From Candidatus Dojkabacteria bacterium (GTDB lineage: Bacteria > Patescibacteriota > Dojkabacteria > B142 > JAFGMG01), in the NCBI GenBank assembly GCA_016927655.1, contig JAFGMG010000001.1, positions 115,599 to 179,598 on the forward strand: a stretch of DNA of 64,000 nucleotides. Reading direction: 5' to 3'. The notes under the pieces were generated by a model, which saw only the letters and a list, made by a program, of their open reading frames with translations, was not told the DNA's origin and ran no database searches. How positions within the stretch are numbered: position 1 is the first letter of the stretch; every line of letters begins with the position of its first letter. This document shows positions 1-64,000 of this stretch, one piece after another. The position numbers and the translations under genes were made by a program.

Positions 1-513
1 GACCTCTAGAGCTTTTACAGGATCTCTCTCAATTTGAACACTGCAGCAATTTTTCCTGGCTTTATTGATCGTTCTTTTCATCGAAGAAGAAAGCCCTCTC
101 CACAGTTCTTCTTCATTCTTTGCCAGATCAATAATATTTGTTTGATTTGGCTGAATAGTTTTGCCAGTAATTTTGAAGCCGGCTTGCGAAAACGACTCCT
201 GACCCTTGGTCATATTTGGATCTATTATCAAATGAGACAGTTTCAAATCTTCTTTGGCATATTCAGTAAGTTCTATCAGCATCCAGTTCTCCAAAATATC
301 ATCCGAGAAACCTCTTGCGATATAGCCAAATTTGAAACCAAAAATTGGGAATTTTTTATAAAAAATTGTAACTGGGAAATTGCCGACAATTAATCTTTCT
401 ACTTTCCAGTCAGCGGATTTGATCTCTCCCCACTGCCAGGACTGCAGAATTGAGAATTTGTGTTTTTGAAACAATTCATCGTATTGCTTTTTATCAACAG
501 CCTTTATTATCAT
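1..513 (-). CDS. FemAB-family peptidoglycan bridge aminoacyltransferase (3'-truncated by window edge)
   Basis: Minus-strand ORF from ATG (rc of 511-513) to the window edge, not in the ORF table because it has no stop. Translation MIIKAVDKKQYDELFQKHKFSILQSWQWGEIKSADW...FGFKFGYIARGF... matches the N-terminal pattern of FemX/FemAB transferases (F.QS..W...GW ... YA.RGP). The listed + ORF 34..393 is its antisense. Confidence 0.6.
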   Translation of the reverse strand, partial: MIIKAVDKKQYDELFQKHKFSILQSWQWGEIKSADWKVERLIVGNFPVTIFYKKFPIFGFKFGYIARGFSDDILENWMLIELTEYAKEDLKLSHLIIDPNMTKGQESFSQAGFKITGKTIQPNQTNIIDLAKNEEELWRGLSSSMKRTINKARKNCCSVQIERDPVKALEV

Positions 514-585
514 TTATAATATTATAGCAAAGAGATTGGCAAGTGTCTGATTTTATGCAAGAATGAATTCAGATCGAAGAAATAG

Positions 586-1689
586 ATGAAAAAAACGTTA
601 TTATTTTTTCTCTTCTTATTTGCTCTCTTCTTAGGGATTGCGGTCACCCTATTTGGCATTTTCCTTTATACAAATTACTATAAATCTTCTACAGAGGAAA
701 CCGCAGAAGAATCCGAAGAAACCCCGCCTGCTAGAAATTATCAGCTAAATAAAGAAGTCTCGGCTTATATCCCCTGGTGGGATCAGGACGCAGCATTCGA
801 AAGCCTGCAGACAAATAAAGACTACATACAAACAGTACATCCCTTCTGGTATGAAGTAAAAGCTGATGGCAGTATTGATAAATTCAGCGGTGCAGAAGAT
901 CAGGAAATTATTGATTTTTGCAAAGATAATAATATCCAAATCATCCCCGCAATTTCAAATGAACAGGACCCTTTACCTGTAGAAGCGATTTTTGATAGCC
1001 CAGTCATTGTTGAACAACATGTTCAAAATATTACCAATCTTGTTTTGGAAAATGGGTTTGACGGGGTTGATATTGACTATGAAAGTCTTGAAACAGCCGA
1101 CCGTGAAGATTTTTCCAGTTTTATTGTTCAATTAGCAGTAAGCTTGAAAGAACAAAATAAACTTTTAACCGTAGCTGTGCACGCAAAGACTTCTGACGAA
1201 GGAACGTGGGATGGTCCTGCTGCACAAGATTGGATGGTTTTCAATGAATTTACAGACGGGGTCAATATCATGGCTTATGATTATCATTGGTCGACATCTG
1301 AAGCTGGCGATATAGCACCGGTTGACTGGGTTGAAGATGTCCTGGATTATGCTGTTACAGTGATCGAGCCCGAAAAGATTCATCTTGGCGTCCATTTCTA
1401 CGGCTATGACTGGCTGGCAGAAGAAGCTGAAGATCTGACCTATACAGACGTGCAGGAAATCATCGCCGCAGAAAATATCACCACCATTGATGTTTCAACT
1501 GGACTGGAAAATTATTTTACCTACAAAGATACTTTAAACAAAACTCATACAGTTTATTTCGCCGATAGTTATACAATTGCACCAAAAATTGACCTTGTAA
1601 ACCAATTCGATATTGGAGGAATAAGCATTTGGAGATTGGGGAATGAAGATCCTGAAAACTGGGATGTTATTTCAGATAAGTTTATTTAA
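586..1689 (+). CDS. Glycoside hydrolase family 18 (chitinase-like) with N-terminal membrane anchor
   Basis: DGVDIDYE catalytic motif (DxxDxDxE of GH18). N-terminal hydrophobic helix LLFFLFLFALFLGIAVTLFGIFLY. Confidence 0.75.
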   Translation: MKKTLLFFLFLFALFLGIAVTLFGIFLYTNYYKSSTEETAEESEETPPARNYQLNKEVSAYIPWWDQDAAFESLQTNKDYIQTVHPFWYEVKADGSIDKFSGAEDQEIIDFCKDNNIQIIPAISNEQDPLPVEAIFDSPVIVEQHVQNITNLVLENGFDGVDIDYESLETADREDFSSFIVQLAVSLKEQNKLLTVAVHAKTSDEGTWDGPAAQDWMVFNEFTDGVNIMAYDYHWSTSEAGDIAPVDWVEDVLDYAVTVIEPEKIHLGVHFYGYDWLAEEAEDLTYTDVQEIIAAENITTIDVSTGLENYFTYKDTLNKTHTVYFADSYTIAPKIDLVNQFDIGGISIWRLGNEDPENWDVISDKFI

Positions 1690-1713
1690 TTTAATTATTA
1701 TTCATACAATATT

Positions 1714-2364
1714 ATGTTCAAGAACTTACCATTAAAGCTGATTCTTGCTATTACTGGAGGGGTGGCCATTGTTGGTGCTGGAGTGTTGATACTTTATGAC
1801 AGGACGGACCTCTTCGATCGATTCCCCTTGATAGGAGAAGATGAAATAGAAATAGTTATCTGCGATGGAAGTATCTGCAAAAACAATGTAACCGACCAAA
1901 CTTCTGAAATGCTGATTTACAAAGGCGACTATGACGGAGTTGAAGAATTTGTTGAAGTAAACACTTCTCCTGATGGAAAGCACATCTGCTTTTTAGCGCA
2001 GGATATGGTCCCAAGATGGGTTTACTACGCTGAGGCCGATGGAACAGATGTCAGAGAAGAAATTGCACTTGCAATAAATTGTGTATGGTCAAATAACAGT
2101 GACAAATTTGCCTTTATCAATCACACAACTGACGTTTCTCCACATAATGTTTATGTATATGACATCGAAACAAAGGAAACAACGAATCTCACCGAGAGTG
2201 TAAATAGTTATGAAATTGAAAGGATATATCAAACTCCTGTCTGGTCGGATGATGATTCCACTATTAGAAGTAAATACATTCAATATGATTCAACTGCAGA
2301 CTGGGCAGAAACACAAGGAGAATCTGAGATAAACCTGGCAACTGGCGAAGTGACTGATTTGTAA
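1714..2364 (+). CDS. Membrane-anchored PD40/TolB-like beta-propeller repeat protein
   Basis: N-terminal TM helix. Repeated SPDGK...F / WS.DS.K.AF / VYVYD segments resemble WD40-like PD40 repeats. Confidence 0.4.
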   Translation: MFKNLPLKLILAITGGVAIVGAGVLILYDRTDLFDRFPLIGEDEIEIVICDGSICKNNVTDQTSEMLIYKGDYDGVEEFVEVNTSPDGKHICFLAQDMVPRWVYYAEADGTDVREEIALAINCVWSNNSDKFAFINHTTDVSPHNVYVYDIETKETTNLTESVNSYEIERIYQTPVWSDDDSTIRSKYIQYDSTADWAETQGESEINLATGEVTDL

Positions 2365-2389
2365 ACAATCCGTTGTTTACAACCATTAC

Positions 2390-3352
2390 TTACAAGTAGC
2401 CTGCTACTTGAGAATACCAGTTGGCGGCAATGATCGAATACCCGGATGTGTTCGGATGAGTTGAATCATACATCAGACTCGTTTTTGCCTGATGAGTCGA
2501 TGTATCATACAAATCCGACCAATTTGCAGTGAAGTATTTGTCATCTCCGGTAATTGAACTTGCCAATTTAGTGTTATAGTAAGAAATTGCCAGAGATCCC
2601 CATGTATCATATAAATTATTCGGAATAAATGCCGACAGAATCAATTTCGGATGGCTGCCATCCGGATTTGTGTGAGCTTTAACGGTATTTACTATCTGCT
2701 GGACCTCAGAAGCAGTTTGATTAACTACTGCATTAATTGTGTAAATATCGGCTTCTGCTATATCATTGCCGCCAACCATTAAAAGGACTACCTCTGGATT
2801 GTACTGGTTCAACCAGATGGATGTATTTGCCAGCACATTTTCTGCTTTGTAGCCATTTACGGCTTTGTTCACAACTGTGTATTCACCTGAGCCAAAAGCA
2901 CTATTAATTGAAGCCTGTAACTTTGCCGGATAGGTGCTTGAAGAGCCATTATATGGATAGCCGGCTGTAACGCTGTCTCCAAGGCATACAATATTTTCCG
3001 GCTCAGGCTCTGGAGTTGGTGCCGGAGTCGGCGTCGGGGCTGGCGTCGGAGTAGTTCCATCCTCAGTTCCATCCAAATCCTGCGAATTTGAACCAACACT
3101 GGAAGTACTATCTGTGTCAGATCGCCCCGCCCCATCTGGCAGATAAATATTTGCATTATCCCCTCTTCCATCAATATCAAAATTATAATTAATTTCCCCT
3201 TCCTCTGCTGCGCTTACATCCTGTTCATCCTGCTTATCATTGACAAAGACCCTAATCCAGCTGATTAAAACCAACAAAAACAAAGTAAAAATCAAAAACC
3301 CTACAAAAATCAGCCTGACATTTTTAGTTAGTCTTTTTTTTATCGACGTCAT
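2390..3352 (-). CDS. SGNH/GDSL family hydrolase with Pro-Thr-rich linker and N-terminal TM anchor
   Basis: GDSVTAGY block (GDSx catalytic Ser motif). TPTPAPTPTPAPTPEPEPE linker. N-terminal hydrophobic helix. Confidence 0.75.
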   Translation of the reverse strand: MTSIKKRLTKNVRLIFVGFLIFTLFLLVLISWIRVFVNDKQDEQDVSAAEEGEINYNFDIDGRGDNANIYLPDGAGRSDTDSTSSVGSNSQDLDGTEDGTTPTPAPTPTPAPTPEPEPENIVCLGDSVTAGYPYNGSSSTYPAKLQASINSAFGSGEYTVVNKAVNGYKAENVLANTSIWLNQYNPEVVLLMVGGNDIAEADIYTINAVVNQTASEVQQIVNTVKAHTNPDGSHPKLILSAFIPNNLYDTWGSLAISYYNTKLASSITGDDKYFTANWSDLYDTSTHQAKTSLMYDSTHPNTSGYSIIAANWYSQVAGYL

Positions 3353-3356
3353 CTAT

Positions 3357-4403
3357 TTACCTGCTATACAAAATTACAAATGTTCCACTTTCAAGAATGG
3401 CAACTCCCGGGTCTGCACCGTCCACTCTAGTGCCGGACTCCATAGTCCAACTCACCCCATCAGGCGAAATCGCGGATTTGACTCCATTGTCCGTTCCATA
3501 AAACCTCAATTTCCCCCCAATATTTATCACATCTCCAAGAAAAGTCATATCCGCATAAACGTCATCCTGTTGTATAAAGTCTATTCCTGTAGAAGATGTT
3601 GAATGAACATTCTTTTTTGTGCCGCTTACAGGCGCCGCACTCAGATCTTCCCCCGCTTCATGGAATGCTGTGTAATGGTGCCAGACACCATCGAAATACA
3701 CGACTGCAGGATCAAGGACCATCTGGCTTACCTCCAGCTGTTGCCCTTCGCTGACAAAAGTCCCATCAATTGTATCCGCCTTTGCGGAATATAGATTTGG
3801 GAACGCATCTCCCGGTGTCTGATATGTGAAATACAATCTGAAAGTGCCATCCTCTAGCTGCACCAAAGTAGGATCGACCGGATTTGGATTCGCCTCCATT
3901 TTTTGCGTGCTGCTTGTCAACCCGCTAAATTCAACTTTTTTAATTTTCGACCATGTTTGTCCACCGTCAGCAGAGATTGTGTAAACAATCTTGTCAAAAA
4001 GGCCCTCATTTACAAAAGAAAAATATTGGAAAGTTGCAATCAGATCTCCATCCCTGGTCGTTATCAGATTTGGGACGCCAGAATGACTCATGAAAAATTT
4101 ATCACCTGTAAAATCAAGTCCGTTGTTTGAACTCGAAAGATAGATATCCCCGTTCCATGGACCGGTATCAGCATTTTCCCCTCTTGCGATCCAGGCAGGC
4201 ATAGTATTGGTATCCTGTTCAAACACATCAGGTTCTAGGGAATAATCAATTTCCAAAATACTATTTTGACTGTCTTGTTTTTCATCATTCAAATCCTCTT
4301 TTTCATTGTCCCCAGGCAGCAAGAAAACTGCAATAAGTACGCCCAACAGGACAAGAAGGAATATAATTACCCCAATAAGCACCACTATAATTTTCCTGCT
4401 CAT
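3357..4403 (-). CDS. BNR-repeat (sialidase-like) glycosyl hydrolase, membrane anchored
   Basis: SADGGQTW matches the BNR/Asp-box SxDxGxTW. N-terminal TM helix. Beta-propeller-like composition. Confidence 0.55.
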   Translation of the reverse strand: MSRKIIVVLIGVIIFLLVLLGVLIAVFLLPGDNEKEDLNDEKQDSQNSILEIDYSLEPDVFEQDTNTMPAWIARGENADTGPWNGDIYLSSSNNGLDFTGDKFFMSHSGVPNLITTRDGDLIATFQYFSFVNEGLFDKIVYTISADGGQTWSKIKKVEFSGLTSSTQKMEANPNPVDPTLVQLEDGTFRLYFTYQTPGDAFPNLYSAKADTIDGTFVSEGQQLEVSQMVLDPAVVYFDGVWHHYTAFHEAGEDLSAAPVSGTKKNVHSTSSTGIDFIQQDDVYADMTFLGDVINIGGKLRFYGTDNGVKSAISPDGVSWTMESGTRVDGADPGVAILESGTFVILYSR

Positions 4404-4501
4404 CTAAAACTAATTAATAAATATTTACTCATTATAAAGAGCCTGCAGTCTTAAGTAAAACAAAATGGACACTAATGAATCGTATTTTGTATAATCATCA
4501 T

Positions 4502-5116
4502 ATGTGCTACAGATACTATATCGGGACGAATTTTTATATTGAAAAAAGGTTTTCTACTGTGCCCTTCGGGCTGGGACTGCAGCCAAATCTCAGTGCTTCC
4601 CCATCTCAGTTCCTGCCGATTATCCGCGAATCTGCAGAAGGCAGAAAAATTTCACTCGCTAAATGGGGACTGATTCCCTCGTGGGCCAAAAACGATGATT
4701 TTGCAAGTAAACTCGCCAATGCGAGATTGGAAAGTATCGAGACCAAACCATCGTTCGCAAGACCGTTTAAATTTAAGCGCTGCATTGTGCCAGTTTCCGG
4801 CTTCTATGAGTGGGAGCACAGGGAAGGAGAAAAGATCAAATACTCAATTGAACCAGAAGATGGAAATGGCTTTGGACTTGCAGGACTATGGGATGAGTGG
4901 ATGCCTCCAAACGGAGATCCAATCATAAGCTATACGATTCTAACCACCAATCCTACCCCTAAAATAAAGAAAATTCACCAGAGAATGCCAGTGATTCTTG
5001 AAAATGACGAGGAAAGTATTTGGCTTGCAGAGGACAGCAAGACAGATTCGCTAAAGCAATTATTTGATCCATATCCGTATAGAAAACTCAAAGTCTTTCA
5101 AACAGAAACCCACTAA
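4502..5116 (+). CDS. SOS response-associated peptidase (SRAP/YedK-type abasic-site processing protein)
   Basis: WGLIPSWAK and FYEW motifs of the SRAP family. The listed ORF starts at 4475, but the family's catalytic Met-Cys N-terminus corresponds to the MC at 4502-4507, so the start is probably 4502. Confidence 0.75.
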   Translation: MCYRYYIGTNFYIEKRFSTVPFGLGLQPNLSASPSQFLPIIRESAEGRKISLAKWGLIPSWAKNDDFASKLANARLESIETKPSFARPFKFKRCIVPVSGFYEWEHREGEKIKYSIEPEDGNGFGLAGLWDEWMPPNGDPIISYTILTTNPTPKIKKIHQRMPVILENDEESIWLAEDSKTDSLKQLFDPYPYRKLKVFQTETH

Positions 5117-5125
5117 ACCAGCAAT

Positions 5126-5749
5126 CTAGTTTTTGACGTCAATCCCGCCAAAAATCATAACCCCTTCTATCAATACAGTCACAGAAGAATCACTGTTTGA
5201 ATCTGTCTTATCCTCAACCCCTCCAAAAAGGGGCAATACGCTGCTTTTTACTTTCCATCCTTTTGGGATAATTATTTCATTACCGCCGAATAAGCTGAAA
5301 GTATCAATGTTTATAGTGTCTCCCGCTGGCTTAGCCTCTCTCAAATCGATATTATTACCCCCGAAAATTGCCGTTAGCGATGCCTTTTTAAAATTCTGTG
5401 ATTTAATTTTTCTCTCATTGCCAAAGAAAAATGCAAAATCATCAAGAGTATCACCTTCGTGGTGTTTCGATATCGGCGTTTTAAAAAGCCCAAAACTTCT
5501 CACCATCAGAATCAGCCCTACTAGAATAATTATCAACGGGAAGAAGTACTGCTCGATATCTGCCTCGAGAATATCTGAAAGAATAAAAAATATCCCCAAG
5601 AATAACAGGATGAATCCGGCAACCGGCTTTCTTTTCGCAAGAAGAAACAGCCCGATTATAAATAGAATCAGGCTCCAGAAACTCCCAAAACCTACCAGCA
5701 AGCTGATTCCAATTGTGATTAGAATAATGCCGCCAAATACATTACTCAT
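5126..5749 (-). CDS. LiaF-like membrane protein (DUF2154-type C-terminal domain)
   Basis: Three to four N-terminal TM helices, then repeated FGG.(N/E) beta-strand motifs (FGGNNIDL, FGGNEIII, FGGVED) typical of the LiaF C-terminal domain. The + ORF 5133..5762 is antisense to it. Confidence 0.45.
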   Translation of the reverse strand: MSNVFGGIILITIGISLLVGFGSFWSLILFIIGLFLLAKRKPVAGFILLFLGIFFILSDILEADIEQYFFPLIIILVGLILMVRSFGLFKTPISKHHEGDTLDDFAFFFGNERKIKSQNFKKASLTAIFGGNNIDLREAKPAGDTINIDTFSLFGGNEIIIPKGWKVKSSVLPLFGGVEDKTDSNSDSSVTVLIEGVMIFGGIDVKN

Positions 5750-5813
5750 ATGTCAAATTTAATAAGTAATTTAGAATATTTCGTTTAGCAGGTTTTATTA
5801 AATGACTAGATAG

Positions 5814-6218
5814 CTATTCGCCAAAATGTTCATCTTCCTCATCTTTAATGGCATCCTCTTTTGTCACATGGACTCTTCCGTCAATATGATTTGCAGGGGC
5901 ATAAACTGTATATAACTTCATTTCCTCAGTTTCTGAAGTATTTACAATATTGTGCTCTATTCCTGCCGGCACTACAATCGCAGAGCCATCTTTCAGTTCG
6001 TTTTCCTCACCATTCAGGACAGACTTCCCTTCTCCTTTGTCAATACGGATAAATTGATCGACTTTGTGATGGACTTCGCTCCCAATGTCTTCACCAGGCT
6101 TTAAAGACATAAGGACTAGCTGCATATGTTTACCTGTATAAAGAACTTTGCGGAAATTTGTATTATTGAGAGTTTCCTCTTCAATGTTGTCTACATAAGC
6201 CACTTTCGACATATTCAT
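5814..6218 (-). CDS. Cupin-domain protein
   Basis: Small beta-barrel protein with cupin-like G(x)5H..H and P.G..H.. pattern (HHKVDQFIRIDKGEG ... VVPAGIEHNIVN). Confidence 0.55.
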   Translation of the reverse strand: MNMSKVAYVDNIEEETLNNTNFRKVLYTGKHMQLVLMSLKPGEDIGSEVHHKVDQFIRIDKGEGKSVLNGEENELKDGSAIVVPAGIEHNIVNTSETEEMKLYTVYAPANHIDGRVHVTKEDAIKDEEDEHFGE

Positions 6219-6259
6219 GAATTACTTAGTAATAAATTAAGCAGTCTATCAAATACATA

Positions 6260-7027
6260 CTATCCTCTCAATGTCCCCGAGAAAACCTGCCATGCCAGGG
6301 CCGACTTGGCAAGCAGACTCAAAACTATATACATTCTTTCTCCAAACAAGTAATTTCTCCAGGGCCCGATTTTTTTGTACTGAAGGAACATATTGATAGC
6401 AAAAATATTGAAAAACAAGAAAAGCGAAATCAAAATTCCATAGACAAAAGTTGGAACTGAGTCTGAATAATTGTTAAGCGCTCCGTAGAAATACATTGCG
6501 ATAACGATCCAAGGAACAATTCCTGCAATGCAGCCAAATACAAAGCTCAGCCAGTTTGTTTTCTTTGTGGTTTGATTGTGCACTTCCATGATAAGCCCAA
6601 AGAAAATCATCATGGCGTTTAAAGTAAATATCAAAATCAAACTTGATAAATCATACATCCCGGAAAGCATAGCAATAATAACAATCATTAAAGAAGAACT
6701 GAAAGCATACTCATACCATCTAAGATAGTTGATTTTCTTTTTAAGATTCTCAACGTACCACTCATAAACAACCGGTAAAGTGAGCAGGAGATGCGCTAGT
6801 GCGGATATAAACAAGAACCCCGCTACTACAGGACCAATTTGAAGAGATGCCACCTCAACCGCATTTGGTGCAACGGAATTTTGGAAAGAATCATAGTCAA
6901 GATAAGAGGTTGTAATCGGCAGACTAAAACCATTACTTAAAACAAGCATTAAAACACCTTGAGCAAAATGTAAAATGGCCATAATGCCATTAAAGATTCT
7001 CAGATTCCGGAATTTCGTTTCGTCCAT
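6260..7027 (-). CDS. Heliorhodopsin (7-TM retinal protein, inverted topology)
   Basis: 255 aa, seven predicted TM helices. Strong similarity to heliorhodopsin hallmark segments: WYEYAFSSSLMIVIIA, FGCIAGIVPW, GERMYIVLSLLAKSALAWQVFSGTL (Lys in last helix = Schiff-base position). Confidence 0.8.
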   Translation of the reverse strand: MDETKFRNLRIFNGIMAILHFAQGVLMLVLSNGFSLPITTSYLDYDSFQNSVAPNAVEVASLQIGPVVAGFLFISALAHLLLTLPVVYEWYVENLKKKINYLRWYEYAFSSSLMIVIIAMLSGMYDLSSLILIFTLNAMMIFFGLIMEVHNQTTKKTNWLSFVFGCIAGIVPWIVIAMYFYGALNNYSDSVPTFVYGILISLFLFFNIFAINMFLQYKKIGPWRNYLFGERMYIVLSLLAKSALAWQVFSGTLRG

Positions 7028-7138
7028 AAAAAAAAATTAAAATATTAAATAGTCCGAGCTGCAAATTGCTCATTCACATAATAAAGAAAATGATGCGGAA
7101 AAGCAAAAGTGTTATAATTAAGGCAGAGTTTCGATGCA

Positions 7139-7211
7139 GCGCCTGTAGCTCAATGGATAGAGCAACGGTCTTCGGAACCGTAGGTTGGGGGTTCGACTCC
7201 CTTCGGGCGCA
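7139..7211 (+). tRNA. tRNA-Arg (anticodon TCG)
   Basis: Cloverleaf folded by eye: acceptor gcgcctg/cgggcgc, D-arm gctc-aatggata-gagc, anticodon arm acggt-CTTCGGA-accgt, T-loop ttcgact. 73 nt, no encoded CCA. Confidence 0.7.
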
Positions 7212-7347
7212 CATTTTATGATAAAATCGACAGTTTTCCTCCCGGATCAAATGACCAAAAGGAATTTGATCCGAAAAGGAGAAGACCACGGAAGCTAAAA
7301 TAAATGAGTTTACGAATTTATGTAAGCTGAAGTGCGTCTTCGACGCA

Positions 7348-7419
7348 GGGTTCGTAGCTCAATGGTAGAGCAACCGGCTCTTAACCGGTAGGTTGTGGGT
7401 TCGAGTCCCACCGGACTCA
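7348..7419 (+). tRNA. tRNA-Lys (anticodon CTT)
   Basis: Acceptor gggttcg/cggactc, D-arm gctc-aatggta-gagc, anticodon arm accgg-CTCTTAA-ccggt, T-arm gtggg-ttcgagt-cccac. 72 nt. Confidence 0.7.
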
Positions 7420-7435
7420 CGTTTTTTAACTGGGA

Positions 7436-8290
7436 TCAAACTACCTCCGTCTGTATTTGTTCTTGAACAAATTGCAAAGGCGTTTCCTTTTCGATTATTC
7501 TGACAAATTTTGAATCTTTTGAATGAGAAAGAAGATCCTGTAGCAGCTCTTTCCGTTTGATAAACGCTTCTATTTTTCCTTCTTTATACAAAGCCTTGTA
7601 GCTGTCATCCATTACCTCTACAATCGTAACCGCATTTGCATTGTGTCTTTCTACACCGGTTGCAATCACTAAAGAGTACGCATCAGGATCGGTAAATCTA
7701 TCATTGGCAAGAATTATAGAGGCCAGAGCTTCACTTGCATTGGCTTCAACAAATGTTTCTTTATCTATTGGGTTTGCGTATATGAAGTCAACTTCCTTTG
7801 GGAACGGGTTAAAATCCGTATCATTTGAGATCAGTACAATTTTCAGATGTTTCCCAAAATGCTCTCTTAATAATTTAACCACTCCTGCTGTCAGTGATGT
7901 ATAGCCGTAAATTACTACATGGTTGCTGTAGCCGATTCGAATTATTCCCTTTTCTCTTCGATCATATGTAATTCTGATTAGATCTGCGACTTCTGAAATA
8001 ACAATAGCCAGCAGAACCAACCCGGAAGCTATAACCAGAGCACCAAGAATTTTTCCTTCTACTGTGACTGGATACACATCTCCATATCCAAGTCCGGAAA
8101 TTGTCACAATCCACCACCAGAACATCTCTCCAAACGAATCGAACTGGATATTGACATCTCTTTCAACAGCAAAAACAATAAAGGTTATAGACAAAGAAAT
8201 TACGACTGTTATAGATATCCAGGCGAAAGAGTGTTTGATTCTATCTGTAATCTGCCTATTGAAACTGACCTTTTTCATAATTTCATTCAT
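7436..8290 (-). CDS. Potassium channel (2-TM pore with GYGD filter) fused to cytoplasmic RCK/TrkA-like domain
   Basis: TISGLGYGDVYPVT selectivity-filter motif. Two TM helices flank the pore helix. C-terminal Rossmann-like domain. Confidence 0.75.
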   Translation of the reverse strand: MNEIMKKVSFNRQITDRIKHSFAWISITVVISLSITFIVFAVERDVNIQFDSFGEMFWWWIVTISGLGYGDVYPVTVEGKILGALVIASGLVLLAIVISEVADLIRITYDRREKGIIRIGYSNHVVIYGYTSLTAGVVKLLREHFGKHLKIVLISNDTDFNPFPKEVDFIYANPIDKETFVEANASEALASIILANDRFTDPDAYSLVIATGVERHNANAVTIVEVMDDSYKALYKEGKIEAFIKRKELLQDLLSHSKDSKFVRIIEKETPLQFVQEQIQTEVV

Positions 8291-8401
8291 GAGAATACTT
8301 ACTAATAGATGAAAGCAGTATAGCTAAAAGATGAGGGAAAGTTAAGAAGAGAACAAATCTCAATGAGATATAGAATGCCTATTTACGAATAGATAGCTAT
8401 A

Positions 8402-8653
8402 GTGGTAGAATCGAGAAATTTTTATCACAGAATAATGAGTATACAACCTGGACCTGAATGCTCAGCAGTTGGGTGTCCTTTCGAGGGAAATTGTATACTT
8501 GACCCCAAGGTACCAGCACAAATTATTGCGGACATCGCCCGGGAAAATGGGATGCAGGGACAACTTATTAGATGCCCTAGATCTCCGAACTATGATCTCG
8601 AGGGAACCTTAGAAGAAATACGGACCCAAGAAAATGCTCAACAACCAGAATAA
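8402..8653 (+). CDS. Hypothetical small protein (Cys-containing, slightly higher GC)
   Basis: ORF only; no recognisable family. Start may be the internal Met at about 8435. Located between the K+ channel and tRNA-Leu. Confidence 0.25.
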   Translation: MVESRNFYHRIMSIQPGPECSAVGCPFEGNCILDPKVPAQIIADIARENGMQGQLIRCPRSPNYDLEGTLEEIRTQENAQQPE

Positions 8654-8771
8654 ATTACTTGGCAAATTTATTGTTTTGGGTACTGATCCACAACTACTAT
8701 AATAATCTTCTAATTCTAGCTTCTCAGCTAAATGATGTAAATGGTATAATTCTGCTGCTGTTTAACAATAT

Positions 8772-8859
8772 GCAGACGTGGTGGAATTGGTAGACACGCT
8801 ACCTTGAGGTGGTAGTGCCCATAATTACGGGTGTGGAGGTTCAAATCCTCTCGTCTGCA
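8772..8859 (+). tRNA. tRNA-Leu (anticodon GAG), long variable arm
   Basis: Acceptor gcagacg/cgtctgc, anticodon arm ctacc-TTGAGGT-ggtag, long variable arm tgcccataattacgggtg, T-loop ttcaaat. 88 nt. Confidence 0.7.
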
Positions 8860-8890
8860 CTTAAAAGATTAGCAGAAATCCAAAATTTTC

Positions 8891-8899
8891 TGATATAAT
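8891..8899 (+). promoter_or_regulatory. Extended -10 promoter-like element (TGaTATAAT) upstream of the tRNA fragment / GIY-YIG gene
   Basis: tgatataat at 8891-8899, with a weak -35-like ttagca at 8869-8874 (19-nt spacer). Sits 14 nt upstream of the tRNA-like fragment. Confidence 0.35.
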
Positions 8900-8912
8900 C
8901 TTTATGTCCTTT

Positions 8913-8968
8913 GGGGTTGTAGCTCAATTGGTTAGAGCATCCCGGTCTTACCGGGAGGGTCGCGAGTT
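8913..8968 (+). pseudogene. Truncated tRNA gene copy (5' acceptor, D-arm, Lys-CTT-type anticodon arm, T-stem 5' strand) interrupted in the T-loop
   Basis: The first 27 nt (ggggttgtagctcaattggttagagca) are identical to intact tRNA-Asp at 9230. The anticodon arm tcccg-GTCTTAC-cggga carries a Lys(CTT) anticodon. Sequence follows the tRNA through gcgag-tt, then diverges (ttagaattggcac-ATG), so there is no 3' acceptor strand. Confidence 0.55.
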
Positions 8969-8981
8969 TTAGAATTGGCAC

Positions 8982-9239
8982 ATGTTTGCAGTTTATATAC
9001 TAAAAAGTGAAAAATTTGACCGATATTATATTGGGAGTACAGGAAATATCAAAGATCGTCTGAGAAGGCATAACGAAGGGAGAGAAAAATATACAAAGAA
9101 ATATGCACCTTGGGAACTAAAATATAAAAAATATTTTAATACAAGATCAGAAGCAGTACGATTTGAGAATCATATAAAGGAACAGAAGGATAGAAGTTAC
9201 ATTGAAAACTTAATCTTAGAAGAGAAAGCGGGGTTGTAG
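8982..9239 (+). CDS. Small GIY-YIG nuclease-family protein (YhbQ/UPF0213-like, 85 aa)
   Basis: N-terminal VYILKSEKFDRYYIGSTGNIKDRLRRHNEG = GIY-(x10)-YIG motif with conserved Arg and His/Asn. The stop codon TAG (9237-9239) lies inside tRNA-Asp. Confidence 0.8.
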   Translation: MFAVYILKSEKFDRYYIGSTGNIKDRLRRHNEGREKYTKKYAPWELKYKKYFNTRSEAVRFENHIKEQKDRSYIENLILEEKAGL

Positions 9240-9303
9240 CTCAATTGGTTAGAGCACTCGCCTGTCACGCGAGAGGTCGCGAGTTCGAATCTCGTCAGCC
9301 CCG
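9230..9303 (+). tRNA. tRNA-Asp (anticodon GTC)
   Basis: Acceptor ggggttg/cagcccc (one G-U pair), D-arm gctc-aattggtta-gagc, anticodon arm ctcgc-CTGTCAC-gcgag, T-arm gcgag-ttcgaat-ctcgt, discriminator G. 74 nt. Confidence 0.8.
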
Positions 9304-9560
9304 CTTTCTCTTTTCATTATTCCCATTTCAATTGATTAAAGCATCCCGGTCTTACCGGGAAGGTCGCGAGTCCCGGTAAATCCATAGATTTACCGAGGAT
9401 CCTCGATTTTGTAACCAAAATAAAATTTTGGATAAAATCGGGATTCGAATCTCGTCAGCCCCGCTTTCTCTTTTCATTATTCCCATTTCAATTAATTAGA
9501 GCATCCCGGTCTTACCGGGAAGGTCGCGAGTCCCGCTAAATCCATAGATTTACCGAGGAT
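9284..9560 (+). repeat. Two tandem copies (period 160 bp, about 117 bp each, about 97% identical) of a unit containing the tRNA-Asp T-loop/3' end, a degenerate D-arm, and a Lys(CTT)-type anticodon arm + T-stem fragment
   Basis: 9284-9400 and 9444-9560 align with 3 mismatches. Each contains ttcgaatctcgtcagccccg, then ctttctcttttcattattcccatttcaatt.att.a.gca, then tcccggtcttaccgggaaggtcgcgag, then a hairpin ggtaaatc-cata-gatttacc. There is no 5' acceptor strand, so they cannot fold as tRNAs. Confidence 0.7.
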
Positions 9561-9623
9561 GCCCGAATGGGTGCCCCGCCACTTATTATCGACTCCCATA
9601 TTCCTTCCTGCTAAAATACCCAC

Positions 9624-10346
9624 ATGGAACTTAAAATCTTTAGTCTAAATTGCTGGCTCTTGCCGCCGCCCTTTTCGATAAACAACCAAAAAAGACTGAA
9701 CAATATTGTTTCAACAATCAAAGTATGCCGCCCGGATATAATCGCTTTACAAGAAATCTGGCTTAATAGATATATCAAAGAAATTGAAGAGCGATTGCAG
9801 GGATATTCCTTTGTAAAATCCAATTCAAGTATTATTAATAAAAGCGGCCTTCTAACAGGTATTAGAAAAGAAGCTGCAGATTTCGAAGTTAATTATTTCC
9901 CGCAGCATTCAGAATATGGACTGTTTGAGAAGATAGCCCGCAAAGGCTATCATACAATCAAATTAAATGAAGATCTATCATTTATCAATACCCATCTATA
10001 CTGCTCAAGAGCTATGACCGGCGAACTTATAAAAAAGACTCAATTCAAATTCCTCCAAAAATTATTCCCCACTCAAAAAGTAATCCTTGGAGGAGATTTA
10101 AATATTAATGAAAAATTACTTGCGAAATTAAATACAAGATTTGTATATGACAAATCACAAGGATCGACAGTTTCTTATACAAACGCTCTAACTAGAGCGA
10201 GATTCAATAGATTTGGCGTTCCAGATCATAAAGTTGATTATATTCTCATCTCAAAGGATACCGGCGCATCAATAACAACCAGGTATATCAAAAACCCAAT
10301 CGTATCAGATCATTACATGCTGCTATCAGATGTTAAAATAACATAA
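9624..10346 (+). CDS. Endonuclease/exonuclease/phosphatase (EEP) family protein
   Basis: N-terminal IFSLNCW...DIIALQEIW is the conserved EEP fold start (Mg-binding Asn/Glu). C-terminal SDHY motif. Stop overlaps the start of the next gene (taATGg). Confidence 0.6.
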   Translation: MELKIFSLNCWLLPPPFSINNQKRLNNIVSTIKVCRPDIIALQEIWLNRYIKEIEERLQGYSFVKSNSSIINKSGLLTGIRKEAADFEVNYFPQHSEYGLFEKIARKGYHTIKLNEDLSFINTHLYCSRAMTGELIKKTQFKFLQKLFPTQKVILGGDLNINEKLLAKLNTRFVYDKSQGSTVSYTNALTRARFNRFGVPDHKVDYILISKDTGASITTRYIKNPIVSDHYMLLSDVKIT

Positions 10347-11851
10347 TGGAATTCATGAAACGTCACAAAGAAACAATTACAACAGGTCTTATCATCCTTT
10401 TTGGAGCAGGACTTCGACTGGTCAATATCAGTGCACCGGATTTCTGGCGGGACGAGGCCTTTACCCTTCGTGCTGCAACTATGCAGTTTGGAGATATGTG
10501 GAGCTCACTTACGGCTGATACAGCTCCGCCGCTCTTTACTCTAATTTTGCATTACTGGTTGAAAATTGTCCCGTTAACAGAGTTATCGGCCAGAATTCCG
10601 TCATTTATTTTTGGAGTGGCAACGATCTATTTTGCATACCTGCTTGCCAAACAGCTTTTCCCATATAACAGGAAATACATTTATCTAACTGTAATATTAA
10701 CCGCACTCAATCCAGTATTGATTTTCTATTCACAGGAAGCACGCGCATATTCACTACTCTCACTCCTTGCAACCATTTCACTCTATTTGGTTTTCAAAAT
10801 TACCACACAACCTAAAACCAAAACTTTTGTCTGGGTATTATTAAGTATCATAACAATTCTAGGCCTTTACACTCACAACCTGTTTATTTTCATTGCTTTT
10901 GTAAATGGCTTGATAATTTTCGCTTCAAGAGCAAACCTTAAAGATCTCAAACAGACTGCTAAAAGAAATATTCCATTGGCTTTAGCGTATCTTGCAGTAG
11001 GCATAGTATTTCTGCCGTGGTTTCTCGTATTTCTCGAGCAGTCCAAAACTGTCTCACAAGGCGGATTCTGGCTGACCCTTGATCCGGTCAATGACCCAGC
11101 CAAGCTTTTGACTGACACATTCTCAGGCGAGCAGATTTGGATGGAGAGCGAACTATTTCGTAGTGTTCTAAAATATTTCTCAGACATTCTTGCAGGACTA
11201 TTTACAGCAGGCAGTTTTATTATAATTTATAAACAACGACAGAATGATAAATTCAACCAAAAACTCGCGGCATTATTGTTTTGGATATTTGCAAATTTTT
11301 TGATAGTTTATCTCTACAGCTTCAAAACTTCATTTATCTATATCAGATATCTTATTTATCTGATTGTTCCCGCACTCATAATTACAACCATACCTCTTCT
11401 AAATCTCAACCTCAATAAAACTCTGAAATACATTTTCACCGCATTCGTAATTGGAAGTCTTTCCATTTTTTCAGTAATTACACTTAGGAACATTCCAAAT
11501 TCAAAGGCTCCAATGAAAGACCTGATAGCCCAAGTTGAGGTATTAAACAGCGAAGAGAGTTTAATATTGCATTCTCACGCATATACAAATCACGGCTTTA
11601 AGATTTACTCGAATTTGCGAAGTCAGATTTATAACCCGCAAGATAATCTGCCTTATTATGAAGGCCTGGCCGTATTGAGTGAAGATGATTATTTTAGACA
11701 AACTGCGGTGGCTGGCTACAAACAAGTCTTTGTAATCTATCTTTGGGATGAGGATCAGGATTTAGCCGGCGAACTTGAGAAAAATTACAAAAAGTCAGAT
11801 AATTACGACTATTCTGGAAATCTGCATTTAGATATTTGGACATTAAAATAA
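10346..11851 (+). CDS. GT39/GT83-like membrane glycosyltransferase (PMT/ArnT-type polyprenyl-phosphate-sugar:acceptor transferase)
   Basis: About 12 predicted TM helices. Conserved first-loop RDEAFTLRAA (DE motif of PMT_2/ArnT families). About 500 aa. Confidence 0.6.
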   Translation: MEFMKRHKETITTGLIILFGAGLRLVNISAPDFWRDEAFTLRAATMQFGDMWSSLTADTAPPLFTLILHYWLKIVPLTELSARIPSFIFGVATIYFAYLLAKQLFPYNRKYIYLTVILTALNPVLIFYSQEARAYSLLSLLATISLYLVFKITTQPKTKTFVWVLLSIITILGLYTHNLFIFIAFVNGLIIFASRANLKDLKQTAKRNIPLALAYLAVGIVFLPWFLVFLEQSKTVSQGGFWLTLDPVNDPAKLLTDTFSGEQIWMESELFRSVLKYFSDILAGLFTAGSFIIIYKQRQNDKFNQKLAALLFWIFANFLIVYLYSFKTSFIYIRYLIYLIVPALIITTIPLLNLNLNKTLKYIFTAFVIGSLSIFSVITLRNIPNSKAPMKDLIAQVEVLNSEESLILHSHAYTNHGFKIYSNLRSQIYNPQDNLPYYEGLAVLSEDDYFRQTAVAGYKQVFVIYLWDEDQDLAGELEKNYKKSDNYDYSGNLHLDIWTLK

Positions 11852-11855
11852 CTTC

Positions 11856-12587
11856 ATGAAAAAAACAACTCTAGTCATTCCAACTTTCAACGAAAAAGAA
11901 AATATCGGACCCCTTCTAGAAAGAATTCAAAAAGTCTCGAATGAGAGTCTCAAAGATTTAACTGAACTGAGCATACTTTTCGTCGACGACAGTTCTCCTG
12001 ATGGTACTCAGGATGAAATCCGCCGGGAAGCAGAAAAATACACAAGAGATTTTGAAATTGATATTTTATCTCGAGAAGAAAAAACCGGACTTGGGACCGC
12101 CTATATAGCCGGCTTCAAAAAAGCTATTGCGAGAGGCGCAGATTATATCGTTCAAATGGATGGCGACTTATCTCATGAGCCAGAAGTGGTATCTGAAATG
12201 ATCAAAGCCCTCAAGACGCATGATTTTGTAATAGGTTCAAGATACATCAAAGGCGGTCAGCTTCCAAAATGGAGCTTTGTTAGAAAGATGATCAGCAAAG
12301 GCGGAAATCTGTATTCAAGAATTATCCTTGGGTTTAATGTGCGGGACTATACGGGCGGGTTTAACGGTTATCAAAGAAAGGTTTTAGAGACAATCAAGCT
12401 GGATGAAATAAAGAGCAATGGCTATGCTTTTCAAATTGAAATGAAGTACCGGGCAAAAAAAGCAGGATTTAAATTCCTGGAAATTCCAATTCACTTTAGA
12501 GACCGGACACACGGGAGCTCAAAGTTCTCAAGGAATATTTTTATCGAAGCACTTATAAATACTCTGCGACTGAAATTTACAATTTGA
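11856..12587 (+). CDS. GT2 polyprenol-phosphate glycosyltransferase (Dpm1/GtrB-like dolichol-phosphate mannose synthase type)
   Basis: LVIPTFNEKENI, VDDSSPDGT and DGDLSHEPE motifs characteristic of Dpm1-like GT2 enzymes. About 240 aa soluble form. Confidence 0.8.
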   Translation: MKKTTLVIPTFNEKENIGPLLERIQKVSNESLKDLTELSILFVDDSSPDGTQDEIRREAEKYTRDFEIDILSREEKTGLGTAYIAGFKKAIARGADYIVQMDGDLSHEPEVVSEMIKALKTHDFVIGSRYIKGGQLPKWSFVRKMISKGGNLYSRIILGFNVRDYTGGFNGYQRKVLETIKLDEIKSNGYAFQIEMKYRAKKAGFKFLEIPIHFRDRTHGSSKFSRNIFIEALINTLRLKFTI

Positions 12588-12596
12588 AAAAAATTT

Positions 12597-14315
12597 TCAA
12601 GCTTTCTTTTTAGTCAGATAGTATTCCAGATGTCTTCCGAATAACAGTCTAGTATGAGCCTCAAGACCGGGGACCGAGGTTAGGAGCAATCCGACAACCG
12701 GATTTATGAACCATTCAAAAGGAATTGTCAGCCTGCGAAGCAAACTAACTCCATCACGCTTTGGCCTAATTAGACTGTCAAAGATAATTACTATGATCAA
12801 GGCCGCCAGTGTAAACTGGAGAATCGTCGAAGAAACGTTGCTAAGCCTCGCGCCAAAAACTGTGTTAGCAAAACGCGGATTGAGAGCAGGCGGCAGGTTG
12901 GCCCCAAGAAGCAGCAAAAAGGATGAGGTCGGAGCCATAACATGATCAACAAGAACATGAATTCCTCGATAATATACCACCCAATTTAATTTCCCAACTC
13001 CAAAAATCATATTTTTCAATACCCAGCCATCATCCGAAACACCCCACTGCCATCTGCGGGATTGGTAGTAATTGTTTTTAAATGTATCCCAGGGGTTATC
13101 ACCTTCAGCAGCATCTACAAGAATTCTTGTCAGCAGCGGAATAGCGGATACTTTTGATGAAAACTTAAAACTGGCCTTGAAAAAAAGATGGAAATCCTCA
13201 GGTGTGATCCACGGTGTCCAAAATCCGACCTGCTCAACCAGCCAAAACGAAGTTGAGTATGTAGAAAAGGGGATAAATTTATCAGGCCGGACCATCTTGG
13301 CGACATTGTACATACTAGCTAGAGAGTTACGAACTCTTGCTACAAAATCAATCCTCCAGATATTTGCATAAAAAAGAATTACTCCGGTATAGAACTTGAA
13401 ATGTCTGTCCGGCCTGGTCAAATATTGATAGGAAAGAATCGAGAAATAATTCGCCGGGAGCTTCGAATCAGCATCACAGCTTGTGACAGTGGTAAGTTTT
13501 TTGTCCCAGCCGAGTTTATCAATTTCTGCTTTAGCAACCCGCCCCGCAGCAGCCATATTTGAGGATTTCCCGATAATCTCGTTTTTACCGAGCTTGTGAA
13601 CAGAAATCCAAACATTACCAAAATATTTCTCGTATTTATCTTTTAAAATCTTGGATTTTGTATACCCTTCTGGATCTCGCTCTTCCGCTCCAAGTACGAT
13701 ACTTATCTGCCTTGTCGGGAAATCCTGCTTTTTAAGTCTTCTTAAAGTTTCTTCAAGGACGCCTATTGGCTCTTTAGCATGAGGAATCATTATTACATGA
13801 TTTAGATCCTTATAAGAAGGCATTTCCAGACTCCTTAATTCTTTCAGTCTTTCAATTTCTCCCCGGATAAATCTTTTCGTTTTCCCCTTTTCAAGACTGA
13901 ATACAATCTTTTGTACAAAAGCGGGGAATTTTGAGATCGAGCCATAACTTCTATACTTGCCCGAAAGTACCTGCAAGTTTTTAGTTTCATCGAATTTTAC
14001 TTTTTTAATGGTTTCATAGATCTTTTCCAGACCACGAATTGTTTTGTCAATATCTTCCAGCCCCTCAAGTCTTGCCTGCCAGTTAATCTGCTCTGAAGAT
14101 CTCAATTTAAAAACCGACAAAATATACTGGACAGCCCAGGATACAGATCTATATAGGAAGAAAATATTGAAAAGTATCACAAATACTGCAACCGCAACTG
14201 GGATGAAGAAGCTTCCAATCAGTACAAAGAAAATCACTCCCCAGGTAACGAGCGCAGGGACTTTTTCGAAAAATTTATCTAGTAATGTTTTCTTGAATGT
14301 GACTTCTGCTGGCAT
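12597..14315 (-). CDS. Membrane-embedded processive GT2 glycosyltransferase (cellulose/chitin-synthase-like)
   Basis: N- and C-terminal TM helices flank a GT2 domain with D, DxD (SCDADS) and QxxRW-like QSRRWQWG motifs. Confidence 0.6.
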   Translation of the reverse strand: MPAEVTFKKTLLDKFFEKVPALVTWGVIFFVLIGSFFIPVAVAVFVILFNIFFLYRSVSWAVQYILSVFKLRSSEQINWQARLEGLEDIDKTIRGLEKIYETIKKVKFDETKNLQVLSGKYRSYGSISKFPAFVQKIVFSLEKGKTKRFIRGEIERLKELRSLEMPSYKDLNHVIMIPHAKEPIGVLEETLRRLKKQDFPTRQISIVLGAEERDPEGYTKSKILKDKYEKYFGNVWISVHKLGKNEIIGKSSNMAAAGRVAKAEIDKLGWDKKLTTVTSCDADSKLPANYFSILSYQYLTRPDRHFKFYTGVILFYANIWRIDFVARVRNSLASMYNVAKMVRPDKFIPFSTYSTSFWLVEQVGFWTPWITPEDFHLFFKASFKFSSKVSAIPLLTRILVDAAEGDNPWDTFKNNYYQSRRWQWGVSDDGWVLKNMIFGVGKLNWVVYYRGIHVLVDHVMAPTSSFLLLLGANLPPALNPRFANTVFGARLSNVSSTILQFTLAALIIVIIFDSLIRPKRDGVSLLRRLTIPFEWFINPVVGLLLTSVPGLEAHTRLLFGRHLEYYLTKKKA

Positions 14316-14318
14316 GTT

Positions 14319-16277
14319 TTATAGCCTATTTAAAAATATTTTGTATTCTTTCAGTAATTTTTCAGAGTTGTACTGCTTTGATTTCGCTAAATTTATATTA
14401 CAAATATCTTTTAAGTGCTTCTTATTCTCAAGTAACACGTTCACCTGCTTTGCAATCTTTTGGATATCTTCCTCCTTATAAAGATATCCATTGATTCCCT
14501 CTTGTATCAAGTTTATTGTATTTGGAGTTTTTAGACAAATCAGGAGATTCGAAGTGCAAAAAGCCTGTAATATTTTTTGCTGCTCAATTCTGTTATCAAG
14601 ATTTATATAAATTTTTGACGTGTTTAGAGCTTCAGCTGGCTTTGCTTCTATAACACGCTTCTTATATTTAGAGTCCAAATTTTTACTCGAGTTGATTTTT
14701 CTATAAAGCACCTCTTCTACCAGAAACTTGCATCTATTTGAGAAAGTCTCCCTTAGAAGCAAAGCCAGATCGTCTCCTCTGACAGAAGGGCCAACACTAA
14801 TTCCGGTGAACCCCCCAAGTTTCAGCTCACCCACCCCTTCTTCAATATCAAAAAATGCCGGCAGAATTTCTGCTCTACCTCGATATTGATAATCAAACTC
14901 GAATTTATTATTAAAAACTATTTCAAGAATAATTCTATAAAGCAAAGACTTAAACTTCGATCGAATTCCTGCCAGAATTGACTTGCGCTTTGTTTTGAAA
15001 TTTTTCTCCAGACATTCGATCGAAATAAACTTAATATTGCGGCTGAGTAATTTCAATCCGACTAATTTTGCACTCCAGGCTTTTGTAATACCGCCTTGGA
15101 TAAATACGACTCTGTATTTTTGGAAGTCTTTCAATATCTGAAAAAATGACCTTTTCTTTCTCAAATCAAATTGTACGGGTTCAAAATTCACTTTCAAAAT
15201 TTTTCCTAAATCAACCTTCCCCCCAAAGTCCAGTAAAAGGACTTTTTCTTTTGCTCTTGCCTGAATATTTCTCTCAATATTTTCGATAAGCTCTTTATAA
15301 AGTGCATCCGGTTTGAAAAATTTCCGCCTTTTCGCAGCTTTTTGCCGCAGTTGATCTCTTTCTTCTTTTTCTTCCATTAGATGCTTCATCCCTTGTGTAA
15401 TCGAATCGGCGTATTTAGAAGAAACCGCGAAGCCTGCATTCCCAAGGATCTCCTTTGAAACCGCATTATCCGCGCTGATGATGCATGCCCCGGCAAAAAG
15501 CTGCTCAACAAGCGAATATGGGAAATGTTCATAATCTTTCAGATTCACACAAATCTCCGCATTCCTTATCACGACCGGCAGGTCTTTTTCCTCGATAAGT
15601 CCTGCAAAGACGATTTTCCGCTGGAGCTTATATTTTGTGACAAGCTCGATAATTTCTCGTGCTCTTTTCGATTGACCAAGAGGCTTGTTATCCCAGCCGA
15701 CTTTGATTTCAGGGCTCGCCAGAAGCAGCTTGCAGTCCGGGAATTTATGATGGATCTGGGCAAAAGCTTCAATCAGACTTGAAACATTTGAGCCTTCATA
15801 TAAATGCGAATAGAAAAAAATAAATGGTTTATTTACTCTGTAAATAGTCAATATTCTTCTAATATTTCTTTCGTCATCGCTGATATTTTTTAGATCGAAA
15901 CACTCATCTGTTTTGTCATGAACAACAATGATTTTATCTTTTTCAATTCCATACTTATTAGAAAGCTGAAGTTTCTTAAATCCTGTTTTTACTATTATTT
16001 GATCGAAGTTTTTGAGATTTTTTACTGTTGCCCGTCCAGGAATAACGTTATCAGCAAGCACAAAATATTTTGCGGTCCTGACTTTCAAACCGCCGTATTT
16101 GAGATTAAAACTGATAAAACAATCAGCTTTGATCTCCTGATCCAATGCCTTTTTAATCCTAGGACTCCGGATCTCAAAAACATCCATACCGGAGTTTTCC
16201 AATGCATGGCAAAGATCTTTTCTAAAAAAATCTTCTCTCCCATCTAATTTGCTCAAAAAATCAACTGCAATTTTCAT
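14319..16277 (-). CDS. Two-domain GT4 (group 1) glycosyltransferase
   Basis: 652 aa. First half has the GT4 C-terminal signature EHFPYSLVEQLFAGACIIS. Second half repeats a similar Rossmann/GT-B pattern (EGINGYLY). Confidence 0.6.
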   Translation of the reverse strand: MKIAVDFLSKLDGREDFFRKDLCHALENSGMDVFEIRSPRIKKALDQEIKADCFISFNLKYGGLKVRTAKYFVLADNVIPGRATVKNLKNFDQIIVKTGFKKLQLSNKYGIEKDKIIVVHDKTDECFDLKNISDDERNIRRILTIYRVNKPFIFFYSHLYEGSNVSSLIEAFAQIHHKFPDCKLLLASPEIKVGWDNKPLGQSKRAREIIELVTKYKLQRKIVFAGLIEEKDLPVVIRNAEICVNLKDYEHFPYSLVEQLFAGACIISADNAVSKEILGNAGFAVSSKYADSITQGMKHLMEEKEERDQLRQKAAKRRKFFKPDALYKELIENIERNIQARAKEKVLLLDFGGKVDLGKILKVNFEPVQFDLRKKRSFFQILKDFQKYRVVFIQGGITKAWSAKLVGLKLLSRNIKFISIECLEKNFKTKRKSILAGIRSKFKSLLYRIILEIVFNNKFEFDYQYRGRAEILPAFFDIEEGVGELKLGGFTGISVGPSVRGDDLALLLRETFSNRCKFLVEEVLYRKINSSKNLDSKYKKRVIEAKPAEALNTSKIYINLDNRIEQQKILQAFCTSNLLICLKTPNTINLIQEGINGYLYKEEDIQKIAKQVNVLLENKKHLKDICNINLAKSKQYNSEKLLKEYKIFLNRL

Positions 16278-16386
16278 ACCCGTATTTTACATCAATTGAC
16301 AGATAGATTGAAGCAGAACTCTATTTGAAACATATTTCTTCTACTGCTATAATTTCCACATACTTAAGTTTAGATATCCTGCAACT

Positions 16387-17361
16387 ATGTCAAAAAAAGG
16401 AGCCATCACAACGATTATTATCATTCTTTTTCTGCTTTTCATTTTATGTTCTTGCTGCGCAATGTTCTTTGTTGCTACTAGTGCGGTTTCTGATTACGGA
16501 CTCAGCTCTGATATCACCGAGGAAGTGGTTGTGGACGGTTCAGATGGAGATGCGATAGCTCTTATAGATATCCAGGGCATGATTGCATCAAATACAGACG
16601 CCCTAGATAGCGGAAATAAAGACATGGTAGATATTATTATTGAAAAACTAGAGCGGGCAAGAACTACTGAAAAAGTAAAAGCTGTAATAATCAGGCTGGA
16701 TACTCCCGGAGGCACAGTCTACGACAGTCACATAATTGCACAAAAAGTGAAGCAGGTAAAACAGGAAAAACCTGTAATCGCCCTTATGACAACTTCTGCG
16801 ACTTCCGGCGGTTACTATATCTCAGCCCCCTGCGACAAAATCGTTGCATCTGAAGCAAGTTTAACAGGCAGTATTGGAGTGATAACACAAATCACAGACC
16901 TCGACGGACTTTATGAAAAACTTGGAATTGATGTCTATTCCGTCACAAACACCCAGGGAGATGTAAAATCCATGGAGAATCTTTCTGATCCAAACAGCGA
17001 AGATCGAGCAGTACTAGAGCAGGTCCTTGATGACTATTATGAAGGCTTCGTAAATGAAGTAGTAAATGGGAGAGATATGACAAGAGAAGAAGTACTGGCT
17101 ATTGCAGATGGAAGCATCTTCAGCGGAACCAGGGCAAAGGAGCTTGGACTTGTAGATGAATTAGGAGGAGTTGATAAAGCGATCGAGATTGCCGAAATAG
17201 AAGCCGGCATAAGCGATGCAAAAGTAATTGAATACAATACATACATAGATCCATTTTCAAATTTCTCATTACTTATGGCAAATAAAATCAATCCTTTGAA
17301 AGTCTATACTGATAAAATCAGCGCTGATCCTGGGATGTATTCGTATTATTTGCCAAAGTAG
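16387..17361 (+). CDS. sppA: Signal peptide peptidase SppA (S49 family, 36K type)
   Basis: N-terminal TM, then ClpP/crotonase-fold with IRLDTPGGTVYDSH and S49-type catalytic Ser/Lys context. Confidence 0.8.
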   Translation: MSKKGAITTIIIILFLLFILCSCCAMFFVATSAVSDYGLSSDITEEVVVDGSDGDAIALIDIQGMIASNTDALDSGNKDMVDIIIEKLERARTTEKVKAVIIRLDTPGGTVYDSHIIAQKVKQVKQEKPVIALMTTSATSGGYYISAPCDKIVASEASLTGSIGVITQITDLDGLYEKLGIDVYSVTNTQGDVKSMENLSDPNSEDRAVLEQVLDDYYEGFVNEVVNGRDMTREEVLAIADGSIFSGTRAKELGLVDELGGVDKAIEIAEIEAGISDAKVIEYNTYIDPFSNFSLLMANKINPLKVYTDKISADPGMYSYYLPK

Positions 17362-17975
17362 TGAAAGTTACCAGAATTTATCGAGGGAAAAAGTCGAACC
17401 GGATAAATATTGATATCGAGGAAGAGTTCGGATTTTCAGTTGAAGAAGATACTTTGATAAAATTTGATCTTTATGTCGGTAGAGAAATTAATGAAAGTTT
17501 TGTCAAAGAGATAGAAGAGTTTGACAGATCTGAATATCTTTTTAATAAAGCTGTAGGGTATATCGCCAGAAGACCTAGAAGTGAGAAAGAAATCTGCGAA
17601 TATCTGGAAGAAAAAAGCACAAAAAGATTTGGAGAAATAAATGCTGGAAGCATTGCAAAGGCTATAGACAAACTAAAAGGGCGGGAATATTTGAGCGATG
17701 CAGAATTTACAGCTTGGTTTGCAGAAACGAGAATAAATCAGCGGAAATATTCCGCTTTTCAAATAAGAAGTGAGCTGGCATTGAAGTTTGGGATTGATAA
17801 GGAACTGATAGGAAACATTCTAGCAAAGCAGAACATCGAGGAAAAAGAAAGAGATGCGATTGAAAGCCTGATAAGCAAAAAGCTAGGTCGTTACAAATCA
17901 AAAGAAAAAATGGCTCAGTATTTGAAAAATAAAGGTTTTGACTGGGACAATATTAAAACTGCACTAAATATTTAA
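17361..17975 (+). CDS. recX: RecX-like regulatory protein
   Basis: About 200 aa all-helical protein with three tandem three-helix repeats resembling RecX (EKEICEYLEEK..., FQIRSELALKFGI..., MAQYLKNKGF...). Confidence 0.5.
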   Translation: MKVTRIYRGKKSNRINIDIEEEFGFSVEEDTLIKFDLYVGREINESFVKEIEEFDRSEYLFNKAVGYIARRPRSEKEICEYLEEKSTKRFGEINAGSIAKAIDKLKGREYLSDAEFTAWFAETRINQRKYSAFQIRSELALKFGIDKELIGNILAKQNIEEKERDAIESLISKKLGRYKSKEKMAQYLKNKGFDWDNIKTALNI

Positions 17976-17991
17976 TTATTAGTTTAATACA

Positions 17992-18306
17992 ATGAAAATG
18001 CTCGCAGATACAATCAAGAAAGCCAGAGAAGAAGCAAAATTATCTCAACTTCAAGTTGGAGTAGCTCTTGGTGTATCCGATAAAACTATTTCGGGTTATG
18101 AAGCAGGACGTATCAGCCCGCCGATTGATAAACTTCAAAAACTTGCCGAACTACTCAAAAAGCCGATCGGTTACTTCGTTGGTGTTGATCAGCGGGAATA
18201 CAAAGTTGCAGCAAGATTAAGAGGTGTGGAAATAATGCTTAGAGATATCAGACGGGAACTTCGAGAAATCAAAGCTCTTGCGCAAAGCACAAATTTGGAT
18301 GTTTAG
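17992..18306 (+). CDS. XRE-family helix-turn-helix transcriptional regulator
   Basis: LSQLQVGVALGVSDKTISGYEAG is the canonical HTH_3 motif. Confidence 0.7.
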   Translation: MKMLADTIKKAREEAKLSQLQVGVALGVSDKTISGYEAGRISPPIDKLQKLAELLKKPIGYFVGVDQREYKVAARLRGVEIMLRDIRRELREIKALAQSTNLDV

Positions 18307-18363
18307 CAGTTTTGTAGTAAAATCAAGCCGTTTTAGAATATTTTTTGGTTTAATTATTGACTC

Positions 18364-18849
18364 ATGGATACAGACATTTTAAACAAGGCGGAACAAACAT
18401 ATTTAAAAACCGATATTCCCGAATTTGAAGTTGGGGATACTATTGCTGTGCATACGATTATTAGAGAAAAAGGAAAACAAAGAATACAGGTTTTCAAAGG
18501 CGTTGTAATTGCAATCAAAGGATCTGGGACAAGAAAGACTTTTACTGTTAGAAAAGTCGCAACTGGAGGGATTGGTGTGGAAAAAATTCTTCCTCTTCAT
18601 TCCCCAAATATCAAAAAAATTGAGTTTATCAAAAAAGGAAAAGTAAAAAGATCGAAGATTTATTATATGCGAAAGAGAATTGGTAAGCTGGCAACGAAAA
18701 TTTCAGAGGGAGAAATGAGAGAGTCAATGAAAAAACAGCACGAAAGTTTGAAGGAGGAAAAACTAGAAAAGGAAGAAATCGCACCAGAGAAGGTGGTTGA
18801 ACCTGAGGTTGTTGAAGAAACCGAAGTAAAAACTGAGGAAAAGAAATAA
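18364..18849 (+). CDS. rplS: 50S ribosomal protein L19 with Lys/Glu-rich C-terminal extension
   Basis: RIQVFKGVVIAIKG...TFTVRKV..G.GVEKILPLHSP.I..IE...GKV.R.K.YY.R matches L19 throughout. Extra 45-aa charged tail. Confidence 0.9.
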   Translation: MDTDILNKAEQTYLKTDIPEFEVGDTIAVHTIIREKGKQRIQVFKGVVIAIKGSGTRKTFTVRKVATGGIGVEKILPLHSPNIKKIEFIKKGKVKRSKIYYMRKRIGKLATKISEGEMRESMKKQHESLKEEKLEKEEIAPEKVVEPEVVEETEVKTEEKK

Positions 18850-18864
18850 CCTAGAGACAAATCT

Positions 18865-19491
18865 ATGTCCCAAAACTTTTTGGCTCCGTTTCAAGAGACT
18901 AAATTAATTTCCAGAAATTATGATCTAATAGTTGGTATCGACGAAGCTGGCCGCGGGCCATGGGCGGGACCTGTTGCTGTTGGATTTTTTTTATACCTTA
19001 AAGGCGATGCTATAATAGAAGGTATCGATGATTCGAAAAGCCTGAGTTCTAAAGCGCGTGGTATTATTTTCCCTGAGCTTATTTCAACTAATGATAATTT
19101 CTGTCTGCTTGGCACCTCCAAACAAATAGATGAAATTGGCATTGGGAAAACGATTGAAAGATTGATCGGTGACGGCATAAAAAAAATTCTGGCCGGAAAC
19201 ACAGATGCCCGGATTTTATTTTTGATTGACGGATATTTCAAAGAAAATTTCGATGCTGAATATGAGCTGATAAAAAAAGGTGATTCAAAATATTACGTAA
19301 TAGCAGCAGCTTCCATCATCGCAAAAGAGACAAGGGACAATCTGATGAGAAAATTTGCAGTTAAATTCCCCAAATATGGCTTTGAAAAGCATATGGGATA
19401 TGGAACTCAGTATCATAGGCAGATGCTGCAAAAGTATGGACCGAGTGAAATTCATCGAAGAAGCTTTAAACCTGTCAGAGATTTTATTTAG
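18865..19491 (+). CDS. rnhB: Ribonuclease HII
   Basis: VGIDEAGRGPWAGPVAV catalytic-site motif (DEAGRG) and overall RNase HII length. Confidence 0.9.
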   Translation: MSQNFLAPFQETKLISRNYDLIVGIDEAGRGPWAGPVAVGFFLYLKGDAIIEGIDDSKSLSSKARGIIFPELISTNDNFCLLGTSKQIDEIGIGKTIERLIGDGIKKILAGNTDARILFLIDGYFKENFDAEYELIKKGDSKYYVIAAASIIAKETRDNLMRKFAVKFPKYGFEKHMGYGTQYHRQMLQKYGPSEIHRRSFKPVRDFI

Positions 19492-21746
19492 CGGTACCTT
19501 TCTTCAATCTCCTCCCTTCTGACATCGGCTTCAATGCTACCCAGACCAAGAGTTGTAAATACTAGGAATCGAGTCTTTCTAAGCGCTGGATAGATAAATT
19601 CTTTTCCTCCGCCAAGTCTGAGTGCGATCATCCCTATAAGAACTGCTGCAATCCCTAATATCCAAGGAGTCTCATCGACTATCCCAGTTGATGGCAACAC
19701 TCCTGTTGTTCCGCAAAGATCATCTAAGTAGAAATTATACCTGACCTGATCGCTGTCATAAGTTACAGTAGCCACATTTTCGACTCCTTCGGCAAGTGTT
19801 GCTAGATTGGCATTTGGTATGGTAACAGTATAGCTGAATGTCTGACTTTCATTTTCACTGAAAGTTCTTTGGGTTTCTGTGCCTGTCCATGTGATTATCC
19901 CGTTACTGATACTTCCTGTCATCCCAGATGAGGAAGTAATGCCTGTTACCCAGCTATCCTGGATGCCATCGTCAATTTCATCTGTAACGTTGGTGATGAT
20001 TCCGGTTCCCGGTCCAAGGTTTGTAACTGTCAGGGTATAGCTCAAGGTCGCCCCACCTGCTGTGCTGCAAACAGAAGTACCTGTTTTAACTATCAAAAAC
20101 GCAGGTTCTACTTCTTCCCCGGAATCATATGTAAAATCATAAATACAAGCGGGGATAGTTTCCCATGTTGTTCCGCCATCGAAACTTACCTCTACTTCAT
20201 AGCTGCCATTAGCAAGGCTCGATGCCTGCCATGCAAAGTGATACTGCCAGTTGGTTTCTGATACTTGTGCCACTGCAAATGCCGTGACTATACCCTCTCC
20301 TGGATTATAGACATCTTCTCCGACTGGTATATCATCTGATGTTAAAGTTACTCTCAATTTAACGTTAGCAAGTGTATATGGCTGAGTAGTTCCTGTTGTG
20401 TTTACCTCAACGTCAAAAAGCTCTATTTCATTTGGCCCGACAGGATCTGTGGCTGCTCTATCAAGGGCTACGCAAGTATTTGTATCTTCTGCAGTAACCA
20501 TCTCACAATTTATATCACAACCAGGTGTTGGAGTTCCGCCATGATCACACTCTTCTGTTCCATTTACTATCCCATCTCCGCAGTATGTACAGTCTGCACG
20601 GCACTCTACATCTAGAGCTTCGCCTGAAGGACAGATTATTCCGCTAAGCGTTTCTGGATTTTCGCAGGTTTCTCCTGCCTGGCAGATACCATCCCCGCAG
20701 GATTCATTTGGTTCTACCGTACCGCTGCAATTTGAGAATATAAAATCAAAGTTATTCGCTGTTGGATTACCATTCCAGATATCATTATCTGCTCTAGGTA
20801 ATCGACAGTGATCGTAAAATTCATAGCCTAAATCGGTTAGCTTATCTGCTTTTTCATAACTACTGCTTGATACCGTACATACAAGAAAACCTTTTTCATA
20901 ATCTGGATTTGTTTCTTCTACATTCAAGCATTTTAAATTATTAACATTTTCATCATAATCACAATATGTGTTTGCAAGTGTAAGTACTGAATATGAAGTG
21001 CCATTTGAAAGAGTTTTTGTTTCATCAATATTGGAAATTACAACATCAAAATGTCCGCCCCAGCGAATATTATCAAAAAGTACTGAATATTTCCCATCAG
21101 TACCTGTTGTCGTTTTTATAGATTTACGCTCGAGTGCAGCTGGATCATCATTATTGATAAAGATTTCGACCCCAGTCATTGGATATTTCGTAGTTCCTTC
21201 CTGACAATAGACATTACCTTTAAACGTAATCGGATAAGTAGTAGTCCCAGTATCAGTGCCCTCATCCCCACCAGTATCACCGCCACCGCCATCCGAAGTG
21301 CACTCTTTTCTATAAATAACAGCTCCGCAATTACCCCCCCCCACACTATCTCCTGGCTCACTAAAATCTATCTGAACATACCCACAATCTACCGAGTTTA
21401 GATAGCCTTCAATGTTTACTTGCGCACCAGAAGACACCCCATCAGCTACTTGGACACAATTCTCTATACATCTACCAGTCGTTTGTGTTTCTTCGCATAC
21501 ACAGCGATCAACATGCAAACCATTACAGTAGTCGGCACTTGCCATAGTGCAATTCATACCAGAACAACCAAACCCGTAACCAGGATTCAGCAAACTGACA
21601 AATTCCCACGCTCCAGCAGCAGCACTTTCATCCGGAGCCTGACTTTCTCTTGAAAGCCTATAGCCTATATAAACGGACGCCCCGGCTAGTCCTAAAGTCA
21701 GAATAAGAAGAAATACAATTGTAAACCTACGCGCATTCCCTTTCAC
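19488..21746 (-). CDS. Large cysteine-rich cell-surface protein with DUF11-like repeat and C-terminal LPSTG sorting-signal-like motif
   Basis: N-terminal signal/TM. CGDGI..GE.C / CDHGG Cys-rich repeats (myxococcal Cys-rich repeat type). LSYTLTVTNLGPGTG (DUF11 repeat). C-terminal LPSTG + hydrophobic helix + charged tail (the tail is unusually long). Confidence 0.55.
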   Translation of the reverse strand: MKGNARRFTIVFLLILTLGLAGASVYIGYRLSRESQAPDESAAAGAWEFVSLLNPGYGFGCSGMNCTMASADYCNGLHVDRCVCEETQTTGRCIENCVQVADGVSSGAQVNIEGYLNSVDCGYVQIDFSEPGDSVGGGNCGAVIYRKECTSDGGGGDTGGDEGTDTGTTTYPITFKGNVYCQEGTTKYPMTGVEIFINNDDPAALERKSIKTTTGTDGKYSVLFDNIRWGGHFDVVISNIDETKTLSNGTSYSVLTLANTYCDYDENVNNLKCLNVEETNPDYEKGFLVCTVSSSSYEKADKLTDLGYEFYDHCRLPRADNDIWNGNPTANNFDFIFSNCSGTVEPNESCGDGICQAGETCENPETLSGIICPSGEALDVECRADCTYCGDGIVNGTEECDHGGTPTPGCDINCEMVTAEDTNTCVALDRAATDPVGPNEIELFDVEVNTTGTTQPYTLANVKLRVTLTSDDIPVGEDVYNPGEGIVTAFAVAQVSETNWQYHFAWQASSLANGSYEVEVSFDGGTTWETIPACIYDFTYDSGEEVEPAFLIVKTGTSVCSTAGGATLSYTLTVTNLGPGTGIITNVTDEIDDGIQDSWVTGITSSSGMTGSISNGIITWTGTETQRTFSENESQTFSYTVTIPNANLATLAEGVENVATVTYDSDQVRYNFYLDDLCGTTGVLPSTGIVDETPWILGIAAVLIGMIALRLGGGKEFIYPALRKTRFLVFTTLGLGSIEADVRREEIEERYR

Positions 21747-21807
21747 GATTTGTTATTTTTAATTTGCAACTAGTATGCAAACAGTATGTAGAGTTTTTTT
21801 CGCGATG

Positions 21808-23226
21808 TCAACTCAAAAACAGCCCCTCAATGTTAAAAAGAGTATAAATGGCACCTCCAGCAATCAGCACAATCAATACCAATTGTAGAATTCTCGCTCC
21901 ATATTTCTGCCATTCTTTTTTCAATCCACCAACCTTCAAATATTCGAATTCCAGCTCTTTCTTTTCTTTCTGCGCACTCAAATTCGCAACAACCGCCCCA
22001 AGCAGGAAAAGCACAATCAAAACCTGCATAGAATAATTAAAGAAGAAAGCAAGCATCCCAAGCAAGACCAAACTGCCAAATAGTCCATGTGCAAACATTG
22101 ATTTTTTATCCGGTTTCCCGGCAAGAGACCTGGCAGCTAAAGCAAGACTGCCGAAATACACCACGAAAAGAACAAGCCCAAGAAGTCCATAACTGGAAAA
22201 CACATTTGAAACAAAAGTCTGACTACTCACATCAAATCCACCACCGATCATAAATTCAACAGCCTTGATCCCTTTAAACACATCAATGTTGTCCTGTAAA
22301 CCACTTCGAAGAAGACCCAAAGTTCGATCAGAAAACAGCAAATTCAAAACAACCGCCATAGCAAGACCTAATGCAACCAACATATTCAAAACAGCATAAA
22401 GCGCACTATCAACTAGTTTAAATTTCAAACTCCCCTTTTTGTAGCTGATCAAATTACGGATATCTTTTAGTTTATAATCTCTTCTCAAAAAACCAATTCC
22501 AAGAATCAACACCAAAGCAAGCATATAGACAAATGCAAGTTCCAGATCAAGATTGAGAAAGCCAAGTAAGGCAACAAGAATCAATTCCACAAAGTAAATG
22601 ACCTTAAAATAATAGCTTTCAAGTTCAAGCCCGAACCCAATAAAGGCTGGTAAAAGTGCTAATATCAAATAAGCAATCGAAGTAAACACCTCTCCATCAA
22701 TAATGTATTTCCCAACAACTAATACTTGAATACTTGCAAACAAAACAAGCAGAATATTTTTTAGCCGGAAATTTTTCCTGAAAGAAACATCAAAAATATA
22801 ACCGCCAAAAAGCATTAGAAGAATTCCCAGAATCGTATAATGCCAGGCACTTTGATTTGGAAGCATCCCCTGGTTCCCCTCGAGGTCTAAAACCTGCTTA
22901 AGAAGCAGTGTCGAAATCAAGCCAATAGCCAGTAGCAGCGAAGATAGGTCAAACTTGCTCTCCGGGAAAAATTTCACCCCGGCTAAAACCGCTTTCACAG
23001 CCTGCGCTGCAAGAATTATAGCCAATGCACTAACCAGAAGCTCAAAAACATCCACATACTGCACCTTCGCAAGAATCGTAGTTCTTGCGAGCAAGAATGC
23101 AAAAACGATCCCGGTTGTAAGCTGAATTAGATTTAGCAATGTATAAGGAAGCTCTCTGCTTTTTATTTTCGGCAGCGAAAGATCCAGAGTCCTCGAACCA
23201 CTCAAACGAATTCTCAGCTTTGACAT
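21808..23226 (-). CDS. Polytopic membrane protein (possibly Wzy/O-antigen-ligase-like)
   Basis: At least 10 predicted TM helices with one larger external loop. No confident motif. The functional call is speculative. Confidence 0.3.
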   Translation of the reverse strand: MSKLRIRLSGSRTLDLSLPKIKSRELPYTLLNLIQLTTGIVFAFLLARTTILAKVQYVDVFELLVSALAIILAAQAVKAVLAGVKFFPESKFDLSSLLLAIGLISTLLLKQVLDLEGNQGMLPNQSAWHYTILGILLMLFGGYIFDVSFRKNFRLKNILLVLFASIQVLVVGKYIIDGEVFTSIAYLILALLPAFIGFGLELESYYFKVIYFVELILVALLGFLNLDLELAFVYMLALVLILGIGFLRRDYKLKDIRNLISYKKGSLKFKLVDSALYAVLNMLVALGLAMAVVLNLLFSDRTLGLLRSGLQDNIDVFKGIKAVEFMIGGGFDVSSQTFVSNVFSSYGLLGLVLFVVYFGSLALAARSLAGKPDKKSMFAHGLFGSLVLLGMLAFFFNYSMQVLIVLFLLGAVVANLSAQKEKKELEFEYLKVGGLKKEWQKYGARILQLVLIVLIAGGAIYTLFNIEGLFLS

Positions 23227-23357
23227 TTGAAATTTATATAATAATTAAAAGTGGGCAAGTTTCACTTTGTTTTGTTAAAGAAAGATTATCATAAAGAGGC
23301 TCATGCTTCAAGCGCAATTGCCTAGGTGCTATAATCTCGTACAATTACTGTAAATTA

Positions 23358-24254
23358 TTGAAAACAATTGACGGGCTCAAAATTTCAGAAAAGGTTCTAT
23401 CCGATGTCAAACAGGAAGTCGAAGAATTAGAGACCAAACCAGTTCTGGCAATAATTTATACTGGAGAAAATGCTGCCAGCGAAATATATGTAAACAAAAA
23501 AATCGACGCTGCGAAATTGGTAGGGATCAAGACAGAACTTATTCGTTTACCAGATACGACAACAGAAGATTTAATTCAAATTACAGATGCTTTAAATAAA
23601 AGGGACGAAATCACCGGCTATATCATACAGCTTCCAATGCTAAAGGGTATAGACGGAGAGGAAATTCTTGCAAATATTGCCCCAGCGAAAGATGTAGACG
23701 GATTGAGCCCAGAAAGCCTTGGGAATTTGTGGCATGGAAATGACTGCCTGGTTTCAGCAACCGCGCTTGCAGTTCTAGAATGCTTGAAATACTTCACCAG
23801 ATATGAAGATGGGGAATATAGCCACGAAGAATTGGAGCGCGGGGATGAATTTCTTAGCAAGTCCTTGAAAGGCAAAAACGTGCTGATAATCAATGACACT
23901 CTGCTTGTGGGCAAGCCACTAAGTGCAATCATGCTAAGAAACGGCGCAACTGTTACTATTGCCAATGAAAATACACCGGCACGGGAGCTGCAGAAATTTG
24001 TCGGACGATCGAAAATTGTAATCACTGCAACTGGCAAACATGGCTTGATCAATTCACATATGATTCACGAGGGACAGATCCTGATCGATGTCGGGATAAA
24101 TAAAACTGCACTAGGCATAGGCGGAGATATCGATCCAAAGGGACTTGAGAACATGAATATCTGGTATACACCTGTCCCGAATGGAGTCGGTCCAATCACA
24201 GTTGCAATGCTTCTAAAAAACGTATTAAATGCATACAAGAAAAAATATGAATAA
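23358..24254 (+). CDS. folD: Bifunctional 5,10-methylene-THF dehydrogenase / 5,10-methenyl-THF cyclohydrolase
   Basis: YV.KK...A...GI, QLP and PVPNGVGPITVAMLL motifs of FolD. TTG start. Contains an extra insertion of about 20 aa (HEELERGDEFLSKSLKG). Confidence 0.85.
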   Translation: MKTIDGLKISEKVLSDVKQEVEELETKPVLAIIYTGENAASEIYVNKKIDAAKLVGIKTELIRLPDTTTEDLIQITDALNKRDEITGYIIQLPMLKGIDGEEILANIAPAKDVDGLSPESLGNLWHGNDCLVSATALAVLECLKYFTRYEDGEYSHEELERGDEFLSKSLKGKNVLIINDTLLVGKPLSAIMLRNGATVTIANENTPARELQKFVGRSKIVITATGKHGLINSHMIHEGQILIDVGINKTALGIGGDIDPKGLENMNIWYTPVPNGVGPITVAMLLKNVLNAYKKKYE

Positions 24255-25602
24255 ACCAAATCTCAAAAAATCTGACCTAAAACTAGCAAAACTAATATTA
24301 CTGGAAGAAATCCGCCAGCAGGATAAACTTTCAATGATCCCTTCCGAGAATTTTACGAGCAAAGCTGTCCGTGAAGCTGTTGGAAGTGTGATGATGAACA
24401 AATATTCCGAGGGAAATATTGGAAAAAGATACTACGAAGGGAATGAATTCATCGACGAGATTGAACAGTTAGCAATCGACAGGGCAAGGCAAGCTTTTAA
24501 TCTACCGCAAAACTGGGGAGTAAACGTTCAAGCGCTTTCAGGCAGCAATGCCAATCTAGCCTCCCTTCTAGCCGTATTAAATAAGGACGATCTAATCATG
24601 AGTATGTACCTGCCTGATGGCGGGCATTTGTCTCATGGCTGGTCATACAATCCAGCTCTCAAGCCCGATCCTCAAAATCTGGTTTTTAAAGAAGGAACAA
24701 AAGAAGTCCATGTGGTATCAAAGCTTTTTAAAATCATTCAATACAAAACCGACCCAAAGACCCAGCTATTTGACTATGACAAACTGGAAGAAATTGCCCT
24801 TAAATACAAGCCAAGGATGATAATTACCGGGGGAACAGCTTATCCAAGAGAGATTGATTATAAAAGAATGCGGCAGATTGCAGATAAAGTCGGAGCTTTG
24901 TATTTGGCAGATGTCGCTCATGAGGCAGGTTTAATAAGTGCAGGTGTTTTGAGCTCTCCTGTTAGCATTGCGGATATCGTGACAATGACCACGCACAAGA
25001 CCCTAAGATGCACGAGAGGAGCAATCATTCTTGCCAGAAATGATTTGATCGAGAAAATCAACCACGCAATTCTTCCGGGACTTCAAGGCGGTCCGCACAA
25101 TCACAATATAGCAGGAATCGCTGCCGGACTTAGTGAAGCATTAAAACCAGAATTTAAAATCTACGCTAAACAAGTTGTCAAAAATGCGCAGATCCTGGCA
25201 GAAGAATTAAAGAAGTATGACTTTAATCTAGTCTCTGGAGGAACTGATAAGCACATGATCCTGATCAATATGACAAACAAGGGAATCCTTGGGAAAAAAG
25301 CTGCAAGAGCACTTGATCATGCAGGAATCGTTGCAAATATGAACACCATGCCTCAAGAAACAAGAAGTCCGGCAAACCCATCGGCCCTTCGGCTTGGGAC
25401 TCCGGTCATTACAACTAGGGGGATGAAAGTAAAAGAAATGAAACAAATCGCCAAATGGATAAATGAAGTTATTGAAATTGCAAAAGAATATACCAACTTG
25501 GAATTTGACGAATTTGATGAAAGGACCGCAAAAGATAAAAAAATCAAAGCCATAGCGATAGAAGTTAAAAAGCTTTGCAGGAAATTCCCATTAGCGATTT
25601 AG
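24229..25602 (+). CDS. glyA: Serine hydroxymethyltransferase
   Basis: SENFTSKAVREAVGSVMMNKYSEG and PLP-lysine block TTHKTLRCTRG. Overlaps folD by 26 nt. Start could be the downstream Met (24247). Confidence 0.9.
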   Translation: MHTRKNMNKPNLKKSDLKLAKLILLEEIRQQDKLSMIPSENFTSKAVREAVGSVMMNKYSEGNIGKRYYEGNEFIDEIEQLAIDRARQAFNLPQNWGVNVQALSGSNANLASLLAVLNKDDLIMSMYLPDGGHLSHGWSYNPALKPDPQNLVFKEGTKEVHVVSKLFKIIQYKTDPKTQLFDYDKLEEIALKYKPRMIITGGTAYPREIDYKRMRQIADKVGALYLADVAHEAGLISAGVLSSPVSIADIVTMTTHKTLRCTRGAIILARNDLIEKINHAILPGLQGGPHNHNIAGIAAGLSEALKPEFKIYAKQVVKNAQILAEELKKYDFNLVSGGTDKHMILINMTNKGILGKKAARALDHAGIVANMNTMPQETRSPANPSALRLGTPVITTRGMKVKEMKQIAKWINEVIEIAKEYTNLEFDEFDERTAKDKKIKAIAIEVKKLCRKFPLAI

Positions 25603-26700
25603 AAGGTTCGCATACAATCTCTCATATTCCCCAACCATCCTACTGACTGAAAAAAGTTTTTTGACCCTTTTTCTGGCCCTTTCAATATTTTCCTCCCTTA
25701 TTCCCTTATTGCTTGCGATATTTTCAATTGCTTTAGCCAGCTCCCCGGAATTTCCCGGCTCGACAAGAAGGCCTCCATCCTGGACTATTTCAGGCAGTGC
25801 TCCTGCTGTAGTTGCAATAACCGGGATCTCATATCCCATAGCCTCAGCAGTAGCCATTCCGAAACTTTCATCTAAAGAAGGCTGGACATAGATGTTTATT
25901 CCCGACCAGAAATCCTTCAAGTCTTCCCTTACTCCAAGCCATTGAACGTCAAAATTCACCTTTAGATCAACTGCGTGCTGCTTGAGAAAATCTTCTTCCG
26001 GCCCTTCTCCCACCACTTTCAATATTATCTTGTTGGAATTATTTTCACCAAATTTTGCAATTGCCTCTAGTAGAAAAAGAATCCCTTTTCTTCTGTGAAG
26101 TGAGGCAATAGTACCAACCGCAATCGGCTCCCAGGACTTTCTTGGCATGATTTTATCAAACTCTACTCCGTTATAGATCACACTGGAAGTTTCTTTTGAA
26201 GTTATTTTTTTGCGCAAAAGAAAGTCCTGGACTGCTTTTGAAACGCAGACAGTCCATGTCGTAAACCTTGACATTCTTCTTAAATTTGCCAGCTGGTAGC
26301 CCCTGCGCCAGTTCTGCGGCAATGTATAATCTTTAGTCCAATTATGCTCAGTATATACAAGAATCTGCCTGAATCTTGAGTTGAGCATTTTTAAAAATGA
26401 ACCAGCCTTAACCCCCTGTGCATGAAGAATTACTCTTGGATTTTTCTCAATTTCTGCTTTTAAAAATTTACGCAATTTCCGGACATTGCCAATGCCTCTT
26501 TTGAATTCAAATTCAAAATGCTTGATCCCTAATTTCTTCGCCTTTTTCGAAAGGAACCCGGAGGGACTAATTACAACGAGTTCGTAGCCCTTTTTGTTCA
26601 AACCTTCAAGAAGCTTTAGAAGCTGAATAGGCCCGCCCGAAAAGCCCGCATCTGCAATTGCATAAATTATTTTTGTTTTAGCTTCCGTCATTTTTATCAC
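25591..26700 (-). CDS. GT4 (group 1) glycosyltransferase
   Basis: ESFGMATAEAMGYEIPVIAT (E-x7-E GT4 signature). GT-B fold length. Confidence 0.8.
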   Translation of the reverse strand: MIKMTEAKTKIIYAIADAGFSGGPIQLLKLLEGLNKKGYELVVISPSGFLSKKAKKLGIKHFEFEFKRGIGNVRKLRKFLKAEIEKNPRVILHAQGVKAGSFLKMLNSRFRQILVYTEHNWTKDYTLPQNWRRGYQLANLRRMSRFTTWTVCVSKAVQDFLLRKKITSKETSSVIYNGVEFDKIMPRKSWEPIAVGTIASLHRRKGILFLLEAIAKFGENNSNKIILKVVGEGPEEDFLKQHAVDLKVNFDVQWLGVREDLKDFWSGINIYVQPSLDESFGMATAEAMGYEIPVIATTAGALPEIVQDGGLLVEPGNSGELAKAIENIASNKGIREENIERARKRVKKLFSVSRMVGEYERLYANLLNR

Positions 26701-27415
26701 AATTTAATATTCGAAAAACTCCATCTTCCAGACTGGCAGGGCAGTATCCATCTCGTCTCCTGACAAACCAGTCTTCTTCATTTTCAGGGAGTTTTACATT
26801 TGAGTCCAAAATATTTTCGGGCGGGTAGTTTGTCGCCGTGATATTCCAAAGTCCGATTAAAAAAATATAAAAAACAAATAGTCCTGTCATCAATAAGCCA
26901 AAAACGCTGGTTTTTGACAATTTCCGCCTTCTATCTTTATAGCTGGTTTCAATTTCCTTTAAGCTTGGATAAATCCACATCCCAAGACCCACACCAAGGG
27001 TCGAACCAGTAAGCATCCGGGTTAAATTTGTACTGGAATAGAATACATGCCCGCTCTCGGAAAGTCCAAGCATAGTAGCTACAAGCTGGATTCCTCCATC
27101 AAGACCGATCGGCAGGACGAAAAGAATTGCCTCATACCATTTAATCTCAGCTGTTTTAATAAATTTAAATACCACTCCAGCAGCAAATAATCCGAACCAG
27201 ATAAAAGCATCTCTTGTGCACCATGCGACCTGGTAGTCAAAGATATGAAGACTTCGGTAATGAAGCTGATGGCAGAAAAATGAGTATATAAAATAGATAT
27301 ATTTTGCTACTTCTTCCAAACCAAAATGCATAAGAACAGGAGCAAGATAGGCAAAAAAATTAAGCATAAAAACGAAAAGCAGCAGTAAATTGTATGGAGT
27401 TATATATTTTTTCAT
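26678..27415 (-). CDS. DUF2085-type membrane protein
   Basis: CHQLHYRSLHIFDYQVAWCTRDAFIWFG resembles the CHQ...RS...CaRCtG signature of DUF2085. About 6 TM helices. Confidence 0.5.
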   Translation of the reverse strand: MKKYITPYNLLLLFVFMLNFFAYLAPVLMHFGLEEVAKYIYFIYSFFCHQLHYRSLHIFDYQVAWCTRDAFIWFGLFAAGVVFKFIKTAEIKWYEAILFVLPIGLDGGIQLVATMLGLSESGHVFYSSTNLTRMLTGSTLGVGLGMWIYPSLKEIETSYKDRRRKLSKTSVFGLLMTGLFVFYIFLIGLWNITATNYPPENILDSNVKLPENEEDWFVRRRDGYCPASLEDGVFRILNCDKNDGS

Positions 27416-29064
27416 TGAATTTTTGCATCAATTAGTACTATCTGGACCTTTTGCTGCCCATTCCACTCATTTAGAGAAATCCTGCCAGCAAGATCAATCT
27501 TACCATTTAAAGTGATTTCTGATAACTCCTCTGCTTTACCAAACGCTAGAACTTCTACGAATGATTTTCTTTTTTCATCCGTGACAACTAGTTTGAGATG
27601 TTTTTCATCTGTGCCGAATTTGAAAATTTTCACAACTTTGAGATCTCGAAATTGGAAAACTGGTTCTTGATTGCCTTCCCCAAATGGAGCCAGCTTCTTA
27701 AGCTGCTTGTAAAGTTCAAGGGTCAGATCTGAGAAGTCTAACTCCATATCAATTTCTAACACTCGCTGAAACAGTTCTTCACGAAAGTTTTCATTAATAT
27801 ACTGAGCTATTTGGGTTTTGACGTTCTGCATGTTTGTCTCTTCGAAACTCAAGCCTGCGGCTTGGGAATGTCCGCCAAATCGAACTAACAGACTTTCATG
27901 CTGGGCAATAACTTCAGTAATATTTATTCCCTCGATGCTTCTGGCTGATCCGACTATCAAGCCATTCGATTTTGTGGCAGCAATCGCCGGCTTGTAGAAA
28001 GTCTCTTTGAGTTTGCCAGCGACCAAGCCTACTATTCCTTCATTCCAATTCTCATTGTAAGCAAATAAAAAGCTATCCTCATGTGAAATCTGCTCAAGAG
28101 CAGAATCCATCATAAATTGCGTCTCCTGCTGTCTTTGAATATTTAAATCATTTAAATACCAAGCAAGCTTCAGAGCTGCATCTTCGTTTTCTGTTGAAAA
28201 AAGTTTAACAGCGATCATTGCATCTTTCATCCTGCCGGCAGCATTGATTCTGGGACCTATTACAAAACCAATATTATAAGTGTCTGTTTTTGTGATGTCT
28301 CTGCCGGCAACTTTCATCAAGGCTTTCAAGCCGGGATTTTCTCCTTTTCTGATTCTTTCCAGGCCAGATTTCACAATCATTCTGTTTTCTCCGATTAAAG
28401 GCATTACATCTGTAACTGTTCCGATGCAGGCAAGATCAAGATACTTATATGGATCAAACTTTCTATTTTTCGCTTTGTTCAATTTTTCAGATAAAGCGCA
28501 AATTAATTTCCATGAAACTCCTGCACCCGCAAGATGTCTGAATGGATATTTCGAATCTTTCCTGTCCGGGTGTATAGCAATATGCGGGAAATTTTGATCT
28601 TCGGGCAGTGTATGATGATCCGTCACTACAAAATCAACCTGCTTTGAAAATTTCTGAATGATTTCCGAATCTTTAATCCCGCAATCGACTGTGATTATCA
28701 AATTAATCCCCTGGTCTATCAGAGATTTAATTGCTTCCTGATTTAGCCCATAGCCCTCATCGAATCTGGAAGGAATATAAGGTATAACGTCTACACCAAG
28801 TTCCCTGTACAAGAACTTCCAAAGTATTGAAGTGGCGGTAACTCCGTCAGCATCGTAATCCCCATAAATTGCAACTTTTTCTTTTTTTTCTCTTGCTTCA
28901 AGAATTCTTTCCGCTCCCCTTCTCATATCCGGAATCAAAAAAGGATCGTGAAATTTACTCTCTTTTTCAATACCGCGGGAGGCCATTAGCAATGGGACTA
29001 TTTCTGCAACTTTGACTTTTTCATTGAGAATTTTCCAGATCATGAGCGAATTGATTTTATCCAC
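27412..29064 (-). CDS. recJ: Single-stranded-DNA-specific exonuclease RecJ
   Basis: DHH motifs: YGDYDADGVTATSIL, ITVDCG, TDHHTLPE. DHHA1 domain GGHSQAAG. C-terminal OB-like domain. Confidence 0.9.
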   Translation of the reverse strand: MDKINSLMIWKILNEKVKVAEIVPLLMASRGIEKESKFHDPFLIPDMRRGAERILEAREKKEKVAIYGDYDADGVTATSILWKFLYRELGVDVIPYIPSRFDEGYGLNQEAIKSLIDQGINLIITVDCGIKDSEIIQKFSKQVDFVVTDHHTLPEDQNFPHIAIHPDRKDSKYPFRHLAGAGVSWKLICALSEKLNKAKNRKFDPYKYLDLACIGTVTDVMPLIGENRMIVKSGLERIRKGENPGLKALMKVAGRDITKTDTYNIGFVIGPRINAAGRMKDAMIAVKLFSTENEDAALKLAWYLNDLNIQRQQETQFMMDSALEQISHEDSFLFAYNENWNEGIVGLVAGKLKETFYKPAIAATKSNGLIVGSARSIEGINITEVIAQHESLLVRFGGHSQAAGLSFEETNMQNVKTQIAQYINENFREELFQRVLEIDMELDFSDLTLELYKQLKKLAPFGEGNQEPVFQFRDLKVVKIFKFGTDEKHLKLVVTDEKRKSFVEVLAFGKAEELSEITLNGKIDLAGRISLNEWNGQQKVQIVLIDAKIQ

Positions 29065-29633
29065 CTGTAGCCAAGATACCCCCCTGTAAGAACTAATGCT
29101 CCAAGGCCGAGGTAAAGAAGAACCAGGACAATCTGATGCATCAGCTTTGCGTTTTTGTATTCTTCTGATTGAGGAATTATTTCTTTACTGTCATTGAATT
29201 GCAGCTCGATTTTGTCTGATGAGACATAATTTACGTCTGCTTTGACTGCCGTTGCGACTACTTCGATCTCTCTTGTGCCGGCATAGGTTGCGACTAAACG
29301 CTTTTGGACTGTAGTTGTCTGGCCGGCACTTACTGTTGGTCTTGAATATCTTGATTCCGTGCTATCCGCAAATTTAATTCCTGATGGTAATTTCCATTCA
29401 ACAACGACCCGGTCAGAATCTATTCCAGAGTTGATTTCTGCTATAAGATAGAATTCTTTTGAACTCGGGCTCTGACTTGCATAGGACAAAACTACATCAA
29501 GATTCTCGGAGTCATCTACTTGTTCCAGATCCTGCATCTGATCGAGGGTTGTCTCCTCGTCCTGCGCAAAAGCGAGAGTAGGCAGTGAGAATAATGATAA
29601 AAGCATAAGTATAATAACCAAACCTTTCATCAA
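29040..29633 (-). CDS. Hypothetical exported protein with C-terminal membrane anchor
   Basis: N-terminal signal peptide (LFSLPTLAFA), C-terminal TM helix. No family recognised. Confidence 0.3.
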   Translation of the reverse strand: MMKGLVIILMLLSLFSLPTLAFAQDEETTLDQMQDLEQVDDSENLDVVLSYASQSPSSKEFYLIAEINSGIDSDRVVVEWKLPSGIKFADSTESRYSRPTVSAGQTTTVQKRLVATYAGTREIEVVATAVKADVNYVSSDKIELQFNDSKEIIPQSEEYKNAKLMHQIVLVLLYLGLGALVLTGGYLGYRWIKSIRS

Positions 29634-29734
29634 CCAGCCGGAGTAATAACTATTGATAGTATATTAGCAGATATGTATTTGGAATTCCAAAACAAATAAA
29701 ATTTCTCCACTGTTTCTGCAAATAATCCCAAATG

Positions 29735-31156
29735 TTATTCGAGAATCTCTCCCAGCAGCTCCTTCACCACCAGCGGATCGGCCTGTCCTTTGGTTTCTTT
29801 CATTACCTGGCCGAGTAAGAATTGAGCTGCGTTTGGGTTCTTTTTATAATCATCTACAATTTTTGGATTTGCATCGATTACTTTTTTCACCACTTCTTCA
29901 AGTTCATCACTGTTTTCAATCACTGTCATACTATATTCTTCAACAATATCAATCGGAGATTTTCCGGTTTCAAAGACCTTCGTGAGAACTTCTTTAGCAA
30001 TTGCAGATTTGATTTTACCCTCGTTAAGCAACGAAACAAGTTCTATTAAATGCTCAGGCTTTACTTTCGAATCTTCAAGTTTGACACCATGCGCTTTTGT
30101 CAATCTCCTCAGATCCCCAACCAGCCATTTAGTGGCCTCAACAATCAATTCGTTATTTCCCTTTGCCATTTCATCAAAAAATGCAAGAAGAGATCTATTG
30201 GCAACTAAAACCTCAACAGTGTCAGGATCAAGTTTATATTCGTCCACATAGCGCCATTTTTTCTCTTGAGGAAGCTCCGGAATTTCAGCCTTAATTTTCT
30301 CGATAAGTCCCGAATCAAAAACCATTTTTGGAATGTCCGGCTCGGGAAAATACCTATAATCAGCACTGGTTTCTTTCGTTCTTTGTGAAAGGGTCTCCCC
30401 TGTCATATCCTTAAGACCCCTGGTCTCCTGAGTTAATTTCTCACCCTTTTCCAGAAGTCCTGACTGCCTTTTGATTTCAAATTCAATCACCCTTTTTAGA
30501 ACCGAAATAGAGCCAATATTTTTCACCTCAATTTTGTAATCCGGCAATTCATTTGCATGCTGTGAAAGGCTTATATTTAATTCAAATCTCATCTGGCCTT
30601 TTTCCATATCAGCATCACTTATTCCGCAATATCTGACAATCTGCCTCAGCCTTTTTGCAAAAGCCTCAACCTCTTCGCTTGAAGTAAAATCCGGCTCAGT
30701 TACAATCTCAAGAAGAGGGACACCGGATTTATTGAAATCAAGAAGAGTTTTGTCACCTTGATGTAGAGACTTGCCCGTGTCTTCCTCCGCGTGAACTCTA
30801 GTGATTCTAAATCTTTTTGCATCTCTATCTACATCAGCTTCTACAAATCCGCCCCTGCCGATTGGCTCGTCGTATTGTGATATCTGATAACCTTTTGGAA
30901 GATCAGGATAGAAATAATTTTTACGGTCGAATTTCGATTCTTCTGAAATAGTGCAATTTAGAGCTAGAGCGAGCTTAATGCACTTTTCGATAGCTTCTCT
31001 ATTTGGCACAGGAAGCGCACCTGGCAGTCCAAGGCAAACTGGACATGTATGAGTATTCGGCTTGCTGCCAAAATATGCAGCGTCGCATCCGCAGAACATT
31101 TTTGATTTTGTTTTTGGCTGGAGATGAATCTCCAGCCCTATTATTGGTTGGTACAT
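29735..31156 (-). CDS. gatB: Asp-tRNA(Asn)/Glu-tRNA(Gln) amidotransferase subunit B
   Basis: MYQPIIGLEIHLQ...KMFCGC...NTHTCPVCLGLPGALPV is the canonical GatB N-terminus. Full length 473 aa. Confidence 0.9.
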   Translation of the reverse strand: MYQPIIGLEIHLQPKTKSKMFCGCDAAYFGSKPNTHTCPVCLGLPGALPVPNREAIEKCIKLALALNCTISEESKFDRKNYFYPDLPKGYQISQYDEPIGRGGFVEADVDRDAKRFRITRVHAEEDTGKSLHQGDKTLLDFNKSGVPLLEIVTEPDFTSSEEVEAFAKRLRQIVRYCGISDADMEKGQMRFELNISLSQHANELPDYKIEVKNIGSISVLKRVIEFEIKRQSGLLEKGEKLTQETRGLKDMTGETLSQRTKETSADYRYFPEPDIPKMVFDSGLIEKIKAEIPELPQEKKWRYVDEYKLDPDTVEVLVANRSLLAFFDEMAKGNNELIVEATKWLVGDLRRLTKAHGVKLEDSKVKPEHLIELVSLLNEGKIKSAIAKEVLTKVFETGKSPIDIVEEYSMTVIENSDELEEVVKKVIDANPKIVDDYKKNPNAAQFLLGQVMKETKGQADPLVVKELLGEILE

Positions 31157-31716
31157 TATTTAGTTTTCTTTTTATAACTTTCAGGATTGACATTAAACCC
31201 TAGTTCTTCTTTTGGTGTTTCTTCCTGAATTATTAATCTATTTAACGTTTCATAAACTTCCTTTAATTGCTCGGTATGATCCTTTTGATGTTTTTTGAGC
31301 CCATCCTCGAGCTCTTTAATTTTCTCAAAAATAATTTCATTGGTCTGGACTAAGTATCGCAACTTTGCAAAAGCCCGAACAATCGCGATGTTCATCTTGA
31401 TTGCTCGGTTCGATCTTAGCACACTGGCAAGCATTGCTACCCCAAGCTCTGTAAACACGAATGGAGTATAGCGCCTACCACCATACTCTTCCAGACTTGA
31501 GGTCGCAATTTGCGACCTCAAGTCTGAGAATTCTTTCTGAGTAAGCCTAAACATAAAATCATTCGAGAATCTTTCCTTATTCCTGGAAACCTGTTCATTC
31601 AGTCTTTTGGTAGCTACCCTCCTATACAACTCAGCCACATCAGAGTCCAAAATCACTTTTTGATCTCTTATCCAGAAAATCTTTCGTATTACTTTTTCTT
31701 CTGCAACTATGTCCAT
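31156..31716 (-). CDS. ORF6N-domain protein (phage/antirepressor-associated DNA-binding domain)
   Basis: IRDQKVILDSDVAELY...RLNEQVSRNKERFSNDFMFRLTQKE...RRYTPFVFTELGVAMLASVLRSNRAIKMNIAIVRAF matches the ORF6N consensus closely. Lies between gatA and gatB; its start codon overlaps the gatB start region. Confidence 0.7.
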   Translation of the reverse strand: MDIVAEEKVIRKIFWIRDQKVILDSDVAELYRRVATKRLNEQVSRNKERFSNDFMFRLTQKEFSDLRSQIATSSLEEYGGRRYTPFVFTELGVAMLASVLRSNRAIKMNIAIVRAFAKLRYLVQTNEIIFEKIKELEDGLKKHQKDHTEQLKEVYETLNRLIIQEETPKEELGFNVNPESYKKKTK

Positions 31717-31815
31717 AATCCCATCATACAGATCAAAGATGAAAAAACTATGGGAAGATCCTTGTGATTTAATGGAAATCTATGAATTTTTAAAGAGCTA
31801 AATTCCGCCGCTTAT

Positions 31816-33231
31816 CTACTCGCTCAAAATCTCCCAAATTCTCCCAAGTTTCAAAACTCCCAATTCATCCTTCTGTTTCCCGAAAATCTGCATACCGGTT
31901 GGCAGCCCCTTACTATCAAATCCTACTGGCACGCTCAAACAGGGCAGACCGGCTAATGCGCTTGGCTCAGCCAGTTCATCCATCAATTCTCCAAATATCG
32001 GACTTTTTGCAGCATCACCGATTTTTGTCGCATTCATTGGCATGGTAGGGCCTATTATCAAATCAACCTCTTGAAAGACTTGTTTAAAATCTTCGATGAT
32101 TAATGTGCGGACTTGCTGAGCCCTTTTGTAATAAGCATCATAATATCCAGCAGAAAGCGTATAAGCCCCGGTCATACTTCTTTGCTTTGCTTCATTGCCA
32201 AAGCCTTCCTGGCGATTGTATGCTATTTGATCTAGAAAAGTTTCCGCTTGCTCACTAGATCTATGCCCATATCTGATTCCATCGATTCTAGCTAAGTTTG
32301 ACGAGATTTCACTTCTGGAAATGACAGTATAAACAGCAAGCGCATACTTTTGATCAAAAAGGGCTATTTCTTTGACATCAGCACCATTCTTCTTCAGTAA
32401 ATCTATCGCTTCTTGAACTTTATTCCGGACTTCAGAATCAATTCGCTCGTCCATAAAATTCTTTGGGACACCCAATTTCAGCCCCCCCAAGTCTTCAAGT
32501 TTAAAGGAATTTATGGCTTCGACCAGTTTCATTGCTGGTTCATCAATTGATGTAGCGTCTTTCGGATCATGACCCGACAGGATTTCAGTAAGTATCGCAA
32601 TATCTTCAATAGAATTTGCCAAAATCCCGGGACGATCCAGAGACGACCCCATAGCAATCAAACCATAACGGCTGAATCTGCCATAAGTCGGGGCAAAACC
32701 ATACACGCCGCACCATGCAGCCGGACCCCTTACTGATCCTGCTGTCTCAGAACCAATCGAATAAACACTCATTCCAGTAGCAACAGCCGCAGCAGCACCG
32801 CCGCTTGAACCGCCGGCTACATGTTTTTTATTATAAGGATTGAGAGTTGTAAAAAAATCAGATTTCTCTGTGCTGCTCCCATGTGCAAACGCGTCCATGT
32901 TGGTTTTGCCCATGAAAAATGCACCTGCAGCCAGCAATCTTTCAGTAACAGTCGCATTATAAGGGGAAGTATAATTTTTCAAAATATTCGAACTGGCTGT
33001 AGTTTTAGTTCCTTTCCAGTTAAAATTATCCTTAAGAGATGCAGGTATCCCCGCTAGCTGCCTATCTCCAGACTGCTGAGCTTTCTCATCAGTTCTGCTT
33101 ACAAAAACATGCAATTTTGGATCGAGTTCCTCGATTGTTTTCCTAGTTTCAGAAATTAATTCTTCATAGGAATATTTCCCGCTATCTATGTCTTTTTTTA
33201 TTTGTGTGATGGTTAATCCTTTGAGATTCAT
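31816..33231 (-). CDS. gatA: Glu/Asp-tRNA amidotransferase subunit A (amidase signature family)
   Basis: Amidase signature GGSSGGAAAAVATGMSVYSIGSETAGSVRGPAAWCGVYGF with catalytic Ser-cisSer-Lys context. Confidence 0.9.
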   Translation of the reverse strand: MNLKGLTITQIKKDIDSGKYSYEELISETRKTIEELDPKLHVFVSRTDEKAQQSGDRQLAGIPASLKDNFNWKGTKTTASSNILKNYTSPYNATVTERLLAAGAFFMGKTNMDAFAHGSSTEKSDFFTTLNPYNKKHVAGGSSGGAAAAVATGMSVYSIGSETAGSVRGPAAWCGVYGFAPTYGRFSRYGLIAMGSSLDRPGILANSIEDIAILTEILSGHDPKDATSIDEPAMKLVEAINSFKLEDLGGLKLGVPKNFMDERIDSEVRNKVQEAIDLLKKNGADVKEIALFDQKYALAVYTVISRSEISSNLARIDGIRYGHRSSEQAETFLDQIAYNRQEGFGNEAKQRSMTGAYTLSAGYYDAYYKRAQQVRTLIIEDFKQVFQEVDLIIGPTMPMNATKIGDAAKSPIFGELMDELAEPSALAGLPCLSVPVGFDSKGLPTGMQIFGKQKDELGVLKLGRIWEILSE

Positions 33232-33345
33232 GATATGAGTTTATCAAGATTGACAGAATTATTCCAGAATTTGTTATTTGACGGGCTCTATAAAAAACTT
33301 TAAACTATCTTTATATTCTTTTGTCCAAGAAAAGAAGTTCTGCCC

Positions 33346-35532
33346 ATGGTAATTGATAATACAAAACTAAAGCAAATTCTTGCCAAATACAAAGTTGCAA
33401 GCGAGAAGCAGATACAAGGCGCTCTAAAAGAGGCTCAAAAAACTGGCAACGGGGTTGATCAGGTACTAATCGAAAAGAAGATTCTTACGAAAGATGATAT
33501 CGCCGAGGCAATAGCTAAAGAGTATGAAGTTCCCTATACCAATCTTTCAAAAAATACCCCCTCAGAAGAACAGCTTCTAAAAATCCCGGTAAGTGTTGCA
33601 AAGCAGTATTATGTCGTTCTTATCTCAGATTCTCCCCAAAAAGCCGTCTTTGCGACCGATGATCCGACTCAGGAAGGCTTAAAGGCAAAATTAAAAGAAG
33701 TTTATAAAGACCAAGAAATTGTTTTGACATATTCACTACCTCAAGATATCGAAAAAGTACTAGAAAGTCTTACCGAAGCAGGAAAGCCGGTGGATACGGA
33801 TAAAGCAGGAACAAAGAACCGGGGATTTTTTCAGAGATTATTCAAAGGGACAAAAGCAGATAAAGGGAAAATCAAATCCAAGAAGAAAGTAGAATCAATC
33901 GAGATTAATAATGAGAAATTAAAAGAGATCTTACAAAAGGGTAAATATGTCGGAGAAAGCGAACTCGCAAAAGCTTTTATAGAATCTGAAGAAACAGACC
34001 AGCCATTATCGCAAAGGCTTATAGAATTGGGGCTGATCTCTAAAGATATAATCGGCCAGGCAATTGCGGAAGAATTTAAGGTCCCATACGCTGATCTCAA
34101 TACAAACCCGCCTGGAACCCAGCAAATCCTGAGAATTCCAAAAGAAATCGCAACAACACTTTATACAATCCTGTATAAAGAAGATACCAATACGGTCACT
34201 GTAGCAACAGATAATCCTTCTCAGCCAAATCTGAAGCAAAAACTTAGAGATATATTCCCGAATAAAAGCATTGTTATAAATTATTCATTAAGCAGTGACA
34301 TTGAAAGGCTGCTGATAAATTACAGAGAGGATCTTACCAAGAGATTAAAAGACGCACAGGAAAAAGGAGACAGACCGGCAATTACGATGTTAAAAGACAT
34401 TATGGATGAGGCAATCACTTTGAAAGCCTCCGATATCCATCTAGAACCAGAAGACGATTATGTTGTAATTCGTTTCAGAATTGACGGCGTTATGCAGGAA
34501 TTTGGGAAACTTGAGTATTCCTTCTTCCCAAATATTTTAAACAGAATAAAAATCTTGAGTAAATTGAGAATTGACGAACATCTTAAATCACAAGATGGGT
34601 CAATGTCATTTGGAGAAGAAGAAAAAGAGGTAAACATCCGCGTATCTATAGTACCGACATTAAACGGAGAAAAGGTCGTAATGAGGCTTCTTGCTAAATA
34701 TGTCGAAGGATTTGCCTTGAGTGATATTGGACTGGGCAGTGCAAATGAAGAAATCTTAACTAGGGCCTCCAAGAAACCATTTGGAATGCTTTTAGTAACC
34801 GGGCCAACCGGCAGCGGAAAAACAACAACCCTCTATTCTGTCTTGAAACTTCTAAATAAGCGCGATGTAAATATTACTACCATCGAAGACCCGGTTGAGT
34901 ACAGAATCAAAGGAGTCAACCAGATTCAGGTAAATACAGAAACGGGTCTGACATTTGCAAAAGGCCTTAGATCAATTGTCAGACAGGATCCAGATATTAT
35001 ACTAGTAGGAGAAATCCGGGATGAGGAAACTGCAGAAATCAGCGTAAACGCTGCTCTTACCGGACATCTTATGCTTTCGACTTTTCACGCGAATGACGCT
35101 GCCACAGCAATCCCAAGACTACTTGATATGAATATTGAATCATTTCTGCTTTCCTCAACTCTGGAAGTCGTAATCGCGCAAAGACTTATCAGGAAGATCT
35201 GCAATAAATGCAAAACCAGCTATGAAATGTCCGCAACCGAAGTTAAAAATCACCCAGGACTTGGCAAAGGGAAGATGACTCTATATAAAGGTACAGGCTG
35301 TTCTGCCTGCAACAACTCCGGCTACCTAGGAAGAACCGCAATATTCGAGATCATCGAGGTCAATAAAGAAATGAAAGACCTTATTCTGACAAATCCATCA
35401 AGTCAGGAGGTTTGGGAACTTGCTAAAAAACAGGGCAGCAAGAGTCTCTATGAGGATGGAATAGAAAAGATCAAAGCCGGGATCACAACTATCGAGGAGT
35501 TAAGCAGAGTCGCATCTCCTAGCGAACTTTAA
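33346..35532 (+). CDS. pilB: Type IV pilus assembly ATPase PilB (GspE family) with duplicated N-terminal GspE_N domains
   Basis: Walker A GPTGSGKTTT, Asp box, His box. C-terminal tetracysteine CNKC...CSAC. Two N-terminal T2SSE_N-like segments. Confidence 0.9.
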   Translation: MVIDNTKLKQILAKYKVASEKQIQGALKEAQKTGNGVDQVLIEKKILTKDDIAEAIAKEYEVPYTNLSKNTPSEEQLLKIPVSVAKQYYVVLISDSPQKAVFATDDPTQEGLKAKLKEVYKDQEIVLTYSLPQDIEKVLESLTEAGKPVDTDKAGTKNRGFFQRLFKGTKADKGKIKSKKKVESIEINNEKLKEILQKGKYVGESELAKAFIESEETDQPLSQRLIELGLISKDIIGQAIAEEFKVPYADLNTNPPGTQQILRIPKEIATTLYTILYKEDTNTVTVATDNPSQPNLKQKLRDIFPNKSIVINYSLSSDIERLLINYREDLTKRLKDAQEKGDRPAITMLKDIMDEAITLKASDIHLEPEDDYVVIRFRIDGVMQEFGKLEYSFFPNILNRIKILSKLRIDEHLKSQDGSMSFGEEEKEVNIRVSIVPTLNGEKVVMRLLAKYVEGFALSDIGLGSANEEILTRASKKPFGMLLVTGPTGSGKTTTLYSVLKLLNKRDVNITTIEDPVEYRIKGVNQIQVNTETGLTFAKGLRSIVRQDPDIILVGEIRDEETAEISVNAALTGHLMLSTFHANDAATAIPRLLDMNIESFLLSSTLEVVIAQRLIRKICNKCKTSYEMSATEVKNHPGLGKGKMTLYKGTGCSACNNSGYLGRTAIFEIIEVNKEMKDLILTNPSSQEVWELAKKQGSKSLYEDGIEKIKAGITTIEELSRVASPSEL

Positions 35533-35542
35533 AAATCAAGAT

Positions 35543-36637
35543 ATGAATTTTGGGAAAATCCTTCGACAAATCAATATAAGATTAAATCTCAATCCTGGCG
35601 ACAAGAAATATTTTCTCGAGAGCCTTGCCCTGCTTGTAGGCAGTGGCATAGGAATCGCCGACGCACTGGATTCCATACGCCATGAAGTCAAATCCAGCGC
35701 CATGAGAATGCTAATCGACGAAATGGTGCATGATATTGATGGCGGGTCAAATCTAGCAGAGGCACTTGATAAGGCAAGTCTTTTCCCTTCATATGTAATA
35801 AATCTAATCAAAATCGGAGAGGAATCCGGGAATTTATCGACAAATTTAAAAGTGATAGTCGACAGGCAGGAAAAAGAAAGCGACTTCAGATCAAAGACAA
35901 TGACAGCATTCCTTTATCCAAGTCTAATATTATCTCTGACGTTTGGACTTGCAGTTTTTGTCACCTGGTTCGTGCTGCCGCGACTGACAAATATCTTTAA
36001 CAGCCTTGATATTGACCCGCCGCTGTTAACCAGAATTTTCATCCAAATCGGTGAATTTCTGGATACCAGCGGAGATGTGGCTGTGCCTATATTTGTAGCA
36101 GCTGTGGTCTCTTTAGTTTTTTTTCTATTTGGCTTCAGCAAGACAAAATTTATAGGTGAAGAATTACTTCTTAGATTTCCAGGTGTAAATACATTGATTG
36201 TTGAAACTGAAATTTCAAGATTTGCTTTTGTATTAGGTACTCTTCTTGAAGCTGGTTTGCCAATTGAAGATGCTCTCCGCTCTTTGGCCGATATAAAAAC
36301 TACACGCAGATTTTCAAGATTTTATAGGAAGCTGGCATCTGATATTCCAAAAGGCGATTCTTTTTCGCAAAGCTTCGCTTCAATAAAGGGTCTGAATAGA
36401 ATTTTTCCGCGCCCGATTCAACAAATGATAATATCTGCAGAAAAATCTGCTGAATTACCCGGAATTCTTCTCAAACTCGGAGAGATATATGAAAAACGAC
36501 TTGAAAATACCACCAAAAATCTTGCTGTTATGCTTGAGCCGATTCTATTAGTTATTGTTTGGCTAGGGGTGCTTCTGCTTGCCGTTGCAATTATTTTGCC
36601 TATTTATTCTCTTGTCGGGAACTTTAATGCGAGATAA
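35543..36637 (+). CDS. pilC: Type IV pilus inner-membrane platform protein PilC (GspF family)
   Basis: Two GspF-type cytoplasmic helical domains and 3 TM helices. Somewhat short at 364 aa. Confidence 0.8.
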   Translation: MNFGKILRQINIRLNLNPGDKKYFLESLALLVGSGIGIADALDSIRHEVKSSAMRMLIDEMVHDIDGGSNLAEALDKASLFPSYVINLIKIGEESGNLSTNLKVIVDRQEKESDFRSKTMTAFLYPSLILSLTFGLAVFVTWFVLPRLTNIFNSLDIDPPLLTRIFIQIGEFLDTSGDVAVPIFVAAVVSLVFFLFGFSKTKFIGEELLLRFPGVNTLIVETEISRFAFVLGTLLEAGLPIEDALRSLADIKTTRRFSRFYRKLASDIPKGDSFSQSFASIKGLNRIFPRPIQQMIISAEKSAELPGILLKLGEIYEKRLENTTKNLAVMLEPILLVIVWLGVLLLAVAIILPIYSLVGNFNAR

Positions 36638-36640
36638 TGT

Positions 36641-37090
36641 ATGAAAATATGGAAACAAAACAACAACAAAGGGTTCAGTCTATTGGAAGTACTGCTAGTT
36701 GTAGCACTGATAGGAATTGTAGCCGGTTTTTCTGCTGTTGTTTACACGGATTTTCAAACCCGTAATGAACTTGACCTGACCACTCAAAAAATCGCCCAAA
36801 GTCTTAGAACTGCCCAGCTCAATTCTCAAACAATGAAAAATGATTCTACATGGGGAGTCTATATTGCAAGTAATGAGATCACAGTTTTTGAGGGACCGGA
36901 CTATGCAGGAAGAAACGTTGATTCTGACTTTATTCAGACATTTTCGACTAGTATCTCCCATACCGGACTGGATGAAATCGTATTTAGCAAATACTACGGA
37001 GTACCAGATACAACTGGAGCAATTAATCTTGCGACAACTAATAATAGCAGTCAATTAACATTAAATGAAAAAGGTACCCTGGATTATTAA
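36641..37090 (+). CDS. Prepilin-type N-terminal cleavage/methylation domain protein (pilin/pseudopilin)
   Basis: KGFSLLEVLLVVALIGIVAGF = class III signal peptide (G|FSLLE) + hydrophobic alpha1 helix. Confidence 0.8.
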   Translation: MKIWKQNNNKGFSLLEVLLVVALIGIVAGFSAVVYTDFQTRNELDLTTQKIAQSLRTAQLNSQTMKNDSTWGVYIASNEITVFEGPDYAGRNVDSDFIQTFSTSISHTGLDEIVFSKYYGVPDTTGAINLATTNNSSQLTLNEKGTLDY

Positions 37091-38480
37091 AACTAAAAAA
37101 ACGACCGCAGCATTTTCACTTGTAGAGGTGCTTTTAGCTATTGCAATGCTTGCAATTATTACAACAGCAGTATTCGGGGCAGTTTTCTATGCTCAGGAAT
37201 CAAGTGTGGTAGTCACAAATAGAAATAGAGCCCTTTATCTGGCCGAAGAGGGATTGAATGCAGCCCAGGCAATTAGAGATGATGATTTTGCGAATCTGAT
37301 TGATGGAACGTATGGTTTATCCAGCGGATCAAATCAGTGGATATTTAACGGATCTTCTGATACTGTTGATATTTTCACTAGAGAGATAGAAATTTCAACA
37401 GTAGATGCTACTACAAAGCAGATCCTCTCAAGGATCACGTGGACCCAAAATGCCGGAAGAGAAGGACAAATAGAATTAGTTACGTATTTATCCGATATTT
37501 ATATTAGCGAAATAATTGAGCCACTAGTGAGCTGGGCTATACCAAACATCGCTCTGAATATGGATCTGCCCGGTAATGATAATGGGATAAAAATTCAAAT
37601 TATTGGAAATTATGCCTATATTTTAAGAGGCAGTGGTAATTATGAATTTTCCATTTATGATATTTCCAATCCACTTGCACCTTCGTTAGTCGGCAACACA
37701 GCGACAACGGGAACACCTACGAATTTTTTCGTCGTGGGTAATTATGCTTATGTGACTTCTACTGACAACACACAGGAACTTCAAATCTACGATATCACGA
37801 CACCGGCTACTCCTACGTTTGTGAGCTCGGTCAATCTCAATGGCAATGGTAATGCACAAAGCGTGTATGTTGAAGGAACTTATGCATATGTTGGCAGGGT
37901 AAAAAACAACCGGGATGAATTTGAAGTTGTAAATTTAGCTACTATCGCCAGCCCGACAATATCTGATACACTCGAAATTGGGGAAGGTGTAAATTCCATT
38001 AGAAAATCCGGGAACAATTTATTTATCGGGACAACTCGCAGTACCAGCGAGCTTCAAGTCGTCAATGTTACTAATCCAGCAGATGTCAGCGTCAGCTATA
38101 TTTATGACTTGCCGGGAAATGACTTGGTAAATGATCTGGAGCTTGTTGACAATAATTTATTTACAGCAACAAATGCCGGATATGTTTATGTTCTTGATGT
38201 AACCAACCCCGCCTCATTCACTATAACTGGAACTTATGACGCCGGGGGATCAGTAACCGGAATCAGTGTTGATTCTATAAATGAGTATTTATTCTTAGCA
38301 TCAAGTCTTCATGACTATGAATTTCAAGTTATAGATATCAGCAATTTATCAGCCCCCGCCCTTTTTGGATCAGCAATATATGCTACGCTAAATGACGTTG
38401 CCTATGAAAGTGTTTCAAATAAAACTCTAGGAGTTGGCGATGCAAATGCATCAGAATTGGTAGTCTTTGAACCACAGTAA
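37065..38480 (+). CDS. Large pilin-like protein: prepilin N-terminus fused to LVIVD-repeat beta-propeller domain
   Basis: AAFSLVEVLLAIAMLAII prepilin-like leader/helix. Repeated N.A.V.V.G.YAYV / LVDNNLFTATNAGYVYVLDVTNP motifs (LVIVD-type propeller blades). 471 aa. Overlaps the upstream gene by 26 nt, so the true start may be downstream. Confidence 0.6.
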   Translation: MKKVPWIIKTKKTTAAFSLVEVLLAIAMLAIITTAVFGAVFYAQESSVVVTNRNRALYLAEEGLNAAQAIRDDDFANLIDGTYGLSSGSNQWIFNGSSDTVDIFTREIEISTVDATTKQILSRITWTQNAGREGQIELVTYLSDIYISEIIEPLVSWAIPNIALNMDLPGNDNGIKIQIIGNYAYILRGSGNYEFSIYDISNPLAPSLVGNTATTGTPTNFFVVGNYAYVTSTDNTQELQIYDITTPATPTFVSSVNLNGNGNAQSVYVEGTYAYVGRVKNNRDEFEVVNLATIASPTISDTLEIGEGVNSIRKSGNNLFIGTTRSTSELQVVNVTNPADVSVSYIYDLPGNDLVNDLELVDNNLFTATNAGYVYVLDVTNPASFTITGTYDAGGSVTGISVDSINEYLFLASSLHDYEFQVIDISNLSAPALFGSAIYATLNDVAYESVSNKTLGVGDANASELVVFEPQ

Positions 38481-38489
38481 ATAGTATAT

Positions 38490-39026
38490 ATGAAGAAATA
38501 CTTATTGAATAAAAACGGAATGACATTATTGGAAATACTGCTCTATTTGAGCCTGGCCTCAGTTGTGCTGCTTTCAGTTTCTGTATTTATTACTTCAATA
38601 TTTCGAGCAAGGATCAAAAATGAGGCGGTAGTCCTAGTCAACGAAGAAGCTGCGCAAATTATATCCCAACTCCAAATCGAGATTTCCGAGGCCGATACAA
38701 TAAATCAACCTGCAGAAGGAGCAGCAGCAGCAAGCATAGAGTTTCAAGTAACCGGAGACCCAGTAGAAACAATTGATCTGCAATCACAGCAGATAATCTA
38801 CACTTTGACAGGAAATCTAGGGATCGCTTTGAATTCAACCAAAACAAACGTCACAAATATCAATTTTACAAGAATGAACACAGTTAGTGATAACGAGAGC
38901 ATAAAAGTAGAGTTTAGTATTGAGCGGGATAACTCAAGCGGTTTGCAGGAATACGAATTCTCAAAAACTTTTTATACAACAATAAATATTCCAAGAAAAA
39001 CAGGTGAGACAGAAACATACTTATAA
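38490..39026 (+). CDS. Prepilin-type N-terminal domain protein (minor pilin)
   Basis: NGMTLLEILLYLSLASVVLL (G|MTLLE). Confidence 0.65.
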   Translation: MKKYLLNKNGMTLLEILLYLSLASVVLLSVSVFITSIFRARIKNEAVVLVNEEAAQIISQLQIEISEADTINQPAEGAAAASIEFQVTGDPVETIDLQSQQIIYTLTGNLGIALNSTKTNVTNINFTRMNTVSDNESIKVEFSIERDNSSGLQEYEFSKTFYTTINIPRKTGETETYL

Positions 39027-39417
39027 ACAAAACAAAAAAGGCTATGTGACTCTAATGAGTGTTCTGATTTTGAGTGTAATTGCTTTGAGCATTTCAGTCA
39101 CACTGCTTGCCATGGGAATAACAGCCACACAAAACAGCTTAAGCTTAGAAGATGGCAGTAAAGCCAGTGCATTCGCTGATGCCTGTATGGAAAAGGCATT
39201 AGACAGTATTCGGGCAGACAATCTTTATACCGGGACAGTTCCGCTTACATTTACTGATGGAGAGTGCAGCGCAGTTGTGACAGATATTGCAGGAAACAAC
39301 AAAAGGATCGAATCGATCGGAACAGCAGACAATGCAACTCAAAGATTAGAACTTGAGACAACACAGGTTTATCCGCAGCTTATTATTGATTTTAGAAAAA
39401 ATACCGAAGATTTCTAG
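39004..39417 (+). CDS. PilX-like / degenerate pilin-like protein
   Basis: KGYVTLMSVLILSVIALSISVTLL N-terminal hydrophobic segment with Gly at the cleavage-site position. Cys pair further on. Weak. Confidence 0.35.
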   Translation: MRQKHTYKQNKKGYVTLMSVLILSVIALSISVTLLAMGITATQNSLSLEDGSKASAFADACMEKALDSIRADNLYTGTVPLTFTDGECSAVVTDIAGNNKRIESIGTADNATQRLELETTQVYPQLIIDFRKNTEDF

Positions 39418-39488
39418 CTTTTTACAAATAGCTCTTTACTTCTTTTATGTTTTTATTTACAATAGTTTTCATATTAACTGCTCATTAA

Positions 39489-39941
39489 ATGAAAAAACAA
39501 ATACTTAAAGTCAGAGACGGTTTTACACTTCTTGAAGTTCTTCTAGTAGTCGCAATTATTGCAATTTTGGCTGGAATTGTAATTTTAGCTCTAAATCCAG
39601 GCAAACAGATTTCGGATACAAACGATTCTCAAAGAAGCGTCGATGTCAACACAATTTTAAATGCCGTATGGCAGTATTCGCTCGATAATGACGGAAGTTT
39701 ACCTGCCGGGATTACCGGGACTTCAACCGAGATTTGCGCAACGGGTGCAGCTTCCTGTACCGGCCTTGTAGATCTTTCAGTTCTTACAACCGGAGAGACA
39801 TTTTTGGTAGCAATTCCGGAAGACCCTGCCGGTGGTATAGCTGCGAATGGCTCTGGATACAATATTTCTACTACCCCAGGAGGCAGACTGACAGTTACCG
39901 CAACTCAAGCGGAAAATACAACGATAAGTGTTTCCAGGTAA
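39489..39941 (+). CDS. Type IV pilin (probable major pilin)
   Basis: RDGFTLLEVLLVVAIIAILAGIV (G|FTLLE, Glu5). 150 aa. C-terminal Cys pair (ICATGAASCTG) for the D-region disulfide. Preceded by a 70-bp intergenic region and followed by a strand switch. Confidence 0.8.
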   Translation: MKKQILKVRDGFTLLEVLLVVAIIAILAGIVILALNPGKQISDTNDSQRSVDVNTILNAVWQYSLDNDGSLPAGITGTSTEICATGAASCTGLVDLSVLTTGETFLVAIPEDPAGGIAANGSGYNISTTPGGRLTVTATQAENTTISVSR

Positions 39942-40334
39942 TTAATTATCTTTCGAGACCATTTCTACAACCTTGCTCAGGTCGATATCTGATTTGACTA
40001 TATAATCAGATGCCCCAAGTTTTTTGGCCTTTTCTACATCCGAAGGCTGCGATAGATTTGTAAGGACAATTACTTTTGTTTTATTGTTCTCTTTTTTCAT
40101 CCATTCAAGCACATCAAACCCATTCATTTCAGGCATTATCAAATCCAACAGGATCAAATCGTACTTCCCCTGTGCCAGTAAATCGGTGGCAATCTTCCCA
40201 TTTTCCGCAACAGTCACATCAAATCCTTCAGCGTCCAACTTGATCTTTAGAACTTCAGAGATCGGCTTATCATCTTCAACAATCATCACTTTCTTTGCTG
40301 TACTCGTTGTTTTTGCTGTTTTTACTGTTGCCAT
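39942..40334 (-). CDS. Stand-alone response-regulator receiver (CheY-like) protein
   Basis: MIVEDD...DLILLDLIMPEMNGFDVL...VIVLTN...K receiver-domain motifs (DD, phospho-acceptor D, T, K). Confidence 0.85.
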   Translation of the reverse strand: MATVKTAKTTSTAKKVMIVEDDKPISEVLKIKLDAEGFDVTVAENGKIATDLLAQGKYDLILLDLIMPEMNGFDVLEWMKKENNKTKVIVLTNLSQPSDVEKAKKLGASDYIVKSDIDLSKVVEMVSKDN

Positions 40335-40361
40335 TTTGTTATTTTGTAATATATCGACAGT

Positions 40362-41141
40362 CTAGCAAAAAACCCCATTAAAAACTAGCGGGTCGCAATT
40401 TGCGAAGTACAATGCAAGAATCATAACTAAAACAACGATGCTAAGGAAGGATCCGTATGGCACAAGGTATTTCAATAATTTCTTTTTGTTTCCGCCACTC
40501 ACTATCAATGCAAACAGGATCCCCGCGACACTTGAGATAAAGATTGCCAGGGTGAAATAAAAATAATTGAGAAAAAATCCCAATCCAAAAGCCAGCTTCA
40601 CATCCCCAAATCCCATTTTCTTGTCACCGGTTAAGAAAAACGTCAAAAGAAGAAGTCCGGCAGCAAATGCGACATTGAAAATGCTCCCCAATAAATTCCC
40701 ATGCGTCAAGATATTTAATATTCCGCAAAGGATAAGAAAAATTTGCATTTCATCCGGTATTTCAAGATAAAGTGCATCACTGATTGCTATTACAAAGATC
40801 CCCAATGAAAAGCCCATATATATTACAGCCTCGGATAAATCCAATGTGCCAGTAGCATATAAATAGCCCCATAAAGCAGCGATAACTCCTAAAAATATTT
40901 CCCCGGATAGCTCTCTTTTTGAAATAGTTTTTCTACAGTACCTGCACTTTCCTTTCAGAAGCAAGAACGAAAAAACCGGGAGAAGATCTAGAGGACCCAA
41001 CTCATGTTTGCAAAATTCACAGTGTGATCTGGTAAGAAGAGATTCTCTTGTTTTAAGCCTGTAAACAAGCATATTTCCAAAACTGGCCAATACCAGACCT
41101 AAAACAGAAAAAAATATTATCAGTAGAAATTCATACATCAT
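40362..41141 (-). CDS. pilD: Prepilin peptidase (A24 family, PilD)
   Basis: N-terminal CEFCKHELGPLDL...KGKCRYCRKTIS Zn-finger (CxxC...CxxC). Catalytic Asp contexts ISDALYLEIPD and FGFGDVKL. Confidence 0.85.
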   Translation of the reverse strand: MMYEFLLIIFFSVLGLVLASFGNMLVYRLKTRESLLTRSHCEFCKHELGPLDLLPVFSFLLLKGKCRYCRKTISKRELSGEIFLGVIAALWGYLYATGTLDLSEAVIYMGFSLGIFVIAISDALYLEIPDEMQIFLILCGILNILTHGNLLGSIFNVAFAAGLLLLTFFLTGDKKMGFGDVKLAFGLGFFLNYFYFTLAIFISSVAGILFALIVSGGNKKKLLKYLVPYGSFLSIVVLVMILALYFANCDPLVFNGVFC

Positions 41142-41153
41142 GAAGGTATTGTA

Positions 41154-41456
41154 CTATTTTTGCACTACTCTTTGAACCACAACAAATCCATCCTGCACAT
41201 GAACTGCATTTTGGAGAGCTTCTTGCTGATTTAGACTTTCTGTCACAAAATCATCTCGAAAGACATTGATCGCACCTATGCTTGTAGAAGTTTCTTCCAC
41301 GTCATCAAGTAAAAGCTCATCAAATACGGAAGCAGCATCTAATGCAGTTTCTAATTGATCTTTAAAGTTTTCCAGCTGTTCTTCAGGGATATAAATCTTT
41401 ATCAAGTTTGCAATATTCTTGATATCTTCGTTTGTTAATTTTTTCATTGGAGTCAT
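41154..41456 (-). CDS. gatC: Glu/Asp-tRNA amidotransferase subunit C
   Basis: 100 aa. LTNEDIKNIANLIKI...EEQLENFKDQL...VFDEL...DVEETSTSI...NVFRDD matches GatC consensus (...a.LaRl.l.eee...f..ql..il.yv..L.e.dt..v.P...........R.D). Confidence 0.75.
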   Translation of the reverse strand: MTPMKKLTNEDIKNIANLIKIYIPEEQLENFKDQLETALDAASVFDELLLDDVEETSTSIGAINVFRDDFVTESLNQQEALQNAVHVQDGFVVVQRVVQK

Positions 41457-41460
41457 AAAT

Positions 41461-41844
41461 TTATTCTAACCTATATTGCTCCAATATTTCAAGCAGATTT
41501 AGAACATTCTGGTCTAAGTTATGCTTATTGATGTAGATAGCGCCAGCTCCAAGCAGATCGGCCTTATTTTTTACTTCGCTAACTAAATTTTTTATAACAA
41601 TTTCGTCTATCGGGTCTACCACTAGAAAATGAACTGTCAGATCAAATGAGCTATTAGAGAAAAAAACAAAACCTAGAAGTTTTTCACCTTGGAAATATCC
41701 AGCAGAGAAAGAATTCGGGGATTGGAGAAAAGCAAGCATCCTGGTTTTGAGATTATTGTAACCACTTTCCCCAAGTATTTTAAGACAGCTTTCGATATCT
41801 TTTTGTTTAAGTTCTCTGATCATTCTGATAAATTTACAATTCAA
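41461..41844 (-). CDS. Hypothetical protein (possibly degenerate GNAT-like)
   Basis: ORF only. Start overlaps the upstream gene. No confident motif. Confidence 0.25.
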   Translation of the reverse strand: MNCKFIRMIRELKQKDIESCLKILGESGYNNLKTRMLAFLQSPNSFSAGYFQGEKLLGFVFFSNSSFDLTVHFLVVDPIDEIVIKNLVSEVKNKADLLGAGAIYINKHNLDQNVLNLLEILEQYRLE

Positions 41845-42523
41845 TCACATCACCTTTGACAACGTTTCCAGGAGGATCAACGTTTATTTCCCATATTGCT
41901 TTTATTGTAGCCAGATTGTCCCGGATCTCATACCAGCTTTCGTTATTATAATCGCGTCTATCAGCTTTGAATCCCTGAACTTCGATCCCAAGCGAATTAC
42001 AAATATACATTGCTCTATTTAGATGGAAATCCTGTGTGATAATTACGGCTGATTCGACATTAAAGATCTCTTTTGCTCTGAGGCAGCTATCATACGTACG
42101 CCTCCCTGCATAATCGGGCTGAATTGCTGCCTCGGGTACTCCCTCAGCTTTGGCAAGCTCAACCATTGCTGTCGGCTCATCGTAATCCATCGTTCGATTA
42201 TCGCCTGACATTATCAATTTCTCGACTTTCCCGGCTTTGTAGAGATCTACTGCAGAAAGCACTCTATCTTCAAGGATAGGACCAGGTTCATCTCCCCAAA
42301 GCCCTGCTCCAAGTACCAAGGCAACTTTAGTATTCTCTACTTCTTCAATTTCGCTGTGTTTATAGGCTGAATACGTTTGTGCTATCCAGAAATTTACAAG
42401 AAAGATTGAGAAAATAATAGCAAGAAAGATTATAAAGAAAGCTAAAAGTATTTTCTTCCAGCTGCCTAATATTTTTTTTAATTTCTCTTTGAATGCTTTG
42501 ATCTTCCTTTTATTTTGTCTCAT
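41834..42523 (-). CDS. DUF218 (SanA/YdcF/ElyC-like) membrane-anchored protein
   Basis: N-terminal TM, then ALVLGAGLWGDEPGPIL...LIMSGDN...VITQDFHLNRA pattern typical of DUF218. Confidence 0.7.
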   Translation of the reverse strand: MRQNKRKIKAFKEKLKKILGSWKKILLAFFIIFLAIIFSIFLVNFWIAQTYSAYKHSEIEEVENTKVALVLGAGLWGDEPGPILEDRVLSAVDLYKAGKVEKLIMSGDNRTMDYDEPTAMVELAKAEGVPEAAIQPDYAGRRTYDSCLRAKEIFNVESAVIITQDFHLNRAMYICNSLGIEVQGFKADRRDYNNESWYEIRDNLATIKAIWEINVDPPGNVVKGDVIEL

Positions 42524-42664
42524 ATGACATTCTATCAGAAAAAATAAGTGAGCTAGGCTAAGACGAATTAGCGTCGCTCACTATTAAAAGCAAAAATGTG
42601 CAGTAAAACTGGAGACAGTCTAATGCTTATTTCAATTTTTGTAAAGGATTTTTTTGTCAAGGGA

Positions 42665-43108
42665 TTAAATATATTTTTCCCAATTAATTTTCAGCCATTT
42701 TTTGCTGAACCGGTAGATATCACCAAGCTCTCGTTTTTCCATTTCTTTTCTTATTACTCCGCCTTTGTGAGGATGATCGTAAATTTGATTTAGCGGAGAA
42801 TTAAATCCGTGTGCGTAATGACACATTTCGTGTGCTATAGTTCCGATTACAACATCTTCCGGGATAGTTTCATCTTTAAATTTGGAGGTGATTCTGATCA
42901 CGCTGATCTTTTTATCGTCTTGAATTTTTACCTTCTCTAGATGCTGTTCGATTCCTCTTGTTTTCTTTGTCGCCCAGGTAATGCAGCCTAGTTGTCTTTT
43001 GGCACCACGACCGAATTTTATTATAACAAGATTTTTGCGCGGGACATCTGAGAAGTGGTTCTCCCAAAGCTCATACATTTTTTCCTCCAGCCATTTATTG
43101 TCCCGCAT
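42665..43108 (-). CDS. SprT-like / HExxH zinc metallopeptidase-fold protein
   Basis: IAHEMCHYAHGFNSP contains HExxH. Size and context resemble the SprT-like domain. Confidence 0.45.
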   Translation of the reverse strand: MRDNKWLEEKMYELWENHFSDVPRKNLVIIKFGRGAKRQLGCITWATKKTRGIEQHLEKVKIQDDKKISVIRITSKFKDETIPEDVVIGTIAHEMCHYAHGFNSPLNQIYDHPHKGGVIRKEMEKRELGDIYRFSKKWLKINWEKYI

Positions 43109-43853
43109 ATGTAATGATTAAATATCGATTTAAATTTCCCTCTTGCCCATCTGCATTATAGTCTGCTTTTATTCTTAAGCCGGACCGTTTTAATTCATTA
43201 ATCAAGCCGTCAATTTCTTTATCACTGAAACTATGACAGTATCTTGGCAAGTCAGATCTATCCCAATTAAGCAGATAATCACCATCTTCAAAGTAATTAA
43301 ATAATTCTGCCGTCACTTTGTCAACTTGATTTTTACCAAGAATTGTCTTGTCAAATCGCCGCGATTTACGGAATTGCCAGAAAGTAAGAGCTAATTGGCC
43401 GTTGAGAGTTAACTTCGAGGCTAAGTCTTTCAAAAGTTCCAGACGGTTTTCGCGTCCTGGTATGTGGTGCATCAAGCCAAATACAACTATTAGATTGTAT
43501 TCCTGTCTAATATTATTTAAATTCTGCGTTTCAAGAACATCAATTACCTGAAATTTTTCATTGCCGTCTGCTTGATAACGCGCATGCGCAATTTGGATTA
43601 ACTTTTTTGAAGCATCGATGCCAAGATAATTTGCAAAGACTATCCCCTGCTCTTTTAGAAATCCCAAAAAACGCCCATTTCCACAGCCGACGTCAAGAAT
43701 ACTATTTAATTTCTTGCCTTTTCGTATCAAAATTTCAGCCAGCTTCTCCCACCCCGGCCAGTGAATTTCACGCGTATCACTGAAACTCTGTGCTTGAGCC
43801 TGGTAGAATTTTTTGTTTAATGAAACTAGTTTATTTTTGATTATTTCCTTCAT
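43095..43853 (-). CDS. Class I SAM-dependent methyltransferase
   Basis: ILDVGCGNGRF (motif I). Acidic residue ending beta2 (LGIDAS). Motif IV-like VFGLMHHIP. Confidence 0.75.
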   Translation of the reverse strand: MKEIIKNKLVSLNKKFYQAQAQSFSDTREIHWPGWEKLAEILIRKGKKLNSILDVGCGNGRFLGFLKEQGIVFANYLGIDASKKLIQIAHARYQADGNEKFQVIDVLETQNLNNIRQEYNLIVVFGLMHHIPGRENRLELLKDLASKLTLNGQLALTFWQFRKSRRFDKTILGKNQVDKVTAELFNYFEDGDYLLNWDRSDLPRYCHSFSDKEIDGLINELKRSGLRIKADYNADGQEGNLNRYLIITYAGQ

Positions 43854-43906
43854 CTAGACATTATACCGCACTCTAAAGAGTAGTTTTTATACATTACCGA
43901 AAGGTT

Positions 43907-45889
43907 ATGCTAGATTTCAGCAGAGAAAAGACACCCGCTAAATCTCTTCCTGTGAAGACCAACCCAGAGAGCGGGATTTATCAAAATAACCCAACATTAC
44001 CGATTGGCAATGTTTGTAAAGTAACTAAAACAGATATCCCTTCCAACAAATTAAAAAGCAGGCAGACAAGAATATACTGGTATAATCAACACATGGCATA
44101 CAGAACATTTGATCCGACAAAATACGAACGGGAACTACTAGGAATTTTCCAAGAAGTCCTGCAGGCTAAGAAGCTAAATCAAAGCAGGCTGCGCAAAATT
44201 CTTCACAAATATCCACGAGATGGCAACAAAATATTTTCCAAGGACCAGCTCGTTCAAGGATTTCAGTACCTTAAATCAAATAAGAAGAATTTTGCGCAAA
44301 AAGAACTTCCGGAATATCTAAAAAAGCGTCCCGTTAGAACAATTTCCGGAGTCACAACGGTCACAGTTCTTACCAAGCCATTCCCCTGCCCCGGCAGGTG
44401 CATTTTCTGTCCAAATGATATCACTATGCCAAAAAGCTACATTGCCAGTGAGCCCGGAGCACAAAGAGCTATCGCAAATAGATTTGATCCTTTTAAACAA
44501 GTTTACAACAGGCTCAAAGCATTACATCAGATAGGACACCCAACAGAAAAAATCGAACTTCTGGTTCTGGGCGGGACCTGGAGCTATTATCCAGAAAGCT
44601 ATCAGATTTGGTTTATCAAAAGATGCTTCGAGGGATTGAATGCTTTTGATCCTTTAGATTTAAAAGAATTCCCCCGACAGGAAATCGAATTTTCACCCAA
44701 TAATTTCAATAACAAAATAAGAAAACAAACCGGAAAAAAGACCTACAATGAGTTAATTAATACAAAAGAATACAAAGATAATTTCGCGAAAGAATTTGAA
44801 ACTAGTTTGCAGAAATCCACATGGGAAGAATTGTTTAAAGAGCATAAAATCAATGAAACTGCACACGCTAGAAACGTTGGATTAGTCCTTGAGACTAGAC
44901 CTGATACGATAGATACAAAAGAAGTTTTGAAGCTCCGCAGATTTGGAGCTACAAAAATTCAAATCGGTGTGCAAACACTTGATCCAATCGTCAATAAAGC
45001 AAACAAGCGATTTGAAACAATAGAGCAGATACGAAACGCTTTTAGTCTTCTGCGGCAAGCAGGTTTCAAGATCCACGCCCATATGATGCCAAATCTTTAC
45101 AAATCAACGCCCTTAAAGGATCTAAAAACATACAAAGACTTATTTAATCAGCTGGACTTCAAACCAGACGAGCTGAAAATATATCCGACATCAATAATTC
45201 CACACACCGAACTTGCCAGACTTCAGGAACAGGGGAAATACGAACCTTATAGTCCGCAGACCCTATCAAACCTGCTTGCCGACATGATTGAAACAACTCC
45301 AAGATACTGCCGTCTCAGCAGAATTGTCCGCGATATTCCTTCAGGAGAAATTGTGACAGGGAACAAAATTACAAATCTCAGGCAGCTTATTGAAGCCAGA
45401 CTGGAAACCGAACTTCGTAAAAACGAAAATATCAGGGCCAGGGAGATCAAAAACATTAAATTTGACAAAGAACAAGCGATATTTAAATCAACTAACTACA
45501 AGACAAACACCTCAATAGAATATTTTCTTGAATATGTGAGTAAAGATGACAAACTTCTTGGGTTTTTAAGACTTTCACTTCCTAATTCAAAAACTAATCC
45601 AATAACAAACGAGCTAAATAACTCCGCAATTATTCGAGAAGTTCATATATATGGGCCGGCGCAAAATATCCGGGGAAGCAAATCAAAAAAAATTATTCCT
45701 ACTAAAAGCAAAGCGCAGCATATTGGATTTGGCACAAAGTTACTCCAAAAAGCGATATCAATTTCAAAAGAAATGGGATTTGACTACCTTAGCGTAATTT
45801 CTGCAATAGGCACAAGAGAATATTACAGGAAAAGAGGATTTAGAGACGGGAGGCTGTACCAGAAGACAAAAACTCATCTCTCAAGCTGA
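43907..45889 (+). CDS. Elp3-like radical SAM / GNAT acetyltransferase (tRNA U34 carboxymethyl-uridine synthase family)
   Basis: CPGRCIFCP radical-SAM cysteine triad. Central TIM-barrel-like region. C-terminal GNAT domain (HIGFGTKLLQKAISISKEMGFDYLSV). The ORF has about 60 extra N-terminal residues, so the true start may be an internal Met (about 44087). Confidence 0.75.
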   Translation: MLDFSREKTPAKSLPVKTNPESGIYQNNPTLPIGNVCKVTKTDIPSNKLKSRQTRIYWYNQHMAYRTFDPTKYERELLGIFQEVLQAKKLNQSRLRKILHKYPRDGNKIFSKDQLVQGFQYLKSNKKNFAQKELPEYLKKRPVRTISGVTTVTVLTKPFPCPGRCIFCPNDITMPKSYIASEPGAQRAIANRFDPFKQVYNRLKALHQIGHPTEKIELLVLGGTWSYYPESYQIWFIKRCFEGLNAFDPLDLKEFPRQEIEFSPNNFNNKIRKQTGKKTYNELINTKEYKDNFAKEFETSLQKSTWEELFKEHKINETAHARNVGLVLETRPDTIDTKEVLKLRRFGATKIQIGVQTLDPIVNKANKRFETIEQIRNAFSLLRQAGFKIHAHMMPNLYKSTPLKDLKTYKDLFNQLDFKPDELKIYPTSIIPHTELARLQEQGKYEPYSPQTLSNLLADMIETTPRYCRLSRIVRDIPSGEIVTGNKITNLRQLIEARLETELRKNENIRAREIKNIKFDKEQAIFKSTNYKTNTSIEYFLEYVSKDDKLLGFLRLSLPNSKTNPITNELNNSAIIREVHIYGPAQNIRGSKSKKIIPTKSKAQHIGFGTKLLQKAISISKEMGFDYLSVISAIGTREYYRKRGFRDGRLYQKTKTHLSS

Positions 45890-46403
45890 TATTCCGCTAT
45901 TAGCTGTTTCTGGGCCCTATTCATCATTCTCTTCTCGCTCCGCCAGCCATCTTTGTTCCCCAGGCTAAGTGAATATTGTCTCTCCCAAGCACCAGCACTC
46001 CATCTACTTGTAGAGGGAACTTTTCTTCCGCTCCAGAGCTTTACGCTCAAATACTGGTCCATGATATTTGACCTAATTGCCTCTTAAAACGCAAGATAAA
46101 ATTACATAATACCCCAGTATATACTCAAAATATCACCCCATAGATGGTATAATCAAGTGTTATTAGTGAAATATTATGTCGGAAGAAAAACACAATCAAT
46201 CAGTAAATTGCTTTTTCACATTTTTGATTATTATGCTCCTTTTTCTTGTCTGTTCAGCATGCTGCTGCGTTGGGACTTTCCTGGCTCCGATGCTTCCGCT
46301 TTTATGCCCATTTGCATGGCTGTAAACCTTAAATCTACCGAAAAAATTTTAGCAAATTAAAGTATTGTGATAGAATTACATTCATATTTTTTACTTCTTT
46401 TTA

Positions 46404-47204
46404 ATGGCAAAAACAACACAGAAATCTGCACCCCAAGATCAAAATGTGATTGAGCTTGATTTGAAAGTTATCCTTACACCACTAGCAGTCCTGATTTCAG
46501 GACTATTTATTGGAATAGTATTGATTGTAGGGCTTTATGGTATCAATCAGACTTTGAAAAATGGGTCTACTGGTGTGAAAGGAACAGATACGACAGCAGA
46601 TACCGAGACAACTCAAGAAACAGCAGGAGAGCAGACGACTTTGTCTAATGGCGATGCAGTTTCAACAAAAATCTCAGACAATACCCCAATTGCCGGAGAT
46701 ACTGGGGCAAAAGTTGCAATCGTAGAATACTCTGATTTTGCCTGTGGATACTGCAAAAGACATGCAACAGAAACACTTGATCAAATTTTAAGTAATTATG
46801 TTGACCAGGGGAAAGTTGCCTACTACTTTAAAAGTTTCCCAATATTTACACCTCTAAATGCTGCCGGCGGATACTGTGCAGAAAAGCTTGGCGGAGATAG
46901 TGCTTTCTTGAAATATCATCAATCTATGTACTCTCAAGAACAGGTTACCGGGGAAGAGGCCCAAATTCTCAGCGTAGCAAAATCAATTGGACTTGATGAA
47001 GGATCATTTAAAGAATGTCTAAATAGCGATGAGGCAACAGCGCAAGCAACTGCAGATTATGATGAAGCAGTATCACTTGGAATTGGCGGAACACCAGGAT
47101 TTATAGTCGGGAAATTAAATGACGATGGCACAGTTGAAGGTGAATTCGTTTCTGGAGCTCAAGCATACAGCTATTTTGAAGAAGTTATTGCCAAATATCT
47201 TTAA
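46404..47204 (+). CDS. DsbA-family thiol:disulfide oxidoreductase, membrane anchored
   Basis: N-terminal TM helix. Thioredoxin-fold CxxC active site SDFACGYCKRH. Thr/Glu-rich linker. Confidence 0.75.
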   Translation: MAKTTQKSAPQDQNVIELDLKVILTPLAVLISGLFIGIVLIVGLYGINQTLKNGSTGVKGTDTTADTETTQETAGEQTTLSNGDAVSTKISDNTPIAGDTGAKVAIVEYSDFACGYCKRHATETLDQILSNYVDQGKVAYYFKSFPIFTPLNAAGGYCAEKLGGDSAFLKYHQSMYSQEQVTGEEAQILSVAKSIGLDEGSFKECLNSDEATAQATADYDEAVSLGIGGTPGFIVGKLNDDGTVEGEFVSGAQAYSYFEEVIAKYL

Positions 47205-47209
47205 AATTT

Positions 47210-47959
47210 ATGGATTATTCGAGATTTTTTATACCAAAAGAGAAGATCTTTAATGGTAAATTTTCACTTGAAAATCCAGCTGATGTAAGAAAGATCCGTC
47301 AGGTCTTGCGTCTTAAAAGGAAGGACAAAATCATTCTGCTGGATAATTCCGATCAAGAGTACCTGGCAGAAATTGAAAAACCAACAAAACTTTCCATCAA
47401 AGGCATCATTCTTGAATCCCGACCACTCCTGCAAAAAGCCGGAGAAAAATTACAGATAACTCTGGCACAAGGGCTTCCTAAAGCCTCTAAAATGGATGAT
47501 GTGATAAGGATGAATACAGAACTTGGAATTTCAGGTTTTATACCATTTGAGAGTAAATATTCTGTTTTAAAATTGGACAACTTCAATCCCAAAAAGCTTA
47601 CCAGATGGGAAAAAATTGCAAAATCGGCAAGTGAACAAAGCGAGAGAAAAGAAATCCCCGAGATAACCGGACCTATGAATTTTGGACCATTACTTGAACA
47701 GGAAGCAGATATTAAATTGCTTTTACATTCAAGACAGCTCCCAGGCTCTAAAAACATTTCAGAGATTACTTCATTATTAGAAAATAATTCACACCCCACT
47801 CATGTTTTAGTTGCCATTGGGCCTGAGGGAGGTTTTTCCGATGAAGAAATCAGCCAGGCAAAAGAAGTCGGATGGCAATTGATTTGGCTAAATCTGCCGA
47901 TTTTGCGAACTGAGACTGCCGGTGTTATTGTTTGCAGTTATTTGATTCTTAACAGCTGA
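47210..47959 (+). CDS. rsmE: 16S rRNA (uracil1498-N3)-methyltransferase RsmE
   Basis: RFFIPKE... N-terminal PUA-like domain, RWEKIAKSASEQSER, and C-terminal SPOUT knot IGPEGGFSDEE. Confidence 0.8.
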   Translation: MDYSRFFIPKEKIFNGKFSLENPADVRKIRQVLRLKRKDKIILLDNSDQEYLAEIEKPTKLSIKGIILESRPLLQKAGEKLQITLAQGLPKASKMDDVIRMNTELGISGFIPFESKYSVLKLDNFNPKKLTRWEKIAKSASEQSERKEIPEITGPMNFGPLLEQEADIKLLLHSRQLPGSKNISEITSLLENNSHPTHVLVAIGPEGGFSDEEISQAKEVGWQLIWLNLPILRTETAGVIVCSYLILNS

Positions 47960-47999
47960 CACTGCTATACTTACGTAAATTATATTTTAACAATTCTTC

Positions 48000-48425
48000 A
48001 TGAAAGCAATAGTAATTTTTGGAAGTACCACAGGGAATACCGAGGAAGTCGCCAATTATGTTACAAACGGGCTTAAAGATGCCGGGCATGAAGTTACTCT
48101 AAAAAATGTACTGGATGCTAATCCGGAAGATCTGATGGGATATGATTTGATCGCTCTTGGATCAAGCACCTGGAATGACGGAGAACTGCAAGATGATTTC
48201 ATCCCATTTTACGAAAATATGACTGGAATTGATTTAAAAGGGAAAAAAGCTATTATTTTTGGCTGCGGAGAGTCAATATATGATCATTTCTGTACAGCGG
48301 TAGACACCCTGGAAAAGAAATTACAAGAACTTGGCGCAGAGATTGTAGCCAAATCATACAAAATTGACGGAGACATAGCAGACGATCTGCCAAAGGTCAA
48401 AGAATGGGCTTCTGTAGTTAAATAA
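48000..48425 (+). CDS. Flavodoxin (short-chain)
   Basis: MKAIVIFGSTTGNTEEVA FMN phosphate-binding loop (T/SxTGxT). 141 aa. Confidence 0.9.
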   Translation: MKAIVIFGSTTGNTEEVANYVTNGLKDAGHEVTLKNVLDANPEDLMGYDLIALGSSTWNDGELQDDFIPFYENMTGIDLKGKKAIIFGCGESIYDHFCTAVDTLEKKLQELGAEIVAKSYKIDGDIADDLPKVKEWASVVK

Positions 48426-48429
48426 TCGC

Positions 48430-49536
48430 CTATTTTTTCTTTCCCATAGACATGACTGCAAGGCCAACAACTCCGCCTACAAGCATGACACTGCATAGTA
48501 TCACTAGCCACCAGTAAGTCACGAGCAAAGTGATAAGTGCTACTATTATTGCAGAAACGACGCCAAAAACAATTGTCGTTACACATCCGATGATTTTATT
48601 CAACCCTGGTACAAGCTTTGTAAGTACTAGAACTGGCGCAACCAGCGCGCTGAAGCCTAGAGTCAGAAGCAGCCATGCGACGAATCTCAAACCCCATCTC
48701 ATAGCACTTTCTTCTCCTTGAAGCTTTGAGACTAATTCCGTATCGGATAAATTTGAAATCATAAATACATCTCCCCCGTCGATTTTCTTGTTGTGAATAT
48801 TACCAATTACTATCAAATCATCACTTGCTGGCACATAACTGACGATCATTTTTGTATCACCTACTTGTGCTGAAGGATTTTCGTAGATCTGCGGCGCACC
48901 AGCTCCTGGAATTACTACATCGGTAATAATTTCAGTCTGCATATCGAAACGCTTCCCAATATCAGTTGTATCAAGCGCAATGTCTCCCAGACTGAATTCT
49001 CCAAAGGTTTGTGTAGTTTCCTTTGTAACCCATTCTTCATATATATCAGTTTTTTCTGAAGTCTGTTCGATCTGATCGCCATTTTCATCAGTTACAGTTT
49101 CGGTACTCTCTGAAGTCTGCTTGACTTGCTCATACATCTGATATTCAACTTCCAGATAAAGCGCTTCTTTATCGAAAATGTATGGAGTTTGCACACCATA
49201 AGCATCTTTAACAATATATTCCAGGCTGGCCTGTGAAGATAAAACTGCACTTCCTTCAACTTTTACCAGTTCGTCTTTATCCCCTGCCTCCTCAATGCTG
49301 AGCAAGTCAAGTTTTTCGATAGTTTTCGAATCATCTGAAACAGCTACAACACCGGCAATAATTATCCCGAATCCGATAACCAGCATCACACAGCCTCCAA
49401 CCATGCCGGTTATGCTTTTTGATAAATCTCCAAAGAACCCGCCGATTTTGCCAAGTGGTCCCGCCTTTCTCACGACTTTTGAAGAAACAATCCTTTCTGA
49501 ACTTGCACGCAGATCGTGGCCAGCCATATTTTTCAA
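48430..49536 (-). CDS. Membrane protein, TMEM43/DUF1625-like topology
   Basis: One N-terminal TM, about 230-aa extracytoplasmic Glu/Thr-rich domain, three C-terminal TM helices. No family motif recognised with certainty. Confidence 0.3.
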   Translation of the reverse strand: MKNMAGHDLRASSERIVSSKVVRKAGPLGKIGGFFGDLSKSITGMVGGCVMLVIGFGIIIAGVVAVSDDSKTIEKLDLLSIEEAGDKDELVKVEGSAVLSSQASLEYIVKDAYGVQTPYIFDKEALYLEVEYQMYEQVKQTSESTETVTDENGDQIEQTSEKTDIYEEWVTKETTQTFGEFSLGDIALDTTDIGKRFDMQTEIITDVVIPGAGAPQIYENPSAQVGDTKMIVSYVPASDDLIVIGNIHNKKIDGGDVFMISNLSDTELVSKLQGEESAMRWGLRFVAWLLLTLGFSALVAPVLVLTKLVPGLNKIIGCVTTIVFGVVSAIIVALITLLVTYWWLVILCSVMLVGGVVGLAVMSMGKKK

Positions 49537-49548
49537 TTAAAAAATAAA

Positions 49549-50034
49549 TTAAGAATCAAGATACTTATTTAGAATATATTGCTTAAGTTTAAAGTATCCC
49601 TTTTCCCTTATTCCTATTATTTCATAATTAAGCTTTTGATAAAAGCTTTTCATATTTTCGAAGCAATATAGCTCAACCACGTGACCATTTTTTGAAATAA
49701 CAAAATCCTCATAGTAGGCAACAAGCTTGCTTCCAATTCCCTTATTCTGCAGTTCTTTCACAACTTTTAGCCAGCTGATAAACCCAAGCCCGGCGTATGT
49801 CGAATTACCCCAGATAAAGCCTGCTAACTTTTCACCAGCAAAAGCACCAAATATTGCGATCTTTGGGAAAAGTAGATTTGACTGAATGTTCTGACGGGTG
49901 TAATCATGCGAGAGGAAAAAGTCACTTTTAGAGGCAATCTCTGGAATATCGACCTTGAGCATTTCTTCGAAAATCGGATAAAATTCATCCAGATCCTGCG
50001 CTCCGAGCCTTCGAATTACTATTTCCTGCTCCAC
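49549..50034 (-). CDS. GNAT family N-acetyltransferase
   Basis: Acetyl-CoA binding motif A-like LQNKGIGSKLVAYYEDF (Q/RxxGxG/A). Confidence 0.7.
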   Translation of the reverse strand: MEQEIVIRRLGAQDLDEFYPIFEEMLKVDIPEIASKSDFFLSHDYTRQNIQSNLLFPKIAIFGAFAGEKLAGFIWGNSTYAGLGFISWLKVVKELQNKGIGSKLVAYYEDFVISKNGHVVELYCFENMKSFYQKLNYEIIGIREKGYFKLKQYILNKYLDS

Positions 50035-50918
50035 TTAAGGTCTTTAATAACTGGGATTTTTCTTATAGAGAAATAGAAAATGTCTATCAAGTCAGCGAAC
50101 ATAAACGTTTCGACCAGAGTATTTAGCCCAAGAAAACTTAGAAGTAAAATTACTGCAGCTGATATATCATTTGAAACTAAAACCAGCGGCATAAAAATTA
50201 TTATTGAAAACAATCCGACAATTACAAAATTCCTGTCATATTTTAAGATAAATTCTCGTATAAATTTCGGGAAGTCATCCTGAGAATGCGCTTTTGCGGC
50301 CAAGTTGATCTTGAAAAGCAGCAGCATATCTACAAGCAGCCTGCCCACACTCAAAGTCAAAAACAGACTGATAATCTCATTGGTAAGAGGGAACAATCTA
50401 GACAAATTAAACAGTATTGAAACAAAAACCAAAATTTCAATAACATTTTGCACAAGGAAAGCAAAAAGCAAAGCATATCTATTTCTGCTTTTTTCGATGT
50501 TATTTAATAATATATACTGAAAAATAAGATACATCGGTAAAGCAAATCCCACAAAATATTTAATCCCGGTATAATTTTTTGCCACCAGATTATTTTCTTT
50601 TATTTGAGTATTTACAAATCCCTCAAGCTCCGAATATCTGTTCGTAATTGACTCATTATCTGTATCCAGATCAACAAAATCCACTATCACCTGGGAACTG
50701 TTTATTTTTTCGATTCTGTCATAACCACCGATATTCTTTGTCAAATCCACTACCTGATCCAGATCAACATCAGTGGAAAAATTAAGTTCGACCCTTTTCG
50801 TTCCGGCAAAATCGCTTGAAAGGGTCGGTTTGATCAAAACAATTACTGCTATGGAAACTGCCAATGCAGCAAAAAGCACAAAGTATTTTATAATTTCTAT
50901 TTTCTTTCCTTTTTCCAT
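50019..50918 (-). CDS. secF: Probable protein-export membrane protein SecF (divergent)
   Basis: N-terminal TM, periplasmic domain, then a 5-helix bundle with the SVGRLLVDMLLLF segment (cf. SecF siGmsVDanVvif). Start overlaps the upstream SecD-like gene. Weak similarity; an FtsX-like permease is not excluded. Confidence 0.4.
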   Translation of the reverse strand: MEKGKKIEIIKYFVLFAALAVSIAVIVLIKPTLSSDFAGTKRVELNFSTDVDLDQVVDLTKNIGGYDRIEKINSSQVIVDFVDLDTDNESITNRYSELEGFVNTQIKENNLVAKNYTGIKYFVGFALPMYLIFQYILLNNIEKSRNRYALLFAFLVQNVIEILVFVSILFNLSRLFPLTNEIISLFLTLSVGRLLVDMLLLFKINLAAKAHSQDDFPKFIREFILKYDRNFVIVGLFSIIIFMPLVLVSNDISAAVILLLSFLGLNTLVETFMFADLIDIFYFSIRKIPVIKDLKWSRK

Positions 50919-52342
50919 GAAGTATTCTGCATAAAAATAAACTGTAACAGGAAAATCTCAGTAAAGACATATAATTGCAGCATCGAAACAAATATTAGTA
51001 CTCCAAATGCTCCGGCGAACTGATCCACTACAAAAAGATTTATAACCGATGCAAAGAAAACAACAACAAGTGCTAAAAAGTGTGCGTTTCTGTAATATTC
51101 CCGGACCTCCTGAATCTTCTCCATAAGAACTTTCATTTTACCGCTGGTATCAAGCCTTCTTATAAATATAAGGTTTAGCAGCAATATAAATAAGACCCCA
51201 AGAAGAATTCCTGAGACCAGTGAGAGTGAAAGCTTGGTCCCAAAAAGTTTCATCAAAGCAATTCCCCAGATCAAGTTGACCAGCAAATATAACACTTGAT
51301 AAATACCAAGCCAGTTGTATCTGTAAATCAAAATTATCGAAAGGAACCCAAACATTAAAATAAGCGCAAGTTTAATATTATTCATATAGTCAGTTCCAAG
51401 TATAGGCTCAACTTCTTCTACCGCCTGGAGATTAAACTGGCTGTCCAGTTCTCCGGTTCGGAAAACTGCTCCTACTGCATCATTAATTGCAAAATTGTCT
51501 CCTACAAGGGAAGACATATACATAACCGGCTTGGAATCTTCTTTATCAGTATTTTCAAGCTGATATGAGCGCGTTGCTATCGGCTGACCGTCAATTACAA
51601 GCATTGTTCCTCTATAAGTCTCTGTCTGGGTCGCAATTAGTATTGGTAGCAATGCATCTGATGAGAATGTCATCTTGAACCCATATCCCCCGGCTTTTTG
51701 GCTGTAAAGAGACGACAGATCGACAATTTGATCTTTATTCAACTCAACTGCGATCATTCCAGTGAAAAAGCTAAACGAATCTTCTTCGGTTGCTGTTTCC
51801 GGATCATAGGCAGGGTCCTGGCTCCAAAGCTCTATCACACCCTGGCTTGCTAGCAGCTGCAATATCTGTTCATCATCTTCAAGATTTTTTGAGATGGTCA
51901 GTTCCAGCTGGAGAATGCTTTCATTTTCTAGAGACCATCTCAGTTCAAAGTCCTGATAGCCATAGTGCTCTAGCCTCGCGCCGAATTTCTCTGCGTTTGA
52001 TTTAGCTTTTGCCTGATAATCTATTTGAATGGCCGGCTCTTCCTCATTATTTTGAGAATCTGCTGCAGCACCTTCGATATCTGCCTCAGGACTTGCCTCA
52101 GGGAGAACTTCGCCAATTGATAAATCTGCGGAAAATATGTACTTCTTCCCGCCATGAAGTTCTAGTGAATCTCCGAATTGCAATTCTCCTTTGTATTTAT
52201 CATTGGTGATTGTGGCAAGATTTAGACCGTTCCAATCGATTGTCTGGCCCAGAAGTTTGATATTTGAAGCCGGCCAGGCAAATACTGCGATGATTGCTGT
52301 CAAAATTATAAATAGTATTGCCAATGTGTTTCGTATTCGCAT
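50897..52342 (-). CDS. secD: Probable protein-export membrane protein SecD (divergent)
   Basis: N-terminal TM, about 300-aa periplasmic domain, six C-terminal TM helices with LSLSLVSGILLGV...NLIFIRRL (cf. SecD lTLpGIAGiiLtiG...NVLIfERirEe). Gene order secD-secF. Confidence 0.45.
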   Translation of the reverse strand: MRIRNTLAILFIILTAIIAVFAWPASNIKLLGQTIDWNGLNLATITNDKYKGELQFGDSLELHGGKKYIFSADLSIGEVLPEASPEADIEGAAADSQNNEEEPAIQIDYQAKAKSNAEKFGARLEHYGYQDFELRWSLENESILQLELTISKNLEDDEQILQLLASQGVIELWSQDPAYDPETATEEDSFSFFTGMIAVELNKDQIVDLSSLYSQKAGGYGFKMTFSSDALLPILIATQTETYRGTMLVIDGQPIATRSYQLENTDKEDSKPVMYMSSLVGDNFAINDAVGAVFRTGELDSQFNLQAVEEVEPILGTDYMNNIKLALILMFGFLSIILIYRYNWLGIYQVLYLLVNLIWGIALMKLFGTKLSLSLVSGILLGVLFILLLNLIFIRRLDTSGKMKVLMEKIQEVREYYRNAHFLALVVVFFASVINLFVVDQFAGAFGVLIFVSMLQLYVFTEIFLLQFIFMQNTSWKKERK

Positions 52343-52380
52343 AAATGGATTTTAGCAGAAAGTGTGCAGGGGTGGAATGC

Positions 52381-52409
52381 TTGACAGGGTTTTTTGTATA
52401 TATTAGAAT
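52381..52409 (+). promoter_or_regulatory. Sigma70-type promoter (TTGACA-17-TAGAAT)
   Basis: ttgaca at 52381-52386, 17-nt spacer, tagaat at 52404-52409. Lies in the 255-bp gap between divergent genes. Confidence 0.5.
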
Positions 52410-52573
52410 GCGGTCACGCATATGAGGCGGATATATAGATTATATAAAGGATAATATGCAAAGCAATTTATTTATGCGCAATCTCTTTATTGTGATTATC
52501 AGGGCAGGACTCTGGGATATCGCAAGCATGGAGGCATAAATAAATTAGAAAAAAATCTAAATTATTAAATCAG

Positions 52574-52599
52574 ACCTCCAGAAACGGAGGTTTTTTATT
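52574..52599 (+). terminator. Intrinsic terminator-like hairpin + U-tract at end of an about 190-nt leader, immediately before ORF 52598
   Basis: acctcc-agaaac-ggaggt followed by tttttatt. It is oriented for the + strand only, since the T-run is 3' of the hairpin on +. Confidence 0.5.
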
Positions 52600-52960
52600 G
52601 TGGATGAAAAGCCGGATCAATCCAAATTATAGAGAATGTGAATATTGTGCCAGTCCTATGGCCCTTGTCGGAGATCAAGATCATCACGGGGTTACTGACA
52701 CATACGAATGCCATTGCAACCAATGCCGATATGCAATCGATGTAGCAACATGGGAGCCCTGGGTGCTCCCGACAGAAGAGAAACTGAAAGAAATGAATGT
52801 TTTTGATAGTGTTGTTGAGAAAGGACTGCCTTACACGCTTGGCAGCAATCCTGAATTTTATAATCGTGCAAAAAACACCCATCGCGGACTGCCGCCAGTA
52901 AAGCAAGAACCACTAGAGAAAATAACTGAATCTCATAACCCAGAACATCTTGCAATATAA
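52598..52960 (+). CDS. Hypothetical Cys-rich (zinc-ribbon-like) small protein
   Basis: CEYC...(25)...CHCNQC tetracysteine. Listed start is TTG; the ATG at 52604 is more plausible. No family recognised. Confidence 0.35.
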   Translation: MWMKSRINPNYRECEYCASPMALVGDQDHHGVTDTYECHCNQCRYAIDVATWEPWVLPTEEKLKEMNVFDSVVEKGLPYTLGSNPEFYNRAKNTHRGLPPVKQEPLEKITESHNPEHLAI

Positions 52961-52984
52961 ATTATTTATTGAAAATTTTCGATT

Positions 52985-53401
52985 ATGACAATATATGTTG
53001 TAGAAAACACAGAAGAACGCAGAGCCTTAGCTGAGGCTTGTCCAATAAATAAAGAACCTGAATATCGTCCAACCGTCTATCCATGCATTCCCCTAAGCAA
53101 ATATACCGGGATGCTTGGACTTATCAGGGGATCAAGCAATATGGAAAGCCCGAAACAAGCAAGAAAACTAGGGAAGTCAGAAGCTTTAAGAATTTGCGGG
53201 GAATGCCCATTTAATATAGAAAACCCTGATGCAACGCCAGTTAAAGTAATTTCTGGATATGGCGTCCGCTGTCAAGGTCCTCAAGTTACTACTACTCAAG
53301 CAATGACTCCAAATGGGATGAAAATACTTCCCTTTATAATTCCACAGCCGACAGAATTAGAGGAAATACCTGATGAAGAAATTTTCGCCCCGGAGCCTTA
53401 G
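52985..53401 (+). CDS. Hypothetical small protein (Cys-containing)
   Basis: ORF with RICGECP Cys pair. GC content slightly above neighbours. No family recognised. Confidence 0.35.
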   Translation: MTIYVVENTEERRALAEACPINKEPEYRPTVYPCIPLSKYTGMLGLIRGSSNMESPKQARKLGKSEALRICGECPFNIENPDATPVKVISGYGVRCQGPQVTTTQAMTPNGMKILPFIIPQPTELEEIPDEEIFAPEP

Positions 53402-53467
53402 ACAAAATTGTATTTTTGACATTATAAGAATCTAATATATAATTACTGCGGGGTAAATATTTCAACA

Positions 53468-53707
53468 ATGAACGAACAAGATCCAGGAATTCAAAAACAA
53501 TTAGAAGCTGATGGCTTATTAGTCCAAAGACCGGATGGAAGTAGAGGGCTGGATCTGCTAGCTGCACAAGATTGTGCGGAATTACTCCTAAGACAAAATG
53601 AATATACTACTTCCGAGGCTCCTGCAGCAGAACTGTATGCGCGTGCACTTCCAGGTGAAAGACCGAAAGACCTAAAATTTGAGGAATCAACCTTTAGAGA
53701 GCCCTAG
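53468..53707 (+). CDS. Hypothetical small acidic protein
   Basis: ORF only. Ends 2 nt before the convergent DUF2207 gene. Confidence 0.3.
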   Translation: MNEQDPGIQKQLEADGLLVQRPDGSRGLDLLAAQDCAELLLRQNEYTTSEAPAAELYARALPGERPKDLKFEESTFREP

Positions 53708-53708
53708 A

Positions 53709-55724
53709 CTATCTAGCCCCGATACTCCCGCCACCACCACCGCCGCCTGAGAAACCACCACTAAACCCTCCTCCGCCAGACCAGCCGCCGCCGGAACTGC
53801 TGCCTGAACTATTTGGCATAGAGCTCATTGTGCTTGCTGAAACCCGGTTCATGTTCGAGAGAGAATTTGCAAGAAGGATTGAATTGAAAGTTCCGCTATC
53901 AGACTCGTACCAATCAGGCTTCCCATCATAAATCCCCTTAAATGCTTTTGCCCAGCTGTCCTCCACACCAAATACAATTGCATAGCTCAAGTATTTCTCG
54001 AAATTCTCCGAAGTCAAGTATTTCAAATATTTCGTACCTTCTTTTGCCAATCTGTAGCGCTCCGCCGTATGCAAAAACATCCTGAAGCCTTTTGCCTTTT
54101 CAAAGATTATCGTTCCTCTGGCAGTCTTGCTAGGCATAAAAGGCCCGACAACAAAGAATGATATCCCGGCTACAACCAGAATCATTGGCGGAATGACAGG
54201 CGGCACAACCCCCAGCATAAATAGAATCGGACCAAGGAATGCCGCCGCGAGCACAGTTAGAACAATGCCAATCACAAAGGAAAATATCCCGAGACCAATA
54301 TAAGAAAGACGCACAGTATTTGGATTATGATCAAAATACCCAAGTGTAACCATTTCCTGATAAATTGCCCGCTTGATATTTGGCAATTTCATATAGAATT
54401 TATTTTTCAATTCGTCAGTTGTAACAGTATCATCACTCTCAAAGATGTCTCCCAAAATCATCTGCTCGACATTTCCAAGATCAATAAAATTCTTCAGTTT
54501 TATAAACTCATATTTCTTCTTGGAAATTTCTCTGATTTTGACATATCCCCTATAAGCAGCATCTATCAAAGTAGAAGTTATATCGACCATATCAACCTTT
54601 TCGTCTTTTACTGAGCCTAATAAATACGGCCTTATATCCTCAGGCGGCTTGAACCACGGCACAATAGTTCCCCTGCCCCCGATATCTCTTCCTTTATTTC
54701 TCCAGCGCAAAAACACAAGAAATACTGTAAAAGGAATGAAAACGCAGGAAAGAAGGTTTAGACAGATCATACTATAAGACAAAGTCTTGGCCCATGAAGT
54801 TTGATCCAATTTGATTGACAGATCCTGTATTTTGCCTGGTGTAATCGGAACCTCTAAACTTTCAGATTCAAATCCAAGTTTGGAAAATTTAATTTCATAA
54901 TCACCCTCAGGCAGTCCTGCGATCACATCGCCGCTAGACATTTCCCTTTCAACCCCAAGATAAGAAACTGTTTGCAAAGAAGGGTCTAAAGTTAGATTGA
55001 TCTTGCCAGGCTCATCAACAGAGTCATAAGGCAGTTTCAGAAGAACAGTAAAATCCTCATAAACAGCCATGTTTTCAACAGAAAGCACTAGATTGTCAGG
55101 ATTGATCTCATAATTATAATTTCCGACGAAACCCACAACATCAAAATCGTCTTCCACAATAGCAATATCATCCGGGAAATTTATCGTTACTTCAGCTTTT
55201 TTGAAGTCTTTTGTTCTCTGCTCAGGAAGCGTATTCCAATAGAAAAGCACATAATCCTCGTCTTCAAAAAAGCCCAGTCCGCCAAATACGGTATAACTGA
55301 TCTCCCAGGTTACTTCATCACCATTAAATGTCTTCGGACCAAAAGCGTATTCGATATTTTGAGTCCTTTCAGAATATCCTGTCGTAATAAATAGATCCAG
55401 ATCACTCACAGGAACTTCAACGCCATTATATTTAGAGCCGGTGATTTGAAGTGTATCAAATCCGCCGCATTGCAAAGAAGGATCACTTTGGCAAAGCCTT
55501 ACATTTTCGTAGTCCTCAAGTGTAATCCCACGCTCAAGCACTGAGAATTCCCCAGTAAATCTATAAGTCACTTTTTCTGTGATATCCATTGTGGAATCTT
55601 GATTTACATCAATTTCCACTTCGAAATTTTCGAAAGAGTAGTCTTTGGCCTGAGCAGAAGATTTATCCAAAGCAGACCAACCAAACCCTAGAAGCAGTAT
55701 TGCAGCAAACAGAAATCTTTTCAT
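53709..55724 (-). CDS. DUF2207-family membrane protein with Gly-rich C-terminal tail
   Basis: Signal peptide, about 300-aa extracellular beta-rich domain, TM segments flanking a cytoplasmic domain. C-terminal GGGWSGGGGFSGGFSGGGGGGGS tail typical of DUF2207. Sits immediately downstream of a LemA gene. Confidence 0.7.
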   Translation of the reverse strand: MKRFLFAAILLLGFGWSALDKSSAQAKDYSFENFEVEIDVNQDSTMDITEKVTYRFTGEFSVLERGITLEDYENVRLCQSDPSLQCGGFDTLQITGSKYNGVEVPVSDLDLFITTGYSERTQNIEYAFGPKTFNGDEVTWEISYTVFGGLGFFEDEDYVLFYWNTLPEQRTKDFKKAEVTINFPDDIAIVEDDFDVVGFVGNYNYEINPDNLVLSVENMAVYEDFTVLLKLPYDSVDEPGKINLTLDPSLQTVSYLGVEREMSSGDVIAGLPEGDYEIKFSKLGFESESLEVPITPGKIQDLSIKLDQTSWAKTLSYSMICLNLLSCVFIPFTVFLVFLRWRNKGRDIGGRGTIVPWFKPPEDIRPYLLGSVKDEKVDMVDITSTLIDAAYRGYVKIREISKKKYEFIKLKNFIDLGNVEQMILGDIFESDDTVTTDELKNKFYMKLPNIKRAIYQEMVTLGYFDHNPNTVRLSYIGLGIFSFVIGIVLTVLAAAFLGPILFMLGVVPPVIPPMILVVAGISFFVVGPFMPSKTARGTIIFEKAKGFRMFLHTAERYRLAKEGTKYLKYLTSENFEKYLSYAIVFGVEDSWAKAFKGIYDGKPDWYESDSGTFNSILLANSLSNMNRVSASTMSSMPNSSGSSSGGGWSGGGGFSGGFSGGGGGGGSIGAR

Positions 55725-55741
55725 CGATAGTTCTATACTAA

Positions 55742-56323
55742 TTATTTCTCCTCTTCGTCAGTGAAGCTCACTTTTACATTCTTTCTCTCTTCTTCACTGG
55801 ATTCAAAGAACTTCTTAGAATTAAACCCAAGCATTCCAGCGACCATATTTGCAGGAAAAACCTGAATTTTCATATTGTAATCCCGGACAGCTCCATTGTA
55901 GTATCTTCTAGCACTTTCAATCTCAGTTTCAATTTCTTTCAAAGTATTTTGCAGATTCAAGAAGTTCTGATCTGCTTTCAATTCCGGATAGCTTTCTGCT
56001 ACAGCGAAAAGGGTCTTAAGTGTCGATCTCATTTCACCTTCTATTTTCCCCAATTCTTCAGGATCATTCGTTCCCATTGCCCGTGTCCGGAGTTCTGCAA
56101 CTTTCTCAAAAGTTCCTTTTTCGTGCTTTGCATAACCTTTGACAGTTTCAACAAGATTTGGAATCAAGTCGTACCTTTTTTTGAGCTGTACATCAATGCC
56201 GCTCCATGCTTCCTCAACTAGAACTCTAAGCCGGACAAGCCCGTTATACAGCATAAAAATATATCCAAGAACCCCAAGCACCAAAACTCCTACGACAGCC
56301 AAGCAAACAAGAAGAATTTCCAT
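55742..56323 (-). CDS. lemA: LemA family protein
   Basis: N-terminal TM, then LYNGLVRLRVLVEEAWSGIDVQLKKRYDLIPNLVETVKGYAKHE, a near-consensus LemA. Confidence 0.9.
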   Translation of the reverse strand: MEILLVCLAVVGVLVLGVLGYIFMLYNGLVRLRVLVEEAWSGIDVQLKKRYDLIPNLVETVKGYAKHEKGTFEKVAELRTRAMGTNDPEELGKIEGEMRSTLKTLFAVAESYPELKADQNFLNLQNTLKEIETEIESARRYYNGAVRDYNMKIQVFPANMVAGMLGFNSKKFFESSEEERKNVKVSFTDEEEK

Positions 56324-56369
56324 AAAAATTTATTTAATAACTAATATTTACAGTATAGCCAAGAAATGG

Positions 56370-58208
56370 CTAAATCTCAATATGCCAGCTCGTTATACTG
56401 TCAAAACGATCTTCAAGAGAAACCATATTTTCCATCTCGATTCCTCTAACCCGATTATTCGCAATATAACTATAAACAGGATGGTATAGATAAATCACAG
56501 GCAACTCATCAAGAACAATTTCCTGGAAAATTTGATACTCCGGCTTGCGGTCAGATTCATTAAAAAGAGCCCTGCCTTTCTCCAATACATAATCAACTTC
56601 TGGAGGAGTTTCTTTCTTCCCGCCCCGAATAACTACAGTCGTCTTTTCTGATTTATAACTTGAAATGTTCAAATTTGGATAACCGATCTGCGAACTATGG
56701 AAAAGCTCGTATCTATCAGGATCGATAAACGTACTAACACCATAAAGAAGCATATCGAAATATCCTGGCAGCAAATAATCATTATTCACCTCAGCAATTG
56801 TTTTCGCGACAAGGTTTAGTTTTACCCCTATTTGTTCCAAATCTTCCTGGATCAAAACCGCAATTTTTTCCCTGTCTGAATTATCTACATACACCATGTC
56901 CAATTCCAATATCTCTCCTGCGCTATTCTGCCTATACACTTGACCTTCGGCCAGAATCCATCCTGCTTCATCAAGCAGCTGGCCGGCTTTAACTGGATCA
57001 TATACATTTCTGGCAAAATCTGTATAGGCAAAAGACGTTACTGGGATTGGACCATCTGCTGCGACCCCTGCTCCGGCCAGACTCTCTACCAGGAATTGCT
57101 TATTGATAGCGGAATCAACGGCTTTGCGGACCTTCTTTTCTTTCAGCGAAGCTTTACTTGATTCTGCCAGGTTAAAATAAATTCCCCAGTATTGATTGTA
57201 AATAACATTACTTGGATAAATGCCCAGATTTGAAAGTGCCGACAGCTCGTGCAAACCATCAGAATTAATACCAATTAGTGAATGTATTTGCCCGGTTTTT
57301 ATATCTGAAACTGCTCTTGTCTGGTCTTTATAAAGTCTGAAAATGAATCTGGAGAGTCTGGCTTGATCGCCGTAGTAATTTTTATTCCTTCTTAAAATTA
57401 CTTCCTCTCCTGATAATGAGCCGACCGTAAATGGGCCAGTACCAATTGGATTGGTATTAATTTTTGGTTCTGCGTAAATAATGTTTGTTGAATCTACATT
57501 TTCCAAAAGGTGTGCAGGCAAAATCTTGAATGAAATGACCTCAAAAAAATTCGGAATCACTGAGCCTTCCTCCTTCAAAGAAAACTCGAGCCTGTAATCG
57601 TCGACTTTTGTAATTACGATTTTCGAGGCAGCTTTCGAATATACGCTTGAGGTCTGGTTCCCGAACTCCAGAGTTTCAAGTAGATTAAAAGTCGCAATCA
57701 CATCATCGGTAGTGAAATCTTCTCCGTCATGCCATTTAACCCCTTCGCGAATTTTAATTCTGAATTTCTTTCCATCACCTGCGTCAATCACACTTTCAGC
57801 AAGGACTTTTTTCAAGCTGCCATCTTGGTTCACCTTTATTAAAGGCTCATAGACAAGCTCAGCAATATCTCTTTTGAGCTGCATATTGGTGACTATTAGA
57901 GGGTTGATAAAATCAACCGTCTGGACTCCCCCATCTGGCTGCTGTCCGACAATCACCCCTTCAACCATCGTATCTGTATCGATCATCAAAACTGCAGATA
58001 TATCTCTTGAAACAAAAAATAGAAGTAAAGTCAGTAGAAAGAAGTTTAGAAAAAAATGGCTGAATGGTCTCGATTTCAAAAAAAACTGCCGGAACTGCGC
58101 AGCGAAAGACTCTTTCCCGACGAAGAATTTTTCCGGATAATCCCAGAAAAAGTCTCTAATCTTGATCAGGAAGTTTTCAATTTTTGAAAAAAGCCCAAAT
58201 AGTCCCAT
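56370..58208 (-). CDS. ABC transporter substrate-binding protein, family 5 (oligopeptide/nickel type), membrane anchored
   Basis: SBP_bac_5-like architecture (ELVYEPLIKVNQDGSL..., KWHDGEDFTTDDV...). N-terminal hydrophobic anchor. The true start may be an internal Met. Confidence 0.65.
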   Translation of the reverse strand: MGLFGLFSKIENFLIKIRDFFWDYPEKFFVGKESFAAQFRQFFLKSRPFSHFFLNFFLLTLLLFFVSRDISAVLMIDTDTMVEGVIVGQQPDGGVQTVDFINPLIVTNMQLKRDIAELVYEPLIKVNQDGSLKKVLAESVIDAGDGKKFRIKIREGVKWHDGEDFTTDDVIATFNLLETLEFGNQTSSVYSKAASKIVITKVDDYRLEFSLKEEGSVIPNFFEVISFKILPAHLLENVDSTNIIYAEPKINTNPIGTGPFTVGSLSGEEVILRRNKNYYGDQARLSRFIFRLYKDQTRAVSDIKTGQIHSLIGINSDGLHELSALSNLGIYPSNVIYNQYWGIYFNLAESSKASLKEKKVRKAVDSAINKQFLVESLAGAGVAADGPIPVTSFAYTDFARNVYDPVKAGQLLDEAGWILAEGQVYRQNSAGEILELDMVYVDNSDREKIAVLIQEDLEQIGVKLNLVAKTIAEVNNDYLLPGYFDMLLYGVSTFIDPDRYELFHSSQIGYPNLNISSYKSEKTTVVIRGGKKETPPEVDYVLEKGRALFNESDRKPEYQIFQEIVLDELPVIYLYHPVYSYIANNRVRGIEMENMVSLEDRFDSITSWHIEI

Positions 58209-58221
58209 AGAATTTTCAAAC

Positions 58222-58455
58222 TTATCTGCTTAGAACTAGAGCCAACGCTATTGAATTTATTACAAAAAGAACTGCCAGAAAGATTGTCATCCGGGAAAGA
58301 CCCGCCTCCAGGCCTCTTTTTGACCTATAGCTATCACCACCGCCTCCGCCGAAAACTGTTCCCAAACCTCCGCCGCCTTGCTGCAAAAGCACAACAAGTG
58401 AGAGAAGAATCGCAATTACTGCCTCTGAAATCTGCAAAACATTCTTTATTTCCAT
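58222..58455 (-). CDS. secG: Preprotein translocase subunit SecG
   Basis: 77 aa, two TM helices joined by a Gly-rich loop LLQQGGGGLGTVFGGGGG. Confidence 0.85.
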   Translation of the reverse strand: MEIKNVLQISEAVIAILLSLVVLLQQGGGGLGTVFGGGGGDSYRSKRGLEAGLSRMTIFLAVLFVINSIALALVLSR

Positions 58456-58859
58456 GAATTTTCGTCTAATTGTTTAAATATAAATGTCAGAAGGGCAGAA
58501 TATACTGCAGTTACGATAACTGCCAATGTTTCAGTTTCTATTTCCATCATTGGGAATTCTACCGGGCCGAAAGCTCCTCCGAGATATCCCGCTCGAAAGT
58601 CCAGAAAACCTACTACAACAGTATCAAGCATAAAGAAAAACGCAAATGTCAGAAGTGTTCCGACTATCACAAAACCCCAGAAGTTTTTAGGGAACTTGAA
58701 AAATCCAAGTATCGGCTCAATAGCAGAGATAACAAGTCCATACATGATGCCTGTTGCTACAAGAGAAAACACCCCTTCTTCTTCAATGACCCCATTGAAT
58801 GTTGTGACAACGAAGCTTAGAATTAGTATTTGAAATGCTAGATTTTTAATTATTGACAT
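58446..58859 (-). CDS. DUF360/YvlD-type (phage-holin-4_2-like) small membrane protein
   Basis: 137 aa, four TM helices. GVISAIEPILGFF... pattern resembles the DUF360 family. Confidence 0.45.
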   Translation of the reverse strand: MSIIKNLAFQILILSFVVTTFNGVIEEEGVFSLVATGIMYGLVISAIEPILGFFKFPKNFWGFVIVGTLLTFAFFFMLDTVVVGFLDFRAGYLGGAFGPVEFPMMEIETETLAVIVTAVYSALLTFIFKQLDENSWK

Positions 58860-58898
58860 GGGGCCATTGCTAATAAATTATCAGGCTATTTTAGCAAA

Positions 58899-59633
58899 TT
58901 AGGAAACAATTGTCCCGATGTACTCTTTCCCAATTAAAGCATTTTTGAAACTTTCCAGGTCGCTTCCTGATATTACAATAAAATTTTTTCCTGCCTCTTT
59001 TGCCATTGCGCTAGCGATAGGGTCTACGGGGTAATTACCTCCTGGTTCATGTTCCTTTTTACCTCCGATAATTTTAAAATATTCATCCCAGGTCAGCTGG
59101 TCTAATCTTGTAGCGCTTGGATCTTTTTTGGGGTCGGCTGTATAAACACCATCTATGTCTTTCAGACTTATAATCGTATCTACATTTATTTTCCCAGCCA
59201 TTAATAACGCATCTACGTCTCCACTATGCCCGGCTCTGCCTCCACCTCCCACTATTATTGATTTGCCTTCTTCAAAATCTATCTGTTTCTCATCATAATA
59301 ATCTTCATAGGCAACAATTCTTTCGTTACACAATTCCGCCATGTACGCGCGTACAATTTCTGCATTCAGATTATTACTTGTTGTCCCGATCCAGTGAAGC
59401 TGGATCGTTTCATTTATTCCTCCAGCTTTTGCAATGTCACGGTATTTACGCATCAGATAGCCTCCGCCCAAAACGATAAACATACGGACATCCTGAGTGA
59501 TTAATTCTTCAACGACTTCTTTGAACCTTGCCAAATATTCAAAATCAATAAGCTTATCTTCACTTTTGCTAATCATCGATCCGCCAAGTTTCACAACAAC
59601 AGTTTTCATAGAAAGTTTGATAATATTTCGCAT
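58899..59633 (-). CDS. pyrH: UMP kinase, archaeal-type
   Basis: Amino-acid-kinase fold: KLGGSMIS, VLGGGYLMRKYRDIAK (matches archaeal GGGKLARKY rather than bacterial GGGNLFRG), DIDGVYTADPKKDPSAT. Confidence 0.8.
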   Translation of the reverse strand: MRNIIKLSMKTVVVKLGGSMISKSEDKLIDFEYLARFKEVVEELITQDVRMFIVLGGGYLMRKYRDIAKAGGINETIQLHWIGTTSNNLNAEIVRAYMAELCNERIVAYEDYYDEKQIDFEEGKSIIVGGGGRAGHSGDVDALLMAGKINVDTIISLKDIDGVYTADPKKDPSATRLDQLTWDEYFKIIGGKKEHEPGGNYPVDPIASAMAKEAGKNFIVISGSDLESFKNALIGKEYIGTIVS

Positions 59634-59698
59634 TTTACCTCATTTGGCAATTTAAATTCAAAAATTCGTCAATTTGATATATCATATACAAACAGACT

Positions 59699-60421
59699 AT
59701 GGATTATTTAGGACTAATTCAAAAAGTAAAAGCTCAAGGAGCAGACACTCTTGCTTCTCCGACTTTCCCATTTAACCCGCCTGGAGGGACTATCACCCCT
59801 ACCCCGACACCAGTCGCAGATCAAAATTCAATCACTATCGAGACAGATTCTACGCAAATCACAACTGGCGAAAATATAAAAGTTAGAATCGCAATCGATT
59901 CACAAGCCGAAGAATTAGGAAGCTTCTCAATCACAATCAGTTTCGATCCGGAATATATGAAAGTACTTGATTCAGACCTGACACTTAGCGGGGTTCAGAT
60001 TGATTTTATCGACAGCGTCTTTGAAGCAACGACAAATACTGCTAATAATTCTACCGGAATAATTACTTTAAAAGGCGAGGTTGCAGAAGGCGAGGAGACC
60101 TCTCTTGCAAGGACTGTTGCCGAAATCGAATTTACCGCCTTGAAAGCTGGGACAAGCGAAGTAAAACTGATAGAATCCAGCAGCAGCCTTGTGAGTACAC
60201 AAGGAACTGATGTTCTTGAGGAAACCAACTCTTTGAACTTTAATATCTCCCTGCAGACAGCAACTACTACGAATGATACCGAAACAACTACAATTACCAT
60301 TCCAAAGACCGGGATCTACGATAATCCGGCATATCTCTCCATTTTGATTGGAATTCTCCTAGTGGCAATAGGTATTATCTTAGCTCGCACCTCCTCTAGT
60401 GAAAAAACACGAAAAAACTAA
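59699..60421 (+). CDS. Cohesin-domain-like surface protein with C-terminal IPKTG sortase-type sorting signal
   Basis: Thr/Pro-rich N-terminal region, a cohesin-like beta-sandwich segment (SFSITISFDPEYMKVLD), then IPKTG + TM helix + charged tail (ARTSSSEKTRKN). Confidence 0.5.
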   Translation: MDYLGLIQKVKAQGADTLASPTFPFNPPGGTITPTPTPVADQNSITIETDSTQITTGENIKVRIAIDSQAEELGSFSITISFDPEYMKVLDSDLTLSGVQIDFIDSVFEATTNTANNSTGIITLKGEVAEGEETSLARTVAEIEFTALKAGTSEVKLIESSSSLVSTQGTDVLEETNSLNFNISLQTATTTNDTETTTITIPKTGIYDNPAYLSILIGILLVAIGIILARTSSSEKTRKN

Positions 60422-61328
60422 ATCTCTGATGAGCACAATTGTGCAAATTGAGATCAATTCAGATATCAGCAAGGCTCTCGCGGAGGATTTAATTGACAAG
60501 GCCTTTTTGGAGTTTGATTATGTGATCAAAAAATTCTCAAGATTCGATCCTCAAAGTGAGCTCAACCAGCTTAACAGACATTCAGGTGAATTTTTTAGAG
60601 TCTCGGAAGAGCTGTTTACACTGATCGAACTAGCCCTGCAAGCCTCAAAAGAGTCGGGCGATGTCTTTGATCCGACAATAATCGATCTTCTGAAAACTTA
60701 TGGTTACGATAAAAGTTATAACCCGGAGAATATCGTTAGAAAATTAGACAAACCGGGTTTTAAAAAAGATTTTCAACGATTGTTAACCTCAAGACCAAAA
60801 CCAAGGGAGACAGAGCTAGATCAAAGTAACCAAGCGGTCAAACTCCAAAAAGGCCAGAAAATTGACCTCGGGGCGATCGGCAAGGGTTATGCAATCGATT
60901 TGGCAAGAAAAGTGCTCGAGCGAAACGGAATCAGTGATTTTCTGATCAATGCCGGTGGTGATATTTTTGGCAGATCGGTCAGTGCAGATAAGCCGAAAAC
61001 TGCCGCACTTTTCGATCCGCGAAATCCCGACAAATCACTTGGCAATATCAAACTATATAATTCGGCCCTTGCAGGCTCAGGAAATTTTGCTAGAAAAATC
61101 GGGATTTTCCAGCATATAATAAACCCGCTAAAAGGTACAAAAAGTCAAAATAGCGACATTCTGCAGACATACGTGATTGCACCAACAGCAACTGAGGCAG
61201 ATTTGTATTCTACCGTTTTATTTCTAACCGGCAAAAGTGGATTAGATTTGATCCACCAAAAAGGTTATCAAGGGCTAGTCATTTCAAATAGCGGTTTGAA
61301 AGGGAATATTGATATAATTGGCAATTAG
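60399..61328 (+). CDS. apbE: FAD:protein FMN transferase (ApbE family)
   Basis: IDLGAIGKGYAIDLA and FDPTIIDLLK...INAGGDIF are ApbE hallmarks. Confidence 0.85.
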   Translation: MKKHEKTKSLMSTIVQIEINSDISKALAEDLIDKAFLEFDYVIKKFSRFDPQSELNQLNRHSGEFFRVSEELFTLIELALQASKESGDVFDPTIIDLLKTYGYDKSYNPENIVRKLDKPGFKKDFQRLLTSRPKPRETELDQSNQAVKLQKGQKIDLGAIGKGYAIDLARKVLERNGISDFLINAGGDIFGRSVSADKPKTAALFDPRNPDKSLGNIKLYNSALAGSGNFARKIGIFQHIINPLKGTKSQNSDILQTYVIAPTATEADLYSTVLFLTGKSGLDLIHQKGYQGLVISNSGLKGNIDIIGN

Positions 61329-61376
61329 AATGTCGTTTTGCTATCATCATTTTTATCAAGTTGTTAGTATAAAAGT

Positions 61377-62444
61377 ATGAAAATAATTATTTTTGCAGGA
61401 GGCCATGGGACCAGACTCTGGCCGCTTTCTAGAAGAAATTCTCCAAAGCAGTTTGAAAAGTTTTTCCATGGCAAATCAACCCTGCAGATGGCAATTGAGA
61501 GAATTTCTCCTATTGTAGAATTTGCAGATATTTACATCAGCAGCAACAGTAAATACCAGACAATTCTGGAAGAGCAGCTTCCAGGAATTCCGGCAGAAAA
61601 TTTCATCTGGGAGCCAGAGCGAAGAGACCTAGCAGCTGCTGTTGGGCTCAGTTTTATGAAATTAAAAGCAGATGGATACGAAGGGCCGGTTGCTATCCTC
61701 TGGGCAGATCATTTAATGGATCACGTTGATGAATTCCGCCAGGCGCTTCTTACCGGGAAAGAACTAATTGAGAAAGATCCAAATAGATTTGTCTATCTTG
61801 GCGAAACTCCCCGATTTGCAAATCACAATCTCGGATGGATTACTGTTGGCGAAAAAATTGATGAAATAAATAAATTTGACATTCTCGAATTTAAAAAATG
61901 GAAGTACAGGCCAGAGCTGGAGCTTTGTAAAAATATGTTTGCATCCGGGAAAAGTTTCTGGAATCCCGGATACTTTGTGACTGCAGTAGATTTTGTAATT
62001 TCTCTTTATCAAAAATTTCAGCCGAAAATTTATTCTCAATTAGAAGAAATTGCGGCAAACCCCCGTTTGCTCGAACAGATTTATCCCGAAATTGAATCCG
62101 TCAGTTTTGACGACGCAATTTTAGAGCACACAACTCCGGATCAGGCAGTTGTGATCAAAGTCAATCTCGGCTGGAGCGATCCCGGGACTCTATACGCACT
62201 AAAAGAAGCTCTGCAAAAAAGTCCTGATGATAATATCACCCAAGGTAAAACTTACGATCTGGGGTCAAAAGATACACTTGTAGTAAACAAAGATGAGAGC
62301 AAACTTGTTGCTACATCAGGGCTCAATGGGATGGTCGTGATAAACACAAAAGATGTCCTTCTAGTTGTTCATAAAGATAATGTGCCGGATGTGAAAAAAA
62401 TCGTTAGTGAATTGGAGGAACGCGGAATGGAGGAATATATTTGA
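61377..62444 (+). CDS. Mannose-1-phosphate guanylyltransferase (NDP-sugar pyrophosphorylase)
   Basis: MKIIIFAGGHGTRLWPLSRRNSPKQF nucleotidyltransferase G-rich loop. 355 aa without an isomerase domain. Confidence 0.85.
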   Translation: MKIIIFAGGHGTRLWPLSRRNSPKQFEKFFHGKSTLQMAIERISPIVEFADIYISSNSKYQTILEEQLPGIPAENFIWEPERRDLAAAVGLSFMKLKADGYEGPVAILWADHLMDHVDEFRQALLTGKELIEKDPNRFVYLGETPRFANHNLGWITVGEKIDEINKFDILEFKKWKYRPELELCKNMFASGKSFWNPGYFVTAVDFVISLYQKFQPKIYSQLEEIAANPRLLEQIYPEIESVSFDDAILEHTTPDQAVVIKVNLGWSDPGTLYALKEALQKSPDDNITQGKTYDLGSKDTLVVNKDESKLVATSGLNGMVVINTKDVLLVVHKDNVPDVKKIVSELEERGMEEYI

Positions 62445-62476
62445 CCTCGTAAATTTATTTTTTAGGACTGATTAAT

Positions 62477-62965
62477 ATGCTTATTAAAATTATGGATTGG
62501 GGAGCTGATCTGGCTCACAGTATCGCAAAGCGGATTCCAGTGATTGGGAAATACTTTACGGATCAAGTAATCCGGTTTTTAATTATTGGCACAAGTGCCT
62601 TTTTGATAAATTTCGCTATTTACCAGAGTCTGATTTTATTACTCGATCATTTGATTGATAGCAATGATGACATCATAAGAGCATTGATAGTCGGACTGCC
62701 ATTTCTATTGGCTTACTTCATTGCTTATCTGTTCAATTTCTATATGAGTAAAAAGTGGACATTTAAGAATCAAAGTCCACAAACTGCCAGACAGGCATTT
62801 AAATTTCTAGCAGTAAATACTTTCAATGCAGTCAGCGGTGCAATAATTATTGCAATTTTGGACAACATTGGGATACCGCCGATCATCGGACAGCCGCTGT
62901 TTGTAGCTTGTGAAGCATTTTGGTCATATTTGCTATACAAGCTCTGGGTTTTTAAAGAGCCCTGA
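62477..62965 (+). CDS. GtrA-family membrane protein (polyprenol-linked sugar translocation associated)
   Basis: Four TM helices with FLIIGTSAFLINFAIYQ N-terminal pattern typical of GtrA. Confidence 0.65.
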   Translation: MLIKIMDWGADLAHSIAKRIPVIGKYFTDQVIRFLIIGTSAFLINFAIYQSLILLLDHLIDSNDDIIRALIVGLPFLLAYFIAYLFNFYMSKKWTFKNQSPQTARQAFKFLAVNTFNAVSGAIIIAILDNIGIPPIIGQPLFVACEAFWSYLLYKLWVFKEP

Positions 62966-62982
62966 TCAACATGTAATTTTAA

Positions 62983-63570
62983 TTATTCTTCATCAGATAC
63001 ATCCATACTTGGAAGCCCTTCAACGTCTTTGTGCCAATCAAAAGAAAGTAACTGATGAGCTGCATGTATCGCATCTGATAAGAATTTGAAGTTTGAACCT
63101 ATCCAATCAGGGTCTATCCCTGGCTCATCCGGATCCACTGCTCTTGAATGCTCGGGATGAATTCTTCTTTGTGCGTCAAAGGTTCTAGGAGAAAATCGCC
63201 TGCTAAAGTATGAGTGCAGCGTTTTTATTTTTCTTCGGCGAGAAGTCCAGTCTTCGCCTTTCTCGGGGCGGATTTCTTCAAAATCCACCTTGAGGATGCC
63301 TCCTCTGAAAGGATATCCGAAATAAAATCTCTCATCATATAAGACAGGATCATATTGCTCCCTTGCGTAAACAGCAGCATAATTTAAGGCCGTTGACAAA
63401 TCCGGATTATCATATAATACACTTTGAGGAGAACTAGATTCAGTCATTAGACTCGGTAATTCCTTTGATTTCCATCCATTAAGAATATCCAAAGCTAAAA
63501 TTCTCTTCTGATCTGGATCAAATCTCTGCTCAAATAATTCAATATAGTTTTTTGGGTTAGACTCAGGCAT
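62983..63570 (-). CDS. Hypothetical protein
   Basis: 195-aa ORF, acidic, no family recognised. Confidence 0.25.
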   Translation of the reverse strand: MPESNPKNYIELFEQRFDPDQKRILALDILNGWKSKELPSLMTESSSPQSVLYDNPDLSTALNYAAVYAREQYDPVLYDERFYFGYPFRGGILKVDFEEIRPEKGEDWTSRRRKIKTLHSYFSRRFSPRTFDAQRRIHPEHSRAVDPDEPGIDPDWIGSNFKFLSDAIHAAHQLLSFDWHKDVEGLPSMDVSDEE

Positions 63571-63658
63571 AACGATACTTATTATATATGTATTATATTT
63601 GCTTACTTCTAATTGTGCAACATTTTGCTATAATTGCACTTATGTATTAAAGATTGAA

Positions 63659-64000
63659 ATGACAATTCTTATCACCGGCGGAGCGGGCTACATCGGTTCT
63701 ATTACTGCAGCAAAACTAATCCAATCCGGTTATAAAGTAATAATTCTCGACAATCTTGAAAAAGGACACCAGGAAACTCTAGATCAAATAAAGCAGGTCG
63801 CAGGTGATTTTGAATTTATAAAAGTTGATTTGCGTGACAAGGAAAAGCTCGAGCTTGCACTTGGAGAGGTTGACTTTGATGCAGTTATTCATTTTGCAGC
63901 ATATATTGAGGTGGGCAGGAGCGTGAAAGAGCCAAAGGAGTTCATGGAGAATAATTTTGGCGGAGCAAAAAATTTGATTGAGGTAATCGTCAAAAAAGGA
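63659..64000 (+). CDS. galE: UDP-glucose 4-epimerase (5' part; continues past the window end)
   Basis: MTILITGGAGYIGS (GxxGxxG NAD-binding) ... FIKVDLRD ... HFAAYIEVGRSV. In frame to the window end, not in the ORF table. Confidence 0.9.
   Translation, partial: MTILITGGAGYIGSITAAKLIQSGYKVIILDNLEKGHQETLDQIKQVAGDFEFIKVDLRDKEKLELALGEVDFDAVIHFAAYIEVGRSVKEPKEFMENNFGGAKNLIEVIVKKG

Follow-up and report, generated by a model that had tools for sequence, protein, structure and literature searches.

A Candidatus Dojkabacteria genome, from the uncultured, small-genome CPR bacteria and with SRR13394437 as its assembly sample, carries between a divergent secD-like gene and a convergent DUF2207 gene a promoter, a structured leader, a terminator and three small open reading frames (ORFs), and this arrangement raises the question of what kind of RNA is made there and what it does for the genes behind it. 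The original prediction had proposed a riboswitch/attenuator or an independent small RNA. Within the window, by which we mean the whole 64 kb stretch of DNA analysed, all of these elements were present at the predicted positions, and our best reading is that the leader is a new, clade-restricted transcription attenuator. We found no structured regulatory RNA described from Dojkabacteria, the only co-mention in one full-text search being in a genome-assembly methods paper.

Conserved promoter, leader fold and terminator

Promoter P1 consists of TTGACA at 52381-52386, a 17-nt spacer and TAGAAT at 52404-52409 on the forward strand; with 11 of 12 consensus matches it is the near-perfect sigma70 promoter that had been predicted, and the predicted transcription start is near 52416. 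Six promoters with at least 11/12 matches occur in the window against 1.7 expected, two of them within this 1.4 kb locus. The other of the two, TTGACA-16-TATAAT (53416-53443, forward strand), lies 24 nt upstream of ORF3; no other site in the window matches at 12/12. The original prediction had overlooked it, together with a leader ORF (52456-52539) and a second GGAGG (52530-52534).

Two syntenic Dojkabacteria relatives, L002 and L003, were found (secD 60-65% identical). In both, the promoter, leader fold and terminator occupy the same genomic place, directly upstream of secD, and promoter P1 has a counterpart, TTGACA-17-TACAAT (9938-9910 in L002 and 399-371 in L003). Identity in the leader DNA is 65-74%, compared with 63-75% in the flanking genes. 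The leader at 52415-52610 folds with -50.8 kcal/mol (z = -5.1), and none of 200 shuffled sequences folds as well; the transcribed strand folds better than the opposite one (-37.9 kcal/mol, z = -3.5). Across the three sequences the z-scores are -5.1, -4.4 and -4.0 with a common architecture, so the predicted structured leader is upheld by a structure kept in two relatives.

All elements of this architecture lie on the forward strand. At the 5' end, alignments and folds reveal a small hairpin with a conserved A/U block, GATATATAGATTATATA (52430-52446), just upstream of the AUG of the leader ORF, hereafter the upstream ORF. Folds and alignment then define a long hairpin, hairpin P1 (52465-52546), whose outer stem is a perfect 13 bp (52465-52477 / 52534-52546). 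Two pairs of this stem differ in a compensatory way between the window and L003 (U-A to C-G and U-A to G-C), which, in a comparative set of three sequences (window, L002 and L003), amounts to thin and anecdotal covariation evidence. Hairpin P1 contains the invariant core CTCTTTATTGTGATTAYCAGG (52483-52503), CTCTGG (52510-52515) and a variable loop, and it includes CUCU (52483-52486), here called segment 1, and ATGGAGG (52528-52534), segment 2, the latter with GGAGG#1 at 52530-52534. Its 5' strand, located within the upstream ORF, shows no change over 19 nt, whereas the 3' partner strand varies and shifts register in L002; this asymmetry suggests a second constraint on the 5' strand. An A/U-rich spacer of poorly conserved sequence follows (52540-52567), with a weak hairpin that in the alternative fold juxtaposes GGAGG#1 and CCUCC.

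The intrinsic terminator, AGACCTCC-AGAAAC-GGAGGTTT and then a T run (52572-52597), is preceded by an A-rich tract and comprises segment 3, CCUCC (52575-52579), and segment 4, GGAGG (52586-52590), followed by U6. With its A tract, a stem of 8-9 bp and a run of U5-6, it looks strong. It is the only CCTCC-N3-9-GGAGG site in the window, is among the very few compact hairpin-plus-T-run sites there, and is conserved in L002 (9744-9723) and in L003. As predicted, a clean terminator stands immediately before the first ORF: it ends at 52597, and the TTG of ORF1 is at 52598. No promoter-like site was found between the terminator and the first ATG of the downstream (cargo) genes in the window, L002 or L003.

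On its left side, the conserved RNA locus is bordered by the extended -10 element of the divergent secD-like gene (TGcTAAAAT, 52349-52357, reverse strand), a block kept in all three genomes. It lies only 6 nt before the secD ATG, which implies a leaderless secD mRNA. Among the window genes, the distance of -10 boxes from start codons peaks at 6 nt, many genes look leaderless, and a Shine-Dalgarno-like motif precedes just 2 of 51. In such a genome, a leader of about 190 nt with GGAGG and CCUCC is exceptional.

Further copies of the RNA were sought in genomes, metagenomes and viral contigs, and none was recovered. The search pattern, ATTGTGATTAYCAGG-N4-8-CTCTGG, gave a single chance match in the genomes, within a Spirochaetales coding region, and zero matches in the metagenomes and viral contigs. 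Locus searches based on secD in GTDB genomes and JGI metagenomes returned no relatives, an exact-protein look-up returned no strain variants, and covariance model R1 detected no second copy within the window, L002 or L003. Comparison with Rfam, suggested along with the original prediction, matched no family: Rfam 15 at gathering threshold identified only 4 tRNAs in the whole window and no leader, and a scan of 52200-53800 at E <= 10 yielded top scores of 17-21 bits, where the thresholds lie at 40-90. The one leader family to come up was Phe_leader, which the terminator matched by chance (E = 3.9). SRP and 6S RNA were dropped as candidates because Rfam gave no match and the architecture differs.

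Constraint on the upstream ORF

The upstream ORF (MQSNLFMRNLFIVIIRAGLWDIASMEA; 52456-52539, forward strand) has 27 codons in the window and 23 and 29 in the relatives, counted from the aligned AUG. Its frame is conserved through FIVI(T/I)RxxLW, and its stop codon is at or adjoins GGAGG#1; the C-terminus and length vary, and ATGGAGG falls in differing frames between the sequences. The coding score is positive in this frame only (0.106 bits per codon over 27 codons). Codon differences between the sequences have nonsynonymous:synonymous counts of 10:0, 11:0 and 7:1, and conserved residues retain identical codons in 9/9, 9/9 and 12/13 cases versus 37-48% in neighbouring genes, indicating constraint at the nucleotide level rather than a coding signature. 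The ORF contains no tandem run of one amino acid's codons, its core reading F-I-V-I-T/I-R, and no consistent ribosome-binding signal.

Proposed attenuation mechanism

We propose, with moderate confidence, that this clade-specific, cis-acting leader of about 185 nt is a transcription attenuator. It is probably ribosome-dependent, and most likely it gates transcription into a slot holding differing orphan genes in each genome. The original choice between a riboswitch/attenuator and a small RNA is sustained by the conserved promoter, fold and terminator, by the lack of an internal promoter and by the antiterminator alternative, but not by membership in any Rfam family.

In the proposed mechanism, the transcript from promoter P1 would fold into hairpin P1 and end at the intrinsic terminator, which would make a short terminated RNA the default product. 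The switch would consist of four serial segments, each complementary to the next: CUCU (CCAUU in L002), AUGGAGG, CCUCC, and GGAGG with its U run. Pairing of 1:2 and 3:4 would lead to termination, and pairing of 2:3 to read-through. The upstream ORF, with its 23-29 codons, would span segment 1 and stop at segment 2, and a ribosome stalled in the FIVI(T/I)RxxLW core would leave segment 2 available to capture segment 3. In that case transcription would proceed into the promoterless genes 12-14 nt past the stem, while a ribosome reaching the stop codon, or an absent ribosome, would lead to termination. What we infer in this model is that the upstream ORF is translated, that stalling acts as the trigger, and what the signal would be.

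The alternative terminator and antiterminator structures envisaged in the original prediction were both found in silico in all three sequences. In constraint folding of a transcript truncated before segment 4, a ribosome-sized mask over upstream-ORF codons ~7-18 caused CCUCC to pair exactly with GGAGG#1 in 3/3 sequences; without the mask, hairpin P1 retained GGAGG#1 in the window and L002. Along with this in-silico switch, the conservation, the fold, the cis layout, the strand asymmetry of hairpin P1 and the exceptional genomic context argue for an attenuator.

Several results count against it. The truncated L003 transcript adopts the 2:3 pairing as its minimum-energy fold even when it is left unmasked. 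Because the 2:3 helix does not vary among the sequences, covariation lends it no support at all. In the full-length transcript, the terminator state remains favoured by 3-4 kcal/mol under the mask, so that read-through would need kinetic trapping. The nucleotide-level constraint on the upstream ORF, together with its lack of a regulatory codon run and of a ribosome-binding signal, weighs on the same side, as does a terminator that looks strong. Finally, a leader and the genes it regulates are normally conserved as a set; here the cargo is unrelated though the leader is conserved, which fits an RNA with a function independent of the cargo.

Orphan genes behind the terminator

The three cargo ORFs lie on the forward strand and are all orphans. 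ORF1 (52598-52960) encodes 120 aa from the TTG at 52598 or 118 aa from the ATG at 52604 and carries a zinc-ribbon-like CxxC-N20-CxCxxC motif; its AlphaFold2 model is uninformative (pLDDT 39.5). ORF2 (52985-53401) encodes 138 aa and is annotated by NCBI as hypothetical protein JW978_00980. ORF3 (53468-53707, 79 aa) ends 1 nt from the convergent DUF2207 stop codon. Their description as Cys-rich applies to ORF1 and to ORF2, which has five cysteines, but not to ORF3, which has one. Each scores as coding in its own frame only, which makes a random-ORF reading unlikely. Homologue searches of protein collections of 5.8 billion and 1.84 billion returned self matches only, apart from noise for ORF3, and Pfam, PHROGs, PADLOC, NCBIfam, PDB sequences and tblastn against phages gave no cargo match. 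The noise comprised four weak matches, to MopE, ubiquitin, TPR repeats and one Cys-rich repeat protein, which were rejected as repeat-containing or low-complexity.

Homology by blastn spans 52380 to 52595 and then ends. The first cargo ATG nevertheless lines up across the three genomes, 12-14 nt downstream of the terminator stem, and in L003 no other ATG occurs among the first 60 codons. A comparison of the cargo genes across the three genomes found no homology; they are unrelated. The slot holds two to three tightly packed orphan genes; in L002 the genes are 6-18 nt apart, promoter P1 is the only strong promoter, and one product is a CxxCxxCC protein (PF03692, 27.7 bits).

The higher GC content of the ORFs had suggested an acquired cassette. 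A slight excess does exist (0.42-0.447 against a gene mean of 0.395, s.d. 0.022, maximum 0.433), but it is marginal: GC3 (0.25-0.36) and codon usage are host-like, and the Gly-rich tail of the DUF2207 gene accounts for the visible GC peak (0.495, 53600-53999). Likewise, the slot varies between relatives, but signs of a foreign source are missing, with no homologues (phages included), no flanking or attC-like repeats around the slot, and no integrase in the gene lists of L001 and L002 within 10 kb on either side. On these sequence data, horizontal acquisition of the cargo ORFs is unsupported. A speculative extension, which we consider rather unlikely, is that the conserved promoter, stall-sensing leader, terminator and start codon form a fixed 'expression dock' behind which each Dojkabacteria lineage swaps in unrelated orphans or gives rise to them de novo. 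If so, the locus would act as a gene nursery or cassette slot that is gated by RNA and works without an integrase, in an otherwise leaderless, Shine-Dalgarno-free CPR genome. The sharp border between conserved leader and ATG on one side and unrelated orphan cargo on the other makes it a clean place to study orphan-gene origin or replacement.

Alternative readings

Conservation of the RNA without conservation of the downstream genes, and constraint on nucleotides instead of peptide, would also be expected of a stand-alone, trans-acting small RNA gene, with the ORFs merely in an adjacent variable hotspot and expressed, if at all, by leakage. We regard this as possible, though on the unlikely side. 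It would suit a terminator that is flanked by A and U tracts and is among few in the window, and an ORF3 with a perfect promoter of its own; the Sinorhizobium trpL attenuator products, moreover, are reported to act in trans as well (PMC7298713, 10.1101/864512), a precedent for such action by terminated attenuator RNAs. The cargo is less easily accommodated, the first ATG being aligned, less than 15 nt from the terminator in 3/3 genomes and without its own promoter. In addition, conservation is lowest in the single-stranded spacer, where a seed region would usually lie, the loop of hairpin P1 is variable, and pairing with the secD 5' end is not significant, shuffled targets being equal or better in 42-87% of trials. 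A 13-nt complementarity to the secD start, present in the window only, was rejected as a trans-pairing site, its duplex energies being no better than shuffled.

A ligand- or ion-sensing riboswitch, with hairpin P1 as aptamer and the terminator as expression platform, is improbable. The invariant 5' strand of the internal-loop region and the terminator/antiterminator alternative are compatible with it, and Cys-rich proteins in two genomes (the zinc-ribbon-like ORF1 and ORF2, and the CxxCxxCC protein of L002) may hint at a link to metal handling. Rfam gave no match even at E <= 10, however, a single irregular hairpin would make a rather simple aptamer, the 3' strand of the putative aptamer is unconserved and shifted in register in L002, the cargo genes lack common homology, and three sequences are too few to define a binding pocket.

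Less plausible still, and very doubtful, is that the transcript is the mRNA of a functional micro-protein of 23-29 aa, such as a small toxin or membrane peptide. The conserved AUG, frame and FIVI(T/I)RxxLW core, the unit's own promoter and terminator, and the frame-specific coding score would agree with this; against it stand the almost exclusively nonsynonymous differences with identical codons at conserved residues, the unconserved C-terminus and length with ATGGAGG in different frames, and a hydrophobic stretch that, at 6-7 residues, falls short of a membrane helix. A DNA-level control region of the divergent secD, or neutral conservation, deserves almost no credence: the element does adjoin the upstream side of secD in 3/3 genomes, but secD has its own leaderless promoter, with a -10 element 6 nt from its ATG, and conservation reaches 250 nt from secD and includes an opposite-facing consensus promoter, compensatory stem changes, plus-strand-specific G-U pairs and a terminator.

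The locus offers a candidate that can be put to the test, its promoter, fold, switch segments and terminator all being defined, in a genome whose ordinary genes look leaderless and devoid of Shine-Dalgarno sites. If the attenuator reading is correct, ribosome-coupled transcription control exists in these reduced episymbionts.

Comparison with known systems

Type III toxin-antitoxin systems (ToxIN) have the same layout, in which a promoter is followed by a structured RNA, a terminator and, at once, an ORF. Tandem Repeats Finder detected no tandem direct repeats (~34-36 nt in ToxIN) in the leader, and a toxin-antitoxin reading was therefore rejected; unlike in ToxIN, moreover, no defence or toxin family matches the cargo proteins, which have no relation to one another across the genomes. 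Integron-type cassette sites likewise have a conserved promoter region driving a slot with differing genes in each genome, but they differ in having an integrase, absent here from 10 kb on either side, and attC-like or flanking repeats. Riboswitches with a terminator platform are similar in that a structured 5' region is conserved and precedes terminator and antiterminator folds that exclude each other; in contrast to known ones, the locus has no aptamer match, a single hairpin and an incoherent gene context.

The logic of our model is that of trp- and erm-type attenuation. The FIVI of the upstream ORF may resemble the IFVI contained in the ErmCL leader peptide. A hydrophobic leader peptide, putative here, is common to this locus, erm/cat-type attenuation and the uORF-terminator ribo-regulators from Term-seq (PMC5118997, PMC6310831, PMC5418344), as is a GGAGG-CCUCC hairpin just before the regulated start codon, which stalling would open. 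Unlike in erm/cat systems, 12-14 nt separate GGAGG#2 from the ATG, a gap too wide for a good Shine-Dalgarno sequence, in a window where 2/51 genes have such a motif and which ends short of the 16S rRNA 3' end, and no resistance gene (rRNA methyltransferase, acetyltransferase or ABC-F) follows, no Pfam or NCBIfam match being above threshold.

From the leader-peptide attenuators of the trp/his/ilv/phe type, the locus differs in lacking a run of codons for a single amino acid, in a cargo that is neither biosynthetic nor conserved, in having no Rfam leader family, and in its host, a CPR bacterium with almost no Shine-Dalgarno use. It shares with them a promoter, a short ORF that spans segment 1 and stops at segment 2, complementarity in the series 1:2, 2:3 and 3:4, a U-run terminator immediately before the structural genes and a short default RNA.

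Promoters and terminator of the leader

The promoter, the hairpin with its T run and the three ORFs of 120, 138 and 79 aa named in the original prediction were all found in the sequence of the host, Candidatus Dojkabacteria (WS6, CPR). The promoter at 52381-52409 (+) reads TTGACA-17-TAGAAT (11/12 matches), and the hairpin at 52572-52597 (+), AGACCTCC-AGAAAC-GGAGGTTT, is followed directly by the T run. The 64 kb window contains six promoters with at least 11/12 matches where 1.7 would be expected, and this 1.4 kb accounts for two of the six. The second (53416-53443 (+), TTGACA-16-TATAAT), which the original prediction missed, is the sole perfect 12/12 promoter of the window; it lies 24 nt upstream of ORF3 (53468-53707 (+)), giving ORF3 an additional promoter of its own. 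With no terminator behind ORF3, transcription from this promoter would continue antisense into the convergent DUF2207-LemA genes. An 11/12 promoter-like sequence, TTGTCA-16-TATAAT, also lies antisense within the DUF2207 gene at 55093-55120 (+).

Compact hairpin-plus-T-run terminators are rare across the window, and the pattern CCTCC-N3-9-GGAGG occurs at this site alone. The leader, the RNA between promoter and first ORF, folds at -50.8 kcal/mol (z = -5.1), versus -37.9 kcal/mol (z = -3.5) for its complement. Four tRNA genes clustered at 7139-9303 are the only Rfam matches in the window.

Such a leader stands out in its genomic setting. A Shine-Dalgarno-like 4-mer precedes 2 of 51 window genes, and -10-box-like hexamers peak exactly 6 nt upstream of start codons. 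TGnTAAAAT-N6-ATG is found at many gene starts, that of secD among them (e.g., 52343-52357 (-), 9600-9626 (+), 10322-10348 (+) and 11833-11858 (+)), with the element in some cases inside the preceding gene. An extended -10 element 6 nt before the ATG implies that leaderless mRNAs are probably widespread in this genome. Because Shine-Dalgarno motifs are scarce and many mRNAs apparently leaderless, a 190-nt leader with a GGAGG/CCUCC hairpin is highly atypical here. The second GGAGG, in the terminator, lies 12-14 nt from the ATG, a poor spacing for a ribosome-binding site.

Conservation of the leader in two relatives

Two relatives of the secD-like protein (JW978_00970 at NCBI) were found, with 65% and 60% identity, on contigs L003 (1.95 kb) and L002 (GCA_014728495.1), the latter syntenic with the window over >15 kb. 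Both carry the same leader elements, divergent from secD: (i) a promoter, TTGACA-17-TACAAT; (ii) the A/U block GATATATAGATTATATA; (iii) an aligned ATG starting a small upstream ORF; (iv) the invariant blocks TTTATTGTGATTAYCAGG, CTCTGG and ATGGAGG; (v) an A/U-rich spacer; (vi) a terminator, CCTCC-loop-GG(A/G)GG, with a T run next; and (vii) the first cargo ATG 12-14 nt past the terminator. Leader identity (65-74%) is on par with that of the flanking coding genes (63-75%), and the blastn match of the window to L003 spans 52380-52595, stopping at the U run. The CCUCC/GGAGG hairpin at 192-212 of L003 has an A run on one side and a U run on the other, and its opposite strand also scores as a terminator; it may be bidirectional.

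Searching genomes, metagenomes and viral contigs by pattern for further leader copies returned nothing usable, locus searches via secD gave zero relatives, and a covariance model of the leader found no second copy in the window, L002 or L003.

A variable cargo slot

Neither at the DNA nor at the protein level does the 1.1 kb of cargo in the window resemble L002 or L003, and the L002 cargo genes are not found anywhere in the window. The slot in L002 holds genes of 161, 170 and 215 aa, the middle one encoding a CxxCxxCC domain protein; the first cargo protein of L003 is different again from both. What is unusual about the locus is that the conserved unit reaches precisely to the start codon of a slot that unrelated orphan genes occupy. 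The first L002 cargo gene (9226-9711 (-)) encodes an EDGHHRL motif that recalls ParB/sulfiredoxin-type DGxHR nucleases, a resemblance without a Pfam or PADLOC match. A second gene-content difference from L002 is a TMEM43-like membrane protein gene at 48430-49536 (-), missing between the GNAT and flavodoxin genes of its otherwise syntenic stretch.

ORF1 (52598-52960) and ORF2 (52985-53401; JW978_00980 at NCBI) match only themselves in a collection of 5.8 billion proteins, and a full HMMER scan of 1.84 billion cluster representatives gave no true homologue of ORF3, its few matches being noise from repeat proteins. None of the three matches Pfam, PHROGs, PADLOC or NCBIfam, or phage genomes by tblastn, nor does ORF2 match PDB sequences. 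With 51 window genes as the training set for a 3-periodic Markov model, each ORF scores positive in its own frame alone, at 0.10-0.155 bits per codon (for comparison, real genes reach 0.138 at the 25th percentile and 0.07 at the 5th, and shadow ORFs 0.107 at the 95th). All three thus make plausible genes, their codon usage resembling that of the host, but they are orphans. ORF1 has a zinc-ribbon-like CxxC-N20-CxCxxC, which requires an upstream start (52598 or 52604); ORF2 has five cysteines and ORF3 one.

The elevated GC content first ascribed to these ORFs is marginal (0.42-0.447 versus a gene mean of 0.395 ± 0.022), with host-like GC3. The visible local peak of 0.495 comes from the Gly-rich C-terminal tail of DUF2207 (53728-53807 (-); GGGWSGGGGFSGGFSGGGGGGGSIGAR), encoded by GC-rich imperfect repeats and also kept in L002.

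Constraint on the fold and the upstream ORF

All three leaders fold alike, into a long irregular hairpin P1 (52465-52546 in the window), a weak hairpin in the spacer, and the terminator, with fold z-scores against shuffles of -5.1, -4.4 and -4.0. Two base pairs of the outer stem differ at both positions between the window and L003, U-A being replaced by C-G in one and by G-C in the other; L002 retains the inner helices through 3'-strand changes and a register shift. The 3' arm of the window hairpin can pair at 11/13 positions with the region around the secD start codon (52338-52351 versus 52465-52478 and 52534-52546). This match is lacking in L002 and L003, shuffled targets give duplex energies at least as good, and chance in A/T-rich sequence is the probable explanation.

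The upstream ORF (52456-52539) has 27, 23 and 29 codons in the window, L002 and L003, with the core FIVI(T/I)RxxLW. In the window only, the stop codon of an extra 10-codon mini-ORF, MRRIYRLYKG (52422-52454 (+)), abuts its AUG. None of the three pairwise comparisons gave a coding-type substitution pattern in the upstream ORF: nonsynonymous to synonymous differences were 10:0, 11:0 and 7:1, and conserved residues used the same codon in 9/9, 9/9 and 12/13 cases, versus only 37-48% in secD, DUF2207 and LemA. The main constraint thus acts on nucleotides. Within the upstream ORF, 19 invariant nt form the 5' strand of hairpin P1 while the partner strand varies, which points to an additional constraint acting on the 5' side, through coding or through a role in alternative pairings.

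Proposed attenuation mechanism

Four leader segments are complementary in series, each to the next: CUCU (CCAUU in L002), AUGGAGG, CCUCC and GGAGG-U5-6. We folded nascent transcripts ending before the fourth, with or without a ribosome-sized mask on upstream-ORF codons ~7-18. In silico, the unmasked window and L002 transcripts keep hairpin P1 intact and CCUCC free; under the mask, CCUCC pairs precisely with the first GGAGG in 3/3 sequences, enclosing the spacer hairpin. The full-length transcript still favours the terminator state by 3-4 kcal/mol, so that a kinetic mechanism would be required. Relative to the first GGAGG, the upstream-ORF stop lies 2 nt downstream in the window, 1 nt upstream in L002 and 11 nt downstream in L003; given this proximity, a ribosome terminating there would cover the second segment. 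The default product would be a short terminated RNA, and read-through would supply the cargo genes. In all three genomes the stretch from terminator to first cargo gene is free of promoters, and the first cargo ATG of L003 is the sole ATG in 60 codons. As modelled, the leader fits a trp/erm-like ribosome-dependent attenuator.

Alternative readings

The serious rival is a stand-alone small RNA, with which the unconserved cargo, the strong-looking terminator and the nucleotide-level constraint all agree. A riboswitch is conceivable, with three sequences to judge from. That the upstream ORF is a micro-protein gene is unlikely, its codon comparison speaking against it, as is a DNA-level control region for secD, which carries its own TGnTAAAAT-N6-ATG. 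Type III toxin-antitoxin and integron-like cassette readings failed their defining tests at this locus.

The finding is real and beyond chance. On the evidence of three genomes and in-silico folding, the element appears to be a new structured leader/attenuator RNA of narrow distribution, of a known kind but an undescribed family. Attenuator and small-RNA roles can coexist: the products of the Sinorhizobium trpL attenuator act in trans, a precedent for an attenuator and a trans-acting RNA in one element (PMC7298713).
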